Sequence record: MK308675.1
Direction: 5' to 3' (one strand)
Length of the DNA stretch: 64,000 nucleotides
The translations under genes were made by a program, and so were the position numbers. The notes under the pieces were generated by a model. It had not been told where the DNA came from and made no database searches. It saw nothing but the letters and a program-made list of their open reading frames with translations. Below are positions 1 through 64,000 of the stretch, piece after piece; position 1 is the stretch's first letter; every line of letters begins with the position of its first letter.

Positions 1-288
1 CATACGGCTTAGGATTCGAGTTAGTTCTTCTTCCTGAACTGACATGCGGATAACGCCGTGCAGAACATCGTGTGCTTCTTTGTAACATTGCCAGAGAATA
101 TCTAGCTTTTCTTCGGGTAGAGTCGCTAACAGTTCATTCGTCGGACCGAATACTTCTTCAGTCGGAACTGTATTTAGCTTGCCCCAGACACTATAGCCCC
201 AAGTCAACTCTTCGCCTTTGTACGATGTACCTAAGCGCTTAGCTGTCTTTAAGGTTGTTATCTTAAGGACCGGTTTGTTTCCAGACAT
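1..288 (-). CDS. nvRNAP sigma-like subunit (phiKZ gp68-like), N-terminal 96 aa, truncated by window edge
   Basis: Not in the ORF track; translated by hand as MSGNKPVLKITTLKTAKRLGTSYKGEELTWGYSVWGKLNTVPTEEVFGPTNELLATLPEEKLDILWQCYKEAH. It resembles the recalled phiKZ gp68 N-terminus (HNGKRLTW...VFQEINDYWSGLSAEAQQHIWNCY), has a GGAG RBS, and is syntenic after the chmC-like gene. Confidence 0.75.
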   Translation of the reverse strand, partial: MSGNKPVLKITTLKTAKRLGTSYKGEELTWGYSVWGKLNTVPTEEVFGPTNELLATLPEEKLDILWQCYKEAHDVLHGVIRMSVQEEELTRILSRM

Positions 289-327
289 TGGGTTTCTCCA
301 TTTCAATTATGAGGTGGATGCCTATAG

Positions 328-346
328 GTAATATAGGTGACAGATT
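328..346 (-). promoter_or_regulatory. putative early promoter for the gp68-like gene
   Basis: AATCTGTCACCTATATTAC contains the phiKZ-type TATTAC motif. Confidence 0.65.
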
Positions 347-407
347 ATTTTGAATAGTCTTCCACTCCAGACTATACGGGCCCTCCGTAAATTTGAGCAA
401 TAAAGTT

Positions 408-432
408 AGATGCAGGAACAAGCCCTGCATCT
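408..432 (-). terminator. hairpin terminator after chmC
   Basis: AGATGCAGG/CCTGCATCT stem. Confidence 0.6.
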
Positions 433-439
433 TTATTTA

Positions 440-1123
440 TTACCAGCCAGTACTAGAGCCTGAAACTTCAGATTCGCTTTGCGGTTTAGACGCATACTTA
501 TCTTTGTTTCCGCCGTTACGTCCCTTAGGCTTAAAGTCAGGGTCGTAGTCGTGATAGAATACTTTCGAATATACATCCAGTACGCTATCTAAGAAGCCAC
601 GAGCAATTAAGTCAGATTGGTGAGCGATGTGTGTGGTCGTCTCGTCATCGTTAACTACGTTGTGCCAGCTATCGTCTTTAAATAGGAACGGTAATACCGG
701 ACGCTCTTTGTTTCGAATCTCGATAAACAAGTAACCTTCTGGGTTACGCCCATAGACAATGCGTGCCTGCTTGGCTCGCTTACCAGGGACCGTGTTTCCG
801 TCTTCATCTTTAAGGACGGTCAACGTCTCTAGGATGCGCGTGGTAGGCTCATGCTTACCTACTAAGCTCAACAGGTCATAGAAGATAGAACGCAGTCGAG
901 GATAACTCGTAGACGCTTTAATAGGCGTCTTATGTAAAGGTTTACCTGTAACCTTGTTTACCTTACCTTCTTCAGCTGGGTGCTCTGACCATACTACGAA
1001 CTGAGGATTACCAGCGTAGATGTCAAACTTCAGGGTAGGACCTTTCCAATCATCCGCAGTATATGGTTCACCGCGCAATACAAGTTTGTTGTGGTCCAGT
1101 GGGGTCTTTTTATATTCAGCCAT
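440..1123 (-). CDS. chmC: ChmC-like nuclear-shell-associated RNA-binding protein (phiKZ gp67 position)
   Basis: 227 aa, beta-rich core plus low-complexity C-tail (KPKGRNGGNKDKYASKPQSESEVSGSSTGW). It lies immediately upstream of the gp68-like gene, where ChmC sits in Chimalliviridae. Mainly a synteny call. Confidence 0.6.
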   Translation of the reverse strand: MAEYKKTPLDHNKLVLRGEPYTADDWKGPTLKFDIYAGNPQFVVWSEHPAEEGKVNKVTGKPLHKTPIKASTSYPRLRSIFYDLLSLVGKHEPTTRILETLTVLKDEDGNTVPGKRAKQARIVYGRNPEGYLFIEIRNKERPVLPFLFKDDSWHNVVNDDETTTHIAHQSDLIARGFLDSVLDVYSKVFYHDYDPDFKPKGRNGGNKDKYASKPQSESEVSGSSTGW

Positions 1124-1132
1124 TGTATTTTC

Positions 1133-1927
1133 CTACCATTGAGCCCGGGCCAGTTTAAGACAAAGTTCTCTGACATCTGCATCTACCAACTCACCTAGAT
1201 GCTCGCGCATTCGGGTTTGGGTAGTCGACGTATGCCACTTCTTCTCTAGTCCCAGGTCGATGACTCTGTTCTTCGCTTTCTGACTAGGGCACTTAAAGTG
1301 GTTAGACCCATCGCCGAAGAGCTGTAGTGTGAAGAGGTTAAACGGGAAGTGTTGTAAATCTTCTCGTTTGTTTAATTTACTAAACCATTTGGCCTGAGGT
1401 TTTATTTTGCCTGTGTGGCTTTCCAGTAACTCTAGTTTAGAGAACTTGAATCGGTTAAGTAAATCAAACGGAAACGACGTTATCATCCACGCAGTAGTCC
1501 CTACCGACGGCAGTTCTATATCTGACGTAATGAGCTTGTCGCCTAGCTGTTTAAAGACCACTTCCATCATTATCCGCTCTGCTGTTTCATATGCCTTAGC
1601 GTTCTCTGATTTGGCTTCGACTAGTGCAGCGTGAGGGTAGCGATTAGGTAGTGAGCGATAGGACAAATGGTAGAACTTAGGCGCGATGCCTTGGTTCGTA
1701 CATAGTCCCTCTATGTTCTCCAACTCTTCGAGGAAGTCTTTGAACATATGGACCACCGGAGGGCGGTCCGCGTTTTTCCAGCTGCCCCAGAAGTTTCGGA
1801 ATAACGTACGCACGTTCATCCAAAGGTCCTGGGGTTTGGGTCCGTCTCCAACAATGTGCATCTCGAAAGGTTGCGCTGTTGGTACTGAGAGCGGTAGCTG
1901 GTCGCCCAAGGAGCGCTTAACTATCAT
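1133..1927 (-). CDS. conserved Chimalliviridae protein (gp66 position), possible degenerate 5'-3' exonuclease/PIN-like fold
   Basis: 264 aa; DLWMNVRTLFRNFW motif; lies between sbcD and chmC; stop/start overlap with sbcD. Confidence 0.5.
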   Translation of the reverse strand: MIVKRSLGDQLPLSVPTAQPFEMHIVGDGPKPQDLWMNVRTLFRNFWGSWKNADRPPVVHMFKDFLEELENIEGLCTNQGIAPKFYHLSYRSLPNRYPHAALVEAKSENAKAYETAERIMMEVVFKQLGDKLITSDIELPSVGTTAWMITSFPFDLLNRFKFSKLELLESHTGKIKPQAKWFSKLNKREDLQHFPFNLFTLQLFGDGSNHFKCPSQKAKNRVIDLGLEKKWHTSTTQTRMREHLGELVDADVRELCLKLARAQW

Positions 1928-3147
1928 TATGCTGCCTCCAAGATTTCGTCAAGATAGACTAGGGTTACTTCAATCTCTTCTTCCGATATCCCTTGCATTC
2001 TCATCTCTTCCGCCAAGAGCTCATCTGCGTTGTCCTTAGTCATGGTGACCTGGTTGGTGGACATTGCAAAAGACTCCATGACACTAGCACGAGGAACGTC
2101 ATCACGCTCTACTTGCTTGTCCCAGACGATGTTAGGATACTTGTCGGAGAAATATTGCATTACTCCTTCGGAATACAGAGACTCCGATATAAGAAGACGA
2201 ATGAATCGGCGTTCTTCAGGATGACAATGTTCTTCCACAACTTCCATTGTGCGTTCGAAGGTATGTTGGGTTACATCCAGTGTTACCATGTAAGTCGCTT
2301 CTTCGTTCTCGTAGAAATGAACCTTGTCATGTTCTATACCGAGCGGAGAGACTTCAATGACGAAAAGACCTTTCTGTTCTTCTTCGCCTTGCTTTAATCT
2401 ATCCCAAGAGCCGTTCGTTATGAAGCGCTTCTTATAAATAGACTTGGTATGGATGTGTCCGTTGTTTACATAACGGTCGACTATACTTAAGTACGCATCA
2501 GGGTCATGGGCAGTAATGTCTAGACCTTGCTTTACATGGTGCTTGTACATTCCATGAGTTACGGCAAAGTCTACAGACTCTAAGCCTTCCTGAGCGAGAC
2601 GTTCTCTCACCATTTCCCAAACAGAATCAGGGTCACTGATTTCATCCGGTACATAGAGCCATGTGGAGCCGTCTTCTTCAGTGATGATGTCGATAGTTTC
2701 TACATAGCGTAGGTCCGTACGTTTATCTGCAACCATGTGATTGTTTAGTGTAACGAACTGAGAGGACTGCTTACGGTCATGTGATGGCGTGCCCTCCAAT
2801 ACTCGCAATTTAACATTGTTTTCTTGGCAGAAAGTAAGTAACATGCTGATAAACAATTGGGCATCGCCTACGTCTGCTTCCGGCAGTAACTGCGCCGCAT
2901 CAAAGAGGTCACCCGCGATAACTAAGTAGTCAAGCTCATGTACCTTAATGAGTTTGAAAAGCTTACGCAGGAGACGGCTTGAGATGTCTGCGGTCTTTAC
3001 TCGACGATGTAACAAATGGATGTCGGATACAAAGAGTATCTTAAGGCCAGTCGTCGTCCACAAATGTTTCGTGCCCATTTTGTTGCCCTTGAGTTTCTTG
3101 TTTCTGTTCTTCACCGTCAACGCGGTCATAACCGTAACGCTGGGCAA
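1927..3147 (-). CDS. sbcD: SbcD/Mre11-like metallophosphoesterase nuclease
   Basis: Calcineurin-like motifs SDIH, AGDLFD, GTPSHD, THG and GHIH. The true start is probably MGTKHLW. Confidence 0.9.
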   Translation of the reverse strand: MPSVTVMTALTVKNRNKKLKGNKMGTKHLWTTTGLKILFVSDIHLLHRRVKTADISSRLLRKLFKLIKVHELDYLVIAGDLFDAAQLLPEADVGDAQLFISMLLTFCQENNVKLRVLEGTPSHDRKQSSQFVTLNNHMVADKRTDLRYVETIDIITEEDGSTWLYVPDEISDPDSVWEMVRERLAQEGLESVDFAVTHGMYKHHVKQGLDITAHDPDAYLSIVDRYVNNGHIHTKSIYKKRFITNGSWDRLKQGEEEQKGLFVIEVSPLGIEHDKVHFYENEEATYMVTLDVTQHTFERTMEVVEEHCHPEERRFIRLLISESLYSEGVMQYFSDKYPNIVWDKQVERDDVPRASVMESFAMSTNQVTMTKDNADELLAEEMRMQGISEEEIEVTLVYLDEILEAA

Positions 3148-3532
3148 TCTCTGCCCACGCTTCTAAGTCTGCATCGCTCTCGTCCACCTGTTCAAAACGA
3201 CCACCCAGCTCTTGCTGAATGTAGTTCATGGTGGTCTTAGGCGGATAAGCCTTAGAGACTCGGTCAATGTTTGCGAAGACTGCGTTAAAGTTTCCACCTA
3301 CTTGGGTTTCGGCAGAACGACGTAAAGCCGGTACGCGGAACAACTCGATGGTCTCATCTTCATCGTCTACGACACGAACCTGACTAAAAGGGTTTACTGC
3401 GATTTGGTCTATCCATCTCTGGCAGACTGCTTCGTCTCCTTCCACAAACCCAGGAAGGAAGATATCACGGAATGCCGTTTCGCGAATCCAAGGGAGGGCT
3501 TCAGCAGGCACTCGAAAGACAGAATCTGTCAT
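3041..3532 (-). CDS. conserved phiKZ-like hypothetical protein
   Basis: 163 aa in the core operon; overlapping start/stop; acidic tail ending DDDWP. Confidence 0.6.
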   Translation of the reverse strand: MTDSVFRVPAEALPWIRETAFRDIFLPGFVEGDEAVCQRWIDQIAVNPFSQVRVVDDEDETIELFRVPALRRSAETQVGGNFNAVFANIDRVSKAYPPKTTMNYIQQELGGRFEQVDESDADLEAWAEIAQRYGYDRVDGEEQKQETQGQQNGHETFVDDDWP

Positions 3533-3927
3533 CGGTTAATCTCCTCTATAAGGGCAACAGCCGTTGAGGTCGGGTCTACTGAAAGAACGCGACCTAGGCT
3601 ATAGATGTTGTTACCTGACCAGGCACGGACATCTATATTGATGTTGTAAGTAGCGGCATCAACGTCTTCAGAAGTAATGCTAACTTCAGCACGGTCAAAG
3701 ACTCTCTCTATATAAGAGGTCAGTGCTTGAGCGAGTTCGGAGACGAGAACTGTAGGGTTCTTTTGATTTACCGCAACTATCTTTTGAATCGACACGATGT
3801 ATTCCGGGAACAGATTACTGTCGTTGTGGCGAATTTCAAAAGCATTAGCGAACATAAGAGAAAGCATCTCTTTTGGTTCAGTAACATATCCTCCGCCGCC
3901 GAGGTGAGGAATACACTTCTTGGTCAT
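3529..3927 (-). CDS. conserved phiKZ-like hypothetical protein (possible gp25/gpW-like wedge fold)
   Basis: 132 aa with RBS; helix followed by a beta-hairpin pattern (AEVSIT...YNINIDV). Confidence 0.5.
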   Translation of the reverse strand: MTKKCIPHLGGGGYVTEPKEMLSLMFANAFEIRHNDSNLFPEYIVSIQKIVAVNQKNPTVLVSELAQALTSYIERVFDRAEVSITSEDVDAATYNINIDVRAWSGNNIYSLGRVLSVDPTSTAVALIEEINR

Positions 3928-4006
3928 CTTAGACTCCTAAAAAGAAAAAAGCGTTAAGTTTGATAAAAGGAACCCAGGCCAGGTTCCTTCTATCTGATTT
4001 CTCGCC

Positions 4007-4636
4007 TTAGCCGATTAGCTCATTATACTGCGACGTTGGGTCGAGTAGTGAATCTTTAAGGAAGTGAGTGACAGTGTTGTAGGTATGGGCTACCGCTATC
4101 TTGTCGTTAAACGTAGGAGCGTAATCCATTTCCGCTGCTTCTACTGTGGTACGAGAAACAAGAATTTCGTTATCATCCTCATCGTACTCTTCCATCAGAA
4201 TACCGTTGGTGATTGTACGGTACTCGAAGCTACGGCCGAATGCTAGCGTTGGGGATGGGTTCACGTAAGCACCATCATAACCGTCAATGCGACCTTCGCG
4301 ATAAAGCTTGTTCAGCGCAGGATGTGCCATTACATAATGACGCATGCCTTCCGGACAGTGCTGTAGGTCTTCCATTGTTTCTAAGCGACAGATATCTGCC
4401 TCTTGCTTAAAGTGTTGGTTAACCATACCGCGAACTTGGTTAATGCGACGAGCGAACTCACCTGTTGTGAATTCTTGGTAACGCTGCTGTACTCGCTCTG
4501 CGATAGAAGCAGCATAACCTTGCGTCGATTGCACGAAGTTATGTACGTTCTCACGGATTTTATTTTGGAGTGCTTGCGATGGTCTGCCGAACAGACTTTG
4601 CATAGCTACGTCAGTATCCGCATAAATAGTTTGCAT
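4007..4636 (-). CDS. conserved phiKZ-like hypothetical protein
   Basis: 209 aa with GGGAG RBS, bounded by hairpins; MAHPAL...GRIDGY motif. Confidence 0.6.
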   Translation of the reverse strand: MQTIYADTDVAMQSLFGRPSQALQNKIRENVHNFVQSTQGYAASIAERVQQRYQEFTTGEFARRINQVRGMVNQHFKQEADICRLETMEDLQHCPEGMRHYVMAHPALNKLYREGRIDGYDGAYVNPSPTLAFGRSFEYRTITNGILMEEYDEDDNEILVSRTTVEAAEMDYAPTFNDKIAVAHTYNTVTHFLKDSLLDPTSQYNELIG

Positions 4637-4759
4637 TGTATTTTCTCCCGTCTTACTCAGACTATAAGGTGGTTCAGTTAAAAGCCACCCTTTAGTAAGG
4701 CGACGTATGTTAAAGTTCGCAAAGGTTATATAGGTCAGACTTTCGCCTGACCTATGTGC

Positions 4760-5935
4760 TTACTTTTTCTTTTTCTTAGACTTTGGAGCAGGGTGGTAAC
4801 TATCGACTATCTTCCGGAACTGGCTTATCTGGGCGTCACTCACCACATAGACGGGATGAATGCCTTTTACAGGTACGCGCATTTTCTTGAGATAGTCTAA
4901 GTCTTCCAGGAGTTCATCTGCGACGCCAATGTCATTACTTAGCTCATAGATGGCCTGGGAGAAAGCAGGTAGGTCTAAGTCCACCTCCAATTCTTCCACT
5001 AGGTCATGAATGGATTCGCAGTATTCCGGCTTAAGCGGGCGACCGTCCTCATCTGTGGTCACATAATGGTAAGGTCCCGTGGCGAAGCCTCCGACAAAAG
5101 TCTCGCCGCGCCAGACACAGATGCGGCCATCCGAAATGGTTTCGGTAAGGTCATCGTTGCCTAAACTTAGTTCCAACAAAGGGGACTGTATTAGCTTCTT
5201 AGATGCAGGGGCACCTATACCTTCGAACATCTTATTGATGAGGCTTTCCATATGGTTAACCTTTTCTAAGATTGCCGAATTGTCGTAGACTGTCTGTAGC
5301 TTAGGCCGGTGTAAGTCAGGCCTCTCCACATCTTCGTCCTTTTTAAAGGCGAAGTCACAAAGATTCCAATCGCCTCTAGGAGCCGATAGTTCTAACCTAC
5401 GATAGTCGCGCTGTTCTTCATAAGGTTTAGAGCGAGCAATGAGTTCCTGCACATTTACCGTATGCAACTCATGTGTTGGCACATGATAGTGAACCCCTGC
5501 CAATTGCCCATCTTCACTGACGAAGATAAGTTCTCGAGACTGGACGTCATAAACTCGACCCGTGTTGGCGCTTACGGCTAGGTTAGGGTACCCTGCAACA
5601 GCAACCGACTGAATCTCTTTATTCTTGTCGAACGGGTCAGGGAAAGATAAACCAGGTAGCTCCACGAAGTCCCTGTAGATGAACGACACATTGCCGGCAT
5701 CCACCGGGACGAAGTCTAGCTGTTGTGGCCGGATAATGAAACGACCGTAGTTATCAAAGTAGAAAACCTTTAGCCACTCTGGCGTGATGGTAATCTTCAA
5801 TGGGGCCACAGTGTAGCCTTTGATTTCCAGTTCAAATGGTAACGGTACTGATTTACCATGGAGACAATCATAGAGCTCGTATTCGTCGGCCGAATAGCGA
5901 TTGTCCGTAAACGGAATAACTTTAGGCAGGCACAT
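4760..5935 (-). CDS. degenerate NUMOD4/HNH-family-like protein without an HNH catalytic motif
   Basis: The segment FPDPFDKNKEIQSVAVAGYPNLAVSANTGRVYD aligns by eye to the intron HNH segment FTKPLPLRKNPNYFRIPGCTKYGLSKEGLLLN. The basic tail is KSKKKK. Confidence 0.5.
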   Translation of the reverse strand: MCLPKVIPFTDNRYSADEYELYDCLHGKSVPLPFELEIKGYTVAPLKITITPEWLKVFYFDNYGRFIIRPQQLDFVPVDAGNVSFIYRDFVELPGLSFPDPFDKNKEIQSVAVAGYPNLAVSANTGRVYDVQSRELIFVSEDGQLAGVHYHVPTHELHTVNVQELIARSKPYEEQRDYRRLELSAPRGDWNLCDFAFKKDEDVERPDLHRPKLQTVYDNSAILEKVNHMESLINKMFEGIGAPASKKLIQSPLLELSLGNDDLTETISDGRICVWRGETFVGGFATGPYHYVTTDEDGRPLKPEYCESIHDLVEELEVDLDLPAFSQAIYELSNDIGVADELLEDLDYLKKMRVPVKGIHPVYVVSDAQISQFRKIVDSYHPAPKSKKKKK

Positions 5936-6389
5936 CTTTATACCTCTTAAAACTGTTGTGAAAGTAAATGTTATCAGGGACCTCTATAAAAGAAGTAAAG
6001 CCCTTCCATAACTCCAAAGGGGAATAACCATTGAGTCCATGACCGTCCGCTTTCTGGACGACAATGAACATTTTATCCGGATGTTCTCTAGCGCACTCGT
6101 AGAGCTCGACTATGTTCTCGCGGATTTGGTCCAAGCCCACTGAGCAAGGACCTTCTGTGGGATAGCGTATCTCTCTACCATCCGGTAGCTTCTCTACGAA
6201 GCCAGCTTTGAGGTTCTTGGTTACCAAGGCGTAGGTCTGACCCATAAGTCCCCGGCCTACTCCGTACTTGGCTCCATACCTTAAGGCTAACTTCGCAGCT
6301 CCCAAGCCATGGCGCCCCTCGGGGTTTGAACCGTAGACGAAGACCATGTTCGGTTTCAGTTTGGTAATGGTACCGTTCCACCATTTCAT
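5922..6389 (-). CDS. A1S_2505-family (macro-domain-like) phage protein
   Basis: VFVYGSNPEGRHGLGAA and GRGLMGQTYALVTK match the family consensus. Confidence 0.75.
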   Translation of the reverse strand: MKWWNGTITKLKPNMVFVYGSNPEGRHGLGAAKLALRYGAKYGVGRGLMGQTYALVTKNLKAGFVEKLPDGREIRYPTEGPCSVGLDQIRENIVELYECAREHPDKMFIVVQKADGHGLNGYSPLELWKGFTSFIEVPDNIYFHNSFKRYKDVPA

Positions 6390-6398
6390 GGACCCTCC

Positions 6399-6932
6399 TT
6401 ATTTGCGCTTAATGAGACCTTTCTCTTCTAACACCTTAAAGAACTTCTTCTGGTTATCGTTGGCTTCGCGGTTAGGGGAAGTGCCGATATAGCTATAGTA
6501 AGGATGCGGACATACCGTGCGTCCTGTACTGAAGAAGCGGCGCATCTCTTTTTCAATCTCCTGGTGGTTATTGTTCTTGACATGCATCATTGTTCCGCGA
6601 TAACCGGCGAGTTTAAGATGGCGATTAAACAAAGTCCACGCTACGTAAGTCGGAGCTCCATTGGCCATTTGGTTAAGGGTTTTACGGTTGACCGGCGTCT
6701 TATAGTCAACCATGTTGCGCATGCGTACTTGAAGAGGCTTACCTGTGGTCATGTGTAAAATAAGGCCTTTCAAAATCTTATCTTGGAGTTCTTCACTATA
6801 ATGTTGGCGCTTGACTAGCTCAATCATTCGATGATAGTATGCGACGTCCTTATTGTAGATATAATCTGCATAAGGGGTTGGGTTTACTTTATCGTGGTTT
6901 GACTTAGGCATTGTTCTGTCCTCTATGTTCAA
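6399..6932 (-). CDS. hypothetical basic protein
   Basis: 177-aa ORF with RBS, co-oriented with its neighbours. Confidence 0.55.
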   Translation of the reverse strand: MNIEDRTMPKSNHDKVNPTPYADYIYNKDVAYYHRMIELVKRQHYSEELQDKILKGLILHMTTGKPLQVRMRNMVDYKTPVNRKTLNQMANGAPTYVAWTLFNRHLKLAGYRGTMMHVKNNNHQEIEKEMRRFFSTGRTVCPHPYYSYIGTSPNREANDNQKKFFKVLEEKGLIKRK

Positions 6933-6957
6933 AAAATAAAAAATATGGTTTAGTGGA

Positions 6958-6982
6958 GAGTAGCCCTCGAAAGGGCTAACTC
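6958..6982 (-). terminator. hairpin terminator
   Basis: TAGCCCT/AGGGCTA stem with a spaced A-tract near 6931. Confidence 0.6.
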
Positions 6983-7336
6983 TTATTTTGCAAAGTATTC
7001 AAATTCGATTGTCTTAACGCCAGAGTGGCCTTCAATGCCACGCTCGAACTTCCATGGTTGGCTGTGTTCCTCTTCAATATGAGGCTCAGAGATGCGGATA
7101 TAGAAGCGACCTTTGGCGTCACGCGCTTCAAGCATTGCTTCCATATAAGCGATTGCGGTACGCTTAGTCTCAGGCTCAATCAGAATGATTGGAGTACCAA
7201 TAGGTAGTTGACGATGTTCCATAGTTAAGCGGTACTTTTCAGCAACACGCAGGATGATTGTTTCGTCGAACGAACGCTTACCTACTTCGTCTGCTTGAAC
7301 TTGCGGAATGCGAATAACTAGACCTGTTACTTTCAT
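6983..7336 (-). CDS. hypothetical protein
   Basis: 117 aa with GAGG RBS, downstream of the early promoter motif at 7387. Confidence 0.6.
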   Translation of the reverse strand: MKVTGLVIRIPQVQADEVGKRSFDETIILRVAEKYRLTMEHRQLPIGTPIILIEPETKRTAIAYMEAMLEARDAKGRFYIRISEPHIEEEHSQPWKFERGIEGHSGVKTIEFEYFAK

Positions 7337-7386
7337 GGGTAAATCCTCATTTTAGTTGAGTACATTATTGTACAATTGCATTAAGA

Positions 7387-7400
7387 CAATATAGGTTTTA
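7387..7400 (-). promoter_or_regulatory. putative early promoter
   Basis: TAAAACCTATATTG. Confidence 0.6.
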
Positions 7401-7411
7401 CTTTTGACTGG

Positions 7412-8002
7412 TTATTCTTCTTCCACAATGTCCCAAAAGAACTTTCTGTCTAAGAACGGTGTAAGAAAAACACTTACGACCGGATAACGGTAGTTCTCAA
7501 TTAGTTTAGTTTCTGGATGCTCTAGGTCGTCAAAGTCATAGTTCATGACTCTAGACCGTACGTTTAGTCCTCGCCATATATGGAGGACAAAGAAGAAGAA
7601 GAACGCATAGGTGCCCCAGATGCTGTTGTCGGCATTTGGCGGTGCGGCCGTCCCAGCCGTGCCATAGAAGCCTAGTCCCATTAAGTACGGCGTAGTGAAA
7701 TCTCTCACTTCGCCTATTTGGTAATAGTGGTACCCGGTGCGACCTACCGATACTGATTGTACGCCGAATCGAGTCTCTACTATCACATAATAATGGCAGC
7801 TACGACGAGTACACTCCTGGCCCTTATATGTAATTTTGCCGTACGTAGGGACACGAGATACCTGATAGGCATCGACCTGGACGGAGACATAAAACGCAAA
7901 GAGACACCACGCAATAACCCAGGTAACCGGGCGGTGCCAAAGAAAGCGTTTCTCTTTATTATAGATTCTAGTCTTCATCTTCATCGTCCTCAAAGTAGTC
8001 AC
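7412..8002 (-). CDS. membrane protein with two hydrophobic segments
   Basis: Hydrophobic stretches VTWVIAWCLFAFYVSV and IWGTYAFFFFFVLHIW. Confidence 0.6.
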   Translation of the reverse strand: MTTLRTMKMKTRIYNKEKRFLWHRPVTWVIAWCLFAFYVSVQVDAYQVSRVPTYGKITYKGQECTRRSCHYYVIVETRFGVQSVSVGRTGYHYYQIGEVRDFTTPYLMGLGFYGTAGTAAPPNADNSIWGTYAFFFFFVLHIWRGLNVRSRVMNYDFDDLEHPETKLIENYRYPVVSVFLTPFLDRKFFWDIVEEE

Positions 8003-8162
8003 TATACGGAACGACGTCTAAAGAAAAGCCAGGGAGCGACTGAGGAACATGGACCTCTAGTCCTTTACACCATCCTTTCATGAGGTCGGTGACCGGAGTA
8101 GAGTTTACCGGCTCAGTAATCTGGATACTCATATGTAACCTCGGTAGGTAGTATGCCGTCAC
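7968..8162 (-). CDS. small protein with acidic tail
   Basis: Likely start MSIQITEPV; ends YFEDDEDED. Confidence 0.45.
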   Translation of the reverse strand: MTAYYLPRLHMSIQITEPVNSTPVTDLMKGWCKGLEVHVPQSLPGFSLDVVPYSDYFEDDEDED

Positions 8163-8379
8163 GCATGCGTGAGGCGGTTATTAAAAGAAGAGTCGTATTG
8201 AGACCAATCATGTCTCCGGAGATTTTAGCCCATAGTGGGTTGTTCGTTTGAACGTCCCACTTGAGCATGTTAAGATGCATCTCCCAAAGTTCCATTTCTT
8301 TCTCTGTGACTCTCGTTGTTAAAGCAGTGCGGCGAATCGACCGGTACTTTAAAGGCGGTACGTTAAAGAGATGCTTCAT
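8113..8379 (-). CDS. hypothetical protein
   Basis: 88 aa, co-oriented, overlaps the next gene. Confidence 0.5.
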   Translation of the reverse strand: MKHLFNVPPLKYRSIRRTALTTRVTEKEMELWEMHLNMLKWDVQTNNPLWAKISGDMIGLNTTLLLITASRMRDGILPTEVTYEYPDY

Positions 8380-8445
8380 AGTTTCGTCTCGCTAAAAATA
8401 CAATAAGGAAAGGCAAAGGACCGAGCGGTCCTTTGCTTATAACGT

Positions 8446-9000
8446 CTACGGGCGTTTGTTCGGGTCGTACATGTGGTAGTCTAGGTCGTACGCCTTAGGC
8501 ATAGTCTCGATTTGTTCACCGTCTAGCTTCACAACTAGGTCTTCCATGTGCACTACGATGTTGCCTTCAATCTCAGAGAAAACACCGCGGAGCTTAAAGC
8601 TTGCAGTGACAGCTTTACCTTCGACGATTGCTTCCGAAGATAGACTATGTTTCGCTTCCAGCGAATGGCAGCGCGGTGCCTCAGAGGAAGGGGAGAACTT
8701 GAAGTTTAACTCTTTTGGTAATTGAAAGCCGATTGAGTCGAACCCGGGCAGGTTCGCTTCAAAGTAAACGCCTGTCACAAAGATGTCAGGAGAAACATAG
8801 CCCATATCGAAACTTGGTTGGCCTCGGTCTGAAAGACTCAAAAGGTCTAAGCGTCGACCGAACAGGATGGGCGCCGTTTGGAACTGCTCTTCGTCGCTAA
8901 CCTTTACGGTTTTAAGGCAAGAGGCGAATAGGTGGTCTTTATTGCGGTCGTTTAAAACGGGATACAGTTGCATTTCTTTGTCCTCAAAGTCGATTAACAT
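8446..9000 (-). CDS. free-standing protein resembling an internal domain of the phiKZ-type major capsid protein
   Basis: TAPILFGRRLDLLSLS and PKAYDLDYHMYDPNKR resemble the recalled gp120-type MCP segments TAPL..GK..DLL.LS and IIGYDL.AYRTN.NRR. Confidence 0.5.
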   Translation of the reverse strand: MLIDFEDKEMQLYPVLNDRNKDHLFASCLKTVKVSDEEQFQTAPILFGRRLDLLSLSDRGQPSFDMGYVSPDIFVTGVYFEANLPGFDSIGFQLPKELNFKFSPSSEAPRCHSLEAKHSLSSEAIVEGKAVTASFKLRGVFSEIEGNIVVHMEDLVVKLDGEQIETMPKAYDLDYHMYDPNKRP

Positions 9001-9191
9001 TAGATTGTGATGGGGGTTTATTTTTTACCAGCGGGAGGCAGGAGTTTCTTAGATGGACTGTAGGAGTCAGCTACAAAACTTACTTTCTCACGGGAACGCT
9101 TAGGGGCGAAAGTAAGATAAGGCTGTCCTTCGACGGTTTTAATCGAAAGAATGCCGTCCGGAGCGCCTTACAGTTATGGTAAAAACCTTTA

Positions 9192-10079
9192 CTATTTATC
9201 TTCGTCCACCATCCGGTCATGGACACTCTGAAGCCAATCGATGAGCTCTTTAACTTCTTTCTTATCTAGGTCTTCAGAGAAGTGGTTATCGCAATCTTCC
9301 TGAATTTCCAATAGCTCCGGCTTAGCAGGGTCGAAAGAAAAGCTTACGATTGAAGAATAATCGCGATGGTTTCTACCGTATTCCTCTTCTCTCTTTTTGA
9401 TAAATCGGACCGTTTGATACGCAACGGTATAGCCGATTACTTCAGCTTCCAGCGGAGAGTCCAAATAGAACTCCGTAGTAAAGTAAGGCGTGAAGACGGA
9501 GCTCTTGGTTTCTAGAGTCGCCTGAATTCCGAGACGTATAGACATAGAAGCAGTCATGCCGTCTTCTGGTCGTATGCAGCCAAAGACGTCAGGTAGAGGC
9601 CTGCCGTCAGATGTGACATATCGGAACTTGAGAGGTAGACCAACCGACATTTCGAGGTGGTTTAAGTTCGATTCTTCTCTAATCGACACAGTGCGGCCGT
9701 TGGTGACCGAAACCGCTAAAAACGCTTCCGTTTGTTTGTTGGGGTCGCGTAGCTTAACAAGGTAAGACGTGATGTGGAATTGTTCTACATCCACTTCGTC
9801 GGTTTCCTCGAGGAGGTCTAGACTGCCCTTACCGTTTCTGCCTAAAGCGATGAGGTCCACAGGGGCGCCAGCCTTAATATAGTCGGTATCACTGACGAAC
9901 AGTTCTGCCATCTCTTCAGAGCGACGAACGATTACGTGGTCCGGGCGGAGCTGTTCAATGTGTGCTCTAAAAGCCGATTCGCTCTTAACGCCCAGAGGGT
10001 TGTTAATATGGAGATGATTTGACATTTCGTAATCCTCTTTTGAAAATGAGATAAAAAGTGGAGACCCGAAGGCCTCCAC
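9192..10079 (-). CDS. second MCP-domain-like protein, paralogue of 8446-9000
   Basis: IKAGAPVDLIALG...LDLLEETDEVD and VIGYTVAYQ segments. Confidence 0.4.
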   Translation of the reverse strand: MEAFGSPLFISFSKEDYEMSNHLHINNPLGVKSESAFRAHIEQLRPDHVIVRRSEEMAELFVSDTDYIKAGAPVDLIALGRNGKGSLDLLEETDEVDVEQFHITSYLVKLRDPNKQTEAFLAVSVTNGRTVSIREESNLNHLEMSVGLPLKFRYVTSDGRPLPDVFGCIRPEDGMTASMSIRLGIQATLETKSSVFTPYFTTEFYLDSPLEAEVIGYTVAYQTVRFIKKREEEYGRNHRDYSSIVSFSFDPAKPELLEIQEDCDNHFSEDLDKKEVKELIDWLQSVHDRMVDEDK

Positions 10080-10085
10080 TCGACT

Positions 10086-10274
10086 TTATTGCAGTGTAAC
10101 TTGCTCTGCCGCACACCAAGCATATTGGTTTGCAACTGTAACAGCAGGCATCTTGATGTTGTTCTTAATAGAACCAGGGTTTTGCGTAGAGTGAATATCG
10201 TACTGAGGCTCCAACATACTGAAGCGCTCTGCCATGTATTCGTCTAGTGCTAACGACCCCGTCATCATATCTCC
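10086..10274 (-). CDS. nvRNAP beta' N-terminal subunit, exon 2 (phiKZ gp56.1-like)
   Basis: Begins GGA GAT ATG ATG (G-D-M-M), which completes NADFD+GD; 62 aa. Confidence 0.9.
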   Translation of the reverse strand, partial: GDMMTGSLALDEYMAERFSMLEPQYDIHSTQNPGSIKNNIKMPAVTVANQYAWCAAEQVTLQ

Positions 10275-12096
10275 CGTACCTTCAGCCAGTTCGTTAGACT
10301 GACCCGCAGCATGACCTGCTAAGCTCTAGGGTTTCCCACTAGACGACTCACCTTCGTGAGAAGGGCATTTGACTGCCGTCGAGACTATATCATCGGTTCC
10401 TCTCAAGGACACCGCCTCATGCTTCGCCCGCACTTGCTGGGCTAGCGCTAACTTATTCCGCTATTAGGATAGCATCTGTTAGCATTAGTCGTTGAACCTG
10501 CCACAGTTTAAAGTAGCTCGGCTGCTGATTACCAATTCCATGTTCCCTTAGGAGTGTCATCGCGACAGGTCCATAGGACATCTCTTATGTTCTTTCTGTT
10601 TTCACAGCCTTTCCATCTGAACTTTCGTTCTCTGTTTCGGCCATAAGAGCTTTACGGATTTCCAGCAATTCAAAAGGTTTTACTTCGACTTAGATTTCCA
10701 GCTTCTCAATCTTTTTATGTTAATGTTAAAGCGCCCAAGCAAAGGGACGTTTTTCTTTTCAGCGTTTCTTATTGTAGACTCAGCTATGCCTATTTGCTTA
10801 GCAACTTGCTGTATGGAAGTGCCTACGTAGATTTCTTTAGTTAAGGGGTCCTCTACAGTAACGATGGCCGAAATGCGACTAGCGTCCTTCAGGATAGCGC
10901 CTTCCGCTTCTGTAAAGTCTGGCCATTCAGGTTTGTCCAAAACGGGACGAACCACGTAGCCTCGGCACGGGACATCGTCGAAGGTACTCTTCATCCTGGA
11001 AACATTCGACTCCACTGTCCCTATGTATCTGGCAGCTGCTCCGGAACTTTCAAAGATTTTTACTTCTCCGAAACTTTCCGGGCGATAGCTTTTTACCATA
11101 CAGGACGCGCACATACCAGAGCGACCAACCTGTTTTTCTAGCTCCGACGCCACCGGTACCGGCAATCCGCTGTCTTCATAGGAAAAAGCATATGTGCCCT
11201 TTTCATTTAGCTGATAGACGGCTTCTTCTGCGGCTCTTCTAGAAAGGCGGTCCACGCTATTGAAGTGCATGCCTGTGGCTTTAGCGGCCACCGTAGAGGA
11301 ACTATATATTTCCTGAGTGTTTTCTCTAACGTCAAAAACACAAACTCTTCTACCCTTCCCTTTTCTTGAGATGTTCTTTTCTTTCCCGGCGTTCTTGCTC
11401 TGAGTAAGCCATTGAAGGTTACTGAGCCCATCATTAAAGCCATCAGTATCCTTATGGTCACACTCTAAAACATCCACGTTAGCCGGATAGTCTTTAAAAG
11501 CCAGTAGTTTCGCTCTGCCTCTCCCAAGTAACAGATGTCGCCCCAAGTCGTCTAAAATACTGGCCTTCATATAACGACCATGTATGCTAAATGAATGGGT
11601 CTTTCCGGTTGCTCCATTCAGCAATAGACCTTCTTTAGACAGTCCGTATTTCGTACAGCCTGGAATCCTAAAGTAATTTGGATTTTTTCTAAGCGGCAGG
11701 GGTTTGGTAAACCCATACGTTAGATTACCTGGATGTAGATTATTACGGTCACCGTCTATGAACAATGGGCGTATTTTTCTTACTTCTTCCAGAGAAAAAG
11801 CGAAGAGTTTCTTCCATGCCCAGACCATAACTTTAGCGATGGCCACTTCCACACGGCCATTATCGCTTTTTAAGAATACGCTTTTGTTTCTTCCATTGAC
11901 TTTGCGGACACATTTTGCTTCCGTTCCGTCACTAGAATAAACATTACCCTTTTTGTCTAGCCAGAGACCATAGTTTGGAATCTCGACTCGACTAACATTA
12001 ACATAACCACTTAAACGTTCTCTTTTCATAGCTTATCTCCTCTATGATATCCGTTTTTATGGTTTATTTTGATTTAAAAAACTTACCCTTCTTTTA
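10275..12096 (-). mobile_element. group I self-splicing intron (1822 nt) in nvRNAP beta' with a homing endonuclease ORF
   Basis: The 5' exon ends in U (TTCGAT), the intron starts TAA and ends in G. Core elements on the minus strand: P AATTGCTGGAAA (10659-10670), Q AATCAGCAG (10522-10530), R GTTCAACGACTA (10486-10497), S GATATAGTC (10383-10391). Confidence 0.93.
10680..12029 (-). CDS. intron-encoded HNH homing endonuclease with NUMOD4- and NUMOD1-like modules
   Basis: Intact motif CDHKDTDGFNDGLSNLQWLTQSKN; a degenerate first copy (FIDGDRNNLHPGNL); GAGGAG RBS inside the intron. Confidence 0.9.
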   Translation of the reverse strand: MKRERLSGYVNVSRVEIPNYGLWLDKKGNVYSSDGTEAKCVRKVNGRNKSVFLKSDNGRVEVAIAKVMVWAWKKLFAFSLEEVRKIRPLFIDGDRNNLHPGNLTYGFTKPLPLRKNPNYFRIPGCTKYGLSKEGLLLNGATGKTHSFSIHGRYMKASILDDLGRHLLLGRGRAKLLAFKDYPANVDVLECDHKDTDGFNDGLSNLQWLTQSKNAGKEKNISRKGKGRRVCVFDVRENTQEIYSSSTVAAKATGMHFNSVDRLSRRAAEEAVYQLNEKGTYAFSYEDSGLPVPVASELEKQVGRSGMCASCMVKSYRPESFGEVKIFESSGAAARYIGTVESNVSRMKSTFDDVPCRGYVVRPVLDKPEWPDFTEAEGAILKDASRISAIVTVEDPLTKEIYVGTSIQQVAKQIGIAESTIRNAEKKNVPLLGRFNINIKRLRSWKSKSK

Positions 12097-13434
12097 ATCG
12101 AAATCTGCGTTAGGTCCCACCAGTGCAAGGACCGAGAGTGCTATCTCGCATTCGCTTAGGCCCACGATTCTTAATCCTTGCGTGCTAGACCTTGCAAGAC
12201 TAGGATAACGAGTCAGAGCACACTTAATGCCGCCGCCCTTACGCTTACGTGTACGCAACGTAGAAGGCAGTTCTTTAAGTGTAGGGTTACCAGCCGCATC
12301 TTTTACTACGATGGTCTGAGCAACGCTCTCAGGAGTCGGAGGAGTATCATCGATAAGTTCTTCCAGGACATCTACAAGTAGAGGGTCCCAATCCGTAGCA
12401 TGTTGTAGTACGTAGGCTTGGGCCTGAGCGTGACTAAACTTATGTTTCCGGATGAGCTTAGCGATGACTAATGGTTCCAGACAAGTTAACATCTGATGGT
12501 ACGGTACGAGAATAGTATCGTACTCATGAGGACGATGATAAGACGTGATGATGTTACGGAACGAGTAGTTCATGCGCGTACCGAAGTTCACACGGCGTAA
12601 CCAACCAGACTTAGACGATAAGTTGTTTTCGATAACGTCTTTATAGTAGTTGGTTAAGTCTACCATGATGTTAGTAAAGCGAGTCTCTAATCGCTTCACG
12701 TTTATCATGCCCATTGTGCCGGCTGCGGCAAAGATAGCTTCCATTGCAGAAGCCATTGTCTTATCGTAGTAGTTACCGTAAGCTGTTGACTCGATGGCAA
12801 ATGCTACTTTAGACGGGATTGGAATGTGCTTAACGAATAGATGCTCACGGTACTCTTCCACAAACTCTTTCAGTTCTTGGCGTTTCTGCACGGAGGCAGT
12901 CTGGCGTAAAGCAACTTCTAGAATCTTGTCGAACTCTTCTTTTACATTAGAGAGGCCACGTTTAAGACCTAGCTTCTTGAAGTGCTCTACAATAGAGGTA
13001 CCTTTCTTCTTAGACTCATCTGGGTCAGGCAGCTTAGGGTCCATTGCCCACTGCAAGCCATCGAAGCCACGGTTATCCTTTAAGCGTTCGCTTAGGAAAA
13101 TCCAAGGCAGTGGTGCTAAGAAGTAATCGATGCCGCGAGGAACAGAAATCCAGATTTCCGATTCGATTGCTTGGTTGTGGTGAGATACCACTTTGGTGTT
13201 ACAGTGTTCACAGATAACACCGAGGTTAACTGCTTCTTTTGTCTTACGACAACCACACTGAGGCACAGTAGCTAAAACATCCGAAGACTCATACTTAGTC
13301 ACCGTCAATGACTCAAGTAGCTTTCGGTCTTCTTCGGTTTCAAGTTTCAGTTCGTTTACGATGACCGGAGGGTTTTCCATTGAAGATAAACGCCAGTCCA
13401 AGTTACCGAATTTTAGAACCTGTGTTCCTAACAT
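12097..13434 (-). CDS. nvRNAP beta' N-terminal subunit, exon 1 (phiKZ gp55-like)
   Basis: Zn-binding CGC...CEHC, GWLRRVNFGTRMNYSFR and TRYPSL; ends GPNADFD. The spliced product would be 508 aa. Confidence 0.92.
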
Positions 13435-13462
13435 AGGGTCGTGCTCCTTTGTTATGTTTAAC

Positions 13463-14233
13463 TTACTGTTCGTACTTAGTGTTTTGGCTTACGTCGCCAA
13501 CTTCACTCTTAGGGGGAATATAGGACAAACCGTTCTTTGAAACGTACTCCGTAATCTCCTCAAGAGTGTCGAACTTCTTACCACCCAGGTGCTTAGGGAT
13601 AATCTCCATAAACTCCACTAGGGCTCTTTGGTCCGCTACGGCAGCACCTACGTCATCTAACGCGAAATGTGTTGACTGGGTGCGACTGAGGCGGTTAGGT
13701 AGGATTTTAGAAGGATACATCATCGTACGAGTAGACGAGGTATCCGCTACCTGGTGGCCTAGGATTAAACCTAAGCGAGGCATCTGCGCATTGATGAAAG
13801 ACTTATCGAAGTTCACGGACTTCCCGTGGACGATAATGACGTACTTCGCTTTGGCGTCATAAGCCGGTAGTTTACCGTCAACTAGGAACTCTCGATGGTT
13901 CGCAGTAAAGTAGCTAGTTAAGATAAAAATGATGCGGTCTTCTACTTCGTGAAGAGGTAGCCGCTCGCGTGTCTCCCATTCTACGTCAAAGCCGTTTTCA
14001 ATATGGAACTGCACAGTGCCTTCGTCAGAACGCGCCATTTCTTCAGCTGTAGGCTGAACCATATAGTCGAAGCTGACCTGTTCTTCTAAGTCTTCCGATA
14101 GAATTGTTCCTGCCACTTGGACTAGTGGGTAATGATTACAGCCAGCAACATAAGTGCCGTCCTCTAGCTTAACTGGGTAGTTGAAACCCATTGTCTCTGA
14201 ATCCAGGGACAGATATACGATGGTCTTTGCCAT
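13463..14233 (-). CDS. DEDDh 3'-5' exonuclease (oligoribonuclease/RNase T-like)
   Basis: ExoI LDSETMG, ExoII GKSVNFDKSFI and ExoIII HFALDD motifs. Confidence 0.8.
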   Translation of the reverse strand: MAKTIVYLSLDSETMGFNYPVKLEDGTYVAGCNHYPLVQVAGTILSEDLEEQVSFDYMVQPTAEEMARSDEGTVQFHIENGFDVEWETRERLPLHEVEDRIIFILTSYFTANHREFLVDGKLPAYDAKAKYVIIVHGKSVNFDKSFINAQMPRLGLILGHQVADTSSTRTMMYPSKILPNRLSRTQSTHFALDDVGAAVADQRALVEFMEIIPKHLGGKKFDTLEEITEYVSKNGLSYIPPKSEVGDVSQNTKYEQ

Positions 14234-14271
14234 ACTAACCTCTTATAAAGGAAAAAGAAAATATAAGTAAA

Positions 14272-14301
14272 CTGAGGCTACGGCGTGAACCGTAGCCTCA
14301 G
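14272..14301 (-). terminator. chmA terminator
   Basis: 12-bp stem CTGAGGCTACGG/CCGTAGCCTCAG with a spaced T-tract. Confidence 0.75.
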
Positions 14302-14332
14302 CTAATTACTTACTTACGTTTTTTAATGCAAC

Positions 14333-16237
14333 TTAAGAAGTCACACCGTAACGGTATTGAGAACGACCTGCTTGGTATGCACCTTCACCGTATACACCAC
14401 GTTGTGATGTTGCAGTTTGGAATGCTTGACCAGGCTGGAACGCTTGACCAGCGTTGAAGCCGTGTACGCCTTGAGTGTTGTCGTAGTCAGTGTCAACCAG
14501 ACCTTCAGTGTTTAGAACCATGCCGCTGTTGATAACTGCTTGCATGAACGCTGGAAGGAAATCTGGAGAGTAGAAGAAACGGTCGTAGATACCGTCAATG
14601 TCTGCATTAACTACTTGCTTAAGGATTTCACGACGAGTGTGGATGTTCACAAGACCTTGTGGACCATTACAGCCGCCAGGTACTAGAGACTGCTGGAACT
14701 CACGCATGCGAGTGCCTGCTTCTGCACCGAACAGTTGTAGCATCTGTAGCTGACCACATTCACGTAGGTCGTGAGTGTTACCTTCTTTATCTGTGTAAGT
14801 ACCAGCATGAACAGCAACAGCTTGAGGCTGTAGTACTGGACGTGCTTCGTTACCCCAGATTGGAAGGAAGTGTCCGCCTAGGAATTGGTCTACTAGAGCT
14901 ACGAATTCTGCGTTTGCTTGTAGACGGTCTTGGTCATCACCTAGAACCGATGCAACTAGAAGTTCGTAAATCCATGCAGTACGACCACCACGCAGTACGT
15001 CGAATGCCACAGTGATTGTGTCATGTACGTTACGTGCAATGTACTGGTCAAGTGATACGCGGCCAGTTGTGTCCATACCCATAGATACAGATTTGTCTAG
15101 CTCAATTTCACATGGTGCCCAATCTTCAGCGCCAGTCATACGACCGTCCCACTGATAGTTAAGAACGCCTAGTGAAGGTTTGCCACCAAAGTTACGACGG
15201 AAGACCTGCTTGTAGTTCTGGCCAGACGCTTGCTGTGCAAGTGCTAGTAGGCTGAACAGTACAGTTTCTTCAGACTCGTATGCTTTAGCAGTGTGTGGGT
15301 CAATACCTTGAGCCACTGATTGAACTAGTAGAGGGTGGTACGCACGACGTACGAATTCACCGTTTTCTAGACGCACTGCATCGTTAGATGGAGCGAATAC
15401 GAAATCTACGTAAGTTTCAGCTTGGGCTAGAGTGATACGACGCTCACGGTTGTTACGAGAACGTTTAGCGTTACCGCGACGAGTACGTGCTTCACCAACA
15501 GTTACTGTAGAAGTAATGTCAGTGTAAGTTGGGTTACCTTCTACGTCAGATGTAGTTGAACCTGGGTTCACTTCATGACCGATTTCGATAGTAAGACCAC
15601 GGCTCACGATGTCTGGTGCGCTTACGGTAATGTTGCTGTTTAGAGACATTAGGTTACGTTCAGCTGTTGCGTATAGACAGCCTAGGTAAGCTTCATTCGT
15701 TAGGTCCATTGATGCACGAGCAGTCATGAAGCCGTTTTGAATGTAGTCTACAGTAGCACCGGTACGACGTACAACTTCGTCTGTGATAGCGTTAACAAGA
15801 ACGGCATCCCAGAACTCTGAAGTATCTGCGTCAAGAAGGATTGGTTGGTTTTCAACGATGATTTCTTCGCCTTTAACCGCGCCTTCATATGCACCTTCTT
15901 CGATTAGGATGGTGTAGAAACCTTTAGTCTCACCTACAGTGTTGTAGGCTACGATTGCAGGTACACCTACCTTCATGTCATCGTCGATTGCGATGAACTG
16001 AAGACCTAGTGCGTTGCGAGAAGCTTTCTTCTCAGTAGCAGCACGCTCATTAAGGAACGCTATGCCAGCTGTGATAGCTTCGTTGGTGCGACCAGTGAAG
16101 TCAGAAGCAGAGCCTAGAACTTGGTCTAGGAAGTTGCCGCCCATCGGTGCAGACTGTTGTGCAGCTGCGCCTTGCTCAGGTGCGTTAGTTTCAGTTTGTG
16201 CTTCTTTCTTAGCTTTGTTACCTTTAGGGTCGAACAT
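14333..16237 (-). CDS. chmA: chimallin, the major phage nuclear shell protein (phiKZ gp54-like)
   Basis: 634 aa with disordered Q/A-rich N-terminus and aromatic/Gly C-tail; strongly biased codons; own promoter and terminator; lies between the gp52-like gene and nvRNAP beta'. Confidence 0.85.
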   Translation of the reverse strand: MFDPKGNKAKKEAQTETNAPEQGAAAQQSAPMGGNFLDQVLGSASDFTGRTNEAITAGIAFLNERAATEKKASRNALGLQFIAIDDDMKVGVPAIVAYNTVGETKGFYTILIEEGAYEGAVKGEEIIVENQPILLDADTSEFWDAVLVNAITDEVVRRTGATVDYIQNGFMTARASMDLTNEAYLGCLYATAERNLMSLNSNITVSAPDIVSRGLTIEIGHEVNPGSTTSDVEGNPTYTDITSTVTVGEARTRRGNAKRSRNNRERRITLAQAETYVDFVFAPSNDAVRLENGEFVRRAYHPLLVQSVAQGIDPHTAKAYESEETVLFSLLALAQQASGQNYKQVFRRNFGGKPSLGVLNYQWDGRMTGAEDWAPCEIELDKSVSMGMDTTGRVSLDQYIARNVHDTITVAFDVLRGGRTAWIYELLVASVLGDDQDRLQANAEFVALVDQFLGGHFLPIWGNEARPVLQPQAVAVHAGTYTDKEGNTHDLRECGQLQMLQLFGAEAGTRMREFQQSLVPGGCNGPQGLVNIHTRREILKQVVNADIDGIYDRFFYSPDFLPAFMQAVINSGMVLNTEGLVDTDYDNTQGVHGFNAGQAFQPGQAFQTATSQRGVYGEGAYQAGRSQYRYGVTS

Positions 16238-16340
16238 GGTTGTATCTCCTGGTTGGGATTATAGTCAAAATAGGCAAAGAAAAAACAATATTGTTCTTTC
16301 TAAGCTGTACTTGCAGCGTTAAGTTGCCCAAGTACACAAT

Positions 16341-16360
16341 GACAATATGGGTGATAGATT
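16341..16360 (-). promoter_or_regulatory. putative early promoter for chmA
   Basis: AATCTATCACCCATATTGTC. Confidence 0.65.
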
Positions 16361-16569
16361 TTCTTCAAAATCACTTTTGCAATGTGAACTGCGGTACTAG
16401 GTGCTAGCAATGCACCTTACGGTACATTCACTAACATACTATTAGTAGTAAAACCGTTATGAATTTTACTAAAGGGTTTTATGACAGTTATGTCGAAAGC
16501 TCTAAATGGCTCTCGTCACATCTTATAGGGCAATGCTGTTTATTTTAAATTCGATACAGGTAACTTATT

Positions 16570-17649
16570 ATGCTAAAGCTATTTTCTACCTTTACTGGAC
16601 TAGATAGAGGAGAGACTATAGAGGCAGGTCTAAATCGAGTCTTGCAGCTACAGGCTAAGAATATAGCTGTAGCTGAGACCTACTATCAGAACCAATACGT
16701 TCCGACGGATATGACCAACCCACTCATACGTCTCTGCTATCGTTTCAATTGGGAGTTGACAACCGAACCTGTTAACTACTATAATAGAGCTAAAGAAGAA
16801 ATGCAAGAACTATGTCTTAACACAGGCATCACTTCTTCTGCTAATGAAGGCGATATCTTCGAAGGGCTCTTTTACGGCGAGAACGTAAAGACTGTGATGG
16901 TCGCGGAAGCAGACGCCGCTCGGCGTAACCGCATCCTGAGTCAACCTCGATGGAAAGACATCCGTCCTGTTAGGGTACTCACCCGACCAGGTGTAAAAGG
17001 CTCATATGTTCGCCCCGACCTAATTGAGTACAACGAAGGTCACTGCGTCATCTCGGTAGATATCCCCGCGTTAGCTTACATGTTCCGAGGATGGATTGAG
17101 GATAACCTCAAACTTCCTGTGGAGCAACAGAAGCAACCTTTCCACTTTGTTTGCCATTATGTCTTACCTTCAATGATGTGGTCTCAGCAAGACGCTACGC
17201 TTATCAATAGCCTAGTGATTGGTGCAGACGCATGGAAGGAAGACGCTGGTGAGTTCTCAACCTTCTTAGCTATTAACAACATGACCGACTCTTTACTACG
17301 GACTACCTATGGCCTAGTTAAAGAAGTCGGGACTCAAACTGCGACGTGGGAAAAGCTACTTAGCCACATACCTTCTTTTATAGGGGAAGACATGTCAACT
17401 GCCCTCCCTCAGTTCTTTGACCGTAAGACGATTAAGAACGAGTGGGTCGAGCTAATAGCCATGTTACCCATTGCGACGGTCTGTGCTAAATACGCTAAGA
17501 ACAATCCAGAGTCTACTATGGTGGACAACCTCTGGAAAGAGTATTCTCGCTATCTTAAGAACCAACGCATCATCTCTAAGATACCGGACAAGAAACTCAT
17601 TGCTCAGGTAGATGAAGCCTTTGCTCAATTCGTAATTGAATATAGTTAA
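16570..17649 (+). CDS. conserved Chimalliviridae protein (phiKZ gp52-like)
   Basis: 359 aa, divergent from chmA and convergent toward the DNA polymerase, the arrangement seen in phiKZ-like phages. Confidence 0.6.
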   Translation: MLKLFSTFTGLDRGETIEAGLNRVLQLQAKNIAVAETYYQNQYVPTDMTNPLIRLCYRFNWELTTEPVNYYNRAKEEMQELCLNTGITSSANEGDIFEGLFYGENVKTVMVAEADAARRNRILSQPRWKDIRPVRVLTRPGVKGSYVRPDLIEYNEGHCVISVDIPALAYMFRGWIEDNLKLPVEQQKQPFHFVCHYVLPSMMWSQQDATLINSLVIGADAWKEDAGEFSTFLAINNMTDSLLRTTYGLVKEVGTQTATWEKLLSHIPSFIGEDMSTALPQFFDRKTIKNEWVELIAMLPIATVCAKYAKNNPESTMVDNLWKEYSRYLKNQRIISKIPDKKLIAQVDEAFAQFVIEYS

Positions 17650-17660
17650 AAAAAAATAAG

Positions 17661-17686
17661 CTCCTTAGGCCATAAGGCCTAAGGAG
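17661..17686. terminator. bidirectional terminator
   Basis: 11-bp perfect stem between convergent genes. Confidence 0.75.
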
Positions 17687-17692
17687 TACTTA

Positions 17693-18886
17693 TTAACGCT
17701 TTATGACGGCGACCGGTTCTCTTTGCAATATAGAAGATACGTACTTAACATGTTCTTCTAACGTTGTTCCTTCCGGCATTATTCTGGTCTCCGTATAACC
17801 GACACCAAAGCTTTCTTTAGAAAGAGTAGGATACGGCATAGAATCTAGAACTAGTTTCTCTTCACTGGGGTCTTTTGTCGACCACACGTATGCTTTGTTT
17901 AGGCCGAGATGGCCCATTCGGCTTTTTAATGAGGATGTAAATCCCAACTTGAATGCACCCGCACCATCGATTGGCATCAGGTAGACGACAGCGATACCTT
18001 CGGCCTTACAGCATTCCGGGATTACCCGCAAATAGAGGTCTCTTCCGCTATAAGTGTTTTCACCATGACACGAACACGTTAACTTGACCGTTCCTTTATC
18101 TTTAACGAAGCTATAGGTGTGACCAGTAATGGCCGTCGATTGGGTCAGGCGAAACTTAAGGGCAGATTCTGTTATTTCTAGATGCAGTCCCCTATTCGCG
18201 TTACCGCACGTTTGACAACCAGTACCATGGTGGACTAGGTTACTGATTATCGGGTCCCATTCTCTACCGCAGGCCTTACACTTACAATGGATGGTATCCG
18301 TGTTCTTCTTGCCGTCTAGCGAAGAATGCTCGATGCCATCCTCTTTTAGTCTGGCCTTTAGGTCATCGTATTTACCGTCTTGGTAAAAGCGCTTCTCTGC
18401 CATCTTCTTGTAGCCACATTCAGGACAGCCTGTCTTGCGCATAACCGATTCAGCTTGAACCCACCACTCGTGCTTACATGTCTTACAGACGGCCCAACCG
18501 TGCTCCTTGAGACCTTTGTACTCGAACTTACTTAGGTCGATGTTAGGGTCTCGTTTCTTAGTCTCGGTAATGAACTGCTTTTCCGTAATCTTGCGGCTCT
18601 CGTTCTGGTTACGGTACTTACACTCCTTACAGCCTCGTCCCTGCATTAAGTTGCTAGGGCGAATTTCCCATTCGTAGCCACAGCCTTCTACACCGCAGTA
18701 AACTGTAGAGGCTACCTTGTCTCCGAGATACTCGAACTTGTCGAGCATAATAGTGGAGTCCGGATGTCGAGCTCGGAACTTCTCGACAAACTTCTCCGTT
18801 GACATTCTTGCCATTGTGTTTTCCTTATAAGGATAAAAGATTGTTAGAGACAGACTTTCGCCTGTCTCTAACGGTTGCATGCACAA
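17693..18886 (-). CDS. free-standing zinc-ribbon-repeat endonuclease with GIY-YIG/T5orf172-like C-terminus
   Basis: Repeated C-x2-C...W...G-C-x2-C units; C-terminal VVYLM...FKLGFTSSLKSRMGHL. Likely start MARMST. Confidence 0.7.
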   Translation of the reverse strand: MCMQPLETGESLSLTIFYPYKENTMARMSTEKFVEKFRARHPDSTIMLDKFEYLGDKVASTVYCGVEGCGYEWEIRPSNLMQGRGCKECKYRNQNESRKITEKQFITETKKRDPNIDLSKFEYKGLKEHGWAVCKTCKHEWWVQAESVMRKTGCPECGYKKMAEKRFYQDGKYDDLKARLKEDGIEHSSLDGKKNTDTIHCKCKACGREWDPIISNLVHHGTGCQTCGNANRGLHLEITESALKFRLTQSTAITGHTYSFVKDKGTVKLTCSCHGENTYSGRDLYLRVIPECCKAEGIAVVYLMPIDGAGAFKLGFTSSLKSRMGHLGLNKAYVWSTKDPSEEKLVLDSMPYPTLSKESFGVGYTETRIMPEGTTLEEHVKYVSSILQREPVAVIKR

Positions 18887-18889
18887 TGG

Positions 18890-18904
18890 CTATATAGGTT
18901 TTAC
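18890..18904 (-). promoter_or_regulatory. putative early promoter for the Zn-ribbon endonuclease
   Basis: GTAAAACCTATATAG. Confidence 0.5.
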
Positions 18905-18910
18905 TTTAGT

Positions 18911-21139
18911 TTAAATGTCTACGGATAGAGTTGAATCCTCCAACCATCTGTCTGCTTCCTCCTCGGAAATGTCGTCACTGAAGAAATGAGTGAATTTAGT
19001 ATTTGCAATGTTCATGTAAATGCCGTTACATGCCAGATAGAAAGGCTGCATTAGAGACATTAGGATTTTGCGCTCATCCATTACGGCGATGATTTCTTTC
19101 GGTATCTTTCCGCCTTGAAGCTGGTCAACCGGAGCCAGTAACTGAGTCATGGCTTTCTTATCGCGACTATACATGAATTCTTTCAATTCACTCGTAACGT
19201 TCCCATCAAGCGATTCCGCCCACTCATTAAAGTCTTTCTCTTTGCCTAACGTCACGTTGACCTTTAATGCGTCCGCTGGAGTTTGTTCAACTCTACCGTA
19301 CTTAGACCCCAAGACGATATTCCATAAGTCTTTACAGACTATCTGAGTTGCTCTGTCTTCAGCGGCGTACGTTTGAGGAGTCTTAATCTGTTCCGTTTTA
19401 AAGTACGTCGCATCACCGTCTCTCAAACGACCAAGAATACGGTGTTCTAATTTGGCCAAATAGGCGGCAGGCTCCATGGGACTAATCCCGCCCTCAATCG
19501 ACGGAGCATTAAGAAGATACCAGTAGAACTTTTCTGTTTCTCTTCTCACTGGGCTCGGCAACTTGGAGCTCTTTAACTGCACTCCTTTCACTTCTAGTTC
19601 GGATTCAGGATATACATTCCCTTCACATGCCGATATATCCATGATGTAGTGTTTTGTGACCGTTGTATTAACCTGAGCCTTAGAGTAGAACTCTGACTTC
19701 ATAGAAAGTCGGAACAGTTGGTCTTTATGAACGCCCATCTGACCGGACATGAGAGCTAAGGTATGTACGATAAGCTGAGACGTTAGGTATGATGTGATTG
19801 CGCCTGCTTGTACAGCACGGTGAGAGAAATCAATCTTACCAGTAAACCACTTAACCTGACGTTGAGTAGAGAAGATAGATGAGTCGGTATCTGAACCCAC
19901 AACCACACGACGTTTGATTGTAGGTAGAGAATGGATTGACCCTGGCATAATCTTAGTTGAGATGAACGCATCGATAAATACTTGGTACTGGTCGAACGTT
20001 TCCACAACTTGTTTGATGTAGCCAGTCCAGATAGCATACTCGTCTGGAGTTAAGTCCTTCGCTTTCTTACCTGCCATGAAGTCCGCAGATAACAGAGACG
20101 CTAGTGCCACATCATCGTCTGACGCACCGCCTGCATATTTCTTTTGTTCTTCTGGGTCAGTAAGAGGAGTAGGGCGACGACAAAGGATATCGTACAGTTG
20201 ACGAATAGCTTTATCGTTCGTTTCATGAAGTGCGTTTAAATCACCAATGAAACTAAATGCTGCACGCTCAATAGGTGTCATGTTCTCTACCATTCTGTGA
20301 ATGAGAGTTTCAGCATGCTCATCTTTCCAATATAGGCGAGATGAACTTAGGATTTGTTCGTAGACATATTCAACCGATGGCGGAGTGATGTCGAACAACA
20401 TTACGGCTTCTTCTACCTTAACAAGGTCTGCCTGCGACGTCACATAAACCATGTTCTCCATCGTCACCTCTGGGCTGAAGTAATGACGGTTAGAAGCCAT
20501 GAATTTCTCGTTACATGCGTTAGCGTATGAAGTGATAGCACGACATACAGAAGTTAATGACGTGTGAGATGAAGCGTAGTAAAGTGGGTTGTATGGCGAA
20601 CTCAGTGCACCTGAGATAGAGTTGTTACGGATTTTAAAGTTAGCCTGTAACAGGTTACAGAACGTAGCATGTTCATGGTTACCATCCATGAAAGCTGACT
20701 GGCCTTCTTTCTTAACTGCTTTACGCATCGAAAGGTTATTTGAAATGAAGCCAGATAGGAATGAATCTTCTACGTCTGGGTTACAGTAAGCGATTAAGTT
20801 AGGCGCTAGGATATGGTTCTTAGCAATTACCCAATCTAGGTAAGAAAGTAAATCAACCTTACGCTTAGTACGGTCTCCGCGTGGGGCGCGCATGAGAGAG
20901 TGTAAGTCAGGTGATTTAGGACGCCAATCGGTTAGCATCTTTTCATCGACATAGCCTGTCGTCTTTTCTAGGTCGTCGCCTGTACCTAGGTGAAGTGCCA
21001 TAGACATGGACTTCTTATAATTACCAACGATATCGTAATCACGACCGTAGTAATCTAAATCTTTTACAAAAGCGGACATTGTAGTTCTCCTTTTATCTAA
21101 CAGATTGACCGAGCCTGTAAAAAAGAAAAAACACTCCAC
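18911..21139 (-). CDS. family B DNA polymerase, polymerase-domain subunit (phiKZ gp50-like)
   Basis: FKIRNNSISG (motif B), VGSDTDSSIF (motif C) and KHY. Likely start at 21079 (MSAFVK) with AGGAG RBS. Confidence 0.9.
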   Translation of the reverse strand: MECFFFFTGSVNLLDKRRTTMSAFVKDLDYYGRDYDIVGNYKKSMSMALHLGTGDDLEKTTGYVDEKMLTDWRPKSPDLHSLMRAPRGDRTKRKVDLLSYLDWVIAKNHILAPNLIAYCNPDVEDSFLSGFISNNLSMRKAVKKEGQSAFMDGNHEHATFCNLLQANFKIRNNSISGALSSPYNPLYYASSHTSLTSVCRAITSYANACNEKFMASNRHYFSPEVTMENMVYVTSQADLVKVEEAVMLFDITPPSVEYVYEQILSSSRLYWKDEHAETLIHRMVENMTPIERAAFSFIGDLNALHETNDKAIRQLYDILCRRPTPLTDPEEQKKYAGGASDDDVALASLLSADFMAGKKAKDLTPDEYAIWTGYIKQVVETFDQYQVFIDAFISTKIMPGSIHSLPTIKRRVVVGSDTDSSIFSTQRQVKWFTGKIDFSHRAVQAGAITSYLTSQLIVHTLALMSGQMGVHKDQLFRLSMKSEFYSKAQVNTTVTKHYIMDISACEGNVYPESELEVKGVQLKSSKLPSPVRRETEKFYWYLLNAPSIEGGISPMEPAAYLAKLEHRILGRLRDGDATYFKTEQIKTPQTYAAEDRATQIVCKDLWNIVLGSKYGRVEQTPADALKVNVTLGKEKDFNEWAESLDGNVTSELKEFMYSRDKKAMTQLLAPVDQLQGGKIPKEIIAVMDERKILMSLMQPFYLACNGIYMNIANTKFTHFFSDDISEEEADRWLEDSTLSVDI

Positions 21140-21159
21140 TGACCCGAAGGCCAGTGGAG
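21134..21159 (-). terminator. UUCG hairpin terminator upstream of the DNA polymerase RBS
   Basis: CTCCACTG/CAGTGGAG stem followed by TTTTTTCTTTTT. Confidence 0.7.
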
Positions 21160-21289
21160 GTCATCGGACAGTTGTCCAGATAAGGATTGCCTATAAAGGC
21201 CTACAATGCCTGACTCGTTCCCACCGCGACCCGAACTGTTCCCCAACAATCCGACAGAGTCCTCGCTAGATAATAACTACTATCCGTTT

Positions 21290-21706
21290 TTAATTACGGA
21301 CGATAGCCATCGATGAGATTTCCCAACCACCTTGGTTAACCCATAGGCGGAACTTATCGTAGTCCCCTTCATCGAAGTTCTTTATCTGTACGTCTAGGCG
21401 GGTGTCACCTAAAGACTCGATAGTGTTATCGATAATCCAAGGCAGGCCAATGTAAACCATACTACCATCAGCTAGAGCCAACTGTACGTAGTCGTACGAA
21501 GCGTAGTCATCTAAGAAACGCGCTTTACGGTCTTCCGAAAGAGTTGGATAGATGTTGATATGGTTTGTATCAGCGTTAGAAGTCTGAGGTACAAACTGGC
21601 CACCGATGATAGCGGCAATCGTTCCTTCAAACTGTTTACGGCCACTGATAGAACCGTAGATAGTAAAGCGGTGTTGGCCGCCAGTTACTAAGTCATTGAT
21701 AGTCAT
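21290..21706 (-). CDS. conserved Chimalliviridae protein (gp49 position)
   Basis: 138 aa; NHINIYPTL...YIGLPWI motif; directly upstream of the DNA polymerase. Confidence 0.6.
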   Translation of the reverse strand: MTINDLVTGGQHRFTIYGSISGRKQFEGTIAAIIGGQFVPQTSNADTNHINIYPTLSEDRKARFLDDYASYDYVQLALADGSMVYIGLPWIIDNTIESLGDTRLDVQIKNFDEGDYDKFRLWVNQGGWEISSMAIVRN

Positions 21707-21733
21707 GACGGTCTCCTTATAGTCTATATGATT

Positions 21734-22093
21734 CTAGCGGTAAGTCACCGCTAGCTCATACGGACCACCTGCAAACTCAATGTTGCATGGGGCCAAATCT
21801 TTGTTCTGTAATTCGGGAACGGAATCTAAACTTTCGTAGAGCGAAGAATACAGCTCTCTAAAAGATAACAGAACGTCTTTACTTAAATGTCGATTGAAGA
21901 CATCGCACGTATATCCATAAGGCGCTAGATGGGCGAACATCTCTTCTGCTTTCTCATGGTACGCCATTAGGGCTTCGATGTCGTCATCGATTGGAGCATC
22001 CATAAAGGAAGAGGCTTTAGCAACCTCCATGGCAAACTTATGCACCAGAGGAGTACGCACCATCACCACTACTGCTCGTATAGGACTGAACAT
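21734..22093 (-). CDS. small hypothetical protein, paralogue-array member
   Basis: N-terminal VVVMVR strand; C-terminal hairpin ...YELAVTYR. Confidence 0.55.
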   Translation of the reverse strand: MFSPIRAVVVMVRTPLVHKFAMEVAKASSFMDAPIDDDIEALMAYHEKAEEMFAHLAPYGYTCDVFNRHLSKDVLLSFRELYSSLYESLDSVPELQNKDLAPCNIEFAGGPYELAVTYR

Positions 22094-22532
22094 GTTGTTC
22101 CTCCGGTTGCACTAGAATTGAATCAGGGTCTATTACAATTACGCTAAAGTCTGAAAAAGAACAAGCCTCAGTCGAGTTTAGTAGAACGTTGCGTAAGTCT
22201 GAGTTGATGTTAAAAAGACGAACCATAGCTTCTATAAAGCCGCAGGCCATCGCATCTATCTGGATAGAATCCTCGCAGTCTCTACAGCCTGAGATTCTAC
22301 CACCACAATGACAATGGTCTATGAGTAATCCCTCGCAGGTATCTTCATAGAGTTGGTCTTTGATATCGCTAACGTCTGTTATGTCTTGCATCAGACATTT
22401 CAAAATGGGCTTAAGCATAATATCGAACCCGGGAGGGTAGCGATTAACTACCTCCCGAATTCCCGCAGTGCGCATTATTACAAAAGCCGGTTCGTTAACG
22501 TACTGGACGTTGAACATGGGCGGCACCCTCAT
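22038..22532 (-). CDS. paralogue-array member with Cys/His cluster
   Basis: FVIMR N-strand; HCHCGGRISGCRDC; C-motif FSVIVIDPDSILV. Confidence 0.6.
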   Translation of the reverse strand: MRVPPMFNVQYVNEPAFVIMRTAGIREVVNRYPPGFDIMLKPILKCLMQDITDVSDIKDQLYEDTCEGLLIDHCHCGGRISGCRDCEDSIQIDAMACGFIEAMVRLFNINSDLRNVLLNSTEACSFSDFSVIVIDPDSILVQPEEQHVQSYTSSSGDGAYSSGA

Positions 22533-22860
22533 TGTAAGTAACCAAGAAAATTAAATCGCGAGCAGCAAGCTCTTCCCGATATACTACCTGCCAATCGTTT
22601 CCGTAAGGGAAGCTTTCCGCAATCTCAGATACAATGTTCCAGCGCAATTCATCTAAATGAGTGAGAGACTTACCTGAAGGTAGGAGTATCTCGTTCATCG
22701 TGAACTGGTTACCGTTATGTTTGTATCCAAAGGCTAATGCATTGCGGATTATCTCTTCTCGGTCCGATTCAGCAGAACTATCCATGATGACTTCGCGCAT
22801 TAACTTATCCACGAACTGATGTCCGCGAACAATTACAGTGTGCACAACATTACTCATCAA
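22495..22860 (-). CDS. paralogue-array member
   Basis: TVIVR N-strand; C-terminal DLIFLVTYN. Confidence 0.55.
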   Translation of the reverse strand: MMSNVVHTVIVRGHQFVDKLMREVIMDSSAESDREEIIRNALAFGYKHNGNQFTMNEILLPSGKSLTHLDELRWNIVSEIAESFPYGNDWQVVYREELAARDLIFLVTYNEGAAHVQRPVR

Positions 22861-23246
22861 TCTATCCCCGATACAGTTATCAATAACGTGTGGTCATCCA
22901 GAGAAGTTGCAAAGTAGAAGATACCTGTCATGAGACAGAGCTTATTCTCCACTTCGGTCAACTTCGCTTTCAGCTCAGCCAAATGTCTTTCATCTAATTC
23001 AGACATTAAATACGTTATATCTTCCGAGAACTTCTCGTACTCGTCATCCGTACCATGGAAGGCTTTGAGCACATCATCGAATGCATCGTCAGGGTCCATG
23101 CCCATAATGCGGTGGCGTACCCACAGGCCAAACGCATGTCTGGCCTCATGGGTGGCCTCAGGCAATATCGTTCCCGCTAGTCTATGTCGGATAAGGATAT
23201 TGTAATCACTCATAATAAAGCACCATACTATCGTTATCGATAACAT
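22857..23246 (-). CDS. paralogue-array member
   Basis: NILIR N-strand; C-motif YFATSLDDHTLLI. Confidence 0.6.
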   Translation of the reverse strand: MLSITIVWCFIMSDYNILIRHRLAGTILPEATHEARHAFGLWVRHRIMGMDPDDAFDDVLKAFHGTDDEYEKFSEDITYLMSELDERHLAELKAKLTEVENKLCLMTGIFYFATSLDDHTLLITVSGID

Positions 23247-23592
23247 CTACTTTAAATTCGCAGTTACCATCCCCAGTAAAACGCTCCGTTAAAAGGCCGC
23301 GTTCCGATTCAGACTTAGGCAGTTGGTTGAAGACCGTGTTTAGAATCTCTTCTTTTATTTCCGTGAAGTACTGCTGCCAACCTTTAGAACCATCGTTAAA
23401 GGCTGGAGCATATTCTTCTAGGTCCGACGAGATTGTTTCACGGTCCACGCCCCACATGTGCATTTCAATTGCTGCCAGAGTCATTTCTCTCAGTTCATCT
23501 TGCGCCGACAAGATATGGGCGTTGGCCTGAGGAAACCGGACTATTACTTTGTCTTGCATTAGGGCCTCCTGATTGGTAACGAGAGAAGACAT
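23206..23592 (-). CDS. paralogue-array member
   Basis: KVIVR N-strand; C-motif FKVDVIDNDSMVL. Confidence 0.6.
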   Translation of the reverse strand: MSSLVTNQEALMQDKVIVRFPQANAHILSAQDELREMTLAAIEMHMWGVDRETISSDLEEYAPAFNDGSKGWQQYFTEIKEEILNTVFNQLPKSESERGLLTERFTGDGNCEFKVDVIDNDSMVLYYE

Positions 23593-24085
23593 TAGTTACA
23601 GGGCGAAGTCTAGGCGTAGGACGAACATCCATGATGCCCTGAGACGTATACGGCATGTTAGCGGCATAAACCACAACGGTTTCGCCATCAATGATAGCTG
23701 TGCCGAAGTGGTCAGTATTCATAACGACATTACACGCTTCAGGGTCATAGCGGAAGCCATCTAGCATATGAACCATCAAGTTTAAGAACTCGTCTTCCAG
23801 AGCTTCATTCTCTTGACAGCCGCCGCAAACGTTCTGCTGATTGTAACAAGTGCATGGTTGTTTTTCCAGACACAATAGTGTGTCCTGCTCAATCATCCAA
23901 AGTTCTAGGTTAGCACAAAGGACGTTATAAGCGTAGTTAAGGTCGATAGTTTGACCAGAAGCTAACGTGGCTTCTTTAAGTTTGGCATAAGCGAGATGAT
24001 AGAACTCTCTGACTGCAAGCGCAGTCAGAGAAGGGTTTGCTCTTGCGAAATCGCTTATCCCAGTATGACGTACTAGGATTTGCAT
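23495..24085 (-). CDS. paralogue-array member with Cys cluster
   Basis: QILVR N-strand; CTC...CGGC; C-motif FGTAIIDGETVVV. Confidence 0.6.
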   Translation of the reverse strand: MQILVRHTGISDFARANPSLTALAVREFYHLAYAKLKEATLASGQTIDLNYAYNVLCANLELWMIEQDTLLCLEKQPCTCYNQQNVCGGCQENEALEDEFLNLMVHMLDGFRYDPEACNVVMNTDHFGTAIIDGETVVVYAANMPYTSQGIMDVRPTPRLRPVTNVFSRYQSGGPNARQSNSPVSSGQRPYLVGAR

Positions 24086-24495
24086 TACAGTATGTCTCCA
24101 AAGTTTAACGCAGGCGCCTCTTCTTGAACTGCCTGCTCTAGTCTATGTAGATAGAACGAGTTCATGTCGATACGCTCGCATTGAAAGTGGTAATACTCTC
24201 GGTCGTGTTCACTAGTGTGCGCATCGACAAGCTGTTGGACTCTTGTTCTTACAGCACCAAATATCGCATTCACGGTATTCGTAGGCACGAAGTTAGTTTC
24301 AAAGTATTCCTGTAAATCGGTCTTTACAAATGCTTGAAACTGAGGTCCCCAAAAGAACCACTGGAATTCACTCCAGGCCATTTCGTTAAAGTCTAAGTGC
24401 GGAGCATAGAACCCATACATCTCGAACTGGTATTCTATCTCAGCGGCGACTTTATCGAAACTAATTAATTCTGGGCTTCGCATTGTATACTCCAT
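24085..24495 (-). CDS. paralogue-array member
   Basis: C-motif FQCERIDMNSFYL. Confidence 0.6.
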   Translation of the reverse strand: MEYTMRSPELISFDKVAAEIEYQFEMYGFYAPHLDFNEMAWSEFQWFFWGPQFQAFVKTDLQEYFETNFVPTNTVNAIFGAVRTRVQQLVDAHTSEHDREYYHFQCERIDMNSFYLHRLEQAVQEEAPALNFGDIL

Positions 24496-24964
24496 CTACG
24501 AAATGTTCTTGTTCCCATTGCAGGATACGGAAGTCACCAATATAGTCAACGAAGAGTTCTCCAGCTTCAGAGAATCGAGGCGACCAGATATCGAATGAGT
24601 GTGTACCTAATAGCTGCGTGAGTTGATTATGTAAGGTTAGTCCTGAATTTTCCATATAGAAACGACGAAGGTCTTCCATTTGCTTCTTATCGAAAAACCC
24701 GATGGCTTTCATAATGTACGCATCTAAGGGATTGAGTTGTTCTTCGAAAACGAACTCATGGGGTTCGCGACAGAAGTCCAGCATGCTTAGGTTTAGGACA
24801 TGTCGTGCGTGTGCTTCCACCATACCTCTGAAGAACTCAAAGGAATGCGGCGTATGGAATGGCCAAGGCTGGCTTTCCAGTTTGTTGTATTCAACTACGT
24901 TTACGAGGCGGTACACATATAGGTTACCGTCCAACACATAGCCTTTTAAATGCTCGTCTTGCAT
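24461..24964 (-). CDS. conserved hypothetical protein within the array
   Basis: 167 aa; GDFRILQWE motif; overlaps both neighbours. Confidence 0.6.
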   Translation of the reverse strand: MQDEHLKGYVLDGNLYVYRLVNVVEYNKLESQPWPFHTPHSFEFFRGMVEAHARHVLNLSMLDFCREPHEFVFEEQLNPLDAYIMKAIGFFDKKQMEDLRRFYMENSGLTLHNQLTQLLGTHSFDIWSPRFSEAGELFVDYIGDFRILQWEQEHFVDGVYNAKPRIN

Positions 24965-25326
24965 CTGCGTCGTACTCCTTCCTCGTAGACTATAAAGCTC
25001 AGGTCGTCTATCATTTCTACTTGGAACGTGACTTGCCAGAGGTTTATCGGTTGTAGGGCCTCAGATATCTCATCCATTAAGAAAGGACGCCACTTATCTA
25101 AGAACCGCAATAAGCCTTCTGAGTCAATTGGGTTTACGGGACTGAACTTAGCTCCCCACTTTCGTTGCAATATTAAACCGACTATGGTCTCAACAGTTGC
25201 ATCTCTAAGTCTTTTAGTTTCTTCTCGAGGGATTCTCTCAAAAAGAAAAGTCTCGACATCGTAAGCCACCAAACCTAGTTTAGAAACTAAGTCTGGGGCA
25301 AGCTGTCCTATATAACAAATGTCCAT
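24946..25326 (-). CDS. first gene of the paralogue array
   Basis: C-motif FQVEMIDDLSFIV; lies ~40 nt downstream of the early promoter motif. Confidence 0.6.
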   Translation of the reverse strand: MDICYIGQLAPDLVSKLGLVAYDVETFLFERIPREETKRLRDATVETIVGLILQRKWGAKFSPVNPIDSEGLLRFLDKWRPFLMDEISEALQPINLWQVTFQVEMIDDLSFIVYEEGVRRRCKTSI

Positions 25327-25364
25327 AGCTGGAAACCTTTTTATTTATGATGATAACTATGGGA

Positions 25365-25375
25365 GTAATATAGGT
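25365..25375 (-). promoter_or_regulatory. putative early promoter for the paralogue array
   Basis: ACCTATATTAC. Confidence 0.65.
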
Positions 25376-25514
25376 ATAAAAATATCTAGAAATCAGGCTA
25401 AATCCAATAGGGTGACGAAGCCTTTATTTATAAGGGTCTTCAAAATCCTATTTTCGCTCAGGCCTTTATTCTATTGGATTCAGGCTGCATGTTAAAGAAT
25501 ACAAAGGGACCGCT

Positions 25515-26297
25515 ATGAACAATCTCATTGATTTCTGTATTAAAGGTCATATCCGTAATCGTATTCCGCAAGTGATACTACAGCGTGCCTTTAAACCAGA
25601 CCCTCTGTTCGGACGCCACAATGTTCAGAACCTAGACTGGCTTATTGAGCAAGACGTGCTTATGAACAAGGTTCTACCCGACCTCAATACCATAGGCGGT
25701 GAGCAAATCACCATTGAGTTAACTGAGTTAAATCCTGTCCCTGTTGAAGGGGCATACATCTATGAAATCCCATTGTCTAAGACACAAGGCCGTAATATAA
25801 GCCGAGTGATGTCAGTAGACTATTCCATGGGCCGTCGTGGCGTAACAGACTCACGTGACCCTCTAATGGGAGCTGCTCGTAAGATGTTAATGGCATCTAC
25901 ACCTTATGAGTCCACAGGCAATGCTCAGGTTCGTTTAGTCGGACCTAACACTATTGCCGTTCATGAGACTCTATCGGGCGTAGCTCACTTACGTTGTGTC
26001 TTAGGCTATGACGACGAACTCTCCACAGTAGACCAGTCTTACTGGCTAGACTACGCTAACCTGGCTGTCGTAGCAGCAGAGATGATTATCTATAATCGCA
26101 TCTCTATTGAGTTGGGTTCCGGTTCTAGTACAGGTGGTTCTCCGAACGACCGTCTAGTGCAACGTGTAGAAGAAATGTCAGACGCATGGGAACGATATCA
26201 GGAACTGCTTGATTCGACCATGGGTAAACTCTCTGTCCTTTCTAGCTACGATGCGAACTTAGAACACTTGCAGTTACAATTAGGTCCGCTGCCTTAA
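25515..26297 (+). CDS. conserved Chimalliviridae protein (phiKZ gp42-like)
   Basis: 260 aa, isolated plus-strand gene; VRLVGPNTIAV and LRCVLGYDDELS motifs. Confidence 0.55.
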   Translation: MNNLIDFCIKGHIRNRIPQVILQRAFKPDPLFGRHNVQNLDWLIEQDVLMNKVLPDLNTIGGEQITIELTELNPVPVEGAYIYEIPLSKTQGRNISRVMSVDYSMGRRGVTDSRDPLMGAARKMLMASTPYESTGNAQVRLVGPNTIAVHETLSGVAHLRCVLGYDDELSTVDQSYWLDYANLAVVAAEMIIYNRISIELGSGSSTGGSPNDRLVQRVEEMSDAWERYQELLDSTMGKLSVLSSYDANLEHLQLQLGPLP

Positions 26298-26316
26298 ACA
26301 GCAAAAAAGAATAATA

Positions 26317-26346
26317 CCTAGGACTCCCGAATAGAGGAGTCCTAGG
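26317..26346. terminator. bidirectional terminator
   Basis: CCTAGGACTCC/GGAGTCCTAGG stem. Confidence 0.7.
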
Positions 26347-26463
26347 ATTATCAGTATTTTATCGTCCGCTTCCAGACCTTTCAAGCGTCATCGCTAGCGT
26401 ACCTATGGGCCGCCGTTCTCAAGTGCTTTTGATTGTTTGTGTTTTAAACTCGTCCTAGTTAAC

Positions 26464-26769
26464 CTAACCCGGTTCCCAAGGCACAGCAAAGTTACGAGTC
26501 TTCTCACTAGTCCTAATTGTCACTGCTGGGCCAGCCGTCCAATGATTCCTGCGTGCTTCGAAGAAGGCGCACTCAATAGACATAATCCCAGATAACAATA
26601 TTCGCTCGGAGGCCGGTATCGCATGGTTAAACGAAATACAAGACTCGACCGAACTATCACATACTATTGGGGCTTCCAGTAGTAGATGATTCGGATGTGA
26701 CAATATGAACGGAGAGAAGAACAATGCTAGAATAAGGAGGATTCCGTATCTCAACATAGGACGTCTCAT
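26464..26769 (-). CDS. possible small secreted or membrane protein
   Basis: Signal-like MLRYGILLILALFFSPF; weak RBS. Confidence 0.3.
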   Translation of the reverse strand: MRRPMLRYGILLILALFFSPFILSHPNHLLLEAPIVCDSSVESCISFNHAIPASERILLSGIMSIECAFFEARRNHWTAGPAVTIRTSEKTRNFAVPWEPG

Positions 26770-26822
26770 GCAGTTCTACACATATCATTATATAATGCGG
26801 TAAATAAAGAAGGGGTGAGGCG

Positions 26823-27191
26823 TTAAGCCTCTACCCCATTATTATAATCTTTACGAGCGTGTGATTTGACAGCTTTAAAAAAGCCTGGGAAAAGCTTAGG
26901 ACTATGACCCAACAACTTGGCATTGTCAGTATAGAAGCGAGACGCTCTACGAACATGTTTCGCAGATACTCCCTTGCCCTCTTCTAGTGCGAACTCTCTA
27001 GCCAACTTTGCGCAATAGATGATAGTCTGTACTTTTTCTATCTTTTGTTTCTTTTTCTTAGACTTTACTAATAGCTCCATCTCCGCCTCTCTCTTCTTTC
27101 GACGAAAAGTGACGAAAGCAAAGATGATGCCGAGTATTGTTAGTAGTATGCCTAAAGCCTGGATTATTAATTCCGGCATAGTGCTCCCCAC
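26823..27191 (-). CDS. N-anchored basic membrane protein
   Basis: TM segment LIIQALGILLTILGIIFAFVTF followed by a K/R-rich region. Confidence 0.6.
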   Translation of the reverse strand: MGSTMPELIIQALGILLTILGIIFAFVTFRRKKREAEMELLVKSKKKKQKIEKVQTIIYCAKLAREFALEEGKGVSAKHVRRASRFYTDNAKLLGHSPKLFPGFFKAVKSHARKDYNNGVEA

Positions 27192-27234
27192 GGGTAATAA
27201 TGAAATCGCCCTCGTGGAGTGTCATAGAAGAAGA

Positions 27235-27621
27235 TTAAGCTCTAGTTATTTCTAACGCCTTGTCGACGACGTCTTGGAAATCACTCTCTTTTAACAAATC
27301 TCCTGCAACACTGGAGCAGGCAGTTTTACGATAACGGGTTTTAATCCACCTGATAGGGTCAGGTAGGTTAGGACAGTATACTAATTTCGACTTCAAAAGA
27401 ACGACGAGTTTAGCCTTTTCTCTTTTCCGAATACGGTCAATCTGCGCTTGTTCCACGGAGGACTTGGTCAACACGCTTCCAATAGCAAAAAATGCAAACA
27501 TTGCGAAGGCGAAGGTAAGGCTATGTAGCCACGCTCCGTCTAGCACAAAATTACAATCCGCCATAAGAACTCCTAGGGCAGTGCCCTTCTTTTGGTTAAA
27601 CATACGGAGTGTGAACTCCAT
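27235..27621 (-). CDS. membrane-anchored basic protein
   Basis: TM segment LTFAFAMFAFFAIGSV; likely start MFNQKK. Confidence 0.55.
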   Translation of the reverse strand: MEFTLRMFNQKKGTALGVLMADCNFVLDGAWLHSLTFAFAMFAFFAIGSVLTKSSVEQAQIDRIRKREKAKLVVLLKSKLVYCPNLPDPIRWIKTRYRKTACSSVAGDLLKESDFQDVVDKALEITRA

Positions 27622-27880
27622 ACTATTCCGGGCAGAGGGAGTGAGTTACATCTCGGAGTACCTATCTTGTCTCTTAAGGATGATGAGTCTATAGTCTATC
27701 TAATCATTATCTATGCACTAGACAGCATAAAGCCTTCCCTGGGGCCGTGGGGGCTGAGGGGCAGTTTACTCTACTACAAGTATAACACGAATGTGTTTAT
27801 TATGACCGACATAAAGAAAAAAGATAGAGAGAACCTCCCTCCTCCCCTTAGGGAGAAGAGAGATTATCTATCGACTTATC

Positions 27881-29086
27881 TTAGTCTCCTACAACTTCAC
27901 GTAGAGAAGTAGACGTTACTTCCAGTTCCTTCTCAGGCATCTTCCAACCACTGTACTCGCAAATCTCAGGGAGTAAGACTTGACTACCACAAAGAATGAC
28001 GTTACCACGACGCTTGATACGCGATAGCAGGCTATGGTTACCAGTCAGAGGGTTAGAGCTGACCTTGAAGACAACGGTACCCGGGAACTCTTCAACTTCT
28101 TTTAGAGTCTGAGACCAATCGTTCACATCTACTACCATAACGCCGCCCTTGAAGAACTTTTCATTCGCCTTAATCACTTCGGAGTTCTGAGCAACATAAT
28201 AAGCGCCTTCTAACTTCACCTTCTGTTCTTCTGGTACGTCCAAAGATAGCTCCACAATAGGGCGCGTGTGCTCTGACGGAATTGTACCGAAAACAGTTCG
28301 TCCAAAAGACCCGAAGAAAGAGTTAGATGCGAGCTTAGCCATGCAGAGCTGCATCGCATGTTCGTTAGATTGCATCAGTTCCGACTGTAGTAACTTGCGC
28401 ACCCAGTAAGTAGGTAGCTGAGCGAAGAAGTCGCGGAGCATCTGTGCATCGGGGCCGACTTTCAAAATAGACCCATAGTGGTGGACTAAGGTAGTTAAGT
28501 CCTGCTTGTCGTATTTCCACTGAAGAAGTTCCTCTTTAAGTAGGAGGTTTTCTCGAGTCTGTTTGACGTCATCTAGTTGCTTCTCGGCATAACGCTGCGC
28601 GCGGTCGAATAAGTCATCTCGCGCTGGGCCTACTTCAAAGTAAGTTTCTACTAAGATACGCTGACGAGAGCGTACATGGTTTTGTAAGAAACCTACAAGG
28701 TTAGATGCGGTAGCGCCGTAGTTCACAGCCCCTTCTTTCATCTTCTCTCGCATCTGTGCTAAGAACTTAGGATTTTTAGAAAGAGCTAACAGTTGAGCCT
28801 GCTTTGTTTCAGATTCGATGACCTCGCACCAATCGATGCCTTGGTCAAGCCAGCGTAAGCGCTGTATCTCGCCTAGGAGCATATCTTTAACCTCAAAGGG
28901 CTTACCGCTTACTAGTTCAGAAACCCAGCATTTCTTCATGATGAGCTTAGCAGCGGACTTCAGAGTAATGCCTTTAGGCTTATCCTCGAAGACCTTTAGA
29001 ACGGCTTCGTAGAAGTCAGAACATGCGCCACATGGTGGACCTGCTTGAAGTGCTTGCTCGCGAGTGATGTAAATTTTCTTAGCCAT
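27881..29086 (-). CDS. hypothetical helical protein
   Basis: 401 aa with AGGAGG RBS; N-terminal ITREQAL...CGAC. Confidence 0.65.
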   Translation of the reverse strand: MAKKIYITREQALQAGPPCGACSDFYEAVLKVFEDKPKGITLKSAAKLIMKKCWVSELVSGKPFEVKDMLLGEIQRLRWLDQGIDWCEVIESETKQAQLLALSKNPKFLAQMREKMKEGAVNYGATASNLVGFLQNHVRSRQRILVETYFEVGPARDDLFDRAQRYAEKQLDDVKQTRENLLLKEELLQWKYDKQDLTTLVHHYGSILKVGPDAQMLRDFFAQLPTYWVRKLLQSELMQSNEHAMQLCMAKLASNSFFGSFGRTVFGTIPSEHTRPIVELSLDVPEEQKVKLEGAYYVAQNSEVIKANEKFFKGGVMVVDVNDWSQTLKEVEEFPGTVVFKVSSNPLTGNHSLLSRIKRRGNVILCGSQVLLPEICEYSGWKMPEKELEVTSTSLREVVGD

Positions 29087-29112
29087 AATAGGCCTCCTTT
29101 ATTAATGAGTGA

Positions 29113-29736
29113 TTAGTTTGTTGGTTTGAATTGAGAACCATCGTCAAGATGTTCTTGAAGGATTTCGATATATTCAGCAATTGCCTGGCGCGGATGGTCT
29201 TGCATATAAGAATCCATAATAGGGAGTAAGTCTTCTATCTTAAGACGCATACCTTCACGGTGCGCAATCATAGCGGTCCTACGAGGCTCTATAAAGGCCT
29301 TAGTTGAACCATTTGGCATATGTAGTACAATATTAACTACGGGACCGTTCTTGTTCTTAGCGACCCATAGAGGAAGGTCTTTGCCCTTTCTATTGGCAGG
29401 GAAAAGATTTCTATGTTCTGAACGGAATACTACAAAGTCAGATAGGCCGATTGAGCTTTTGCCGAAACGTAGAGCAGTGTTCATGATAACGGTATCGTGG
29501 CCATCTAGCATATGCTCCTGTGCGACGATATGGCGGCGGAAAGCTTTCAGCGATAGAATGTCATCATCTAACTCCCAACCGTTCTCCTGAGCATCAACAA
29601 GCAGCTTGCGCCACTTGTTGAAGTAAGGACAAGATTTTAGTTTACCGTCTTCTTTAAATGAAGTTGGCCAGTCTGCATCGTTAATGCCGATGCCTGCAAT
29701 AATTTTACTTCGCATGTTTGCCCCACTGAGGTTCAT
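29113..29736 (-). CDS. degenerate GxGIND/AP2-like homing-endonuclease-family protein
   Basis: IAGIGINDAD...CPYFNKW and LPLWV...AHRE motifs. Confidence 0.55.
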   Translation of the reverse strand: MNLSGANMRSKIIAGIGINDADWPTSFKEDGKLKSCPYFNKWRKLLVDAQENGWELDDDILSLKAFRRHIVAQEHMLDGHDTVIMNTALRFGKSSIGLSDFVVFRSEHRNLFPANRKGKDLPLWVAKNKNGPVVNIVLHMPNGSTKAFIEPRRTAMIAHREGMRLKIEDLLPIMDSYMQDHPRQAIAEYIEILQEHLDDGSQFKPTN

Positions 29737-30358
29737 AACGTCTGTGGCTATGGATATGTTCTTCTAGATGAATCATGAAACGATGGAAAGCCATCTTAGC
29801 ATGCCAAAGGTGGTCAGAATAGAAATCGGACAACCACTGCGCATTATTGACTTTCGCTTGAGCGGCTGCTACGTGAGCATCTAAAGCATCCGCCATTATC
29901 TGGCAGAACTTCTTACGAGGACGCTTGTTCTCTTCGGAAGGCATATATTTGACCTGAGCCTGGTAGCCTCCTGCGACGTAGTGCGATGTCCACAGAGGTA
30001 AGGTGCGGTCGTATCTGATTCTAGGGAAGAAGTTACGATGGTGACGATGTAGTACAACAATATTGTCCAAGGAGACATAGTCGAGATTTAGAATCTCACT
30101 CATCATTACGATGGTTGTTGGTTGGTCACCGAATGCCTTTTCTTGCTGTTCGACGTGTTTCTTGAAGTTCTCGAACTGCGCGAAGTCAGGACGTACTTCA
30201 ACCTTAGCAATCTTAGCACGGCGCAGAATACCTGCCCAAGAGGTGTAATAAGGGCAACGAATCTTCTTAACCTTACCGCCTACGTGTTCAGTCCAGGCTA
30301 CCTGAGTTTCTTTAAAGCGGCGGCCTGCGCCGTAGAGTAATTTAGTTTGCTGCATCAT
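29705..30358 (-). CDS. tandem paralogue of 29113-29736
   Basis: LLYGAG...RCPYYTSWAGILRR and LPLWT...AHVA motifs. Confidence 0.55.
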   Translation of the reverse strand: MMQQTKLLYGAGRRFKETQVAWTEHVGGKVKKIRCPYYTSWAGILRRAKIAKVEVRPDFAQFENFKKHVEQQEKAFGDQPTTIVMMSEILNLDYVSLDNIVVLHRHHRNFFPRIRYDRTLPLWTSHYVAGGYQAQVKYMPSEENKRPRKKFCQIMADALDAHVAAAQAKVNNAQWLSDFYSDHLWHAKMAFHRFMIHLEEHIHSHRRYEPQWGKHAK

Positions 30359-30836
30359 AGCGCTCCTTAGATACTTTGAATGAATGTTCAGAACGTTCAG
30401 TCAATAACCATTCTTCCGTAAGTTCTCTTAGGTAGTACAACTCATCGGAACGGTTAGTGATTTTAGGATGGTTCTCTTCTTTATAGAACTCGATTAGTAA
30501 AAGAAGCTCATCTGTAAGGAAGTTAGCTGAGTCCGCCACATGAATGCGAGAACTGAGCAGTTTAGGCTCCGGCTTCTTCTCGCCGCCGAAACGGAACAGG
30601 TTAGTCTTTATACTATCCAGTGTGGTTATCACCTCACCATTGACGTCCAGTAAGAACTCCTTACTAGGACATAGAGGCAGAGTGTTAAATAAAGGAGTGC
30701 CGGTATGTAGGATTGCTTTCACCTGACCTTTAAAGGACTTACCTATCCACTTCATACTAACAGTTTCCAGAGACACGTGTACATTTGAAGTAGAACAGAA
30801 TTTAGTGATGGCGCCAATAGTTTTTACGATTTCCAT
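30342..30836 (-). CDS. hypothetical protein
   Basis: 164 aa with GAGG RBS. Confidence 0.55.
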   Translation of the reverse strand: MEIVKTIGAITKFCSTSNVHVSLETVSMKWIGKSFKGQVKAILHTGTPLFNTLPLCPSKEFLLDVNGEVITTLDSIKTNLFRFGGEKKPEPKLLSSRIHVADSANFLTDELLLLIEFYKEENHPKITNRSDELYYLRELTEEWLLTERSEHSFKVSKERYDAAN

Positions 30837-30899
30837 TTGAATATCCTCGTTTATAAGTTAATATCATAAAGGCCTCTCTTAACGAGAAGCCTTGAGTTA

Positions 30900-31457
30900 T
30901 TAACTAAATGGTTTCTGGGTAGTTGTATGCTCTTCTAAGAGCTCGCAGAGTTTAAGCATTGAATCCTTCGTAGGAGAACCTTTAGGGTACTCTCCGGCAA
31001 TTCTACGCACGTTACGGTTAGTTAACTCTAGACAGGCGAAGTGAAGTTCTCGCTCGTCCCAATGAACTGCATAACGCGGCTTGACCTCACCGTAAACCTT
31101 AAAGGCACATGTAAAGCTTTCTTGAAACTCGTCCTTACCTGGGTGCGTCCATTTAAGAGTCGTTCCTTTCCTTTCATTTAAGAAACGGAAGTATCCTGCG
31201 TGGAGTTTATCCACAGATACCAAAGAGGCTAATGGGTTCTTAGGGTCGAAACTAACCTTAGAGAAGTCCAGTAACATCTGGGTAGCTGGGTTGTGACGGA
31301 TGTAGATTAAGTGGTCTAGGTATTCCTTAACGCCAGGATAGACCATACCTTCCACATTGGCCGACTTTAGTTTATTGCGTAGGACTTGCACGCGGTTATA
31401 AACCGTATGCGCATCCATCTGAACCAAGTCGCCAGTTAAGCTAGTCCAATGGTACAT
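30900..31457 (-). CDS. hypothetical protein
   Basis: 185 aa with GAGGAG RBS. Confidence 0.6.
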   Translation of the reverse strand: MYHWTSLTGDLVQMDAHTVYNRVQVLRNKLKSANVEGMVYPGVKEYLDHLIYIRHNPATQMLLDFSKVSFDPKNPLASLVSVDKLHAGYFRFLNERKGTTLKWTHPGKDEFQESFTCAFKVYGEVKPRYAVHWDERELHFACLELTNRNVRRIAGEYPKGSPTKDSMLKLCELLEEHTTTQKPFS

Positions 31458-31466
31458 GTTTACTCC

Positions 31467-32309
31467 TCAAAGTAGTTTGCCCGCGAACAGTCCAATCATG
31501 AACGTAGCGAAACAGATAATGCTCCACTCACCATGGCCTAAGCGGAACATGCCAGGCTTAAAGTGTTCTGGTTCCTTAGTAGAAACAAAAGACTCGCCTA
31601 AGGCTTCGTCCATCATCGCTTTTTCTTGATACTCTGTAATGAAAGTAATGTGTGCGCCTAGGCTCACGTCGGCAGCGAAAGAGCGCAGAGGGAAAGACCC
31701 TACATATTCCGTGCCCGCATACATGTCTAGACCAACATAGTCCGTACCAAAACGAACTACGCGGAAGCCAAAGCCGCTTTCTAGGTTATGGAACCATTCC
31801 CCGTTATTATCCACAGTAAGCCCATCGAAGTATTCGCGAGACATTGCGCCAATAAGCTTTACGTCGTCTGCGAAAGGAGTCCCTTCGAATTCTTGATACT
31901 TGCGACCCAGGTAGTAATCGGCCATATGTTTCGCGCGCGCTTGTTGCTCTTTACACAACTTCTCAAATTCTTCGATAGTCATAGCGCTACTATCAAACCA
32001 CTCACTAATTGCGGCATGTAATAGTGGGAACTCGGCGACGTGTACATATGAGGACGGCTCGCCGCTGTTCGCGCCGGAGATAAGAAATGCTTCGCCATCA
32101 CAGCTTATACAAAGACCTGCGCGGGTAATCCATTTGTTTTCGTCTACCATTTGGTTATCGGTAAAATATTCTTCTTTACCAATAAAGCCAGCCAGTAAAC
32201 CGCCGAGAACATTGAAGTCCTTGCAGAGAGGGCTACGTAAAAATAGACCCACTTCTTGTTCTAGGCCTGAAGGGGCAGCTGTAGTAGTTTGTTGTTTTTG
32301 ATTTAACAT
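31467..32309 (-). CDS. C-tail-anchored protein
   Basis: Ends WSIICFATFMIGLFAGKLL. Confidence 0.6.
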   Translation of the reverse strand: MLNQKQQTTTAAPSGLEQEVGLFLRSPLCKDFNVLGGLLAGFIGKEEYFTDNQMVDENKWITRAGLCISCDGEAFLISGANSGEPSSYVHVAEFPLLHAAISEWFDSSAMTIEEFEKLCKEQQARAKHMADYYLGRKYQEFEGTPFADDVKLIGAMSREYFDGLTVDNNGEWFHNLESGFGFRVVRFGTDYVGLDMYAGTEYVGSFPLRSFAADVSLGAHITFITEYQEKAMMDEALGESFVSTKEPEHFKPGMFRLGHGEWSIICFATFMIGLFAGKLL

Positions 32310-32377
32310 GATGTTTTTCCTTATTTAAGGTTGAGTAAAAATCATAAAGGACCCTCGCTAGAAGGCCCTTGAGTTTA

Positions 32378-32764
32378 TCACTCTGGTTCAGTGTAGACTT
32401 CGGTCTTGTCGTACCGGATGGTCTGGAAGTAGTTATCTTCGTACTCATCCCGTACTTTCTCAGCCAGCGGCTCCAAGACATGAATTAGATTACGCCAGCT
32501 AATGAACTTCATTCGAGCATTGCCGCAGAAACATAGGCCATCTTTACAGGACGTGTAGTAGATGCCAATGTAGTTGCCTTCCTTGGCCATGATGGCCAAG
32601 TTCTGTTTATCGATAATGTAAGCCGTGAAGTACTCGTTTGGATTGAAGTTATTCATCCAAAGCTTATCGAAGGTAATCTCAGTTTTGAAGGAACTGGCAC
32701 GCTCTAGATTATATTCCTCTAGCTTGCCTTCTTCAATGAGAGCTTTTATTTCATTTACGTTCAA
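32378..32764 (-). CDS. hypothetical protein
   Basis: 128 aa, co-oriented with its neighbours. Confidence 0.55.
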   Translation of the reverse strand: MNVNEIKALIEEGKLEEYNLERASSFKTEITFDKLWMNNFNPNEYFTAYIIDKQNLAIMAKEGNYIGIYYTSCKDGLCFCGNARMKFISWRNLIHVLEPLAEKVRDEYEDNYFQTIRYDKTEVYTEPE

Positions 32765-32767
32765 GGT

Positions 32768-33385
32768 TTAATCCTCGCGACCAATGTGTGGATTTAATAC
32801 GGGCTTCCCGCAAGGCATCGGTTTGAGCACTGCCCTGTCAAGCATGGCGTCGTCGAACTTAGGAGGCTCAGTTCCATTGTACATTCCATCGCCGAAAGCG
32901 GCGTCTGCGTTACAGTCACAGTCGCGGAGGTGCTCCCCGCAATACATGCAGTCCGTTATCATCGAACGGTCCAGTGCAGCTAGGAACTCTTCACGATGTT
33001 GTAGGCGTAAAGCTAACTTCACGTGGTATTCCAGCTGACCACTCGAGATGGTTTCTTCGGCCTGTTTCTTCTTACGGAAAAGTAGGAGGAAAGGGCGGTC
33101 GCGGGCGAAAGGCTCTTCGCCATCCAAACCCATCGCTCTCGTGGTCGCACTATAAACGTGGTTCATGACGCGTGGTAATGCGGGAGTTATCGGTTCACCG
33201 CTCTTCTCACCTATCCACACGTTAGTCTTACCGATAGTTGCCACCATGGCACGGGTAGACCAGAATTCACACTTAACAGTTTCTGCTTTCAACTCGCCAT
33301 CGGTAGAAATTAAACCGAGAATGGCCCAGAGATGCTCATCGTTAGAGCTTACTTCAGAAAGCTTCTTAATGCGATGCTTTAACAT
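32768..33385 (-). CDS. hypothetical protein with Cys cluster
   Basis: CMYCGEHLRDCDC motif. Confidence 0.55.
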   Translation of the reverse strand: MLKHRIKKLSEVSSNDEHLWAILGLISTDGELKAETVKCEFWSTRAMVATIGKTNVWIGEKSGEPITPALPRVMNHVYSATTRAMGLDGEEPFARDRPFLLLFRKKKQAEETISSGQLEYHVKLALRLQHREEFLAALDRSMITDCMYCGEHLRDCDCNADAAFGDGMYNGTEPPKFDDAMLDRAVLKPMPCGKPVLNPHIGRED

Positions 33386-33918
33386 TAGTACTCTCCTTTT
33401 TGGATGCGTTTAACGAAGTCCGCATATTCGCGCTTAGGCCACCAGAACATATCGTTCTCGTCGAAGTCTTCACAGGTGTCCACGAAATGCATGTCCATGT
33501 TCAATACATAGCCAGGCAGTTTGTTCTCGTTCTGTTCGCGAATATCTTTCCAAGTAACCGCTTCCAGCGCAGGGTCTAGAATCTCAGGAATGTCCTTATG
33601 CTCTAGCCAACGACCTTCTTCAGTTACTTCGTTAGTGACCTGAGTCAAGCCACGCGCATTATAAAGACGGTCACCGATAATAGGAATTAAAACTCGGTCA
33701 TCGTCATTGGCCACGCTCAGGATGAGTCGGCCTTTACAATAGACGTAGATGTTATGGTCGCGGTCATACCCGTTCTCGCCAATAGTTGCTAGCACCCACA
33801 GGGCCATGTGCAGGGTATTGTAGCTACCACGGAAGTCCTGAACGCCACCGCGAGGGTAGTACTCTCCGAATTCCTCGACCACAATCGGTTTAGAGAAGTC
33901 TGGTAATTTACGTTCCAT
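33385..33918 (-). CDS. hypothetical protein
   Basis: 177 aa with AGGAG RBS, downstream of the promoter motif at 33957. Confidence 0.6.
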   Translation of the reverse strand: MERKLPDFSKPIVVEEFGEYYPRGGVQDFRGSYNTLHMALWVLATIGENGYDRDHNIYVYCKGRLILSVANDDDRVLIPIIGDRLYNARGLTQVTNEVTEEGRWLEHKDIPEILDPALEAVTWKDIREQNENKLPGYVLNMDMHFVDTCEDFDENDMFWWPKREYADFVKRIQKGEY

Positions 33919-33956
33919 TGGGAACTCCTTAGTTTAAGGGTTTAAAATCAATTAGG

Positions 33957-33967
33957 CTATATAGGTT
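33957..33967 (-). promoter_or_regulatory. putative early promoter
   Basis: AACCTATATAG. Confidence 0.5.
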
Positions 33968-33976
33968 ATAGTTTAA

Positions 33977-35077
33977 TTAAAACCAGCCAAACAGTTTACC
34001 TGCAAGTGCTAGCGTAGCAGCGGCAAAGAACGAATACTCCAACACTGTAACCCAAGTAGCTTGTTCGGTTGCCTTAGGGCGGCACTGTATTGGAGCAGGG
34101 ATTGGAGCAATCTTGTCCTCTTCTTCTTTAACGGGGAACACGCGCTTGTTTAGACTGTCGCGTATGTCCATGGCAGCATTGATTCTGTGTTCGGGAACAG
34201 GACTCAATTCTTTAACTGCCTCCAAACGAGCAGGGACGTCGTCTTCCTTTTTAGCCATGAGTACGTCCCTTAGACCAGTTAAGGCCGCATCGTTATTGAG
34301 GCGCTCTATGTCCCGAGCTGTTCTTTCCTTGGGATAAGAAGCCAAGAAACGGTCTCTAGCTTTAATCGCAGAACAGTCGCTCTCTAAACCTACCTTAAAT
34401 AGGTAATTACAAAGCACGTTAGCGAATGCTTGTTGGGCGCGCGACCAGACAATGAAGCTGCTCACGATTTGGTCCTCTAGAGTAACGTGTGCGATAATGA
34501 CATCGGTAGGAGAAACCAGTTTAATACCTAGCCCTTTAAACGGGCCTTCTACGCAAAGGAAGCGCCCGTGGATTTTACCCCCGTTGTCAGGTTCTGCCTG
34601 ACGAAGGTAGAAATCTGGACGAGTAAAGAAGTCACGGATGAATTCTCGTGTTTCTTCCTGAACGCGTTCCTTTTGTTGTGAACGATGACGTTCCTTTTCG
34701 CAAGCGGACATACCGAAGAACTCTTGAGTGTAGAACTGAACATAAGACTCACCAAAGTGATTAAGTCCCGCAGCCAGCAAAGAATAGATAACCGGATAGT
34801 GACTCTTGGAGACAACCGCTTCTACCTCGCGGTTCTGAACCGTGATGAAGTTTTCAGTTTGTATGACGTCTGTGCCCTCAAGCTTCCAGTGCCCCGAGGC
34901 AACAGATTCGAAGCGCTTTTGACAAAAAGAAGCAAATGCACAGAATATAAGTAAGCCAGCTTTTTCACCATAGCTTTCAGTAAAAGCATCTAGTTCTTTC
35001 CTAGCAGGTTTTTCTTCATTGTGAATTTCGCCCATAAGGTAAGATGCGATTTTTAAGGACTCTTCATAATGTGACAT
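33977..35077 (-). CDS. C-tail-anchored protein
   Basis: Ends WVTVLEYSFFAAATLALAGKLFGWF. Confidence 0.6.
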   Translation of the reverse strand: MSHYEESLKIASYLMGEIHNEEKPARKELDAFTESYGEKAGLLIFCAFASFCQKRFESVASGHWKLEGTDVIQTENFITVQNREVEAVVSKSHYPVIYSLLAAGLNHFGESYVQFYTQEFFGMSACEKERHRSQQKERVQEETREFIRDFFTRPDFYLRQAEPDNGGKIHGRFLCVEGPFKGLGIKLVSPTDVIIAHVTLEDQIVSSFIVWSRAQQAFANVLCNYLFKVGLESDCSAIKARDRFLASYPKERTARDIERLNNDAALTGLRDVLMAKKEDDVPARLEAVKELSPVPEHRINAAMDIRDSLNKRVFPVKEEEDKIAPIPAPIQCRPKATEQATWVTVLEYSFFAAATLALAGKLFGWF

Positions 35078-35094
35078 GTTTTTATTCTCCGAAA

Positions 35095-35316
35095 TTAAAA
35101 AGGGGTATAGAGGGAAGCCACTTTAGAGAGTGACCAACCGAGTACGCATAGGGCCATCCCTACTACGCTAATAATCATTAGTTCAGGCACCACGACGCCT
35201 ATAGAGAACAGGAACGACCCAAACAGGGTCACTCCTAGGGAAAGTAAGGATAGGATAATAAACGCCATCCACGTCCATACAGTTACGTTTTTCTTAATCA
35301 TCCGAATATGTCCCAA
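35095..35316 (-). CDS. small two-TM membrane protein
   Basis: Almost entirely hydrophobic, 73 aa. Confidence 0.55.
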   Translation of the reverse strand: MGHIRMIKKNVTVWTWMAFIILSLLSLGVTLFGSFLFSIGVVVPELMIISVVGMALCVLGWSLSKVASLYTPF

Positions 35317-35963
35317 TCGTCGCTACTGTCCGTAGACCAATCCGTCATAAACAAGGCAAAGCCATAGACAAAGAAGCCAAATATCTGACACAGCAGCCAT
35401 ATTTTAGGGCCCATGTCCATTGGTCCGCCTAGGGCGTGTATAAAGATACCTAACACAGGAGATAACAAGGCAGTAATGAATAACTGACCAATCCAGAATA
35501 TCCATAGGTTAGCCGGCCTCTTAAAGATGAGACGGAACGGGTTATGACTAACTGACTCTGTAATGCCAGGTTCCACAAACTTCTCTACATCGCCTACCTT
35601 AGGACGAGGACTAAGAGGACTACTCTCTTCTAGAGTCTCTTCGATGCCTAGTCGTCCTTTCTCCACGATACCAGTACGCACCGTTAGCTTACGGATAATG
35701 ATAGGGTCAGGGTCAACGATGTTGAGAGTAATACCCAACCCTGCCGCATCTAACATAACGACTAAGTCCCCGTTATCGACATACATGCGGTTCCATCCGC
35801 ATACAGAGGTAATCTCACACTTACCTTCAGTAACGACACTGTCTTCGCGTACCAACAAACGCTCAACCGCTTCTGAGAAAGATGTGAGCTGGTCATCAGT
35901 ATAGGAGGCTTGGTAACCGTGCTTACAGAACCACACCTGCATCAAACTTTTAATTCTTAACAT
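35298..35963 (-). CDS. membrane protein with two C-terminal TM segments
   Basis: TM segments LWIFWIGQLFITALLSPVLGIF and IWLLCQIFGFFVYGFALF. Confidence 0.6.
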   Translation of the reverse strand: MLRIKSLMQVWFCKHGYQASYTDDQLTSFSEAVERLLVREDSVVTEGKCEITSVCGWNRMYVDNGDLVVMLDAAGLGITLNIVDPDPIIIRKLTVRTGIVEKGRLGIEETLEESSPLSPRPKVGDVEKFVEPGITESVSHNPFRLIFKRPANLWIFWIGQLFITALLSPVLGIFIHALGGPMDMGPKIWLLCQIFGFFVYGFALFMTDWSTDSSDDWDIFG

Positions 35964-36271
35964 TTTTAATATCCTTTTCTAGAAATAGGGCAATAATGCA
36001 CGGCCAGGCCATAAAGGCCCGCCGCGCGCGATTCTTACGTAATTGACATAACAGCTGTTAGATAGACCTATTACCTCAGGGCAATGAGAACTATCTAACC
36101 GCAGTCATGAACTATCTCGTCTCTATAGAGGGATAGATAAAGAAGACTATCTACTCCCTCTATATAGGCATAATACTAATAGACAGTATAAAGGCATGTC
36201 TCTGGGAGGATGACCCCCCTCCTGCTCCGCTAGGTTCCCCCCGTCAACATGCCTAAATGATTAGGTGAATA

Positions 36272-37402
36272 TCAGCCAGTACAAATAGCACTACCTACAG
36301 CAGCTAGACCTATCGTACCTACAGCCAAGAACCCTAGTGCAACGACACCTGGATTGAGAATACAGAATGCCTTAAACTTAGACCATAGAGACATCTTACG
36401 TTCCTCTATTGTGAAGGAAGGCTTAACTAGTCTCTCTAGACTTTCCTTAGTTTCAGATAGACGACTAGCCTCTTCCTGAGCACGCTTTAGCCAAGGACGT
36501 TCAGGGTCATTAGGGTCAGAGCGCTCTATCTCTTCACGCACACGTCTAGCGGTCTCTACCTCTTCCATTATTCTTCCAAAGCGAGGAGTCATAGGTGGCT
36601 GAGGAGCGAAAGCTTTTTGTAGCCTTTCCAACTGAGCATACATACGCTCACTTTTAAGCATAGCATCTGTAGGTACCAAGCCGAAAGCGTTATAGGCTCG
36701 CAACCAGTGCTCTGATGGGTCTATCGGTTTAGTATGGATGCCGCCGCCTGTACAGCCCACGATAGCGTCTAGTGTATCGAAGAGCTCTTTATAAGCTTCA
36801 GTAAACTTCTCAAGTTTAATGACCTGTCGCGTCATAGAGAACTCTGTCTTGGTGACTACGACAGCCCACTTATGGACATCCGACTTAACGATGCGAATGT
36901 AAAAGTCTCGCTTCGTCTTCCCTGTTAATGCCATGGTAGTAGGTATGATTTGAAATAGGTCGCCTTCTCGCGTAACTCGGCAAGTCGCCGGTGCGTTAAA
37001 GATGGCATTAAAGAGATTACGAATGTCTCCGTCCAAACCTAGTCTGTCATGTCCGACGGACTTTAGCCACTCACTAGCGTAGTCGGGTAACTGCTTAGCT
37101 CCCTCCATAAACTTCTCGATGAAGTAAGAACGCCATTCGTGGGGCAGGTCGGTGATAAGAATAGAGCGGTCTTTGACGGGTTGGATTTTGTAGATGCCGC
37201 CCACTTCGATAAGCATGCCGCCTTTATGGTCGACGAGCATACGCTGGTCTTTACATTCAGCAACATCCATGACACCTTTAGTATAAAAGCGCATGAGTTG
37301 GAAGCATGCCTCATTGGTGAGAGATTCGTTATGACGTTTTTCGTCTTGTAGGGCTGCCCACATTTTTTTACGCGATAGCATAGTGCTTTCCTTCTTTACC
37401 AA
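36272..37402 (-). CDS. C-tail-anchored protein
   Basis: Ends GVVALGFLAVGTIGLAAVGSAICTG; likely start MLSRKK. Confidence 0.6.
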   Translation of the reverse strand: MVKKESTMLSRKKMWAALQDEKRHNESLTNEACFQLMRFYTKGVMDVAECKDQRMLVDHKGGMLIEVGGIYKIQPVKDRSILITDLPHEWRSYFIEKFMEGAKQLPDYASEWLKSVGHDRLGLDGDIRNLFNAIFNAPATCRVTREGDLFQIIPTTMALTGKTKRDFYIRIVKSDVHKWAVVVTKTEFSMTRQVIKLEKFTEAYKELFDTLDAIVGCTGGGIHTKPIDPSEHWLRAYNAFGLVPTDAMLKSERMYAQLERLQKAFAPQPPMTPRFGRIMEEVETARRVREEIERSDPNDPERPWLKRAQEEASRLSETKESLERLVKPSFTIEERKMSLWSKFKAFCILNPGVVALGFLAVGTIGLAAVGSAICTG

Positions 37403-37452
37403 AAATGAAATAGTGAAATAGAGGTAGGTTGTAGCCTACCTCTTATTATGTT

Positions 37453-37773
37453 TTAAATGTCTTCGTTCCAGCGGTTTTCTAACCACAAGTCAAAAGAGTT
37501 AAAGCGATTGATGAAGCCAGACTTCTTGTAAGCTACGTCCTGTGACATATAAAGATACACGCGACTGCGAGCCTCTTTAAAGTCTAGGCCTTCCATCTTA
37601 GCTTTACGTAGAACGTCCAGAACGTCGCTGCGTAGTTCGTTGAGGGTTTTCTCAACTAGAAGTTTGTAACGGTCTCTGGCTTTCATAGCGCCAAGTCGTA
37701 GACGGTAAAGACCGATGGAGATAGCGCAAGCGGCTAGCACGAAGTACCAGTATTCGATAAAGTACTCAATCAT
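37453..37773 (-). CDS. N-anchored basic membrane protein
   Basis: TM segment YFIEYWYFVLAACAISIGLY. Confidence 0.6.
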   Translation of the reverse strand: MIEYFIEYWYFVLAACAISIGLYRLRLGAMKARDRYKLLVEKTLNELRSDVLDVLRKAKMEGLDFKEARSRVYLYMSQDVAYKKSGFINRFNSFDLWLENRWNEDI

Positions 37774-37939
37774 TGTTTTTCTCCGCAGAGTGTTGTAGGT
37801 GGTAGATGGTAAACTCGGAATGACAGCGACCGCAAACGGCCATGCTTATGTCCCCTGAGTCAACTTGTTCAAGACAACCTGAGTTGTTACATTCAGGACA
37901 GATGCCTTGTATTAGCTTTTCGTAGGTTTGATTGGACAT
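37766..37939 (-). CDS. 57-aa zinc-ribbon microprotein (not in ORF track)
   Basis: MSNQTYEKLIQGICPECNNSGCLEQVDSGDISMAVCGRCHSEFTIYHLQHSAEKNND has two CxxC motifs and overlaps both neighbours. Confidence 0.65.
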   Translation of the reverse strand: MSNQTYEKLIQGICPECNNSGCLEQVDSGDISMAVCGRCHSEFTIYHLQHSAEKNND

Positions 37940-38757
37940 GCTTCTAAAACTCCAGCAAAGTCGATGTTACATTTCTTACAGATGCTGCCGTACACTTCGA
38001 CTAGGCTGATATTCATAACCGACGGGATACAGCTGACATCGCCGCTACGACTACCTAATACGTGCCAGGTCGTCCAAGGGAACCAATGTGACGATGGTAC
38101 GGTTGGTTCTTCCAAAGGGTCGATTAGCGAAACTACGCCGGAGTTTAACGTTTCTAGTTCGGACAGTAAGAAATCGCCATTGGCCACATGAAGAGCTTCG
38201 TATATTTCCTTAGCGGTGTGGGTTCCAACCGTACGGTAGTGATTCTGTGCCTCGACCGCAGTTACGTCAGAGTCAAGAACCCATTGAATGCGGTTCTTTT
38301 TCACATAAAGATGAACCGACTCTGCGCCAAACATTCCAGTCACATAATAGAAGTCTTCTTCTAGGTCTAGATGTACCGCCTCTAGGCCGATAGGCACTAG
38401 GTTGTTATCGTCAGACAATCGGTAGACCGGGTTACCTGTAAGGTACCAAACGCGAAGTAAGGCAAGGGCACCTAGTGTTTTGGGTACCTCTTCGTAATTA
38501 GAAAGAGGATTAGTATTTTCATCCTCATGAATCGTAATGGCGATTTTCAATTCATCCCAGTTATCGAGCAGTCCGATGTCAAATGGAATCCCTTCGATTC
38601 CGCAGTCACCTTTCTGCCAGATTTCATTAGCGCCTTTAGCGTAGATAAAAGGAACTTCTACGCCATACTTAGCAAAGCGAACAGTAATCACGGAACTTTC
38701 ATCTACAATATCTAAGACGGCTTTGAAGTCGTCCTTAGTAAGTATTTCTTTTTGCAT
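37912..38757 (-). CDS. hypothetical protein
   Basis: 281 aa with AAGGA RBS. Confidence 0.6.
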   Translation of the reverse strand: MQKEILTKDDFKAVLDIVDESSVITVRFAKYGVEVPFIYAKGANEIWQKGDCGIEGIPFDIGLLDNWDELKIAITIHEDENTNPLSNYEEVPKTLGALALLRVWYLTGNPVYRLSDDNNLVPIGLEAVHLDLEEDFYYVTGMFGAESVHLYVKKNRIQWVLDSDVTAVEAQNHYRTVGTHTAKEIYEALHVANGDFLLSELETLNSGVVSLIDPLEEPTVPSSHWFPWTTWHVLGSRSGDVSCIPSVMNISLVEVYGSICKKCNIDFAGVLEACPIKPTKS

Positions 38758-38766
38758 GTTATTTCC

Positions 38767-39102
38767 TTAGTGCTTTATAGTCGCACAGTCCAAGTCATTG
38801 ATGCGAAATGCCAGGGCAGGCATGTCGTGTGTTTCTAGAACATAACTGCTATCGATTTCAGTAAGAATAGATAAAACAATATCCATCATCGTAGCTCTAA
38901 TAAGGTCCTGTACTTCAGGCTTTAGAGGAGACTGCTTTAGACCTTCTAAGTAGCCGACCATATATTCATGCACTCCGATGTTGCCATGTTGTCTCCAGAA
39001 CCCAACGATTCGACTGAGGGACAACTGTAAAGCTCTCTCGGCGAATTGACGGTCTTCCTTACTGAGTTCGCCGCGGCTATATTCTCCCACTAATGTTGTC
39101 AT
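38767..39102 (-). CDS. hypothetical protein
   Basis: 111 aa. Confidence 0.55.
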   Translation of the reverse strand: MTTLVGEYSRGELSKEDRQFAERALQLSLSRIVGFWRQHGNIGVHEYMVGYLEGLKQSPLKPEVQDLIRATMMDIVLSILTEIDSSYVLETHDMPALAFRINDLDCATIKH

Positions 39103-39158
39103 AATTTATCCAAATTTAAAGTTAGTGGAAAGGAGCCCCGCAGGACTCCTTTATAAGG

Positions 39159-39890
39159 TTAGCAAGTAATAGCTTTCTCAACGCTGTGCCAAACAGACTG
39201 ACCGATATCTTGTACGGTCTTGCTGCTAGTCTTAAGAGGCTGAATCTGAGAACGAGGATAGTCCTCGTACGTTACGATACCGCCTTCAGTCAGTATACCT
39301 ACTCGACACATCGCATATGCCTTAGACGTCGGTGCGTCAGCATGTACGAATACGCCAACTCGTGAGTTAGGATTACTCGGCGTAGGCAAGATGCGAACGC
39401 GACGTCCTTCGTTAATAGGCGGGAAGTCCTTCTTAACGATTTCCAGAATGCGTTCGGTTTCCGAGATAGCCTTATTGCCGTAGTAAGTCTTGCCGATGTG
39501 GCGTAACTCTTTAGCCGGGATAACTAGGAACTCGTTTTGCATCACGTACTTGTGACTCTCTAGGATTTTCTCCATGAGGCCTGGCTGTGATTGTAAGCGA
39601 GTCATCTCGATGGAGAGAAGCTTCACGTAACCACTAGCGCCTAATGTTAGTAGGGCATTAGTATAGTTCGTGAAAACATTCATCATCCATGCGGCTTGGA
39701 TAACTGCGTTACCGTCGTTATCTGAGGCAGGTGGAATTGCGGGAGCGAACTCCGACAACCCTTGAAGTGCATTTGATAACTCACGTGTGCGTTCAGAAAC
39801 GTATGAACCCGGGACTTCTGTAGATTCTTTAAAGATTGCTACGGTGCCGTCGAGTAGAGTGATTTCGTAATCCATGTGGTTAATCTCCAA
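39159..39890 (-). CDS. hypothetical protein with possible C-terminal SH3-like barrel
   Basis: INEGRRVRILP...VGVFV pattern. Confidence 0.55.
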   Translation of the reverse strand: MEINHMDYEITLLDGTVAIFKESTEVPGSYVSERTRELSNALQGLSEFAPAIPPASDNDGNAVIQAAWMMNVFTNYTNALLTLGASGYVKLLSIEMTRLQSQPGLMEKILESHKYVMQNEFLVIPAKELRHIGKTYYGNKAISETERILEIVKKDFPPINEGRRVRILPTPSNPNSRVGVFVHADAPTSKAYAMCRVGILTEGGIVTYEDYPRSQIQPLKTSSKTVQDIGQSVWHSVEKAITC

Positions 39891-40269
39891 TTACGGTTTG
39901 AATGTAAGCCTCCGCCACAATCTCACGAATCTTAAGTTCGATGTGTGCTGGGCAAGAGGCCGATACAGAGAGAACTGCTCCGTTCTCCCAACAGTTTGAC
40001 ATATGGTAGATAGGTTCGATAATGTCAAGGCTAGCGTAGGTGCCGATACTAATTGCGGTTACAGAACCGCAAGGAGTACGACGCTCAACGTTAAGTTCGG
40101 CAACCAGAATAGGTTGCTCTAGAATAAGTTTAAGAAACAGATGAACAACTTCTTCGTTCTTTTTATAGCTGTTCGTAGAAAGAACGCGCTGATGCGGCCA
40201 ACACTCTTTAGCGTGAGAGTTGTAGTTGCTAGGCAGGTTCTTAGTTAGTGCATTGATGCGTGCAGACAT
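39880..40269 (-). CDS. hypothetical protein
   Basis: 129 aa, downstream of the promoter motif at 40310. Confidence 0.55.
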   Translation of the reverse strand: MSARINALTKNLPSNYNSHAKECWPHQRVLSTNSYKKNEEVVHLFLKLILEQPILVAELNVERRTPCGSVTAISIGTYASLDIIEPIYHMSNCWENGAVLSVSASCPAHIELKIREIVAEAYIQTVIGD

Positions 40270-40309
40270 GATATGTTATCCTTTATTTTAATGATAGAAA
40301 TTCATAAGG

Positions 40310-40321
40310 GTAATATAGGTT
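40310..40321 (-). promoter_or_regulatory. putative early promoter
   Basis: AACCTATATTAC. Confidence 0.65.
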
Positions 40322-40474
40322 ATACTTTTACTTGAATAATATTATAGAGGGAATCATGCCTCACGCGCGGGGCATCCAATCTTTAGCCTACCTGTCTCCG
40401 GACGGGTAGGTTCCTCTACCCTATAAACAAAAAAGAATATTAACCTGCCCTCCATAAAAGGAGAGCAGGCTATT

Positions 40475-40975
40475 TTAAAACTCTATAAAGAGTACTTCGG
40501 TATCGTCGGGGAAGATGTCGCAGATGGCTGCCTCTAAGACGCCTCTGTCTTCCGTCTTAGCGCAATACTCTCTCCATGGTACGATTACCCTCCTTCCTTG
40601 ATGTAAAGCTTCAGCTGCCTTTAGAGAGCCGATTAGAGCCGATTCCCTTAGTGCGTCTCCGTCTCTCTTATTCTCTATAAAGCAGTAGAGATTATAGACG
40701 TAGAATCCAGCAGACTCTTTAGCCCAAGTGAGCATACCTAGTTTGTCCGTACTTCCTCTATGGGTGCCCTTATCAGCGATATAGGCCTTAAAGAACTTGT
40801 TACGGAATGCGGACTGGAGTATGGTGTCCCAGTTACAACCGATGTTGCAGAAGTTCAGTAAGATATCGCCGGTCTTCAAAGAGCCCATAATGGACTCGTC
40901 GCTTTCTACTATTTTAGCCATGCGAAGAATTCCGTTACTAAAGTGTAGTGATAAGAAGTAACCCAGGATGCCCAT
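40475..40975 (-). CDS. degenerate macro-domain-like (ADP-ribose-binding) protein
   Basis: ILLNFCNIG...AFRNKF...VYNLY...VIVPW follows the macro-fold layout but lacks the Gly loops. Likely start at 40921 (MAKIVES). Confidence 0.5.
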   Translation of the reverse strand: MGILGYFLSLHFSNGILRMAKIVESDESIMGSLKTGDILLNFCNIGCNWDTILQSAFRNKFFKAYIADKGTHRGSTDKLGMLTWAKESAGFYVYNLYCFIENKRDGDALRESALIGSLKAAEALHQGRRVIVPWREYCAKTEDRGVLEAAICDIFPDDTEVLFIEF

Positions 40976-41031
40976 CCGGCTAACCAGATAAGCAATAGAA
41001 CGGCTAGCGCTAAGCCTCGAATCTTATTCAT
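40909..41031 (-). CDS. 40-aa single-TM microprotein (not in ORF track)
   Basis: MNKIRGLALAVLLLIWLAGWASWVTSYHYTLVTEFFAWLK with AGGAG RBS. Confidence 0.6.
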   Translation of the reverse strand: MNKIRGLALAVLLLIWLAGWASWVTSYHYTLVTEFFAWLK

Positions 41032-41049
41032 GTCGTGTCTCCTAATAAT

Positions 41050-41495
41050 ATAGTTAACAACTCGTCACTGTTAACTTACCGTCCACAGAAAGTCGTGCTT
41101 CTGTGTATGGGTTTCTCCAAAAATGGAATGCTCACCTTTCTTCGGGAAGGTGGGCAAACCTATTTATCCTTAACCCTTTTCTCTAATACTATAGTTTAGG
41201 GCTGTGCTTTTTCACGCCGCCCCTTGAGCGTGACCCAAACGAGCCTACAATCAATGCAATAATCCCGTGCATGACTGTAATCCTAAACTGTGTGGTTTTT
41301 CCGACTAAGTTGGTTGGAATATAGACTTGGGTCTCTTATAGATAGGATAATCTGTTCGAGACCATTTTTTCTATACCTCAAAATTATTGAGGTGTCGGTG
41401 GGCTTCTGGTTGGGTGCCGACATCTCTCCCTTCGGGGAACATTAATGACAGCCAATAAAGTAAATCTCCTCAGGACGTGTCCTGAGGAGATAAAC
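41050..41495 (+). ncRNA. putative structured non-coding RNA
   Basis: About 10 consecutive stems; two cUUCGg loops and several G-U pairs work only on the plus strand; no ORF of 60 aa or more. Confidence 0.4.
41464..41491. terminator. terminator after the dead-HNH gene, possibly also ending the plus-strand RNA
   Basis: 12-bp perfect stem. Confidence 0.7.
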
Positions 41496-41508
41496 TATTT
41501 ACCGCTTA

Positions 41509-42459
41509 TTACCAGCTTTCGTCGAACGATACTTCTTCATCAGAAGATGCAGGTTCTTCGTAAGTAGGTTCAGCCGTTGGGTTTGGTGATTCACTCACTG
41601 CACCGCCAGCTTCAGGTAGTTCAGGCATGTCTGCTTCAGCAGCTGACTTAACTTGCCATGGACCTTCGCTCACCATATCTTCTAATGGTTTACGCTGATG
41701 CTTAGCTAGACGTTTCTGTGTATCGTCGCCGAACTTGTACTCAACAGCACAGACTAGGAACTCAGGGAAGTTGTTGTATAACTTCTGCTGACCTGTTTCA
41801 CTGTTACGTACTTTAACTGCTTCACGTGGGACCCAAGTGATAGTACCAGTCTCTTTATCGAACTTAAGCTCATGTGAGAAGATGCCGCCACCGAAGTCAA
41901 TGAAGTTCTCAGGAAGAGGACCCCAAGCTAGTGCCTGTAGCATTTCTTTCTTAGCCCACCAAGGAGCGTTAGCAAACGCCGGACCGTCAGCTACAAGTTT
42001 GTACATTGTGTCGCTCTCAGGCGTTACAGGCATCTTGTTGTACGCATTAAGTACACGGCCATAGCGGTCGATAACGTAACGAGTATAACCAGGAATGTAG
42101 CGGAAGTTCTCGTCGTGTTCCCAAGGGATAGGGCTAGCGAATACGAAGTAGTAATCCGAAGCTTGATATTCAGAGTTGAACTTCTTAATCATTGGGTAGT
42201 GCGGATGCGATACCGGAATACCTGCCTGACGAAGAATCATAGAAGCTTTAGGAATGTCAATGCTCTTACGTTCAGTATCGCCATCGAAAAGAATCGTGTC
42301 GTTAGAAGGCTGTTCGCCTGGGTAACGGAAGTTCTTCGGAATGTTGCGGTCCATTTTTAGAATCGATTCAAAGCGCGGATTAAGTTCGTGCTCCGGGCCG
42401 TGATGTTCACGAGGTTTAGGTTGACGCTTTTGGCCACCCCAGCCACCACCATAATTCAT
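41509..42459 (-). CDS. catalytically dead homologue of the intron HNH endonuclease
   Basis: YFVFASPIPWEHDENFRYIPGYTRYVIDRYGRVLN aligns to the intron HNH; the DH...N...N motif is absent; biased codons; acidic tail. Confidence 0.6.
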   Translation of the reverse strand: MNYGGGWGGQKRQPKPREHHGPEHELNPRFESILKMDRNIPKNFRYPGEQPSNDTILFDGDTERKSIDIPKASMILRQAGIPVSHPHYPMIKKFNSEYQASDYYFVFASPIPWEHDENFRYIPGYTRYVIDRYGRVLNAYNKMPVTPESDTMYKLVADGPAFANAPWWAKKEMLQALAWGPLPENFIDFGGGIFSHELKFDKETGTITWVPREAVKVRNSETGQQKLYNNFPEFLVCAVEYKFGDDTQKRLAKHQRKPLEDMVSEGPWQVKSAAEADMPELPEAGGAVSESPNPTAEPTYEEPASSDEEVSFDESW

Positions 42460-42544
42460 GGGGTTCTCCTTACAAAAGAAAAAAGATTTGTTGTTTGTTA
42501 ATATAGGACGGCCATAAATCCCATCCTATATTATTAATATACGG

Positions 42545-42916
42545 CTAAGCTCTAGCCCAATTGTTCTCGCAGTCTCGTTCGATTGCAATTGGATTAGAGT
42601 CAGCTATAATGCCTTTAGTGAACTGTGCTCGACTTTTAACCGTAGGGTCATCATCGGAACTAAGCTCTTCTAGTTGCTCCATATTGCGAACAACTAATAG
42701 TCTTACGTTCGGGTCAGGATGTTTAGCTAGCTCAGCGAAGTCTTCTTGAGTATTCTCAGAGAAAGCTTCATCAAGCCATTGCTGGTTCTCCTGACCCGCA
42801 TATGCCGTTTTAAGGCGACAGCCTTGTGTATCGTTGAGAGCAAAGAATTGTCCCACGACAATAAGTTGGTCTCCGTTAATATTCGCCTGTTTCATATTCG
42901 AAATAACTTTGTACAT
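42545..42916 (-). CDS. hypothetical protein with HEAT/LRV-like motif
   Basis: LAKHPDPNVRLLVVRN and LSSDDDPTVKSRA. Confidence 0.55.
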   Translation of the reverse strand: MYKVISNMKQANINGDQLIVVGQFFALNDTQGCRLKTAYAGQENQQWLDEAFSENTQEDFAELAKHPDPNVRLLVVRNMEQLEELSSDDDPTVKSRAQFTKGIIADSNPIAIERDCENNWARA

Positions 42917-43661
42917 CGGGTACGCAATTACCTAACACAATGTTAGCCTGGTGTTCTTTAGTGAACCCATCGTTTACGATATCCAAATACAGAAGCTCCC
43001 CTTTTAATGTTAAACTTTCAGGTACGTTAAATTGATACGGACCATGAATGATGATTTTACCTTCTATGGTATACATCTCTGCATTTTTATTATACAAAGT
43101 TTGAACGTTAGGGGTTTTCTCACAATATGTTACAAGGTCTAATTTAGGGACCTGTTCAAATACCTCCATGAACATGCGTTCGAGAGTTTTAACTTTATCC
43201 GTGTTCTGGATAATCTTACACATTCCGTTTTCAGTCACACGAGAGTTTCTTCTATCTTCTAAGTAAGAGTTCCAGCTAGAAGGGTCGAAGACACGGATGC
43301 CTTTTACACGACCTGTGCGAGCTTTGTCTTGACTCTCAACAGAATCAGCACGTACGCGAGAACGTACTTCCGAGTTAACGAAATATAAGTCTTTCATGAA
43401 CGTCACGTTATGTGCGCCTGCTAACTTACAATCGGCTAACCAAACATCTTCGTGGAAGATTGTTCCTTTCGGAATAAGTAAAGCTTGTTTACGATTGAAA
43501 CCTAGAAAGATAATCTTTCTAAATGTTTCCCCAAGTTGATAGCCCATCTCCTTTAAAATCATGGGAGTGATTATCATGGGCGAATCTTTATCGACTCGAT
43601 ACGCACGGCGTATCTCCTCGAACAAGGCCTCTTTGGCCCAAGTAAAATTTTCCTTTCTCAT
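42876..43661 (-). CDS. hypothetical protein
   Basis: 261 aa, downstream of the promoter motif at 43707. Confidence 0.55.
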   Translation of the reverse strand: MRKENFTWAKEALFEEIRRAYRVDKDSPMIITPMILKEMGYQLGETFRKIIFLGFNRKQALLIPKGTIFHEDVWLADCKLAGAHNVTFMKDLYFVNSEVRSRVRADSVESQDKARTGRVKGIRVFDPSSWNSYLEDRRNSRVTENGMCKIIQNTDKVKTLERMFMEVFEQVPKLDLVTYCEKTPNVQTLYNKNAEMYTIEGKIIIHGPYQFNVPESLTLKGELLYLDIVNDGFTKEHQANIVLGNCVPDVQSYFEYETGEY

Positions 43662-43706
43662 TAAGAGCTCCTAAGATTGTAACAATCCGAATATAAAATC
43701 ATGAAG

Positions 43707-43719
43707 GTAATATAGGTTT
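43707..43719 (-). promoter_or_regulatory. putative early promoter
   Basis: AAACCTATATTAC. Confidence 0.65.
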
Positions 43720-43788
43720 CAAGACTTGATGAAACGAATCATCTAGAACCCCTTCATTTTTAACCGTTTAATCTTAAAGGTTTAACTC

Positions 43789-44994
43789 ATGAGTTTTGCT
43801 AGTGTTAAGGACTTGATGGAGGAACATACTGACTTTAAAGTGGACCGAAAGTTCATTAACAAAGTCTTAATGTTTGTCCAAACATTCCAAAATAAAAACG
43901 ATGAACATACAAACTTCTTCGGCGGGCACCTCATGGGTGTTTACCGACCTGTGTGGGGCGACCAATACGAAAGCATGTATTGGCTCCAAGAAATCTGCGG
44001 TATCTTCGATATCGAGCAAGCACAGGATGACGTGTATGAATTAAAGGACGTTGACCGTAACTGGCGCGTTGCTTCTAACTTAACAAACATCTCGTTCTTG
44101 TACGTAGCCCACCGTATATACAATTCCGGACTGCCACAGAAAGAGAAAGAGATAGGTATCATTTATACTATCATCGCTGCGCACATGAAACACCTAACAT
44201 CAGGTATGCGCAAGCGTTTCCGTTTCCGCGCTAATGAATCGATTGCTATGGCACACTTCGAAAGCTTAGACTACCGCAGTGACTTAAAGAAAGCCGGCAG
44301 CTGGTTCGATTTACTGCGTATGCGCGGTGAGCAAGTGATTGGTCCTAAGTTCCTATGGCAAAAGCAACTAGCTACTTTCCAAGGCACGTACGACATTGTT
44401 AAATGGACGAACGACTTACAGGACCGTCTGACTGACGTACTCAATACTCTTACGGAATCATTCCACAAGATAAAAGACCAAGAAGCTAAGATTAGTTCTT
44501 TCTCTCGCATTGGTGAATACGAAGGCATTAAAGAGGTTGGTTCTTATCGCAACATGCAGCGAGAGATTATCGAAGACCTCAAGAACAAGATGACTCGAAG
44601 AGACGACTTCATTAAAGAAGCACTCATTGCGGATACGGACAGTGTTCTTAGTACTCTGGATGCGCGTTACCTAAGGCAGACGTTAGACTACTTAGTAGAG
44701 AACAACCGCGTACTCCGTACTGACTTAGATAAGCTAGCCGAGTCGATTACCGTACTCATCTTCGAGATTGCTAAGACTGAGAGCATTCCGCTCACACAAC
44801 CTTCTCTTTTATATGGGAAGCTGCGTGACTTGTTCCGTTCTGCTCGTACTAAGCGAGAAGACATCATCGGCATTAAATATCTCTGTAAGACCTTAGTGGA
44901 AGAAGCAATTCCTCGTGCTCGCATGCCCATCCAGACATCGACAGCTATCGGTCTATATACGTACATCATTTTACGCATCTTCACAATACGCTAA
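43789..44994 (+). CDS. conserved Chimalliviridae protein convergent with TerL (probably virion-associated)
   Basis: 401 aa; FFGGHLMGV motif; shares a bidirectional terminator with terL. Confidence 0.55.
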   Translation: MSFASVKDLMEEHTDFKVDRKFINKVLMFVQTFQNKNDEHTNFFGGHLMGVYRPVWGDQYESMYWLQEICGIFDIEQAQDDVYELKDVDRNWRVASNLTNISFLYVAHRIYNSGLPQKEKEIGIIYTIIAAHMKHLTSGMRKRFRFRANESIAMAHFESLDYRSDLKKAGSWFDLLRMRGEQVIGPKFLWQKQLATFQGTYDIVKWTNDLQDRLTDVLNTLTESFHKIKDQEAKISSFSRIGEYEGIKEVGSYRNMQREIIEDLKNKMTRRDDFIKEALIADTDSVLSTLDARYLRQTLDYLVENNRVLRTDLDKLAESITVLIFEIAKTESIPLTQPSLLYGKLRDLFRSARTKREDIIGIKYLCKTLVEEAIPRARMPIQTSTAIGLYTYIILRIFTIR

Positions 44995-45000
44995 TATAAG

Positions 45001-45026
45001 CTCTCCTATCCCGAGGGATAGGAGAG
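45001..45026. terminator. bidirectional terminator at terL
   Basis: CTCTCCTATCC/GGATAGGAGAG stem. Confidence 0.75.
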
Positions 45027-45032
45027 TACTTA

Positions 45033-47183
45033 TTATGCTGCTAAACCGTGTCGCTCGATAGCTTCAGAAAGACTACGCGCGCCCTTAACCTTCTCGACTG
45101 TAGATGCCTTAAGGTCTGCTAGTACGCGTGTCTCAAACTCCATGTCACCTAACTCTTTAGCCAGAACTTTTATCTGCTGAGTCATTGTGGCTGCCATGAG
45201 GTCGTCGTTACAGTTCATCAAACGTTCTTTTAGTTCCGTGATACGCTTAATCAAACGCTCGCGGTAGATGCGTTCTTGAATCTCTTCTTCACTTAGTTCC
45301 GCACCCATGTCATTTACTAGAGACTGAACAGTACCTGGCTTAATGCCGTACCAGCTCAAGTTAGTGGCGAACGTGGAGAACCAGTGAGCCAGCAACCATG
45401 CGATAACCATATCGTCATGCTCACCTGCCGGGTGGTCAATGCGGCCGTTAGATTTACGCACAAGCCCGCGTATCTGTTCGGATAACATCTTATTATTGAT
45501 GAGATGAGCGGTGGACTGAGCTGCTTTCTGAAGAACCATGTTATATAGAACAGGGCGAGATTGTCCCGTTGTTTTAAAGCCAAAGTACTTCTTGTATTTC
45601 TCATACAAAGCAGGGTCTAACATATCGGAACCTTGCTGCACTTCTAGCCAAGCTGTAGACATCTGTTGAGGTTTATCAACGACCTGGTTAAAGATACGTC
45701 GGAACGGGTTCTCACCTGCCTGATACAGGTACTCGGCAACAATGTCAAGTAGTGCCTGTCCGGAGGCAGCGTTCTCTAATACCAAAGTCATGTTATGAAA
45801 GCTAGTCAATTGCTTAGCAATCCAACGACCTAGGACAGGGATAGAGGTTGTGGTAATGTTAGTGCCGGCTACGACTTCCATATTGCGAAGGTCCACAATA
45901 AGAATGCCGTTACCATCTTCACCAACAGATTGAGAAGGGTCGACACAAAGCGCTAGTTCAGTAGAAGTAAGACGCTTCTGTATTTCGTGTGGCGGTATGT
46001 ACCAATCCAGCACGTACTTCTCTTTGAACTTCTGACAGTAAGTAGGTTCTCTGACCGCCTGAGCCACTACTCGGTTGAGAGTAACAGATAGAGGAGAACT
46101 TTCACTACCTGAGGTCCACATGTTTAGATAGTCGCGTTCAGCACCATCTTTATCCGCAGCAGATTCTGAAATCTTACGGCGTAGCCATTCATCGTCCTTA
46201 CCGATTTGACGGTGAGAGAATGTACCGTTAACTAGACGACGGTCTGGGTTAGCTGCATGGACTTTAATCATTTCCCATGCTTCTTCGCGTGAGCCTGCAT
46301 CTAAAAGGATTTCAGACCAGTACATGCCGGAGTGGATAAGCTCGTACATGAACTTACCTTCTTTAGTATCTTTCTTACCTGCCGTTGTAGTGAACAAGTT
46401 TCCGTAGAAGGTCTGGTTCTCTTCGGCGATATCACGTGCCGTACCCGCACCCGCTAGGGCTACTGGGAGAGAGATGTGTACGTTAACGCAGTAAGGGGCC
46501 TCATCGAGCTGGATGATAGGACAGGTTAATCCTCGGCCTACGTTATCCGCAGCACCCTTATCTTTTTGAGCAACCGCTGTAACGTATTCGTTACCCAGCA
46601 AGTTACAAGTAAGTTTCTCAGTGTTGTTCGCGTCTTTGCCTGGCTGATAGAAGCTGAGGTAGGGAGGGAGAAGGTCCCGTATCTCTTTAAGACGCTTGAT
46701 GTTCTTAACGCGTAGGTCATCACCGCGCGTTAGAAGCTGAATAGAAAGCTTTTTACCAGCTACGTGCATTAGCCAGTTGTTGAGAATATCGGCCCCTACT
46801 GACTTACCACACTGACGCGGCATGATGTTAGCGAAATCGATATTGTTAAGGAAGCACCAGTTAAGTGCCATGTTTGCACGGTTAGCCAAATACTTAGATG
46901 GCTCAGGTGTACCTGCTTGTGGTACTCTAGCTACTTCACGAAGGAAGTACCAATAGTTGTAGTTTGATTCGATAGCGATGGCTGCTACTTGCTCGGTAGT
47001 CAGGTCGGGACTGAATGGGTCGACACCTTGCAACGCCGGATTCATCAATGCCAAAGGCCATGCGTGGTTAGCACATCCTAACGACTTAAGAGTTTTTGCA
47101 TAATGAAGAAAACTTGCGTTTGTTGTCGAGGTGTCCGCTATTGCGTCTGGGTATCTGGCCCAGTCACTGGCATGTCTAATCAT
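45033..47183 (-). CDS. terL: terminase large subunit
   Basis: Walker A PRQCGKS, Walker B IIQLDE, nuclease motifs LCVDPS and HDDMVIAW. Confidence 0.93.
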   Translation of the reverse strand: MIRHASDWARYPDAIADTSTTNASFLHYAKTLKSLGCANHAWPLALMNPALQGVDPFSPDLTTEQVAAIAIESNYNYWYFLREVARVPQAGTPEPSKYLANRANMALNWCFLNNIDFANIMPRQCGKSVGADILNNWLMHVAGKKLSIQLLTRGDDLRVKNIKRLKEIRDLLPPYLSFYQPGKDANNTEKLTCNLLGNEYVTAVAQKDKGAADNVGRGLTCPIIQLDEAPYCVNVHISLPVALAGAGTARDIAEENQTFYGNLFTTTAGKKDTKEGKFMYELIHSGMYWSEILLDAGSREEAWEMIKVHAANPDRRLVNGTFSHRQIGKDDEWLRRKISESAADKDGAERDYLNMWTSGSESSPLSVTLNRVVAQAVREPTYCQKFKEKYVLDWYIPPHEIQKRLTSTELALCVDPSQSVGEDGNGILIVDLRNMEVVAGTNITTTSIPVLGRWIAKQLTSFHNMTLVLENAASGQALLDIVAEYLYQAGENPFRRIFNQVVDKPQQMSTAWLEVQQGSDMLDPALYEKYKKYFGFKTTGQSRPVLYNMVLQKAAQSTAHLINNKMLSEQIRGLVRKSNGRIDHPAGEHDDMVIAWLLAHWFSTFATNLSWYGIKPGTVQSLVNDMGAELSEEEIQERIYRERLIKRITELKERLMNCNDDLMAATMTQQIKVLAKELGDMEFETRVLADLKASTVEKVKGARSLSEAIERHGLAA

Positions 47184-47250
47184 GAGTGTTTGCCTCGTTA
47201 GTTTTATAAATAGGGACCGCCTTACGGCGAGTCCCTCTATATAATTGCCT

Positions 47251-48909
47251 TTACGTCAAGTCTGGATTGATGTACAGCGGAGATAGAGCTAGCGTCTTAT
47301 CGCCTCCTGGAGTCTCCAGAATGAAGCGAACGAGTGCAGTCTTACCATCGGCCCAGTTGGTCATGCCGCCTGGGAGAGCGATGTTAGAGAAGTAATCGTT
47401 GACACTAATCTTAGCTGTCTCAGCACCATCATACATCACAGTGAAGTGTGTAGGAGTTGGTGCCTCAGTTAGTACCGCTGGGTCGTATAGTGGCTCAGCA
47501 GAACGGTAGAGCTTAGTCAACCATGTTGCTTGAACTGCTTCACCTAAACCTACGTTAAGTTCAGTACCGCCCAAGTTAGTTGAAGCCGCAAGGTCCTGAC
47601 CGTAGACGTTAGAACCATCGCCGACGTAGTCGAGTAACCATTTCTGTCCACTGATTGCGCCAGGCTGGTCAACTGTAATCTTGAAGGTCTGGGTATGAAC
47701 ATAGCCTGCATAAACAGAAGGCGAAACCGTTTCCATATCCAACGATAGAGAAATCTCTTGTTCGTTAGTGAAGTCGGTACCAGCAATAGGCTGGCCATCT
47801 GAGTTACGTACAGCTGTAACATCCGAGGTCACTTCAGTTAACAAGTCGCCATCTAGATTGATAACCCAGTAGCGGAAGTTGTAACGAGTATTCGCAGAAT
47901 CCCACTCAGGAACAATGAAGACTTTAAGTGCGAAGCTGTCACCGCGTACGACGTTAGCCAAGCGATAGATAGCGGACACTACTGGGGTCACACCAATCGA
48001 ACCATTGATGAACGGTTCGTTTGCGCCAGGGTAGTATTTCAACACAACGTTACGTGGGCGACCCGCATAAGAAGTATCGAAACCTACAACGCCGTCTAGT
48101 ACCATCTTAGTACCATCGATGTTCATCTCTACGGAGTCACCATTGTTGTAATGGAGAACACCTTTGAATAGAGCCGAACTAATCGGAGTACCGATGGTGT
48201 TAAGAATGAGGTCAGTCTCGGAAGAAGAAATCAAATCACTCTTAAGCGATACGCGGTCGATGTACTTAGTGGTTGCATCTTGAGGACGGAAGCCTGCTGA
48301 TTCAAATGCAAGGAAAGTTTGCTCAGAGTAACGTTGTCCAGTACCAGTAAAACTAACGCCCGTGATTACCTCACCAGCATCTAGTTCTTTCGTGGTCTTG
48401 AACTGTACAGGTCGCTTCTGTGTACCCGCAGCGTTCAGGTCGGTAAGAGGAATCTCGATGCCTGTTAGAACACCGCTGCCGTTGTAGACTTCGGAGATAA
48501 CTTCGCCATCAGCTGATGTGTCAGTACCACGGAAGAATACCATCTTAACCGGACCACTACCAAACAGAGTATATTTACCGTCCACTTCAACAGTGTAAGG
48601 TGCTCCGTTTGACTTGTCGATAAAGATTTTGTTTGCAGCGTTTGGCTGGTAGCTAGAAACGCCAGTGATAAGAGAAGTCGAGTCGATGTTAAAGCGACTG
48701 TCTTGAGAGAACGGCGAAACGAACTCTAGCGTAGGTCGGTTATCCGTTACGCTAACAACGCGATACATGCCGCGACTCCAGTCAACAACCATGTCGTCGA
48801 CGTTAGGTACCCAATAGGCGCGGTCATCCGGTGAGCCTTCTAGGTACATCTGCGAGATGAGCCACTGGTTAAAAGTGTCTGCATCTGGATGAAGAAATTT
48901 TAATGACAT
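47251..48909 (-). CDS. virion structural protein (phiKZ gp26-like, baseplate)
   Basis: 552 aa, beta-rich; YWVPNVDDMVVDW motif; directly upstream of terL. Confidence 0.7.
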   Translation of the reverse strand: MSLKFLHPDADTFNQWLISQMYLEGSPDDRAYWVPNVDDMVVDWSRGMYRVVSVTDNRPTLEFVSPFSQDSRFNIDSTSLITGVSSYQPNAANKIFIDKSNGAPYTVEVDGKYTLFGSGPVKMVFFRGTDTSADGEVISEVYNGSGVLTGIEIPLTDLNAAGTQKRPVQFKTTKELDAGEVITGVSFTGTGQRYSEQTFLAFESAGFRPQDATTKYIDRVSLKSDLISSSETDLILNTIGTPISSALFKGVLHYNNGDSVEMNIDGTKMVLDGVVGFDTSYAGRPRNVVLKYYPGANEPFINGSIGVTPVVSAIYRLANVVRGDSFALKVFIVPEWDSANTRYNFRYWVINLDGDLLTEVTSDVTAVRNSDGQPIAGTDFTNEQEISLSLDMETVSPSVYAGYVHTQTFKITVDQPGAISGQKWLLDYVGDGSNVYGQDLAASTNLGGTELNVGLGEAVQATWLTKLYRSAEPLYDPAVLTEAPTPTHFTVMYDGAETAKISVNDYFSNIALPGGMTNWADGKTALVRFILETPGGDKTLALSPLYINPDLT

Positions 48910-48921
48910 TTCTAATCACCT

Positions 48922-51765
48922 TTAGTTGATGAAGAAGTCACGAGCGACATTCACTCGGCTTGCAAAGAAATATTCGTTTAGTCTACGAATAAGCGAGTAC
49001 TGTTCCGAACTTAGACCGATAGGGTCTTTCTCAGCATGACCATAACAAGCAATGAAGTCATAGTCATAAGACGGCTGTCCGCAAGGGTCACCATCCAACA
49101 GGTATTGGTAGTCACGCGTCAAGAAGTCGATTGCTGCATCGCTCAGGTCTGTCCCGTTAGGGATGATAATATTAGCTTTAAGTGCGCGAGTCACTTCAGA
49201 CAAGAACGAGCTAACCACCTGAATCTGGCGAGGGATGTTAATTACGCCGACTTCCACTTGAGGTAGAACGGTATTCAGGTAAGCTGCTAATGTAGCAGTC
49301 TTAGTGGCAGCTTCTTCACGGCTATCGGAGAACTTCTCAATCGTGAAACGACTTACGGAGTTACTCTTACCAGAGAAGTGATAAAGCTTAGCATTGTCCG
49401 GCGTAACCAGAGGTAAGCCTTTCTTCGCTACGTACTTCGTACTTAGGTCGACATCGGAGGTAACGTCAGTGTTAACTTCAGCGCCGTCTTTATATACGAC
49501 CTTCTGCATTAGCTTATTGCCGTAGACAAAGAGAACAACGTGAGTATCTGTAGTACCATCCAAGAAGTAAGGAATGCTAGTCCAGATTCTTCCCCAGTCG
49601 GCTTCTTCAAATACCGCAGACGCTTTTACCTCTACTGAAGTAAAGTAGGCAACTTCTCCATAGCGAACCATGGAACCGGCAGGATAAGTGGTGCCCTCTA
49701 GCCACTGTGGTAGTTCCAGAACAGTCGGAGTGAACTCATACTCACCGCGATACGCTTCAGCTAAGTAAACGTCTTCTAGTGACTTCAGCTGACCTTCTAT
49801 AAAAAGACGGAAGTTGCGGTTACGAACCAAATCGACATCAGTGTCGTGGTTAACCATTCCATCTACCATAAAGCCGAACTGGCCATCTTCAACATCGTTA
49901 GGCAAAGCGTGCGCAATAAGAACCACTTCCACTTCCTGAGCAGGGTCGACGTAATCGAGATGTTCTAAGGTATGCAGATAGAGTTTAAAGTCTTTATGTG
50001 TGTACTCCATGCCCGCTGCGAGTTTACGGCCGTTAAACCAAACGTCAACGCGACCGAAGTCAAACTTCGTAGCAGATATACTGCCGCCACTGAAGATGTT
50101 GATGGGTTTAGTTAAGTCACTGAAAGGAACAGTAACAGTTCTCAGCGAGAGATACTTAGACGAACGTTTCATCTTGTCAGCAGAGAAGAGCGGAGCTGAC
50201 CACTCTACGCGGCCTGATAGGGCATTGTAGGTATAGTCGGTACCATATGTCGCCTTTACCCAAGTCAAAGCGCCGGAGAGCTTATAGAAGCGTTCCTCGT
50301 CCATTTCTCCTGGGATGTCATTGTCGCCGTTAACCGTAGTGTCCATAGCCGATGCGTCAGCAATGTCCTCACCGCAATAAACGATAATGTCTTTAACGTC
50401 TGTCGGTACTGCGTGAGTATTGCCTGGGTTAGCACCATTAGCATAATGCTGATAGCTATGTAAAGAACCATCGGCATCTAAGTTAATAACTACGCAACCT
50501 TCTCGAGCAGCTTCTGGTAATGTCCAGAGAGTGTCCGATTGCTTGACTGGATAATGAAGTGCTTTAACAACACCGTAGTAGTTGTAGACATTCTTCATGC
50601 CCGCTTCATTAAGTTCATGTCCTGGGGTATTAAGCCACTTCATGAAAGCACTAGCTTCTAGATTGGAAGCGCGCCAAGGTTCAAAGGTACCGGCACCACC
50701 ACTTAGGATAGCGTGGCGGATACCATAATCCAGAGAATAAAAGTCGTCCAGATACTGACCATCTCCCACATTTACATCACCGTTAGTTGTCTTACGCAAG
50801 AATACACGAACGAAAGCACCACCTAAAGGAATCTCTCCGCCATGTTGAATGACGAGTTCATTTAGGCGCTGAGTGTTAAATGCCCAGTCTCGGTGTGTAA
50901 TCTGCGTTAACTGCGTGTTCTCTTGTCGGTCGTGATAACAGCCAATGGTGCGGCCGTTTAAATCGGTGCCGCAAACGAAGAACTCAACGTCGTCGTAGAA
51001 GAGGAAGTCCTCGTCCACAAACCCAGGTGTGATAACAGTACCTTTGGCCATGTTATCGCGCGCACTCATAAATGAAACGAAATCCGTAAAAGGAATGTCG
51101 AACATCTCAGTGCCGGATGGGTCATGTACCCACTGAAGAGTATCGCCCACATCTATTTCCACAACCGTCGGCCTTTCGATAAAGTAACCGTTACGGAACC
51201 AGAACGTGTGGCCTTCAGTGAAACCACGCGCTAAGTAATCCGCGATGGTATCAGCAATATCCTGCTCGACTTCACAGAGTTTAGAAACAGCACTGATTGG
51301 AGCGGGTGCCCCAGGTTGGTTAAACCAGCTGTTACTATAAAAGCGGATATAAAGGTCGTCGGTAATATCGAACAGGGCTTTGTTCTTGTCGATAGAGACA
51401 GCAAACAAAACATTGTTATCGTTGATGCGCATTACTTTCACACTGTCGAACTGACACATGCGTTGGTTAAGCATAGGGAACATGACTAGGTTCTCACCTT
51501 CCATGATTTCCACAGCATCACGCCAGACTAGGTTTGTCTTCTCTAGACCGATGAGTTTAGGGTTAAGGCTACCATACTCATAGATAGCCCAGCGCTCCGT
51601 TACGTTCGGAGCAGGGTACGTCTGGAAAGGAGTACGGTGTGAGCCACGTACGCCGTATGACGGTGTAACCAACATAGGCTTGATGAGTAGCTGACGGTCC
51701 TGTTCTGGATTCGCCCAAGCATTCTCGATGGCGTGTCTCAGAAGAGCACCTGAAAAATCAAACAT
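48922..51765 (-). CDS. virion structural protein (phiKZ gp27-like, baseplate)
   Basis: 947 aa; LLRHAIENAWANPEQDRQ start; syntenic position. Confidence 0.7.
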   Translation of the reverse strand: MFDFSGALLRHAIENAWANPEQDRQLLIKPMLVTPSYGVRGSHRTPFQTYPAPNVTERWAIYEYGSLNPKLIGLEKTNLVWRDAVEIMEGENLVMFPMLNQRMCQFDSVKVMRINDNNVLFAVSIDKNKALFDITDDLYIRFYSNSWFNQPGAPAPISAVSKLCEVEQDIADTIADYLARGFTEGHTFWFRNGYFIERPTVVEIDVGDTLQWVHDPSGTEMFDIPFTDFVSFMSARDNMAKGTVITPGFVDEDFLFYDDVEFFVCGTDLNGRTIGCYHDRQENTQLTQITHRDWAFNTQRLNELVIQHGGEIPLGGAFVRVFLRKTTNGDVNVGDGQYLDDFYSLDYGIRHAILSGGAGTFEPWRASNLEASAFMKWLNTPGHELNEAGMKNVYNYYGVVKALHYPVKQSDTLWTLPEAAREGCVVINLDADGSLHSYQHYANGANPGNTHAVPTDVKDIIVYCGEDIADASAMDTTVNGDNDIPGEMDEERFYKLSGALTWVKATYGTDYTYNALSGRVEWSAPLFSADKMKRSSKYLSLRTVTVPFSDLTKPINIFSGGSISATKFDFGRVDVWFNGRKLAAGMEYTHKDFKLYLHTLEHLDYVDPAQEVEVVLIAHALPNDVEDGQFGFMVDGMVNHDTDVDLVRNRNFRLFIEGQLKSLEDVYLAEAYRGEYEFTPTVLELPQWLEGTTYPAGSMVRYGEVAYFTSVEVKASAVFEEADWGRIWTSIPYFLDGTTDTHVVLFVYGNKLMQKVVYKDGAEVNTDVTSDVDLSTKYVAKKGLPLVTPDNAKLYHFSGKSNSVSRFTIEKFSDSREEAATKTATLAAYLNTVLPQVEVGVINIPRQIQVVSSFLSEVTRALKANIIIPNGTDLSDAAIDFLTRDYQYLLDGDPCGQPSYDYDFIACYGHAEKDPIGLSSEQYSLIRRLNEYFFASRVNVARDFFIN

Positions 51766-51774
51766 GGTAACTCC

Positions 51775-52719
51775 TTATGCGCTAGTTGTCGCTAGGCTCC
51801 AGTCGCGTAAGTGGTCCGATACTTGCTCTACACGGACACGTGAGCGCTTCATTGCCGCAACTGCCTGACCTACTTTAGTACGGCTAAAGGTACCGATAGA
51901 TAACGACATGTCAATCATGTACGCCAACATAGGTGGGTGCTCAGTAGCAACACCGACGATGTCTTGTGCAGCAGCGCCCATCCAGCTAGAGCGAATAACT
52001 AACTGTAGTAGAGCACCAGCATCTAGACGAATAGCCGGAGTATCCAAATAAAGGTTAAGCTGGGTCAACCAAGTATTCAAATCGTTTTTACCGTTAGCTG
52101 CAACTTCAGAGATAGCTTGTTTGAACTGAGGGCTGCCCATAATAGAGCGCAATAGTTCAGACTGTAGGTTGAATGTGCGAGTAACGAAACGGTAAAGAAC
52201 CTCTTCGATATCTTTCTCGTCCAAGCGCTCAGTCAGGTCACTACCTGAGTAAAGAGTCAGTCGGTAATAAGCACCTAAGAAGATGCGGATGATTTCTTGC
52301 TGTAGTACAGTTGTAGAGAAACGTAGGCGGATTGCTTGAACCATCCATTCCGCATACACTGAACAAAGCTCACCAGCAATTCCTTCATAGCCGCCTTCAG
52401 TCAACCAGTTGTATTCAATGCTGGCACGGCGGATAGCATTGTTCATTTCAGGAGCCTGACGGATTTTACCTAGAGAGTCTTCGAATTGGCGTAAGTCTAC
52501 GATAACGTAAACTTCATCGCGATACTCAACGCCTACAGGTAGACGGAAAGGTTTTACTTCACTAGTGGAAATCTCAGGGTTGATTTTATACACCCCTTCG
52601 CGAATCTTGACTACACCGTCGTCACGACGAAGAATAGACTTGATTGCGAACTCACGCACTTCATTGATAACGTTAGCAGATAGACGGCCAAACGTTGTTT
52701 CGTAAGCACTCTGTTCCAT
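51775..52719 (-). CDS. virion structural protein (phiKZ gp28-like)
   Basis: 314 aa; SAYETT start and EHPPMLAYM motif; divergent from the sheath gene. Confidence 0.7.
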   Translation of the reverse strand: MEQSAYETTFGRLSANVINEVREFAIKSILRRDDGVVKIREGVYKINPEISTSEVKPFRLPVGVEYRDEVYVIVDLRQFEDSLGKIRQAPEMNNAIRRASIEYNWLTEGGYEGIAGELCSVYAEWMVQAIRLRFSTTVLQQEIIRIFLGAYYRLTLYSGSDLTERLDEKDIEEVLYRFVTRTFNLQSELLRSIMGSPQFKQAISEVAANGKNDLNTWLTQLNLYLDTPAIRLDAGALLQLVIRSSWMGAAAQDIVGVATEHPPMLAYMIDMSLSIGTFSRTKVGQAVAAMKRSRVRVEQVSDHLRDWSLATTSA

Positions 52720-52947
52720 AATACTAATTCCAGTTTTGTTGAAAAGTTAAAGTTATTAAGCAAGCCTGTTAATTAAAAAGCACAAATCAAATAGAGTTTA
52801 CCTCACGTTTTGAGGAAACACTATTCGGTCTGATAAAAAGGCAATGCTTTGGCGACATTGCGCCTAACGGAGATTTGTCTCCTATGGGATTTAGCCTACC
52901 TAACGTTAGAGAAAATAAGTTTATAAACTGTCTTGAGGAAAATGTAG

Positions 52948-54984
52948 ATGTCTATTAACAAACCTACACCAAGAGCGGTATTCCGAGGCTGGCAAGATTT
53001 GTCTACTCGTGCGTTGCCTGTAGTGCGCGACGAGTTGCCTATCCACCTTCCTCGTTTCTTCCTTCGTACACAGAAAGGTCCTCTAGAGGACATGTTTGTT
53101 AGTGGAAGCGAATTCCTTAACATGTACGGAGCAGATTCAGCTGACGAGCTGAAGCAATACTTCTCGCACCAAACGGTTGCCGCAGTTACTGCCATCGGCA
53201 ATGCAAACGCAGTCTACATCAAGCGTATCACGGGCACAGGCGCAGCTAAGTCTCGCTTAGTCCTAACGGCTGAAGTAGTCACTGCTGAGTTTGAAGAATA
53301 TCAACGTAGCGGTGACGGTAGCCTAGTTACCGACTTGAATGGCGACCCGCTAACCAACTCAGGTGTTACGTTTGATGGTACTCTTATCCGTTGGGCTGTA
53401 CGTCCAGTAACGGAACTGGAAGCTGGTGCAATCGCGAACCAAACTCCAGGTACTCTAGTTGGTAAAGTTGGCGAGCAATCAACAATTTACCCAATCCTAG
53501 AGTTTGAAGCTTCTCACATCGGTGAGTATGGTAACAACATCGGTTTCCGTATGTCTGTGCCGCACTCTAAGTCTGCTGAACCAGCAGATGCGTTTGTGGT
53601 AGAAGACCAGAAAACAATGATGTACCGTTTCGAACTTCTACAACGTGCTGCGGCTGACCGCACTGCTGTAGTTGTTCCGTCTCAGCTAGCTGAACGTTCT
53701 ATCGACGTAAGCTTTAAGTCTGGTGTTACTAATACTAACACAGCGGTAACATTTGAAATTGACCGTCTAGTTGAAAACTGGAACTTGGATGAAGTAGGTA
53801 GCGTACCTCGCTTTGGTCCTCTAGGTCAAATCTATGTCTACGAAGACAACATCGAAGCTATCCTTACTCAAGCTAAGGCAGCTGAAGACGCAGAGTCTGG
53901 TGTTACTATCGAAGACATCCATCAAGTCAACATCTTTACAGCTATCGGCTGGGATGGTAACAACCATGAGACCGTTCGTATTTCGGACGACTCTATTGAC
54001 TTGAACAGCGTTACTACGCACTACCTACAAGGTGGTAGCGATGGTTCTATGACCGACGCTGACTACGACGAGAAAGTACGTACTGAACTTGAAACAGGCT
54101 GGGAAAATCCAGACAACCCTGTACAAGACGCACTACGTTTCCCATTCTCTTGTATGTACGATACTGGCTTCTCTCTTGATACCAAGAAAGCAATGCTTAA
54201 CTGCCTAGGTGTACGTCCAGACATCCACGTTGGTGTTTGTACACACATTGAGGGTACTAACCCTAATGACCTAGCAGCAGAAAGTTCTGTTGGCCAAGTT
54301 CTACTACAAGCAGCTCGTCTAACTCCTGAGTCTTCTGTATATGGCACCGGCGTATGTCGTGCTACTATTACCCGCTCAGTGGGTACGTGGTCTGACTCTG
54401 TACGTAAGCGCACAGTTCCTCTACTTATCGACCTTATCGATAAACGTTCTAAGTACCTAGGTGCTGGTAACGGTGTAGCGAACGCAACTTACTCGTACGA
54501 CGAGTACCCAGCTAAGCTTGTAGCTAAAGTACTTAACCCTACTAACACTTACACTCCATCGGCTGTTAAAGACAACTTCTGGGACCTAGGTGTGAACGGC
54601 GTTGAATACCTAGGCCGTCAAGAAATCGGCTGGCCAGCAATCCAAACGGTTTACGAGAACAGTACTTCGGTTCTGAACTCTGACATCGTTATGCAGCTAA
54701 TGGTTGACGTGACTAAGCAGGCTCACCTGACTTGGGCACAGACTTCTGGCGGCTCTAAGGATACAGATGCGCAGTACTTCCAGAAAGTACAGGATAGCTT
54801 CAATGCGAAAGTAGAAGGTCGTTACGACAGCCGACTAACTATCCGTGCGACAGCTTACAAGACTCCGGAAGATAAAATCCGTGGGTACAGCTCGTCTATG
54901 GACATCGAAGTCTACGCCGATGTAATGCGTACAGTTCAACAGTTCAACATCATTGCGCGTCGTCGCTCTGACTTGACAGCATAA
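52948..54984 (+). CDS. tail sheath protein (phiKZ gp29-like)
   Basis: 678 aa; GWQDLSTR...HLPRF...KGP, LQGGSDG and MYDTGFSLDTK motifs. Confidence 0.9.
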   Translation: MSINKPTPRAVFRGWQDLSTRALPVVRDELPIHLPRFFLRTQKGPLEDMFVSGSEFLNMYGADSADELKQYFSHQTVAAVTAIGNANAVYIKRITGTGAAKSRLVLTAEVVTAEFEEYQRSGDGSLVTDLNGDPLTNSGVTFDGTLIRWAVRPVTELEAGAIANQTPGTLVGKVGEQSTIYPILEFEASHIGEYGNNIGFRMSVPHSKSAEPADAFVVEDQKTMMYRFELLQRAAADRTAVVVPSQLAERSIDVSFKSGVTNTNTAVTFEIDRLVENWNLDEVGSVPRFGPLGQIYVYEDNIEAILTQAKAAEDAESGVTIEDIHQVNIFTAIGWDGNNHETVRISDDSIDLNSVTTHYLQGGSDGSMTDADYDEKVRTELETGWENPDNPVQDALRFPFSCMYDTGFSLDTKKAMLNCLGVRPDIHVGVCTHIEGTNPNDLAAESSVGQVLLQAARLTPESSVYGTGVCRATITRSVGTWSDSVRKRTVPLLIDLIDKRSKYLGAGNGVANATYSYDEYPAKLVAKVLNPTNTYTPSAVKDNFWDLGVNGVEYLGRQEIGWPAIQTVYENSTSVLNSDIVMQLMVDVTKQAHLTWAQTSGGSKDTDAQYFQKVQDSFNAKVEGRYDSRLTIRATAYKTPEDKIRGYSSSMDIEVYADVMRTVQQFNIIARRRSDLTA

Positions 54985-54995
54985 GGAGGCTGATA

Positions 54996-55856
54996 ATGTC
55001 ACAGGTCCTTTTAGGCGCTGACCACAGCCTTAACCGTGGTGCAAACACTGGGGTCGCTGACCCTCGTGTTGGTGCACAGAACGGCTTGGTTCCTGACTTT
55101 GCTAACTGGGCAAACTCAGGCAAGATGGTTAAGCAGCGTTTGATTCCGGTTCTTATCCAAGAACCTTCAGGCATGCAGCTAATGGACGATGGTCCTAGCC
55201 GTATCGAATTCCTGAAAGCAATGGTAGAGCTACTGCCTAAATCTATTACGGGTCTAAACCGTTCTAAAGAAGGTGCGTTCCTAGAAACTGTTGCAACGAA
55301 CTCGGGCGAAGTAATGGAGACGGTTACTCGTGTATCTCGTCAACGTTCTACTCCGACGTACGTTTGGGATGAGCTAGATGGTAAACCAATCACTCGTTCA
55401 ATCGAGGACTGGATGGATGAGCTTATGCAAGATAGTATCACTGGTCACCCGGGTATTATCTCTAAGCCAGCCTATGAAGAAGCAGGTTCTCCTGCTATCT
55501 CTCCTGACTTCCAGTCAATGGTAGTGCTATTCATCGAGCCTAACCGCCAGATGAACGGTGTAACATCTGCTTACCTTTGTGCTAACATGATGCCTAAGTC
55601 GTTCACTGACGAGTCTTCTCGTGTTGTAGGTGAAGACCTTGAAGGTATGGAACAAACTGTAGAGTTTACTGCATTCACCATGACTGGTACTGCGGTTAAC
55701 GCTATGGCGCTTGAATACTTGAACTCTGTTCAGAAGACTGGTCTAGCTCCTCGCGGTCTAGCTCCATTCCAAGCGGGCCGTTCAGTTAACGTCGCATCTG
55801 ACGCTGCTCCTCTGGGTAACGTTGAAGCGGTTAACGCTGTAGCTGCTACTCTGTAA
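54996..55856 (+). CDS. tail tube protein (phiKZ gp30-like)
   Basis: 286 aa directly after the sheath gene; VLFIEPN...AYLCANMMPK motif. Confidence 0.85.
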   Translation: MSQVLLGADHSLNRGANTGVADPRVGAQNGLVPDFANWANSGKMVKQRLIPVLIQEPSGMQLMDDGPSRIEFLKAMVELLPKSITGLNRSKEGAFLETVATNSGEVMETVTRVSRQRSTPTYVWDELDGKPITRSIEDWMDELMQDSITGHPGIISKPAYEEAGSPAISPDFQSMVVLFIEPNRQMNGVTSAYLCANMMPKSFTDESSRVVGEDLEGMEQTVEFTAFTMTGTAVNAMALEYLNSVQKTGLAPRGLAPFQAGRSVNVASDAAPLGNVEAVNAVAATL

Positions 55857-55873
55857 GCAAAAAAAATAATGAT

Positions 55874-55904
55874 ATACTCCCCGAGCGAAATGCTCGGGGA
55901 GTAT
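55874..55904. terminator. bidirectional terminator after the tail tube gene
   Basis: ATACTCCCCGAGC/GCTCGGGGAGTAT stem. Confidence 0.75.
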
Positions 55905-55907
55905 TTG

Positions 55908-56045
55908 TTATTCTTCCTCTTCCTCGTCGTCAAGGAAGTCATCGATGTCGGAAGCCACATCCTCAGGATTTACTGGCTCTTCATCTAGGTCCAAATGGAG
56001 ACCGAACTCGTCTGCCCAGTCTCCTGAAATAGAGTCTCTAATCAT
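55908..56045 (-). CDS. 45-aa highly acidic microprotein (not in ORF track)
   Basis: MIRDSISGDWADEFGLHLDLDEEPVNPEDVASDIDDFLDDEEEEE; the start overlaps the upstream stop and the gene ends at a terminator. Confidence 0.65.
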   Translation of the reverse strand: MIRDSISGDWADEFGLHLDLDEEPVNPEDVASDIDDFLDDEEEEE

Positions 56046-56295
56046 CTTTTAACTCTTCGGTGATTTCTTTACGGAACGCGATAAGTTCCGCTTGGATTTT
56101 CTTAGCTTCGGAGATTTGAAGCGTTAGGGTGGTGTCGGTAGCACGACCTGAGTTAGGCGTAATAGTAGAAAGCTTAGGGCGCTTTTTAGTAAGCTTACTG
56201 ATAGCGTCTTTAATTTCCAGGTTAGTAGACGTAATGCGCTGTAGTTCGAGAAGAAGGGAAAGGTTAAAACCTTTTAGGCTTAGAGTGTTTGACAT
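56038..56295 (-). CDS. small helical or coiled-coil protein
   Basis: 85 aa with GAGGA RBS. Confidence 0.6.
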   Translation of the reverse strand: MSNTLSLKGFNLSLLLELQRITSTNLEIKDAISKLTKKRPKLSTITPNSGRATDTTLTLQISEAKKIQAELIAFRKEITEELKDD

Positions 56296-56320
56296 GTAGA
56301 GTCCTCTTTATAAGAATGAG

Positions 56321-56626
56321 TTAAACGCCGAAACGCTGTTCAACGTAACGGATGATGTATGGTGCCAAGATTACTTCGTACAGGCTATCGCACTTCTCGG
56401 TGCTGCCGTCGTTGGGTAGGACGCCATCGCGAATTAGCACGTAGTGGCGCTTGATGTCTCGGGGGTCCGTATCGTGTTTTTCCATGACCGCATCGATGAA
56501 CGTCTTAAGTTCATGTACGGTAGGCTGACGCTTTATGAACGCTCGACTTTCGGCAGGCTCTTTATTAGGTGCCTGACCGAACAGGTCCTGAAATACGTGC
56601 GCTTGTGAGCGGAAGTGCTGATGCAT
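56321..56626 (-). CDS. hypothetical protein
   Basis: 101 aa with GGAG RBS. Confidence 0.55.
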   Translation of the reverse strand: MHQHFRSQAHVFQDLFGQAPNKEPAESRAFIKRQPTVHELKTFIDAVMEKHDTDPRDIKRHYVLIRDGVLPNDGSTEKCDSLYEVILAPYIIRYVEQRFGV

Positions 56627-56712
56627 GTTTTGTTCTCCAAAAAATAAAATGTGATAGGTGGTTAAAAAGCCAGCACGGATGCTGGCTTTTTATTTCGGTA
56701 TTGCTTTATGCG

Positions 56713-57138
56713 TTACTCTTCTTCAGCTACTGCTTCTTCAGATGTAACTAGTGCAGCTACTTGAGCGTGCACTTGCTTGATTACGCTTTCCGGACCGAAC
56801 GTGTGAGTGATTGCAGAAGTCATGTAGTTATGACGCTCTTCATCTTTAATCGTTGCAGTCTTGTGGTAAGAGTGCTCAATCGCCATGTTTAGTTTAGGTG
56901 CAGTAAATGTACCTTGAACTTCTTCATAGCCAGACTCAATAGCCATTTCGCCAAGAGCAAGTGCAGAACCCGCTGTGAAGTCTTCAACATGCTGCATAGA
57001 CGCGCGGAAGTTTTCTTCAGTCAAACCTTCTGGTAGAGTTTCGATGATTGCTTCGTTATCAGTAACTAGGCCATCTTCAACTTTAGTCGTAGCTTTAAGA
57101 AGGTCACAGATGTTTTGCATTGCAGTTGTATTAGACAT
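56713..57138 (-). CDS. probably abundant early acidic protein; promoter and RBS nearly identical to chmA
   Basis: 141 aa; biased codons; monocistronic between a promoter and a terminator. Confidence 0.7.
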   Translation of the reverse strand: MSNTTAMQNICDLLKATTKVEDGLVTDNEAIIETLPEGLTEENFRASMQHVEDFTAGSALALGEMAIESGYEEVQGTFTAPKLNMAIEHSYHKTATIKDEERHNYMTSAITHTFGPESVIKQVHAQVAALVTSEEAVAEEE

Positions 57139-57186
57139 GATAGTCTCCTGGTTGTTGTATGGGAATTACCCGTTTAAATGCATAAA

Positions 57187-57206
57187 GACAATATAGGTGA
57201 TAGATT
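57187..57206 (-). promoter_or_regulatory. putative early promoter, twin of the chmA promoter
   Basis: AATCTATCACCTATATTGTC, 19/20 identical to the chmA copy. Confidence 0.65.
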
Positions 57207-57645
57207 ACTTTGAACGATACAAGTATGTAAACTCTCGTGGCGTGAATGTCAATACTCTACGTGATAAGAACGCATTGTAAATATCGACACCAACATCGTG
57301 CTGTTCAAAGTTAACTACTTGACGCACGGCCTCAGGGCGGTTGCGTTGTAGTGGTCGCTCAAAGGAGAAGCCGATGATGTCACCGCGAGGGATTGAAACC
57401 GTATGGCCTTCGATTGGCTGGAACGTGATAAGGTCGCCGTCTTCTTCAAAGTCATAAGACAGGAAGATGTCCATAGCTTGACGAGGAGAGGATTTTAACT
57501 CCTTCCCGAATTCGCCATAGGTATTGCAACTTTCTTCACGCACCCATTCTAAGTTCGCAGTATCGAACATCATCGATACGGCCTGATATTGCTTCATGGT
57601 GTTATCCATGCAGCGCAATAGCTCTGCTGTATTACCTAACCACAT
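57205..57645 (-). CDS. hypothetical protein
   Basis: 146 aa with AAGGAG RBS. Confidence 0.55.
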   Translation of the reverse strand: MWLGNTAELLRCMDNTMKQYQAVSMMFDTANLEWVREESCNTYGEFGKELKSSPRQAMDIFLSYDFEEDGDLITFQPIEGHTVSIPRGDIIGFSFERPLQRNRPEAVRQVVNFEQHDVGVDIYNAFLSRRVLTFTPREFTYLYRSK

Positions 57646-57656
57646 AGGGTTACTCC

Positions 57657-57956
57657 TTATAAGTCAAGAATCCAACCAGTATCGTTCTGAAGAGCGACTT
57701 GCTCATCTGCCTTCTTGATTTCGTTTTCGCGATTTCGACATTCTTCCAAGAACTCGATAACTAGTTGTGGTTTACGCTCATGTTTAGCTTGAGCAAGTGC
57801 ATCCTCAATGCGTTCTACATTGAGAGAGATATCGTTACGGCGGAGAATGTTCTCCATAGTAAGAGCTAGGGATTTCTCTGTACGGAAGCGTTTTAGAAAT
57901 TCACGGATTTCAGAACGTACAGTAAGAGAACCTGAGATAGTTACGATTGCTTTCAT
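57657..57956 (-). CDS. hypothetical protein
   Basis: 99 aa with AGGA RBS. Confidence 0.6.
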   Translation of the reverse strand: MKAIVTISGSLTVRSEIREFLKRFRTEKSLALTMENILRRNDISLNVERIEDALAQAKHERKPQLVIEFLEECRNRENEIKKADEQVALQNDTGWILDL

Positions 57957-58065
57957 TTTCTTTTCCTAATGGATTTTAAGAGGTAGTTAATAAAGTTTAA
58001 GTAGATTGTATCAAGATACATCGATAAAAGGCTCTGTGTGCGTTACAGAGCCTTTAGGCAAGTAT

Positions 58066-58860
58066 CTAAGCTAACTTGTTCACGTCGATATTCCATTTGC
58101 GGAAACGCTCAGGGTTATCGGTGTTCCAAGGAATCTCTCCACCTAGTATGCCCCAGATGACTCCGTTGGGTAGTCCGAAGAACGGATGGTCTCTCGGTAA
58201 GTCACAGCGTTTAGCGTCCGGATGGTTGATTGGGCTAGCTTGTTCGTCTTCGTTCGCAACACCGAACAGGAAGTAGCTATCTACCGACCCTTCGAAGTGA
58301 CCGTCTGGATTCTTACCTATTGCTGAAGCTCGAGGTATGTATGCGGACGGTTGAATGTTTACGATGATGGTTGCGTCATCTAAGTGAGTAACCAATAAGC
58401 CGCGTCCGACTTCTAGGTTCTGTCCTTTAGGGATAACGCTGTCCAAATCCCAACGAGTGAACTCTTGGTATGTAGGGTGGCACATCGCTTCTTCTACACG
58501 GTTACGTGCAGCCATCTTGCGAGCTTGACGCTCAGAACGAGGACGCAGTTGGATAACTGGCGACTCGGATGCTCTCTGAGGTTTAACCTCTCGAACATAA
58601 GGTTTCGTATTAAGGTTAGGGTTAGCGTCGACTTTAGGTTGGTCGTAGCGAGGACGGCTAGGTACTTCTACAACTTTCTCTTGGACAACAACTTTCTCTA
58701 CCTCTACGATTTTAGGTTCTACTGGGTCAACCGCTATTTGTAGCGTCTCGACACGAGCCCACGCAGACGGCTCAAAGAAACCTAAGGAAAGGATTACTAA
58801 CAGTGCAGTTGCAAAGTTAGCAATAGCCTTGCCCAAGCGCGTAAAGATATTACTTAACAT
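58066..58860 (-). CDS. secreted or membrane-anchored protein
   Basis: MLSNIFTRLGKAIANFATALLVILSLG...AWA signal-like N-terminus; Pro/Val/Glu linker. Confidence 0.65.
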   Translation of the reverse strand: MLSNIFTRLGKAIANFATALLVILSLGFFEPSAWARVETLQIAVDPVEPKIVEVEKVVVQEKVVEVPSRPRYDQPKVDANPNLNTKPYVREVKPQRASESPVIQLRPRSERQARKMAARNRVEEAMCHPTYQEFTRWDLDSVIPKGQNLEVGRGLLVTHLDDATIIVNIQPSAYIPRASAIGKNPDGHFEGSVDSYFLFGVANEDEQASPINHPDAKRCDLPRDHPFFGLPNGVIWGILGGEIPWNTDNPERFRKWNIDVNKLA

Positions 58861-58880
58861 AAAAGTATTCCTTATAAGTG

Positions 58881-58933
58881 GGCTAACGCCAGAGGAGTGC
58901 CCTCGTTAGAAGACACTCGAGTTGCGTTAGCTA
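58881..58933 (-). repeat. 53-bp structured repeat, copy 1
   Basis: 52/53 identical to 60235-60287. Confidence 0.9.
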
Positions 58934-59512
58934 GGTATGAAGAACGGCGTCTATGTACATTCTGTGTTCTTGGAAATAGGTAAAACCTTGCGTTTCCAGA
59001 CACAGTAGGCCGTCACGTAGGCCGTCAGCGATGAACTTTACAAGCTCGCTATCGCTGTCGCTTACTGAGAAAGTTTCACGTGCAAGAATGTCTTCGGTAG
59101 ACTTTAGTAAGTCCTCCGCGGACAGCCGTACTCGGTCAATGGCATCGTTCAGGCGGACCATGTCCTTACGCGACAGTCTTTTAGAAACCCATTCGGTAAA
59201 AGCCAAACGGCCACCTAGATAGCAAAGGCCAAGACCGATGCCGACCACCGCCAGCCATGCGTTCGCGCCGAACGCAGCGCCTTTAAGGAAGGCAGTTAGC
59301 TTGGCAAAACCCGATGCCTTGGCAGCGGATGCGGCGAGACCGCCACTAACGGCACTAGCGCCGGCAAAGCCAGCCAGAAAGGTATCTACAAAGACAATGT
59401 TGTTCTTAAAGCGACATCTCTCAGAGAAGAACTCCATTACGCTGGATTTGGTTTCGGCGGTCTTGATGGCGTACGCTATTTTGTTAAGCGTCAGTATGTC
59501 TTTCTTGTTCAT
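58931..59512 (-). CDS. membrane protein with Gly/Ala-zipper region
   Basis: FLAGFAGASAVSGGLAASAAKASG...AVVGIGLGLCYLGG. Confidence 0.6.
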   Translation of the reverse strand: MNKKDILTLNKIAYAIKTAETKSSVMEFFSERCRFKNNIVFVDTFLAGFAGASAVSGGLAASAAKASGFAKLTAFLKGAAFGANAWLAVVGIGLGLCYLGGRLAFTEWVSKRLSRKDMVRLNDAIDRVRLSAEDLLKSTEDILARETFSVSDSDSELVKFIADGLRDGLLCLETQGFTYFQEHRMYIDAVLHT

Positions 59513-59762
59513 TTTTTCTTTCCTTTATAAAGTCAATAATGGTAGATTCTTCGGGCTTGTTCTTATACACCCAAAGTAAGAGCATGTCTAGTTCTTTCCA
59601 AGGTTGGCCGTGTGGCTCCAGCCGACTCACCCCATGTGTTTTATGCCCGCTGATGGTAAGTAAGGTCTCTGCGAGTTTTTGGAAGTTTCTTTTATTTTCG
59701 ACCACCACTCCGGCAAGCTTCCCGCCGCCATAGAGCGCTACGAGTATCAGAATCGCTGGCAT
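59484..59762 (-). CDS. small N-anchored protein
   Basis: MPAILILVALYGGGKLAG; overlaps both neighbours. Confidence 0.55.
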   Translation of the reverse strand: MPAILILVALYGGGKLAGVVVENKRNFQKLAETLLTISGHKTHGVSRLEPHGQPWKELDMLLLWVYKNKPEESTIIDFIKERKNEQERHTDA

Positions 59763-60214
59763 GGTTTACCTCCGGCACGGACCATATACTCGTGAGCCAA
59801 AGGACTACCTTGGTTCTCTTTAAAAGTAAACGGAACAAAATCGGGCTGAGTAAGCTCTATTTCGCCCGAGTGCTCCTCGATGGTTACCGTGAGCCCATTC
59901 ATGGCGGCACGGACAACGCCCATCTCCCACGCGTACCATGCGAAGATAGAAGCATGCTCTAAATTTCTCTTAGTTCCTTCTTTGCCCCAAAGTTCAAAAT
60001 AGCGCTTTAGGTCGTAAGGCTTAGAAAAATCAAACATGAAGTCGATGTCTCGGCGGGTATATCCTTCCTCCAAGGCCTCTAACATGAAAGGACTAATGTC
60101 AAACGAGATAATCGCTTGACGTTCGTATGGTGGAATTCCAAACAGGAAAGAAACGACATAAGCGTAAAGCGTAAAGAACACTTTAACTGCGAAAGATTTA
60201 ATATTAGAAAACAT
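59747..60214 (-). CDS. early membrane protein, MF-x-x-IK cluster
   Basis: MFSNIKSFAVKVFFTLYAYVVSFLFG. Confidence 0.6.
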   Translation of the reverse strand: MFSNIKSFAVKVFFTLYAYVVSFLFGIPPYERQAIISFDISPFMLEALEEGYTRRDIDFMFDFSKPYDLKRYFELWGKEGTKRNLEHASIFAWYAWEMGVVRAAMNGLTVTIEEHSGEIELTQPDFVPFTFKENQGSPLAHEYMVRAGGKPCQRF

Positions 60215-60234
60215 AATAGTATTCCTTATTCTGA

Positions 60235-60287
60235 GGCTAACGCCAGAGGAGTGCCCTCGCTAGAAGACACTCGAGTTGCGTTAGCTA
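60235..60287 (-). repeat. 53-bp structured repeat, copy 2
   Basis: 52/53 identical to 58881-58933. Confidence 0.9.
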
Positions 60288-60332
60288 ACAATAGAGAACT
60301 CATCCTAGGCGTCCCCAGGATGAGTTAATGTG

Positions 60333-60632
60333 TTAGGCTTGTGCTTCGTCGCTAGCTTCTACTTGAGCGTTAACGTCGTCAGCTAGGTCGTGTTTCTCAG
60401 CTACAACAGGAGCTTCTACTGTAGACATGTCGTTAGTAGACTCAGTAGCAGGAACAGACTCTTCAATCTGCTCCATGACTTCTTCAGCTTCAGCCGAACC
60501 GATTTCAGTGAATGTTGCACAAACGAAAGTAACAAGAGCGAATGCCGCAGCAGCCCAAGTCTTAGGTGAAGTTAGGAAAGCCCAAGTTGCTTTAGCAGCA
60601 TTAACGATAGCGTTTTTGATAGTAGTAAACAT
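60333..60632 (-). CDS. early single-TM protein with acidic tail, MF-x-x-IK cluster
   Basis: MFTTIKNAIVNAAK...WAAAAFALVTFVCATF. Confidence 0.65.
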   Translation of the reverse strand: MFTTIKNAIVNAAKATWAFLTSPKTWAAAAFALVTFVCATFTEIGSAEAEEVMEQIEESVPATESTNDMSTVEAPVVAEKHDLADDVNAQVEASDEAQA

Positions 60633-60689
60633 AACGATGTTTCCTTATTTAAATGATTTCGAATTAGGTTTTAAGAATAGCGACTTAGA

Positions 60690-60887
60690 TTAAGCTGCCG
60701 CTGAAGCTTCGTCAGACTTACCGAATGGGTTAAGGCCAGACAGTTTCGCACCTAGTGCAGAGAACTTCTCTTTAGCAGAAGCTTTAACAGTTTGGAACTT
60801 AGCTTTAGCTTTAGTAGCTAGAGAAGATACAGCTGTTTTGATTGAAGCGAAACGAGTAGAGATTGAAGTTTTTACATTAGCGAACAT
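60690..60887 (-). CDS. 65-aa K/A/S-rich amphipathic protein with 11-mer repeats
   Basis: FANVKTSISTR / FASIKTAVSSL ... FQTVKASAKEK / FSALGAKLSGL. Confidence 0.7.
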   Translation of the reverse strand: MFANVKTSISTRFASIKTAVSSLATKAKAKFQTVKASAKEKFSALGAKLSGLNPFGKSDEASAAA

Positions 60888-60956
60888 AATAGTTCTCCTG
60901 ATTTGATTTAGTTAAATGAAAGATGCAGGAAGAGAGTCCTGCGGCTCGTAATTGAG

Positions 60957-61256
60957 TTAAGCTTTTGGAGTGCCGTCTTCGTTGTACTTGTCGAAGATAG
61001 CTTCTACGAAAGCAATGATGAACCCGTATGCCGCAAGTGTAGAGAATAGCACTACGAAGAATGCAATAGTCGGTAGACCGCCTAGTTCAATAGCAGTTGC
61101 TAGAGCAAGAGCAGCAACCCAGCCAAGCATGGTCAGCAATACGCCAGCGATGAATTTACCGAAGCGTGTTAGATGTGCCCAGAAACCTTCACCTTCAACG
61201 TCGTTGAAAAGGTGGCCAGAGATATTTGCGAAAGTAAGTTGAATAGTTGCGAACAT
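60957..61256 (-). CDS. early two-TM membrane protein
   Basis: MFATIQLTFANIS start followed by two long hydrophobic helices. Confidence 0.65.
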   Translation of the reverse strand: MFATIQLTFANISGHLFNDVEGEGFWAHLTRFGKFIAGVLLTMLGWVAALALATAIELGGLPTIAFFVVLFSTLAAYGFIIAFVEAIFDKYNEDGTPKA

Positions 61257-61335
61257 GATAGTTCTCCTTATGAGATAGAAAGTTATTTTGTGTTAAAAGC
61301 GGATTGACTATGTAGTACTAAGAATTTCTTGAAAG

Positions 61336-61704
61336 TTAAGCAAACGTTTTAGTTGCTACAACTCCAACCTTCTTAGCCTTACGAGCTTCCTCAGCTTTGT
61401 TACCGCCAGCATAGATGCACATGCTGTAGTGCTTAGGATTTTGTGGGTTAGCCGCTGCTTTACACTCGATAACGAATAGAGAGTAAAACACGATAGCTGA
61501 CATTTCAGGTACGCCGACTACTAGACCCAGGATGATAAGACCAACTGCAAGTAGTTCGCAGAGGCCAGCAAAGATAACAAGAATTTGACGACCAGTCTCA
61601 GATTCAGTGAACCATTCGATGATGTCAAGTACAAGAGTAAAGATACCCATTACTTTAGAGCGCACAGAAATGAACGCATTTGAAATTAGTGCTAACATAG
61701 TCAA
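61336..61704 (-). CDS. early two-TM membrane protein
   Basis: Likely start MLALISNAFISVRSK. Confidence 0.6.
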   Translation of the reverse strand: MTMLALISNAFISVRSKVMGIFTLVLDIIEWFTESETGRQILVIFAGLCELLAVGLIILGLVVGVPEMSAIVFYSLFVIECKAAANPQNPKHYSMCIYAGGNKAEEARKAKKVGVVATKTFA

Positions 61705-61738
61705 TGTCCTTAATGATAGAAAGTTAATTACACGAGGG

Positions 61739-61751
61739 CAATATAGGTTTT
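61739..61751 (-). promoter_or_regulatory. putative early promoter for the membrane-protein cluster
   Basis: AAAACCTATATTG. Confidence 0.6.
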
Positions 61752-61756
61752 AATAA

Positions 61757-62026
61757 TTATGCAGCTTTTGCACAATCGTCAAAGAAGTAAATCGGTTTAG
61801 CCATAATGCGTGCTTTAGCGTGAGCTGAAGTGTAAACATCTTTAAGGCGAGCTGGTGCAAAGAAAACTTCTTCCCATAGACGTGGATTGAAGTAAAGCAC
61901 AAGTAAAGCGATTGGTGAAACGACAGAAAGGATTGCCGATAGGAAAGCAAGCACTTCTAGTACAAAGCTGCCAACGTAGTAAAGTGGACGGTTAGCAAGT
62001 ACAATGTTTTTAGTTTTAGCGAACAT
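61757..62026 (-). CDS. early membrane protein
   Basis: MFAKTKNIVLANR start followed by a TM segment. Confidence 0.6.
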   Translation of the reverse strand: MFAKTKNIVLANRPLYYVGSFVLEVLAFLSAILSVVSPIALLVLYFNPRLWEEVFFAPARLKDVYTSAHAKARIMAKPIYFFDDCAKAA

Positions 62027-62132
62027 AGCAGTTCTCCTTTATGCCAAAAGAAAATTATACATACCCCTATCTGCTCGAGCAGATAGGAGGGGGTATGTTT
62101 AAAGGATTAATATAAGAGTGAGAGCATAAAGA

Positions 62133-62145
62133 TAATATGGGTTTT
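62133..62145 (-). promoter_or_regulatory. putative early promoter
   Basis: AAAACCCATATTA. Confidence 0.55.
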
Positions 62146-62208
62146 ACTTTTTCTTGAAAACGTGAAATAGGTAAGGATACGAGCCGAAGCCCGTATCCCT
62201 TTTATGCG

Positions 62209-62559
62209 CTAGGCCACAAAGTAGGCAAATACAACAGCCACTATCCCGAGGAATAACTGAAGACCTACAAATGTTGTCTTAACTTCTTCTTTCACCAGAG
62301 CATGTTTCAGGAAACTACCCCGAGGTCGCTTGAAGGTAACTGAGTTACCATTGGCACCGTAGTAGTGTTCGATGTTACATGCGTCGCACATAACCTTACG
62401 GATAAATGCAACAGGCTTAGGCGCCTTAACGTTAGTGAAGTCAGAAAAAGCTTTTTGTAGTCCCCAGATAAGAAGAGCCGCAAAAGCTAGGATAAGAATA
62501 GAGTACATGGTAATTGCCTCCGTAGTGTGATTACCAGAATGTTGAACTACGTGGGTCAA
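62209..62559 (-). CDS. membrane protein with N- and C-terminal TM segments
   Basis: Likely start MYSILIL (GGAGG RBS). Confidence 0.55.
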   Translation of the reverse strand: MTHVVQHSGNHTTEAITMYSILILAFAALLIWGLQKAFSDFTNVKAPKPVAFIRKVMCDACNIEHYYGANGNSVTFKRPRGSFLKHALVKEEVKTTFVGLQLFLGIVAVVFAYFVA

Positions 62560-63337
62560 TCAATTGAACTTTCTCCCAGCCCATGGCAGAGCGAATCATA
62601 GTTGAAGTAACTAAGTCATCTCCTTCCATGCCGATGCCGTCGAGTAGTTTGGCTTCCTGCTCAGATTTAAATAGAGCAGCCTCACTGATAGCGATAGGTT
62701 CATCTTTGTCAGGTGTCCAGATGCCTTCGTTAGAAGCATCGATACCTTCCATAGATGGCGTATCCCATTTGTTTGCTACAGCAATACCGCCATGGTTCAC
62801 TTGGTCCCACGTAACGATTAGTTTGATACGTTTATTTGGAACGCCGCCTTCATAAGTAGTAGGGTGCGTTAGAGTACGTATCGAGAAGTCGACATTCTCT
62901 TCTGGATTGTCAAACTTCTTCTCTAGTTGAGGACCATATAAGCCAGAGCCCTTAACCCAACCGAACACTTTAATAATGCGATTGCCTTTATCGTCTTTAC
63001 CTTCTTCTAGTCGTACTGACTTGATGTGGTGACCAACGAGTTCATTTGCAACGCGACCTACACGACTAACGAACATGCCGAAAGTCATACCAGGAACAGG
63101 ATAAGGGTGTTCAACCTCACCGTGTAGTTTACCGTTAGCGATTTGTTGCATTAGTCGAGAGCTAGGAGAGAACATAGCTTCAAGTTCTTTAGTGAAGCGG
63201 TAGAACTCGCCTTTCTCAGACATGCAGTTAAATGCACCTAAACAGATTTCACGATAACCATTGGCATCAATGGCCATCTTGCCAACTTTGTTGCGTGTCT
63301 GCAACACAGTGCTTTCATATAGAGCGATAGTAGACAT
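62531..63337 (-). CDS. prohead protease (phiKZ gp175-like)
   Basis: GEVEHP, HHIKSV, FSIRTL and VTWDQVNHGGI motifs. Confidence 0.85.
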   Translation of the reverse strand: MSTIALYESTVLQTRNKVGKMAIDANGYREICLGAFNCMSEKGEFYRFTKELEAMFSPSSRLMQQIANGKLHGEVEHPYPVPGMTFGMFVSRVGRVANELVGHHIKSVRLEEGKDDKGNRIIKVFGWVKGSGLYGPQLEKKFDNPEENVDFSIRTLTHPTTYEGGVPNKRIKLIVTWDQVNHGGIAVANKWDTPSMEGIDASNEGIWTPDKDEPIAISEAALFKSEQEAKLLDGIGMEGDDLVTSTMIRSAMGWEKVQLIDPRSSTFW

Positions 63338-63340
63338 TGT

Positions 63341-63994
63341 TTACAACCTCAACAGCGATTCTATTTCTTCTGTGGTCTCACTTGGGTTCACTAGGGAAGA
63401 TGCGATACCTGTTTTAAGGTACGAGCCCAATAAGCGAGACGCTGTATTATCAGCACCGAACGCGACACTTCGCAGTGGGATAATGTCAACTTCGGCGTTG
63501 TCGTAATCTTCTTGTGTAGCGAAACCTTCGCGTGCCGGAATAGAGCGGTCTGCCGGGTCACGAATACAAGAAGAGGCAAAGATAGATTGTAGGGACTGAC
63601 CACCACCCAAGTCTACACCTGCAAACTTAGGAGCAGAATAAAACAGTTCAGCGCGAGCACGGTGACCGATATACCAAGGCTGTTTGCCTTTAGCAACGAT
63701 TTCATCGTATACTTCGAACACTAATGTCTTCTTCTGTGCCAAACGATAGTTAGGACAGATAACGCTACCTTTAGTCCAGCTAAGAACATAGTAGCTACCT
63801 TCCTTGACTTTCACGACGCCTACTTCTTCAGGAGTAAAAGGCATGATAGCGTGCACGCGACTTAATGCGTAAGAGCCACCAACAATCCAACCTACGAAAC
63901 AGGCGGCATTGTAACGGCCGTCAATAGTGCCTAACTTACCGTTGAAGTAGTGCTCTGGAATGTGAAGTGAGATATCTTCTTTAGCAATCAGCAT
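63341..63994 (-). CDS. virion RNAP small subunit (phiKZ gp176-like)
   Basis: IPEHYFNGKLG...YYVLSW...RDP...LRSVAFGADNTASRLLGSY; sits upstream of the protease as in phiKZ-like phages. Confidence 0.7.
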   Translation of the reverse strand: MLIAKEDISLHIPEHYFNGKLGTIDGRYNAACFVGWIVGGSYALSRVHAIMPFTPEEVGVVKVKEGSYYVLSWTKGSVICPNYRLAQKKTLVFEVYDEIVAKGKQPWYIGHRARAELFYSAPKFAGVDLGGGQSLQSIFASSCIRDPADRSIPAREGFATQEDYDNAEVDIIPLRSVAFGADNTASRLLGSYLKTGIASSLVNPSETTEEIESLLRL

Positions 63995-64000
63995 GTGGTT

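What the first reader, a model, noticed from the sequence alone, without database searches (positions are those of the whole stretch)
41509..42459. Domesticated, nuclease-dead copy of the intron homing endonuclease
Seen: colinear with the intron HNH (YFVFASPIPWEHDENFRYIPGYTRYVIDRYGRVLN vs TYGFTKPLPLRKNPNYFRIPGCTKYGLSKEGLLLN; LQALAWGPLP vs KLLAFKDYP; VKVRNSETGQQKLY vs VCVFDVRENTQEIY), but CDHKDTDGFND...N is replaced by SHELKFDKETGTITW. It has a strong RBS, high-expression codons, a G/R-rich head and an acidic tail, so it looks selected rather than decaying. Inference: repurposed as a nucleic-acid-binding protein, for example as immunity to homing endonucleases, an intron maturase or an RNP subunit.
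Basis: partly seen in the sequence, partly recalled or inferred. Interest (0 to 1): 0.7.

Follow-up and report, generated by a model that had tools for sequence, protein, structure and literature searches.

The report
Dead homing endonuclease with SSB-like tail
A conserved gene with high-expression codon usage in a nucleus-forming Vibrio jumbo phage encodes a homing-endonuclease relative that has lost its cutting site and gained a floppy acidic tail like the one bacterial SSB uses to recruit DNA-repair and replication enzymes, so it probably acts as a DNA-bound docking protein, not a nuclease.

Summary
[quoted passage not shown] Profile-profile probability is 99.5% (E 6e-23), and I-HmuI is the only notable PDB fold hit.

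The active site is dismantled. The residue before the catalytic His is Ser, the helix carrying the metal-binding Asn is deleted, and the His is Tyr in 5 of 37 lineages.

The gene is under purifying selection (dN/dS 0.08) and sits at a fixed position downstream of the large terminase gene. It ranks 11th of 277 ORFs for codon bias, among the shell, capsid and sheath genes.

It is not a recent copy of this phage's intron endonuclease. It belongs to an old, unnamed family of at least 32 clusters at 50% identity.

New here: the tail is a P/A/Q-rich disordered linker ending in an acidic-aromatic tip (36 of 38 members). In 7 members the last residues match the SSB C-terminal motif.

My best reading (0.42) is a non-catalytic DNA-binding hub protein.

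Novelty: new variant of a known kind. Interest 0.55.

The parts
41509..42459 (-). CDS, 316 aa plus stop; member of an unnamed family derived from HNH_3/NUMOD homing endonucleases
   Evidence: AF2 model with mean pLDDT 88.8 and pTM 0.81.
42400..42459 (-). aa 1-20: Gly/Arg-rich head, net charge +3, low model confidence
42325..42429 (-). aa 11-45: family-specific conserved N-terminal segment (R17 in 36/37, H24 in 37/37, E31 in 33/37) with a helix at aa 28-36. It is not aligned to the HNH relatives.
42145..42324 (-). aa 46-105: region aligned to the N-terminal part of the HNH relatives
   Evidence: alignment starts at aa 53
41920..42144 (-). aa 106-180: NUMOD4-like beta sheet plus helix. This is the best conserved part: W113, P123, R127, Y128, V129, G134 and N138 are invariant in 35 sequences. 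It is also the only stretch found by pairwise BLASTP against the intron ORF.
41824..41919 (-). aa 181-212: remnant of the HNH beta-beta-alpha metal finger. The two strands are kept and so is His196 (32/37). The preceding residue is Ser (32/37) in place of the Asp/Asn of the relatives. The helix with the metal-binding Asn is absent (16-column gap).
41635..41823 (-). aa 213-275: one remnant of the NUMOD1-type repeat (hairpin plus helix). The further repeats and the HTH of the relatives are absent.
41512..41634 (-). aa 276-316: disordered acidic tail (net charge -13 over aa 273-316) ending in SFDESW. Across the family it is a P/A/Q-rich linker with an acidic-aromatic tip.
42466..42471 (-). Shine-Dalgarno AAGGAG, 6 nt before the ATG
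42499..42507 (-). Promoter-like 9-nt core (match to search pattern CCYATATTR), 48 nt upstream of the ATG. The chimallin gene has the same core upstream. It resembles the predicted phiKZ-group promoter word tabulated in PMC7058600.
42502..42530 (-). 10-bp hairpin between the upstream gene and the target. Its 3' arm carries the promoter-like core.
   Evidence: read
41464..41491 (-). Terminator-like hairpin (12 bp, T-rich tail) 18 nt after the stop. All six orthologous loci also have a hairpin right after the stop.
10680..12029 (-). Comparator: intact HNH_3/NUMOD1 homing endonuclease ORF next to a group I intron core. It is a distant paralogue of the target.

Best explanation
The gene encodes a non-catalytic descendant of the I-HmuI-type (HNH_3/NUMOD) homing endonucleases. 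It has become a fixed gene of a clade of marine, nucleus-forming (chimallin-encoding) Vibrio jumbo phages, and its codon usage is that of a highly expressed gene.

Shown here:
- The folded body (aa ~11-275) is homologous to these endonucleases.
- The metal-finger active site is taken apart. The residue before the His is Ser, the helix with the metal-binding Asn is deleted, and the His is Tyr in 5 of 37 lineages.
- All but one of the C-terminal DNA-binding repeats are gone.
- The NUMOD4-like sheet is the most conserved part.
- The family has added a conserved N-terminal segment and a 23-91-residue P/A/Q-rich disordered linker. The linker ends in an acidic tip with a terminal aromatic residue.
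- The gene is under strong purifying selection and is syntenic in all loci examined.
- It is flanked by its own promoter-like site and terminator, and it is codon-biased like the shell and capsid genes.

Inferred:
- The body still binds DNA without cutting it.
- The tail works as the tail of bacterial SSB, T4 gp32 and T7 gp2.5 does. It would dock partner enzymes of replication, recombination or repair, and/or fold back on the DNA-binding surface to regulate it.
- The protein would thus be an abundant hub of phage DNA metabolism, made early with the shell protein.
- The tip sequence varies between phages (SFDESW here, ...IPF in 7 others). The partner is therefore more likely a co-evolving phage protein than a conserved host protein.
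For: Homology:
- The family profile searched against 1.84e9 representatives finds 32 full-length members at E<1e-30. About 55 further hits follow at E 5e-12 to 1e-3. Of 10 of these sampled with Pfam, 9 are HNH_3/NUMOD1/NUMOD4/I-HmuI_NUMOD-like proteins.
- hhalign gives 99.5%, E 6e-23, 209 columns.
- Foldseek against PDB gives I-HmuI (1u3e) as the only hit below E 0.2 for both models.
- Foldseek against BFVD gives 44 hits at E<=1e-3. The named ones are almost all HNH endonucleases, including those of Goslar, PA7 and phiKZ gp56.

Loss of the active site: and the secondary structure.

Selection: dN/dS is 0.08 overall, 0.05 in the core and 0.15 in the tail.

Synteny: the order is virion protein, large terminase, opposite-strand ~400 aa gene, ~255 aa gene, ~115 aa gene, target. 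It holds in the window, L002, L004, L007, L008, L009 and BONAISHI.

Expression proxies:
- RBS.
- Codon axis rank 11 of 277, next to chimallin, major head protein, sheath and a UvsX-like gene.
- Promoter-like core shared with the chimallin gene.
- Terminator.

Tail:
- The last residue is F in 32, W in 3 and Y in 1 of 38 members.
- The third residue from the end is I/L/V/F in 33, and the fourth from the end is D in 23.
- 7 members end in IPF.
- The linker is 14% P, 15% A and 10% Q, against 6%, 6% and 3% in the core.
- None of 55 HNH relatives has such a tail.
- No other ORF of the phage combines a disordered acidic tail with an aromatic end.

The SSB tip and its role in partner binding: PMC5872125. 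Phage proteins carrying the same tip: bioRxiv 10.64898/2026.04.29.721553 and PMC13687109.

No SSB is annotated in the Yong record or listed among the replication genes of BONAISHI and pir03.
Against: - DNA binding was not measured. The core is only weakly basic, with a family median net charge of +2 against +4 in the active relatives.
- The model is compact (pTM 0.81), whereas I-HmuI is extended along DNA. TM-scores to 1u3e are low (0.17/0.28), so the binding mode need not be conserved.
- The tip of the window's own protein (SFDESW) is a poor match to the canonical SSB tip.
- No partner has been identified.
- Absence of a canonical SSB in these phages was not tested by profile search. It rests on absence of annotation only.
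- The promoter-like site lacks the flanking positions shared by the strongest sites, and no expression data exist.
- The conserved position near the terminase gene could point to packaging instead.
Confidence: 0.42

Rival explanations
1. Decoy of host SSB. The tail mimics the host SSB C-terminal tip and titrates or redirects host SSB-interacting enzymes (exonucleases, helicases, repair factors). This would be host takeover or counter-defence. The HNH-derived body would serve as a scaffold or as an anchor on DNA.
For: - Seven family members end in the same last residues as the bacterial SSB tip printed in PMC5872125 and in bioRxiv 10.64898/2026.04.29.721553.
- Prophage DUF669 proteins are proposed to mimic that tip (PMC13687109).
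- The promoter-like core and the codon bias would suit a stoichiometric decoy made early.
Against: - The tip is variable across the family and diverges in this phage (SFDESW). Tip residues that dock into conserved host pockets would be expected to stay fixed.
- The strongest conservation lies in the NUMOD4-like sheet, not in the tail (dN/dS 0.05 against 0.15).
Confidence: 0.15
2. A dead endonuclease that still recognises a homing site or an intron. It would protect the phage's own target sites from homing endonucleases of co-infecting phages, or assist splicing of the group I intron as a maturase or RNP subunit.
For: - It is homologous to the intron-type HNH enzymes.
- The window holds a group I intron with an HNH ORF in an RNA polymerase gene.
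- Intron endonucleases take part in competition between nucleus-forming phages (PMC11620839).
- Two metagenomic relatives have a free-standing HNH gene inserted directly upstream of the family gene.
Against: - It is not close to this phage's own intron enzyme (15 bits).
- The family is old and syntenic, whereas the intron and free-standing HNH genes seen here sit in different genes in different relatives.
- It is present in BONAISHI, where the paper's only annotated HNH lies in a ribonucleotide reductase gene.
- Codon bias at the level of shell and capsid genes is not expected for a site-blocking factor.
- It is not encoded inside an intron, and nothing from Rfam lies next to it.
- An SSB-type tail has no evident role in either function.
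Confidence: 0.1
3. DNA-packaging accessory. A DNA-recognition or terminase-partner protein, a stand-in for the unidentified small terminase or analogous to the HNH proteins that assist terminases in HK97-like phages.
For: - The position three genes downstream of the large terminase is conserved in seven loci.
- HNH proteins as terminase partners are established for HK97-like phages (from my knowledge of the literature, not checked here).
- The 2025 review of nucleus-forming phages does not mention a small terminase.
Against: - An opposite-strand gene separates it from the terminase gene.
- It has its own promoter-like site of the type found before the shell gene, and its own terminator.
- The HK97-type partners need an intact HNH motif, which is absent here.
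Confidence: 0.1
4. Abundant virion or internal head protein whose homing-endonuclease fold serves a structural or DNA-condensing role.
For: - Its codon bias is comparable to that of structural genes.
- The neighbourhood holds virion protein genes.
- It has a highly charged tail.
Against: - It matches no PHROG structural family.
- Its promoter-like core is shared with the shell gene, not seen upstream of the capsid or sheath genes.
- No virion proteome is available for this clade.
Confidence: 0.08
5. Still a nuclease, using His196 with other conserved acidic residues (for example D158 and D188) as an alternative active site.
For: - His196 is kept in 32 of 37 members.
- D158 and D188 are nearly invariant.
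Against: - His196 is Tyr in 5 of 37 lineages.
- Both metal ligands of the canonical finger are missing.
Confidence: 0.04

Closest known systems
I-HmuI (phage SPO1 intron HNH nicking endonuclease, PDB 1U3E) and the HNH_3/NUMOD endonucleases of nucleus-forming phages (phiKZ gp56, Goslar, PA7)
   Same: - The same fold family and colinear domain order: N-terminal sheet of the NUMOD4 type, a helix, the beta hairpin of the HNH finger, then a NUMOD1-type repeat.
- The same kind of host genomes.
   Different: - No Asp/Asn before the His, and no helix with the metal-binding Asn.
- Only one repeat remnant and no HTH.
- Not in an intron and not sporadic, but syntenic and under purifying selection.
- Extra conserved N-terminal segment and an SSB-type tail.
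- No member reaches the Pfam HNH_3 or NUMOD4 thresholds.
Bacterial SSB, and phage SSB-like proteins that carry its C-terminal tip (Bas52_0087; prophage DUF669 proteins)
   Same: - The architecture: folded nucleic-acid-binding body, low-complexity P/Q/A-rich linker, acidic tip ending in an aromatic residue.
- Identical last residues in 7 members.
- Codon usage of a highly expressed gene.
   Different: - The body is not an OB fold. It is a homing-endonuclease fold.
- ssDNA binding and oligomerisation are unknown.
- The tip in this phage diverges.
Domesticated homing endonucleases (LAGLIDADG-derived WhiA and maturases; the AP2 DNA-binding domain linked to HNH-AP2 endonucleases). This row is from my knowledge of the literature.
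   Same: A mobile-element nuclease kept for its nucleic-acid recognition after losing catalysis.
   Different: - A different endonuclease class, or a different retained module.
- None of those is known to me to carry an SSB-type tail or to be a phage gene fixed across a clade.
PhiPA3 gp210, the intron-encoded endonuclease that interferes with a co-infecting phage (PMC11620839)
   Same: A homing-endonuclease-family protein with a selective role in nucleus-forming phages.
   Different: gp210 is an active, intron-encoded enzyme. The protein here is inactive by sequence, free-standing and old.

Membership tests
HNH_3/NUMOD (I-HmuI-type) homing endonucleases | Detectable sequence and fold homology | tested here: met
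   hhalign 99.5%, E 6e-23. Profile hits to HNH_3/NUMOD proteins down to E 5e-12. I-HmuI is the top PDB fold hit twice. 44 BFVD hits.
HNH_3/NUMOD (I-HmuI-type) homing endonucleases | Match to the curated Pfam models (HNH_3 PF13392, NUMOD4 PF07463) above threshold | tested here: not met
   0 of 35 members. The best is NUMOD4 at E 0.048 in one member.
HNH_3/NUMOD (I-HmuI-type) homing endonucleases | Intact beta-beta-alpha metal finger: Asp/Asn-His pair plus the metal-binding Asn on the following helix | tested here: not met
   Ser precedes the His in 32/37. The His is Tyr in 5/37. There is a 16-column gap where the helix lies, and the model has no helix between aa 211 and 215.
HNH_3/NUMOD (I-HmuI-type) homing endonucleases | C-terminal NUMOD1/HTH DNA-binding repeats | tested here: not met
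   Only one repeat remnant aligns (aa 213-275). There are no Pfam NUMOD1 or HTH hits.
HNH_3/NUMOD (I-HmuI-type) homing endonucleases | Mobile-element behaviour: located in an intron or intein, or free-standing with sporadic distribution | tested here: not met
   The same syntenic position in seven loci, dN/dS 0.08, and no intron model nearby.
HNH_3/NUMOD (I-HmuI-type) homing endonucleases | Endonuclease activity | not testable with these tools
   Sequence alone argues against it.
SSB-type single-stranded DNA-binding proteins | OB-fold DNA-binding domain | tested here: not met
   No Pfam or PDB sequence hit. The fold hits are HNH endonucleases.
SSB-type single-stranded DNA-binding proteins | Intrinsically disordered low-complexity linker | tested here: met
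   pLDDT below 60 from aa 276 onwards. The linker is 14% P, 15% A and 10% Q, and 23-91 residues long.
SSB-type single-stranded DNA-binding proteins | Acidic C-terminal tip ending in hydrophobic-x-aromatic | tested here: met
   Aromatic end in 36/38. Hydrophobic residue third from the end in 33/38. At least 2 acidic residues in the last 8 in 32/38. Seven members end in IPF. The motif as printed in PMC5872125.
SSB-type single-stranded DNA-binding proteins | ssDNA binding and oligomerisation | not testable with these tools
   No data.
Terminase-associated HNH proteins (HK97 gp74 type) | Gene adjacent to the terminase genes | tested here: inconclusive
   Three genes downstream of the large terminase gene, with an opposite-strand gene between them and its own promoter-like site and terminator.
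Terminase-associated HNH proteins (HK97 gp74 type) | Intact HNH motif | tested here: not met
Intron-encoded maturases | Encoded within the intron it serves | tested here: not met
   The only Rfam intron in the window is at 10362-10756. Nothing lies around 40900-42600.

The most novel reading that the evidence does not exclude
This family is the functional single-stranded-DNA-binding or hub protein of a clade of nucleus-forming jumbo phages that have no recognised SSB. It would be an SSB analogue built on a dead homing-endonuclease fold instead of an OB fold, recruiting the phage's UvsX-like recombinase, polymerase or helicases inside the phage nucleus through its SSB-type tail.
Probability: 0.15. 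Interest if true: 0.8.

Novelty: new variant of a known kind. Interest (0 to 1): 0.55.

Why it matters
Homing endonucleases are usually treated as selfish passengers of phage genomes. Here one has been stripped of its active site and kept for a long time as a fixed gene with high-expression codon usage in nucleus-forming jumbo phages. It has also been fitted with the kind of tail that organises replication, recombination and repair around bacterial SSB.

If the inferred role is right, three things follow:
- It gives a name and a testable function to a family that every record and paper seen here lists as hypothetical, and that no Pfam or PHROG model captures.
- It points to how DNA metabolism may be organised inside the phage nucleus, in phages where no SSB has been annotated.
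- It adds a clear case of mobile-element domestication within viruses.

Tried and rejected
Searches with no result:
- Pfam and PHROGs on the protein itself gave nothing.
- PDB sequence searches with the single sequence and with the 10-sequence profile gave nothing useful.
- Rfam around the gene gave nothing above noise.
- The upstream neighbours (261 aa and 123 aa) and the opposite-strand 401 aa gene gave no informative Pfam, PHROG or PDB hits beyond phrog_2921 of unknown function.
- No virion proteome or transcriptome exists for this clade in the papers read.
- Literature searches for an SSB of nucleus-forming phages found nothing.

Considered and rejected:
- A recent duplicate of the intron ORF.
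- A decaying pseudogene.
- A true N-terminal fusion in P0012 and P0014. The extension is a separate HNH gene (phrog_953) called in frame with the family gene.

Limits:
- dN/dS could be estimated on one pair only. All other pairs are saturated at synonymous sites.
- I could not read model coordinates, so conserved residues were not mapped in three dimensions.

These were the C-terminal tip of bacterial SSB, fragments of the HNH motif and a phiKZ promoter word. I used two of them as literature search words. The report uses only letters printed by tools or papers, and gives conservation as counts.

Full report
**Where this is**

[quoted passage not shown] The phage is phiKZ-like and nucleus-forming. 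The window holds a chimallin homologue (14333-16237, phrog_4795). Relatives carry a tubulin-like gene (weak Pfam Tubulin hit) and a PhiKZ_VTX-domain gene. [quoted passage not shown] The ORF at 41509-42459(-) encodes 316 aa and is annotated as hypothetical.

**Checking the observation**

- Pairwise BLASTP against the intron ORF 10680-12029(-) finds one 33-residue segment (aa 107-139 in both, 36% identity, E 5e-5) and nothing else.
- The protein has nine clear homologues in the 5.8-billion-protein collection (34-59% identity).
- A profile of these ten, run against 1.84 billion representatives, finds 32 full-length family members at E<1e-30. About 55 weaker hits follow (E 5e-12 to 1e-3), confined to profile positions ~100-230.
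- I sampled 10 of these weaker hits with Pfam, and 9 are HNH_3, NUMOD1, NUMOD4 or I-HmuI_NUMOD-like proteins.
- A profile-profile alignment of 37 family members against these relatives plus the intron ORF gives probability 99.5%, E 6e-23 and 209 aligned columns (target 53-276, intron ORF 48-288).
- Two AlphaFold models were made. The first has pLDDT 76. With 35 sequences the second reaches pLDDT 88.8 and pTM 0.81, with aa 11-275 confident and 276-316 disordered.
- For both models I-HmuI (1u3e) is the only PDB fold hit of note (E 8e-3 and 3e-3; the next hit is at E 0.23 and 1.2).
- The TM-scores are low (0.17-0.31), so the fold evidence is supportive rather than decisive on its own.
- Against BFVD there are 44 hits at E<=1e-3. 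The named ones are almost all HNH endonucleases, including those of Goslar, PA7 and phiKZ gp56.

**The active site**

In the relatives the finger reads Asp/Asn-His, a hairpin, then a helix bearing the metal-binding Asn. These roles are known from I-HmuI and rest on my knowledge of the literature. In the target:

- The His is kept (H196, 32 of 37 members), but it is Tyr in five lineages.
- The preceding residue is Ser in 32 of 37.
- The alignment has a 16-column gap where the helix lies, and the model has no helix between aa 211 and 215.
- After the hairpin only one NUMOD1-type repeat remnant aligns. The further repeats and the HTH of the relatives are absent.

'Nuclease-dead' is therefore well supported by sequence, though not assayed. 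No member reaches any Pfam or PHROG model, so the family is unnamed.

**Selected, not decaying, and not a copy of this intron's enzyme**

- The one orthologue pair that is not saturated (86% identity) gives dN/dS 0.08. The value is 0.05 in the core and 0.15 in the tail.
- The gene order is conserved in seven loci: virion protein, large terminase (phrog_2), opposite-strand ~400 aa gene, ~255 aa gene, ~115 aa gene, target.
- Within the Yong genome the HNH profile finds the intron ORF, a second intact HNH_3 ORF outside the window, and the target.
- The family profile scores the phage's own intron ORF at only 15 bits, against 62 bits for the best metagenomic HNH. The inactivation is old and unrelated to this particular intron.

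**Expression proxies**

- AAGGAG lies 6 nt before the ATG.
- On the main axis of codon usage the gene ranks 11th of 277 ORFs (ENC 40.8, median 51.7). The top of that axis holds chimallin, the major head protein, a virion protein, the tail sheath and a UvsX-like recombinase.
- A terminator-like hairpin follows the stop codon, and all six orthologous loci have a hairpin there.
- The search pattern CCYATATTR has 12 matches in the window. Eleven are intergenic, and nine lie 43-115 nt upstream of a same-strand ORF.
- One such site lies upstream of the chimallin gene, and one lies 48 nt upstream of the target.
- The core resembles the predicted phiKZ-group promoter word tabulated in PMC7058600.
- The target's site lacks the flanks of the strongest sites, so the timing inference is weak.

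**What is new: the tail**

- Of 38 family members, 36 end in an aromatic residue (F 32, W 3, Y 1).
- The third residue from the end is I, L, V or F in 33. The fourth from the end is D in 23.
- 32 members have at least two acidic residues in the last eight.
- Seven members end in IPF.
- The preceding 23-91 residues are disordered and rich in P (14%), A (15%) and Q (10%).
- None of 55 HNH relatives has such a tail.
- Six other Yong ORFs pass the simple end filter (aromatic last residue, at least three acidic residues in the last eight). None of them has a long acidic low-complexity tail like this one.
- This is the architecture of bacterial SSB. Its tip (DDDIPF as printed in PMC5872125) docks many genome-maintenance enzymes.
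- The same tip has been noted on a phage SSB-like protein (bioRxiv 10.64898/2026.04.29.721553) and on prophage DUF669 proteins (PMC13687109).
- No SSB is annotated in the Yong record. None is listed among the replication genes of BONAISHI or pir03, which do have PolB, DnaB-like helicase, UvsX, RNase H, SbcCD-like nucleases, ligase and resolvase.
- A 2025 review of nucleus-forming phages does not mention SSB.
- This is absence of annotation, not proof of absence.

**Interpretation**

The best-supported reading is a non-catalytic DNA-binding adaptor. The most conserved part is the NUMOD4-like sheet (seven invariant residues in 35 sequences). By homology with I-HmuI-type enzymes this sheet is a DNA-contacting module. 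The added tail is of the partner-docking or self-regulating kind. Tip diversity (SFDESW here) suggests a co-evolving phage partner.

Points against:
- The core is only weakly basic.
- The model is compact, unlike DNA-bound I-HmuI.
- No partner is known.
- There are no expression data.

They are weighed in their own sections.

I recalled short motifs from memory while reasoning and used two of them as literature search words. The report relies only on letters printed by tools and papers.

Noticed in passing
window 10362-13434 (-): A group I intron core (Rfam RF00028, 53.8 bits) lies at 10362-10756, next to the intact HNH ORF 10680-12029. The upstream ORF 12094-13434 ends in ...NADFD, which is inside the conserved catalytic motif of the RNA polymerase beta-prime subunit. 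The intron therefore splits that motif.
   Followed up: partly
window 14333-16237 (-): Chimallin (nuclear shell protein) homologue, phrog_4795 at E 1e-31. It is the most codon-biased ORF of the genome, so the phage is nucleus-forming.
   Followed up: partly
window, 12 sites (e.g. 16351, 57197, 43716, 42507, 40319, 25374, 7395, 61747, 62141, all on the - strand): A promoter-like element with the core pattern CCYATATTR. Eleven of the 12 sites are intergenic, and nine lie 43-115 nt upstream of a same-strand ORF. A longer 19-nt version is found 5 times against 0.14 expected. It resembles the predicted phiKZ-group promoter word in PMC7058600.
   Followed up: partly
window 42545-42916 (-): A conserved 123-aa ORF, probably starting at its eighth codon, between the 261-aa gene and the target. 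It is not annotated in MK308674.1. It is 43% identical (E 3e-31) to the gene at the same position in a metagenomic relative, and it gives weak HEAT-repeat-like hits.
   Followed up: partly
window 41032-41463 (-): A 432-nt stretch without ORFs just downstream of the target's terminator. It folds much better than shuffles (z = -4.0). It has no Rfam match and no DNA similarity outside the four Yong phages. Orthologous loci have a gene here instead.
   Followed up: partly
P0012 (aa 1-260) and P0014 (aa 1-314), metagenomic relatives: A free-standing HNH endonuclease gene of a different type (phrog_953, E 1e-39) sits directly upstream of the family gene and was called in frame with it. This looks like an independent homing-endonuclease insertion next to a conserved gene.
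   Followed up: partly
MK308674.1 133848-134795 (-), L012 8848-9795, outside the window: A second intact HNH_3 endonuclease ORF (315 aa, Pfam E 1.9e-9) in the same phage.
   Followed up: no
L006 8736-10355 (BONAISHI ORF49c), L002 7007-8284, L007 11017-12303: Downstream of the family gene the neighbours vary. BONAISHI and pir03 have a Ro60-like 'RNA-binding protein' there, and two metagenomic relatives have a CCA-adding enzyme (PolyA_pol + HD). In Yong the CCA enzyme is elsewhere in the genome.
   Followed up: no

What the first reader, a model, noticed from the sequence alone, without database searches (positions are those of the whole stretch)
58066..62026. Early cluster of small membrane proteins sharing an amphipathic M-F/L-(A/S/T) N-terminus
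Seen: seven genes begin MFAKTK, MLALIS, MFATIQ, MFANVK, MFTTIK, MFSNIK and MLSNIF, each with an AGGA RBS and ATGTT start, under early promoters at 61739 and 62133. Their N-termini lack acidic residues and are K/R/S/T/A-rich; most continue into TM helices. Established: Chimalliviridae first shelter their genome in a membrane-derived early infection vesicle. Inference: a shared membrane-targeting leader defining a module for vesicle formation or remodelling, or for superinfection exclusion; part of the similarity could reflect translation-initiation bias.
Basis: partly seen in the sequence, partly recalled or inferred. Interest (0 to 1): 0.7.

Follow-up and report, generated by a model that had tools for sequence, protein, structure and literature searches.

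The report
Shared start tag on phage membrane genes
A giant Vibrio phage carries an early-expressed row of tiny, otherwise unrelated membrane-protein genes that nearly all begin with the same nine-residue start (M-F-A-T-I-K-N-x-hydrophobic); the shared start is real and kept in a related phage, but the cluster is a lineage-specific accessory module, not the family-wide machinery for the early infection vesicle.

Summary
The window is Vibrio phage vB_VmeM-Yong, a chimallin-encoding jumbo phage. Seven of nine consecutive minus-strand genes (58066-62026) start ATGTT behind an AGGA Shine-Dalgarno and encode M-[FL]-[AST]-x-[IVT]. Clustering is non-random genome-wide (permutation p = 4e-4 for ATGTT, none of 200,000 shuffles for the peptide motif). 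The two cited promoters match a strand-specific intergenic motif that also precedes the chimallin gene. Six of the seven have TM helices. All are ORFans with no similarity beyond about residue 9.

A metagenomic relative (protease 60% identical) has the same operon, with four of five genes starting MFATIK, MFAAIK, MFATIK and MFSTLI. About 45 other chimallivirus loci have one loose, non-membrane match among roughly 700 genes. Other early genes and other membrane proteins of this phage lack the start.

A 99-nt module (hairpin, RBS, five codons) brackets a three-gene insertion as a direct repeat. It is 93-100% identical in a third phage whose gene bodies have diverged.

Best reading: a fast-evolving accessory early operon of envelope proteins. 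It grows and exchanges genes through a shared 5' module, and the encoded N-terminal peptide is under selection. A role in forming the early infection vesicle is not supported. Function remains untested.

The parts
62124..62159 (-). Early-promoter-like motif P1 (core CCCATATTA at 62141-62133)
   Evidence: PWM score 47.2 bits, second best in the genome. The motif family is strand-specific and intergenic.
62057..62096 (-). 5'-leader hairpin followed by a U-rich tract. The promoter-plus-hairpin cassette is duplicated elsewhere in the genome.
   Evidence: Inverted repeat I9. Fold z-score -4.1. A near-identical cassette lies at record position ~286,330-286,220. An analogous promoter, hairpin and U-tract occur in L011.
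61757..62026 (-). Gene MFAKTK, 89 aa, one long TM segment
   Evidence: No Pfam, PHROG or NCBIfam hit. GC3 0.31.
61730..61765 (-). Early-promoter-like motif P2 (core CCTATATTG at 61747-61739)
   Evidence: PWM score 31.2 bits.
61336..61698 (-). Gene MLALIS, 120 aa, 2-3 TM segments
   Evidence: The ATG at 61698 has correct SD spacing and matches GenBank.
60957..61256 (-). Gene MFATIQ, 99 aa, 2 TM segments. A degenerate promoter-like site lies upstream at ~61316.
   Evidence: PWM score 11.5 bits at 61316.
60690..60887 (-). Gene MFANVK, 65 aa, Lys/Ala/Ser-rich, no TM. The start motif recurs internally (FANVKT at 2-7, FASIKT at 13-18).
   Evidence: Weak LEA_1 hit, E = 0.013, below the cut-off. GC3 0.27.
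60333..60632 (-). Gene MFTTIK, 99 aa, one TM plus an acidic C-terminal tail. Its ortholog in the relative starts MFATIKNA.
   Evidence: BLASTP against L011 9577-9915: 29% identity, E = 4e-7. Seven of the first 8 residues are identical.
60297..60326 (-). Terminator-like hairpin after MFTTIK
60201..60299 (-). 99-nt 5' module, copy A: two-stem hairpin (60236-60285), RBS and the first 5 codons of MFSNIK
   Evidence: Direct repeat D2, 85% identical to copy B. The 60246-60157 segment, which runs from the hairpin's 3' arm through the RBS into about codon 19, is 93-100% identical in L106.
59747..60214 (-). Gene MFSNIK, 155 aa, N-terminal TM plus a C-terminal domain. First gene of the inserted three-gene segment.
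   Evidence: Homolog in L106, 62% identical. AF2 model unusable, pLDDT 36.
59484..59762 (-). Unannotated gene MPAILI, 92 aa, N-terminal TM, no shared start
   Evidence: Good RBS. The ORF and its overlapping junctions are conserved in L106 485-745.
58931..59512 (-). Gene MNKKDI, 193 aa, Gly/Ala-rich TM region, no shared start. The GenBank product 'D-3-phosphoglycerate dehydrogenase' is unsupported.
   Evidence: No family or PDB match. Homolog P0007, 53% identical.
58847..58945 (-). 99-nt 5' module, copy B: two-stem hairpin (58882-58931), RBS and the first 5 codons of MLSNIF
   Evidence: The same hairpin architecture, with compensatory changes, precedes the ortholog in L011 (9932-9985).
58066..58860 (-). 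Gene MLSNIF, 264 aa. Signal-peptide-like N-terminus (cleavage-like AWA|R at ~35), Pro/Val/Glu/Lys-rich linker, conserved C-terminal DLPRDHP motif.
   Evidence: Only homolog is P0002, aligned (29% identity by MAFFT; 25% by BLASTP, E 1e-13). AF2 model unusable, pLDDT 37.
58027..58055 (-). Perfect 11-bp hairpin just after the last stop codon; probable end of the transcription unit
   Evidence: Read from the sequence. It was not flagged by the T-run rule.
62209..62508 (-). Upstream neighbour MYSILI, 99 aa, 2 TM. It lies before P1 and so belongs with the protease unit. It fits only a relaxed motif (M-Y-S-x-L).
   Evidence: Positional ortholog L011 8219-8518 shares GANGN(S)VTF.

Best explanation
This is a lineage-specific, accessory early operon of about nine small ORFan envelope proteins. 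It sits in the variable region between the head-maturation protease gene and the tail tube and sheath genes of a nucleus-forming jumbo phage.

Shown:
- Two early-type promoter motifs, P1 and P2, precede the operon, and a hairpin follows its last gene.
- Seven genes share a start module: a strong SD, a short spacer, then AUG-UUY-(G/A/U)CN-A(C/A)U-AUY-AAA-AAY. This encodes M-F-A-T-I-K-N-x-hydrophobic.
- The module persists in a diverged relative, although the protein bodies are unrelated or only 25-29% identical.
- A 99-nt version of the module (hairpin, RBS, five codons) brackets a three-gene insertion as a direct repeat.

Inferred:
- The array grows, loses and swaps genes by duplication and recombination at this shared 5' module, much as T4-type phages shuffle ORFans at PeSL cassettes.
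- The encoded nonapeptide is kept by selection as an acid-free, neutral-to-basic N-terminal tail that begins a short interfacial helix ahead of the TM segments. It is a hallmark of the family rather than a generic membrane-insertion signal.
- The proteins are made immediately after injection and act on the host envelope. The likeliest roles are superinfection exclusion or other conditioning of the envelope. They do not build the early infection vesicle.
For: - Identity and context: 100% match to Vibrio phage vB_VmeM-Yong. Chimallin-like, RNAP-beta-like, sheath and protease genes are present. Synteny runs protease, then a variable region, then tail tube and sheath in BONAISHI, pir03, sm033 and L011.
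- Non-random clustering of the start.
- Strand-specific promoter motif at 62141 and 61747, which also precedes the chimallin gene. L011 has a variant promoter plus a leader hairpin ahead of its own cluster.
- Conservation in the relative: MFATIK, MFAAIK, MFATIK and MFSTLI in 4 of 5 consecutive genes. The orthologous pairs are only 25-29% identical overall.
- Specificity: about 45 other chimallivirus loci hold a single loose match (a 48-aa ORF with no TM helix, MLTFTI) among roughly 700 genes. The IMG/VR scan finds gene-start matches with a recognisable RBS only in the L011-type phage.
- Peptide-level selection: synonymous variation at Phe, Ala and Ile codons. The A/T-ending codon choice fits the low GC3 of these genes. 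The initiation regions are no less structured than other genes.
- Recombination at the module: 99-nt direct repeats flank genes 59747, 59484 and 58931, which are absent from L011. L106 carries the same three genes bounded by the same hairpin, with the 5' module 93-100% identical against 40-70% for the gene bodies.
- Membrane character: TM predictions.
Against: - No expression, localisation or phenotype data exist. Early timing rests on a motif only.
- Paralogy cannot be shown, because there is no detectable similarity beyond about residue 9.
- Similarity within Yong also covers the non-coding spacer (0.61 against 0.35 in the background). That is expected under an RNA-level constraint or recent common descent, not under peptide selection alone.
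- Only three phage lineages carry the feature, so the evolutionary sample is small.
- Amphipathicity is weak in 4 of the 11 N-termini.
- Predicted topology differs between the orthologs Y60333 and M9577 by the positive-inside rule (my reading of the sequences).
- The envelope or superinfection-exclusion function rests on analogy only.
Confidence: 0.5

Rival explanations
1. RNA-level element. The conserved roughly 30-nt initiation region (SD, spacer, AUG, about 6 codons) is an operator or enhancer for coordinated translational control of this early gene set. Possible modes are a phage RNA-binding repressor in the manner of T4 RegA, or preferential initiation. The shared peptide would then be a by-product.
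For: - Similarity within Yong extends into the non-coding spacer (-12..-1: 0.61 against 0.35 in the background; none of 5,000 random gene sets reached it).
- Spacers in L011 (AACACTATT, AACATTACC) resemble those in Yong.
- Codons 2-6 are 78% A+T, against 65% for other genes.
- Lys is AAA in 9 of 9 cases and Thr is ACT in 7 of 8.
- The substitutions A/S/T and T/N keep the nucleotide pattern NCU and AMU.
Against: - Phe, Ala and Ile codons vary synonymously.
- The A/T-ending choice is explained by the genes' overall low GC3.
- The upstream TAAGGAGAACTA context is shared with unrelated genes such as the DNA polymerase.
- Initiation-region folding energy does not differ from other genes (p = 0.08 and 0.56).
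- No RegA-like gene was identified, but no genome-wide search was done.
Confidence: 0.25
2. The shared N-terminus is a membrane-targeting amphipathic leader that defines a module which forms or remodels the early phage infection vesicle.
For: - Early-type promoters and a high density of TM proteins.
- Some N-termini are strongly amphipathic: MLSNIFTRLGKAIANF and MFSTLINKITQHAR lie at the 99th percentile.
- Some early phiKZ proteins associate with the vesicle.
Against: - The cluster is absent from all other chimalliviruses examined.
- The vesicle forms without new protein synthesis.
- Other membrane proteins of this phage lack the leader.
- The distance from the motif to the first TM helix is variable, and one member has no TM helix.
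- Four of the 11 N-termini are not amphipathic.
Confidence: 0.08
3. A specific sorting or recognition tag. The nonapeptide is bound by one dedicated host or phage factor (an insertase, chaperone, protease or scaffold). That factor would deliver or regulate a diversifying set of small proteins at one site.
For: - The peptide is conserved while the protein bodies diverge.
- It is present on a member with no TM helix, and repeated within that member.
- Its position at the extreme N-terminus is invariant.
Against: No candidate partner has been identified. The sample is small. The data fit simple family descent equally well.
Confidence: 0.12
4. Chance, base composition or a gene-calling artefact.
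For: Codons 2-6 are A/T-rich genome-wide, and 10% of all genes start ATGTT.
Against: - Permutation tests.
- Independent recurrence in a second phage.
- A single loose, non-membrane match among about 700 control genes.
- The starts agree with GenBank.
Confidence: 0.02

Closest known systems
PeSL (promoter-early stem-loop) regulatory cassettes in hyperplastic regions of T4-type phages (Arbiol et al. 2010, PMC2839356; PMC4122927)
   Same: - Short conserved regulatory modules with a stem-loop are repeated among small non-essential ORFan genes in a variable region between core gene blocks.
- Repeats flank insertions and deletions that distinguish related phages.
- The module is far better conserved than the genes it flanks.
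   Different: - The promoter here is a jumbo-phage motif (ACCYATATTR), not sigma-70-like.
- The 99-nt repeat carries no promoter.
- The module extends through the RBS into the coding sequence, so recombinant genes inherit a common N-terminal peptide. That is not described for PeSLs.
- Recombination was inferred here, not observed.
Capsid targeting sequence (CTS) of T4 internal proteins IPI, IPII and IPIII (my own knowledge)
   Same: A roughly 10-residue N-terminal peptide is shared by otherwise unrelated small phage proteins. The cluster here also lies next to the head-maturation protease gene.
   Different: - The CTS ends at a Glu that the prohead protease cleaves. The tag here has no acidic residue before position 14.
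- The proteins here are hydrophobic and sit behind early-type promoters. T4 internal proteins are soluble, basic and late.
T4 early envelope proteins Imm and Sp, and other superinfection-exclusion proteins such as P22 SieA (PMC10883804)
   Same: Small early membrane or periplasmic proteins that are non-conserved and encoded in variable regions. Gene 58066 has a signal-peptide-like N-terminus, as a periplasmic factor would.
   Different: No sequence or family match. No functional data. Known exclusion proteins do not share a common start tag.
T4 RegA translational operators (my own knowledge)
   Same: A set of early mRNAs shares an A/U-rich sequence overlapping the start codon.
   Different: RegA operators are loosely conserved and do not impose a common peptide. 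No RegA homolog was looked for genome-wide.

Membership tests
Sec-type (signal peptidase I) signal peptide as the shared leader | A basic n-region is followed directly by a 7-15-residue hydrophobic h-region and a small-x-small cleavage site | tested here: not met
   Only 58066 (AWA|R) and its ortholog fit, by a rule-based reading. In the others the first TM helix starts 9-35 residues after the motif, and 60690 has none. No dedicated signal-peptide predictor was available.
Generic membrane-targeting requirement in this phage | Present on the phage's membrane proteins in general | tested here: not met
   At least 15 other small predicted membrane proteins lack it, including 62209, 59484 and 58931 in the same cluster.
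Chimalliviridae core or early-infection-vesicle machinery | Conserved across nucleus-forming phages | tested here: not met
   The cluster is absent at the syntenic site in BONAISHI, pir03 and sm033. About 45 metagenomic and IMG/VR chimallivirus loci hold only one loose match, a 48-aa ORF without a TM helix.
Chimalliviridae core or early-infection-vesicle machinery | Needed before or at vesicle formation | not testable with these tools
   Literature only: phiKZ vesicles form under gentamicin arrest (bioRxiv 10.1101/2024.03.24.586471).
T4-type PeSL cassettes | A repeated module with a stable stem-loop in a variable region, flanking indels between related phages | tested here: met
   99-nt direct repeats bracket a three-gene segment that is absent from L011. 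The hairpin fold z-scores are -4.9 and -7.5. The module is 93-100% identical in L106.
T4-type PeSL cassettes | The module contains a sigma-70-like early promoter | tested here: not met
   The 99-nt repeat has no promoter-motif hit. The separate P1-plus-hairpin cassette does contain a promoter, but of the phage-specific ACCYATATTR type. Sigma-70-like matches are no more frequent than in shuffled sequence.
T4 capsid targeting sequence | An N-terminal tag that ends at a Glu cleaved by the prohead protease, on soluble late proteins | tested here: not met
   No D or E occurs before residue 14 in any of the 11 members. TM helices are present. Early-type promoters lie upstream.
Early gene class of this phage | Preceded by the conserved A/T-rich promoter motif that marks vRNAP early promoters in jumbo phages (PMC7598289) | tested here: met
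   The sites at 62141 (47 bits) and 61747 (31 bits) belong to a strand-specific family of 26 sites that also precedes the chimallin gene. Timing itself was not measured.
RegA-type translational operator | Nucleotide-level conservation beyond what the peptide requires | tested here: inconclusive
   The spacer is more similar than the background. However, the same context occurs in other genes, and synonymous sites vary.
Known protein families (Pfam, PHROGs, NCBIfam, PDB) | A significant profile match | tested here: not met
   No hit reaches a curated cut-off for any of the ten proteins. Only the phage's own clusters, P0002 and P0007 were found in billions of sequences.

The most novel reading that the evidence does not exclude
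The nonapeptide M-F-A-T-I-K-N-x-hydrophobic is a true sorting or recognition tag, new to phage biology. It would let a nucleus-forming phage deliver an evolving repertoire of small proteins to one defined membrane site early in infection, such as the injection pole or the vesicle membrane. New cargo genes would acquire the tag by recombining behind a mobile module of hairpin, RBS and tag.
Probability: 0.12. Interest if true: 0.8.

Novelty: new variant of a known kind. Interest (0 to 1): 0.5.

Why it matters
Jumbo-phage genomes are full of small ORFan early genes that nobody can classify. Here a short, easily recognised start tag together with a conserved 5' module groups such genes into one evolving array. 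It also shows, with direct-repeat evidence, how new genes may be plugged in.

If the tag is read at the protein level, it offers a handle for finding what early membrane proteins of nucleus-forming phages do and where they go. If it is read at the RNA level, it defines a co-regulated early translation set.

Either way, a single experiment separates the two: recode codons 2-7 synonymously and compare with amino-acid substitutions. The work also yields a candidate early-promoter consensus for this phage group.

Tried and rejected
- Family searches (Pfam, PHROGs, NCBIfam) for all ten cluster proteins gave nothing above cut-off. PADLOC was not run.
- PDB sequence searches for 58931 and 59747 gave nothing.
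- Word-indexed homolog searches for 58066 and L011 9577 returned only the queries themselves.
- AlphaFold2 on 58066 and 59747, each with a two-sequence alignment, gave pLDDT 37 and 36. No fold search was attempted.
- All-against-all BLASTP within the cluster gave no support for paralogy beyond the N-terminus.
- Rfam on 55800-63400 gave no hit.
- The exact hairpin sequence has no other copy in IMG/VR or in GTDB genomes.
- A single-protein search of IMG/VR with the protease found nothing. An alignment query was needed.
- The hypothesis that the start merely gives an unstructured initiation region was rejected. Folding energies do not differ from other genes.
- The hypothesis that it is a general early-gene bias was rejected.
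- A type IV pilin-like N-terminus (FTLIE) was considered and dropped. There is no Gly-ended leader, Lys replaces Glu5, and no hydrophobic stretch follows directly.
- The MAFFT alignment of the three hairpin copies was not structure-aware, so formal pair counting was not pursued.

Full report
**Identity and context.**
Bases 58000-62200 are 100% identical to four Vibrio mediterranei phages named vB_VmeM-Yong, each about 290 kb. The window differs from MK308674.1 at a single base. It encodes a chimallin-like shell protein (phrog_4795, E = 1e-31, full length), an RNA-polymerase beta-like subunit, DNA polymerase, terminase, tail sheath and a head-maturation protease.

The finding lies immediately downstream, on the minus strand, of the protease gene (62531-63337). 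In BONAISHI, pir03, sm033 and a metagenomic relative the gene order is RNAP subunits, two virion genes, protease, a variable stretch of small genes, then tail tube and sheath on the other strand. The finding therefore sits in a variable, hyperplastic-type region between conserved blocks.

**The observation.**
All seven genes and their N-termini are as stated, and they agree with GenBank starts. Each has AGGA 7-9 nt before ATGTT.

With my own gene calls for the whole genome (316 genes), 33 start ATGTT and 7 of these lie within nine consecutive genes (permutation p = 4.3e-4). For M[FL][AST]x[IVT], 13 genes match and 7 are in the cluster (0 of 200,000 shuffles; this motif was defined after the fact). 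Across the seven Yong genes and four relatives the consensus is M(11/11)-F(9)-A(7)-T(5)-I(8)-K(7)-N(6)-x-hydrophobic(11).

No member has an acidic residue before position 14, whereas the median first acidic position elsewhere in the genome is 8. Hydropathy predicts TM helices in six of the seven. It also predicts them in three neighbours that lack the motif: 62209, the unannotated 59484-59762, and 58931. This is the densest run of membrane proteins in the genome. The term 'amphipathic' holds only in part. Five of the 11 N-termini exceed the 90th percentile of helical hydrophobic moment, and four are below the median.

**Promoters.**
These belong to an extended consensus, tTcaa..aaaa.TaaaACCTATATTacCtttatG. 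It has 26 PWM hits of at least 20 bits on the minus strand and none on the plus strand. Almost all hits are intergenic, 42-215 nt upstream of gene starts, and one precedes the chimallin-like gene.

This matches the published description of jumbo-phage early promoters as roughly 10-nt, A/T-rich, highly conserved motifs that can be found bioinformatically upstream of early operons (PMC7598289). Early timing is therefore a reasonable inference, but it has not been measured. P1 is followed by a leader hairpin and a U-rich tract. This promoter-plus-hairpin cassette recurs almost verbatim near record position 286,300.

**Is it a general early-gene or translation bias?**
It is not. Among 19 other first genes behind the same promoter motif, only the chimallin gene (MFDPKG) and one doubtful ORF start MF. 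None has the full motif.

Codons 2-6 are A/T-rich genome-wide (65%) and more so here (78%). However, predicted structure around the start is no weaker than in other genes (p = 0.08 and 0.56). The SD-spacer context TAAGGAGAACTA is also used by unrelated genes, including the DNA polymerase.

**Relatives.**
The proteins have no Pfam, PHROG, NCBIfam or PDB match. They also show no similarity to one another beyond about residue 9.

A full HMMER scan of 1.8 billion representative proteins found one true homolog of 58066, namely P0002. It lies on a 215-kb metagenomic phage contig, L011, which was also recovered as L013, L039, L040, L095 and L102. The protease on that contig is 60% identical to Yong's.

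That phage has the same layout:
- the protease gene;
- a 99-aa membrane protein;
- a variant early promoter (ACCTATATAA) with a leader hairpin and a U-tract;
- five small genes starting MYAFIL, MFATIK, MFAAIK, MFATIK and, after a structured hairpin, MFSTLI.

Only two pairs are recognisably orthologous. Y60333 and M9577 are 29% identical, yet 7 of their first 8 residues match. Y58066 and M10001 are 25% identical. The start therefore survives where the rest of the protein has diverged or been replaced.

As a negative control, I examined about 45 other chimallivirus protease loci, holding roughly 700 called genes. They contain a single loose match to the widened pattern M[FL][AST]x[IVLT]: a 48-aa ORF starting MLTFTI, with no TM helix. 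An IMG/VR-wide scan for ATGTTYGCNRCTATTAAA gave gene-start matches with a recognisable RBS only in the L011-type phage.

**Peptide or nucleotide?**
Synonymous positions vary (TTC/TTT; GCT/GCA/GCC; ATT/ATC). The preference for AAA, ACT and ATT fits the unusually low GC3 (0.27-0.37) of several of these genes. This favours selection on the peptide.

Against that, similarity within Yong also covers the non-coding spacer (0.61 against 0.35 for strong-RBS genes). In addition, the allowed substitutions (A/S/T; T/N) preserve the nucleotide patterns NCU and AMU. I therefore keep an RNA-level operator or enhancer as a serious rival.

**The 5' module as a recombination substrate.**
A 99-nt direct repeat, 85% identical, lies in front of MFSNIK (60201-60299) and MLSNIF (58847-58945). 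It comprises a two-stem hairpin, the RBS and the first five codons. The repeats bracket exactly the three genes 59747, 59484 and 58931. These have higher GC3 than their neighbours, and they are missing from L011, where the hairpin directly precedes the 58066 ortholog.

A third phage fragment, L106, carries the same three genes and ends in the same hairpin on both sides. Its 5' segment, from the hairpin's 3' arm through the RBS to about codon 19, is 93-100% identical to Yong's. The rest of the segment is 40-70% identical.

At least for MFSNIK and MLSNIF, then, the shared N-terminus comes from duplication or recombination of DNA, not from convergence. This resembles PeSL-mediated shuffling in T4-type hyperplastic regions (PMC2839356). 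The difference is that the module here reaches into the coding sequence and donates the start peptide.

The hairpin itself keeps its architecture in L011: an outer stem, a 5+5 internal loop and an inner stem. The inner-stem sequence there is different, and the outer stem shows a compensating A-U to G-C change. That points to function at the RNA level, and an RNase III-type processing site is my guess. Rfam has no match.

**What it is not.**
It is not vesicle-building machinery. The cluster is confined to one small clade, and the phiKZ early infection vesicle assembles when translation is blocked.

It is not a generic membrane-insertion signal. Other membrane proteins of the phage lack it. The distance to the first TM helix is variable. 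The 65-aa MFANVK protein has no TM helix, and it repeats the motif internally (FANVKT and FASIKT, 11 residues apart).

It is not a T4-like capsid-targeting sequence either. The tag contains no Glu cleavage site, the proteins are hydrophobic, and the promoters are of the early type.

**Best explanation and limits.**
I read this as an accessory early operon of rapidly evolving envelope proteins that share and exchange a 5' start module. The encoded nonapeptide is retained as a family hallmark, most simply an acid-free N-terminal tail or interfacial helix.

A host-envelope role such as superinfection exclusion is the most natural guess. The genes are early, small, membrane-bound and non-conserved, and the last one has a signal-peptide-like N-terminus and a Pro/Val/Glu/Lys-rich linker. 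This role is untested.

Structure prediction failed for the two largest proteins. The sample comprises three phage lineages. No expression or localisation data exist.

**Verdict.**
Interest is moderate, at 0.5. The feature is genuine, conserved and previously undescribed, its evolutionary mechanism is testable, and its function is unknown.

Noticed in passing
Genome-wide; in the window at 62141, 61747, 57197, 43716, 42507, 40319, 25374, 16351, 7395 and 337 (minus strand): Candidate early-promoter consensus tTcaa..aaaa.TaaaACCYATATTRcCtttatG. There are 26 PWM hits of at least 20 bits, all on the minus strand and none on the plus strand. One precedes the chimallin-like gene, and one is conserved at the orthologous site in L011 (11160).
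   Followed up: partly
window 60236-60285 and 58882-58931 (minus strand); L011 9932-9985: Two-stem hairpin: an 8-bp outer stem, a 5+5 internal loop, a 10-bp inner stem and a tetraloop. It lies in the 5' UTR of genes 59747 and 58066. The architecture is kept in the relative, with a different inner-stem sequence and a compensatory outer-stem change. It resembles RNase III processing sites. Rfam has no match.
   Followed up: partly
window 62050-62165 (minus strand); MK308674.1 ~286,220-286,330; L011 8565-8680: A cassette of early promoter, leader hairpin and U-rich tract is duplicated within the genome and has an analogue in the relative. It could be an attenuator, a stabiliser or a recombination cassette.
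   Followed up: partly
window 59484-59762 (minus strand): Unannotated 92-aa ORF with an N-terminal TM helix. It fills a 234-nt annotation gap and overlaps both neighbours. The ORF and the overlaps are conserved in L106 (485-745).
   Followed up: yes
window 58931-59512 (minus strand): The GenBank product name 'D-3-phosphoglycerate dehydrogenase' has no support from Pfam, NCBIfam or PDB. The protein is a Gly/Ala-rich membrane ORFan, and the name is probably a spurious low-complexity match.
   Followed up: yes
window 60690-60887 (minus strand): The 65-aa Lys/Ala/Ser-rich protein repeats the start motif internally (FANVKT at 2-7, FASIKT at 13-18). It shows roughly 11-residue repeats and a weak, sub-threshold LEA_1 hit.
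   Followed up: partly
window 62209-62508 (minus strand); L011 8219-8518; BONAISHI ORF31: A small membrane protein directly follows the head-maturation protease in this subgroup. The Yong and L011 copies have two TM helices and share the motif GANGN(S)VTF; BONAISHI ORF31 has one predicted TM helix. It lies upstream of the early promoter, so it probably belongs to the protease transcription unit.
   Followed up: partly
window 10680-12029 next to 12094-13434 (minus strand): An HNH-endonuclease-like ORF lies beside an RNA-polymerase beta-like gene. It may be a homing endonuclease associated with a split RNAP gene.
   Followed up: no
window 60333-62026: Genes 61757, 61336, 60690 and 60333 have GC3 of 0.27-0.37, against a genome mean of 0.46 (sd 0.05). 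The inserted genes 59747-58931 have GC3 of 0.47-0.56. This suggests different expression levels or different origins.
   Followed up: partly
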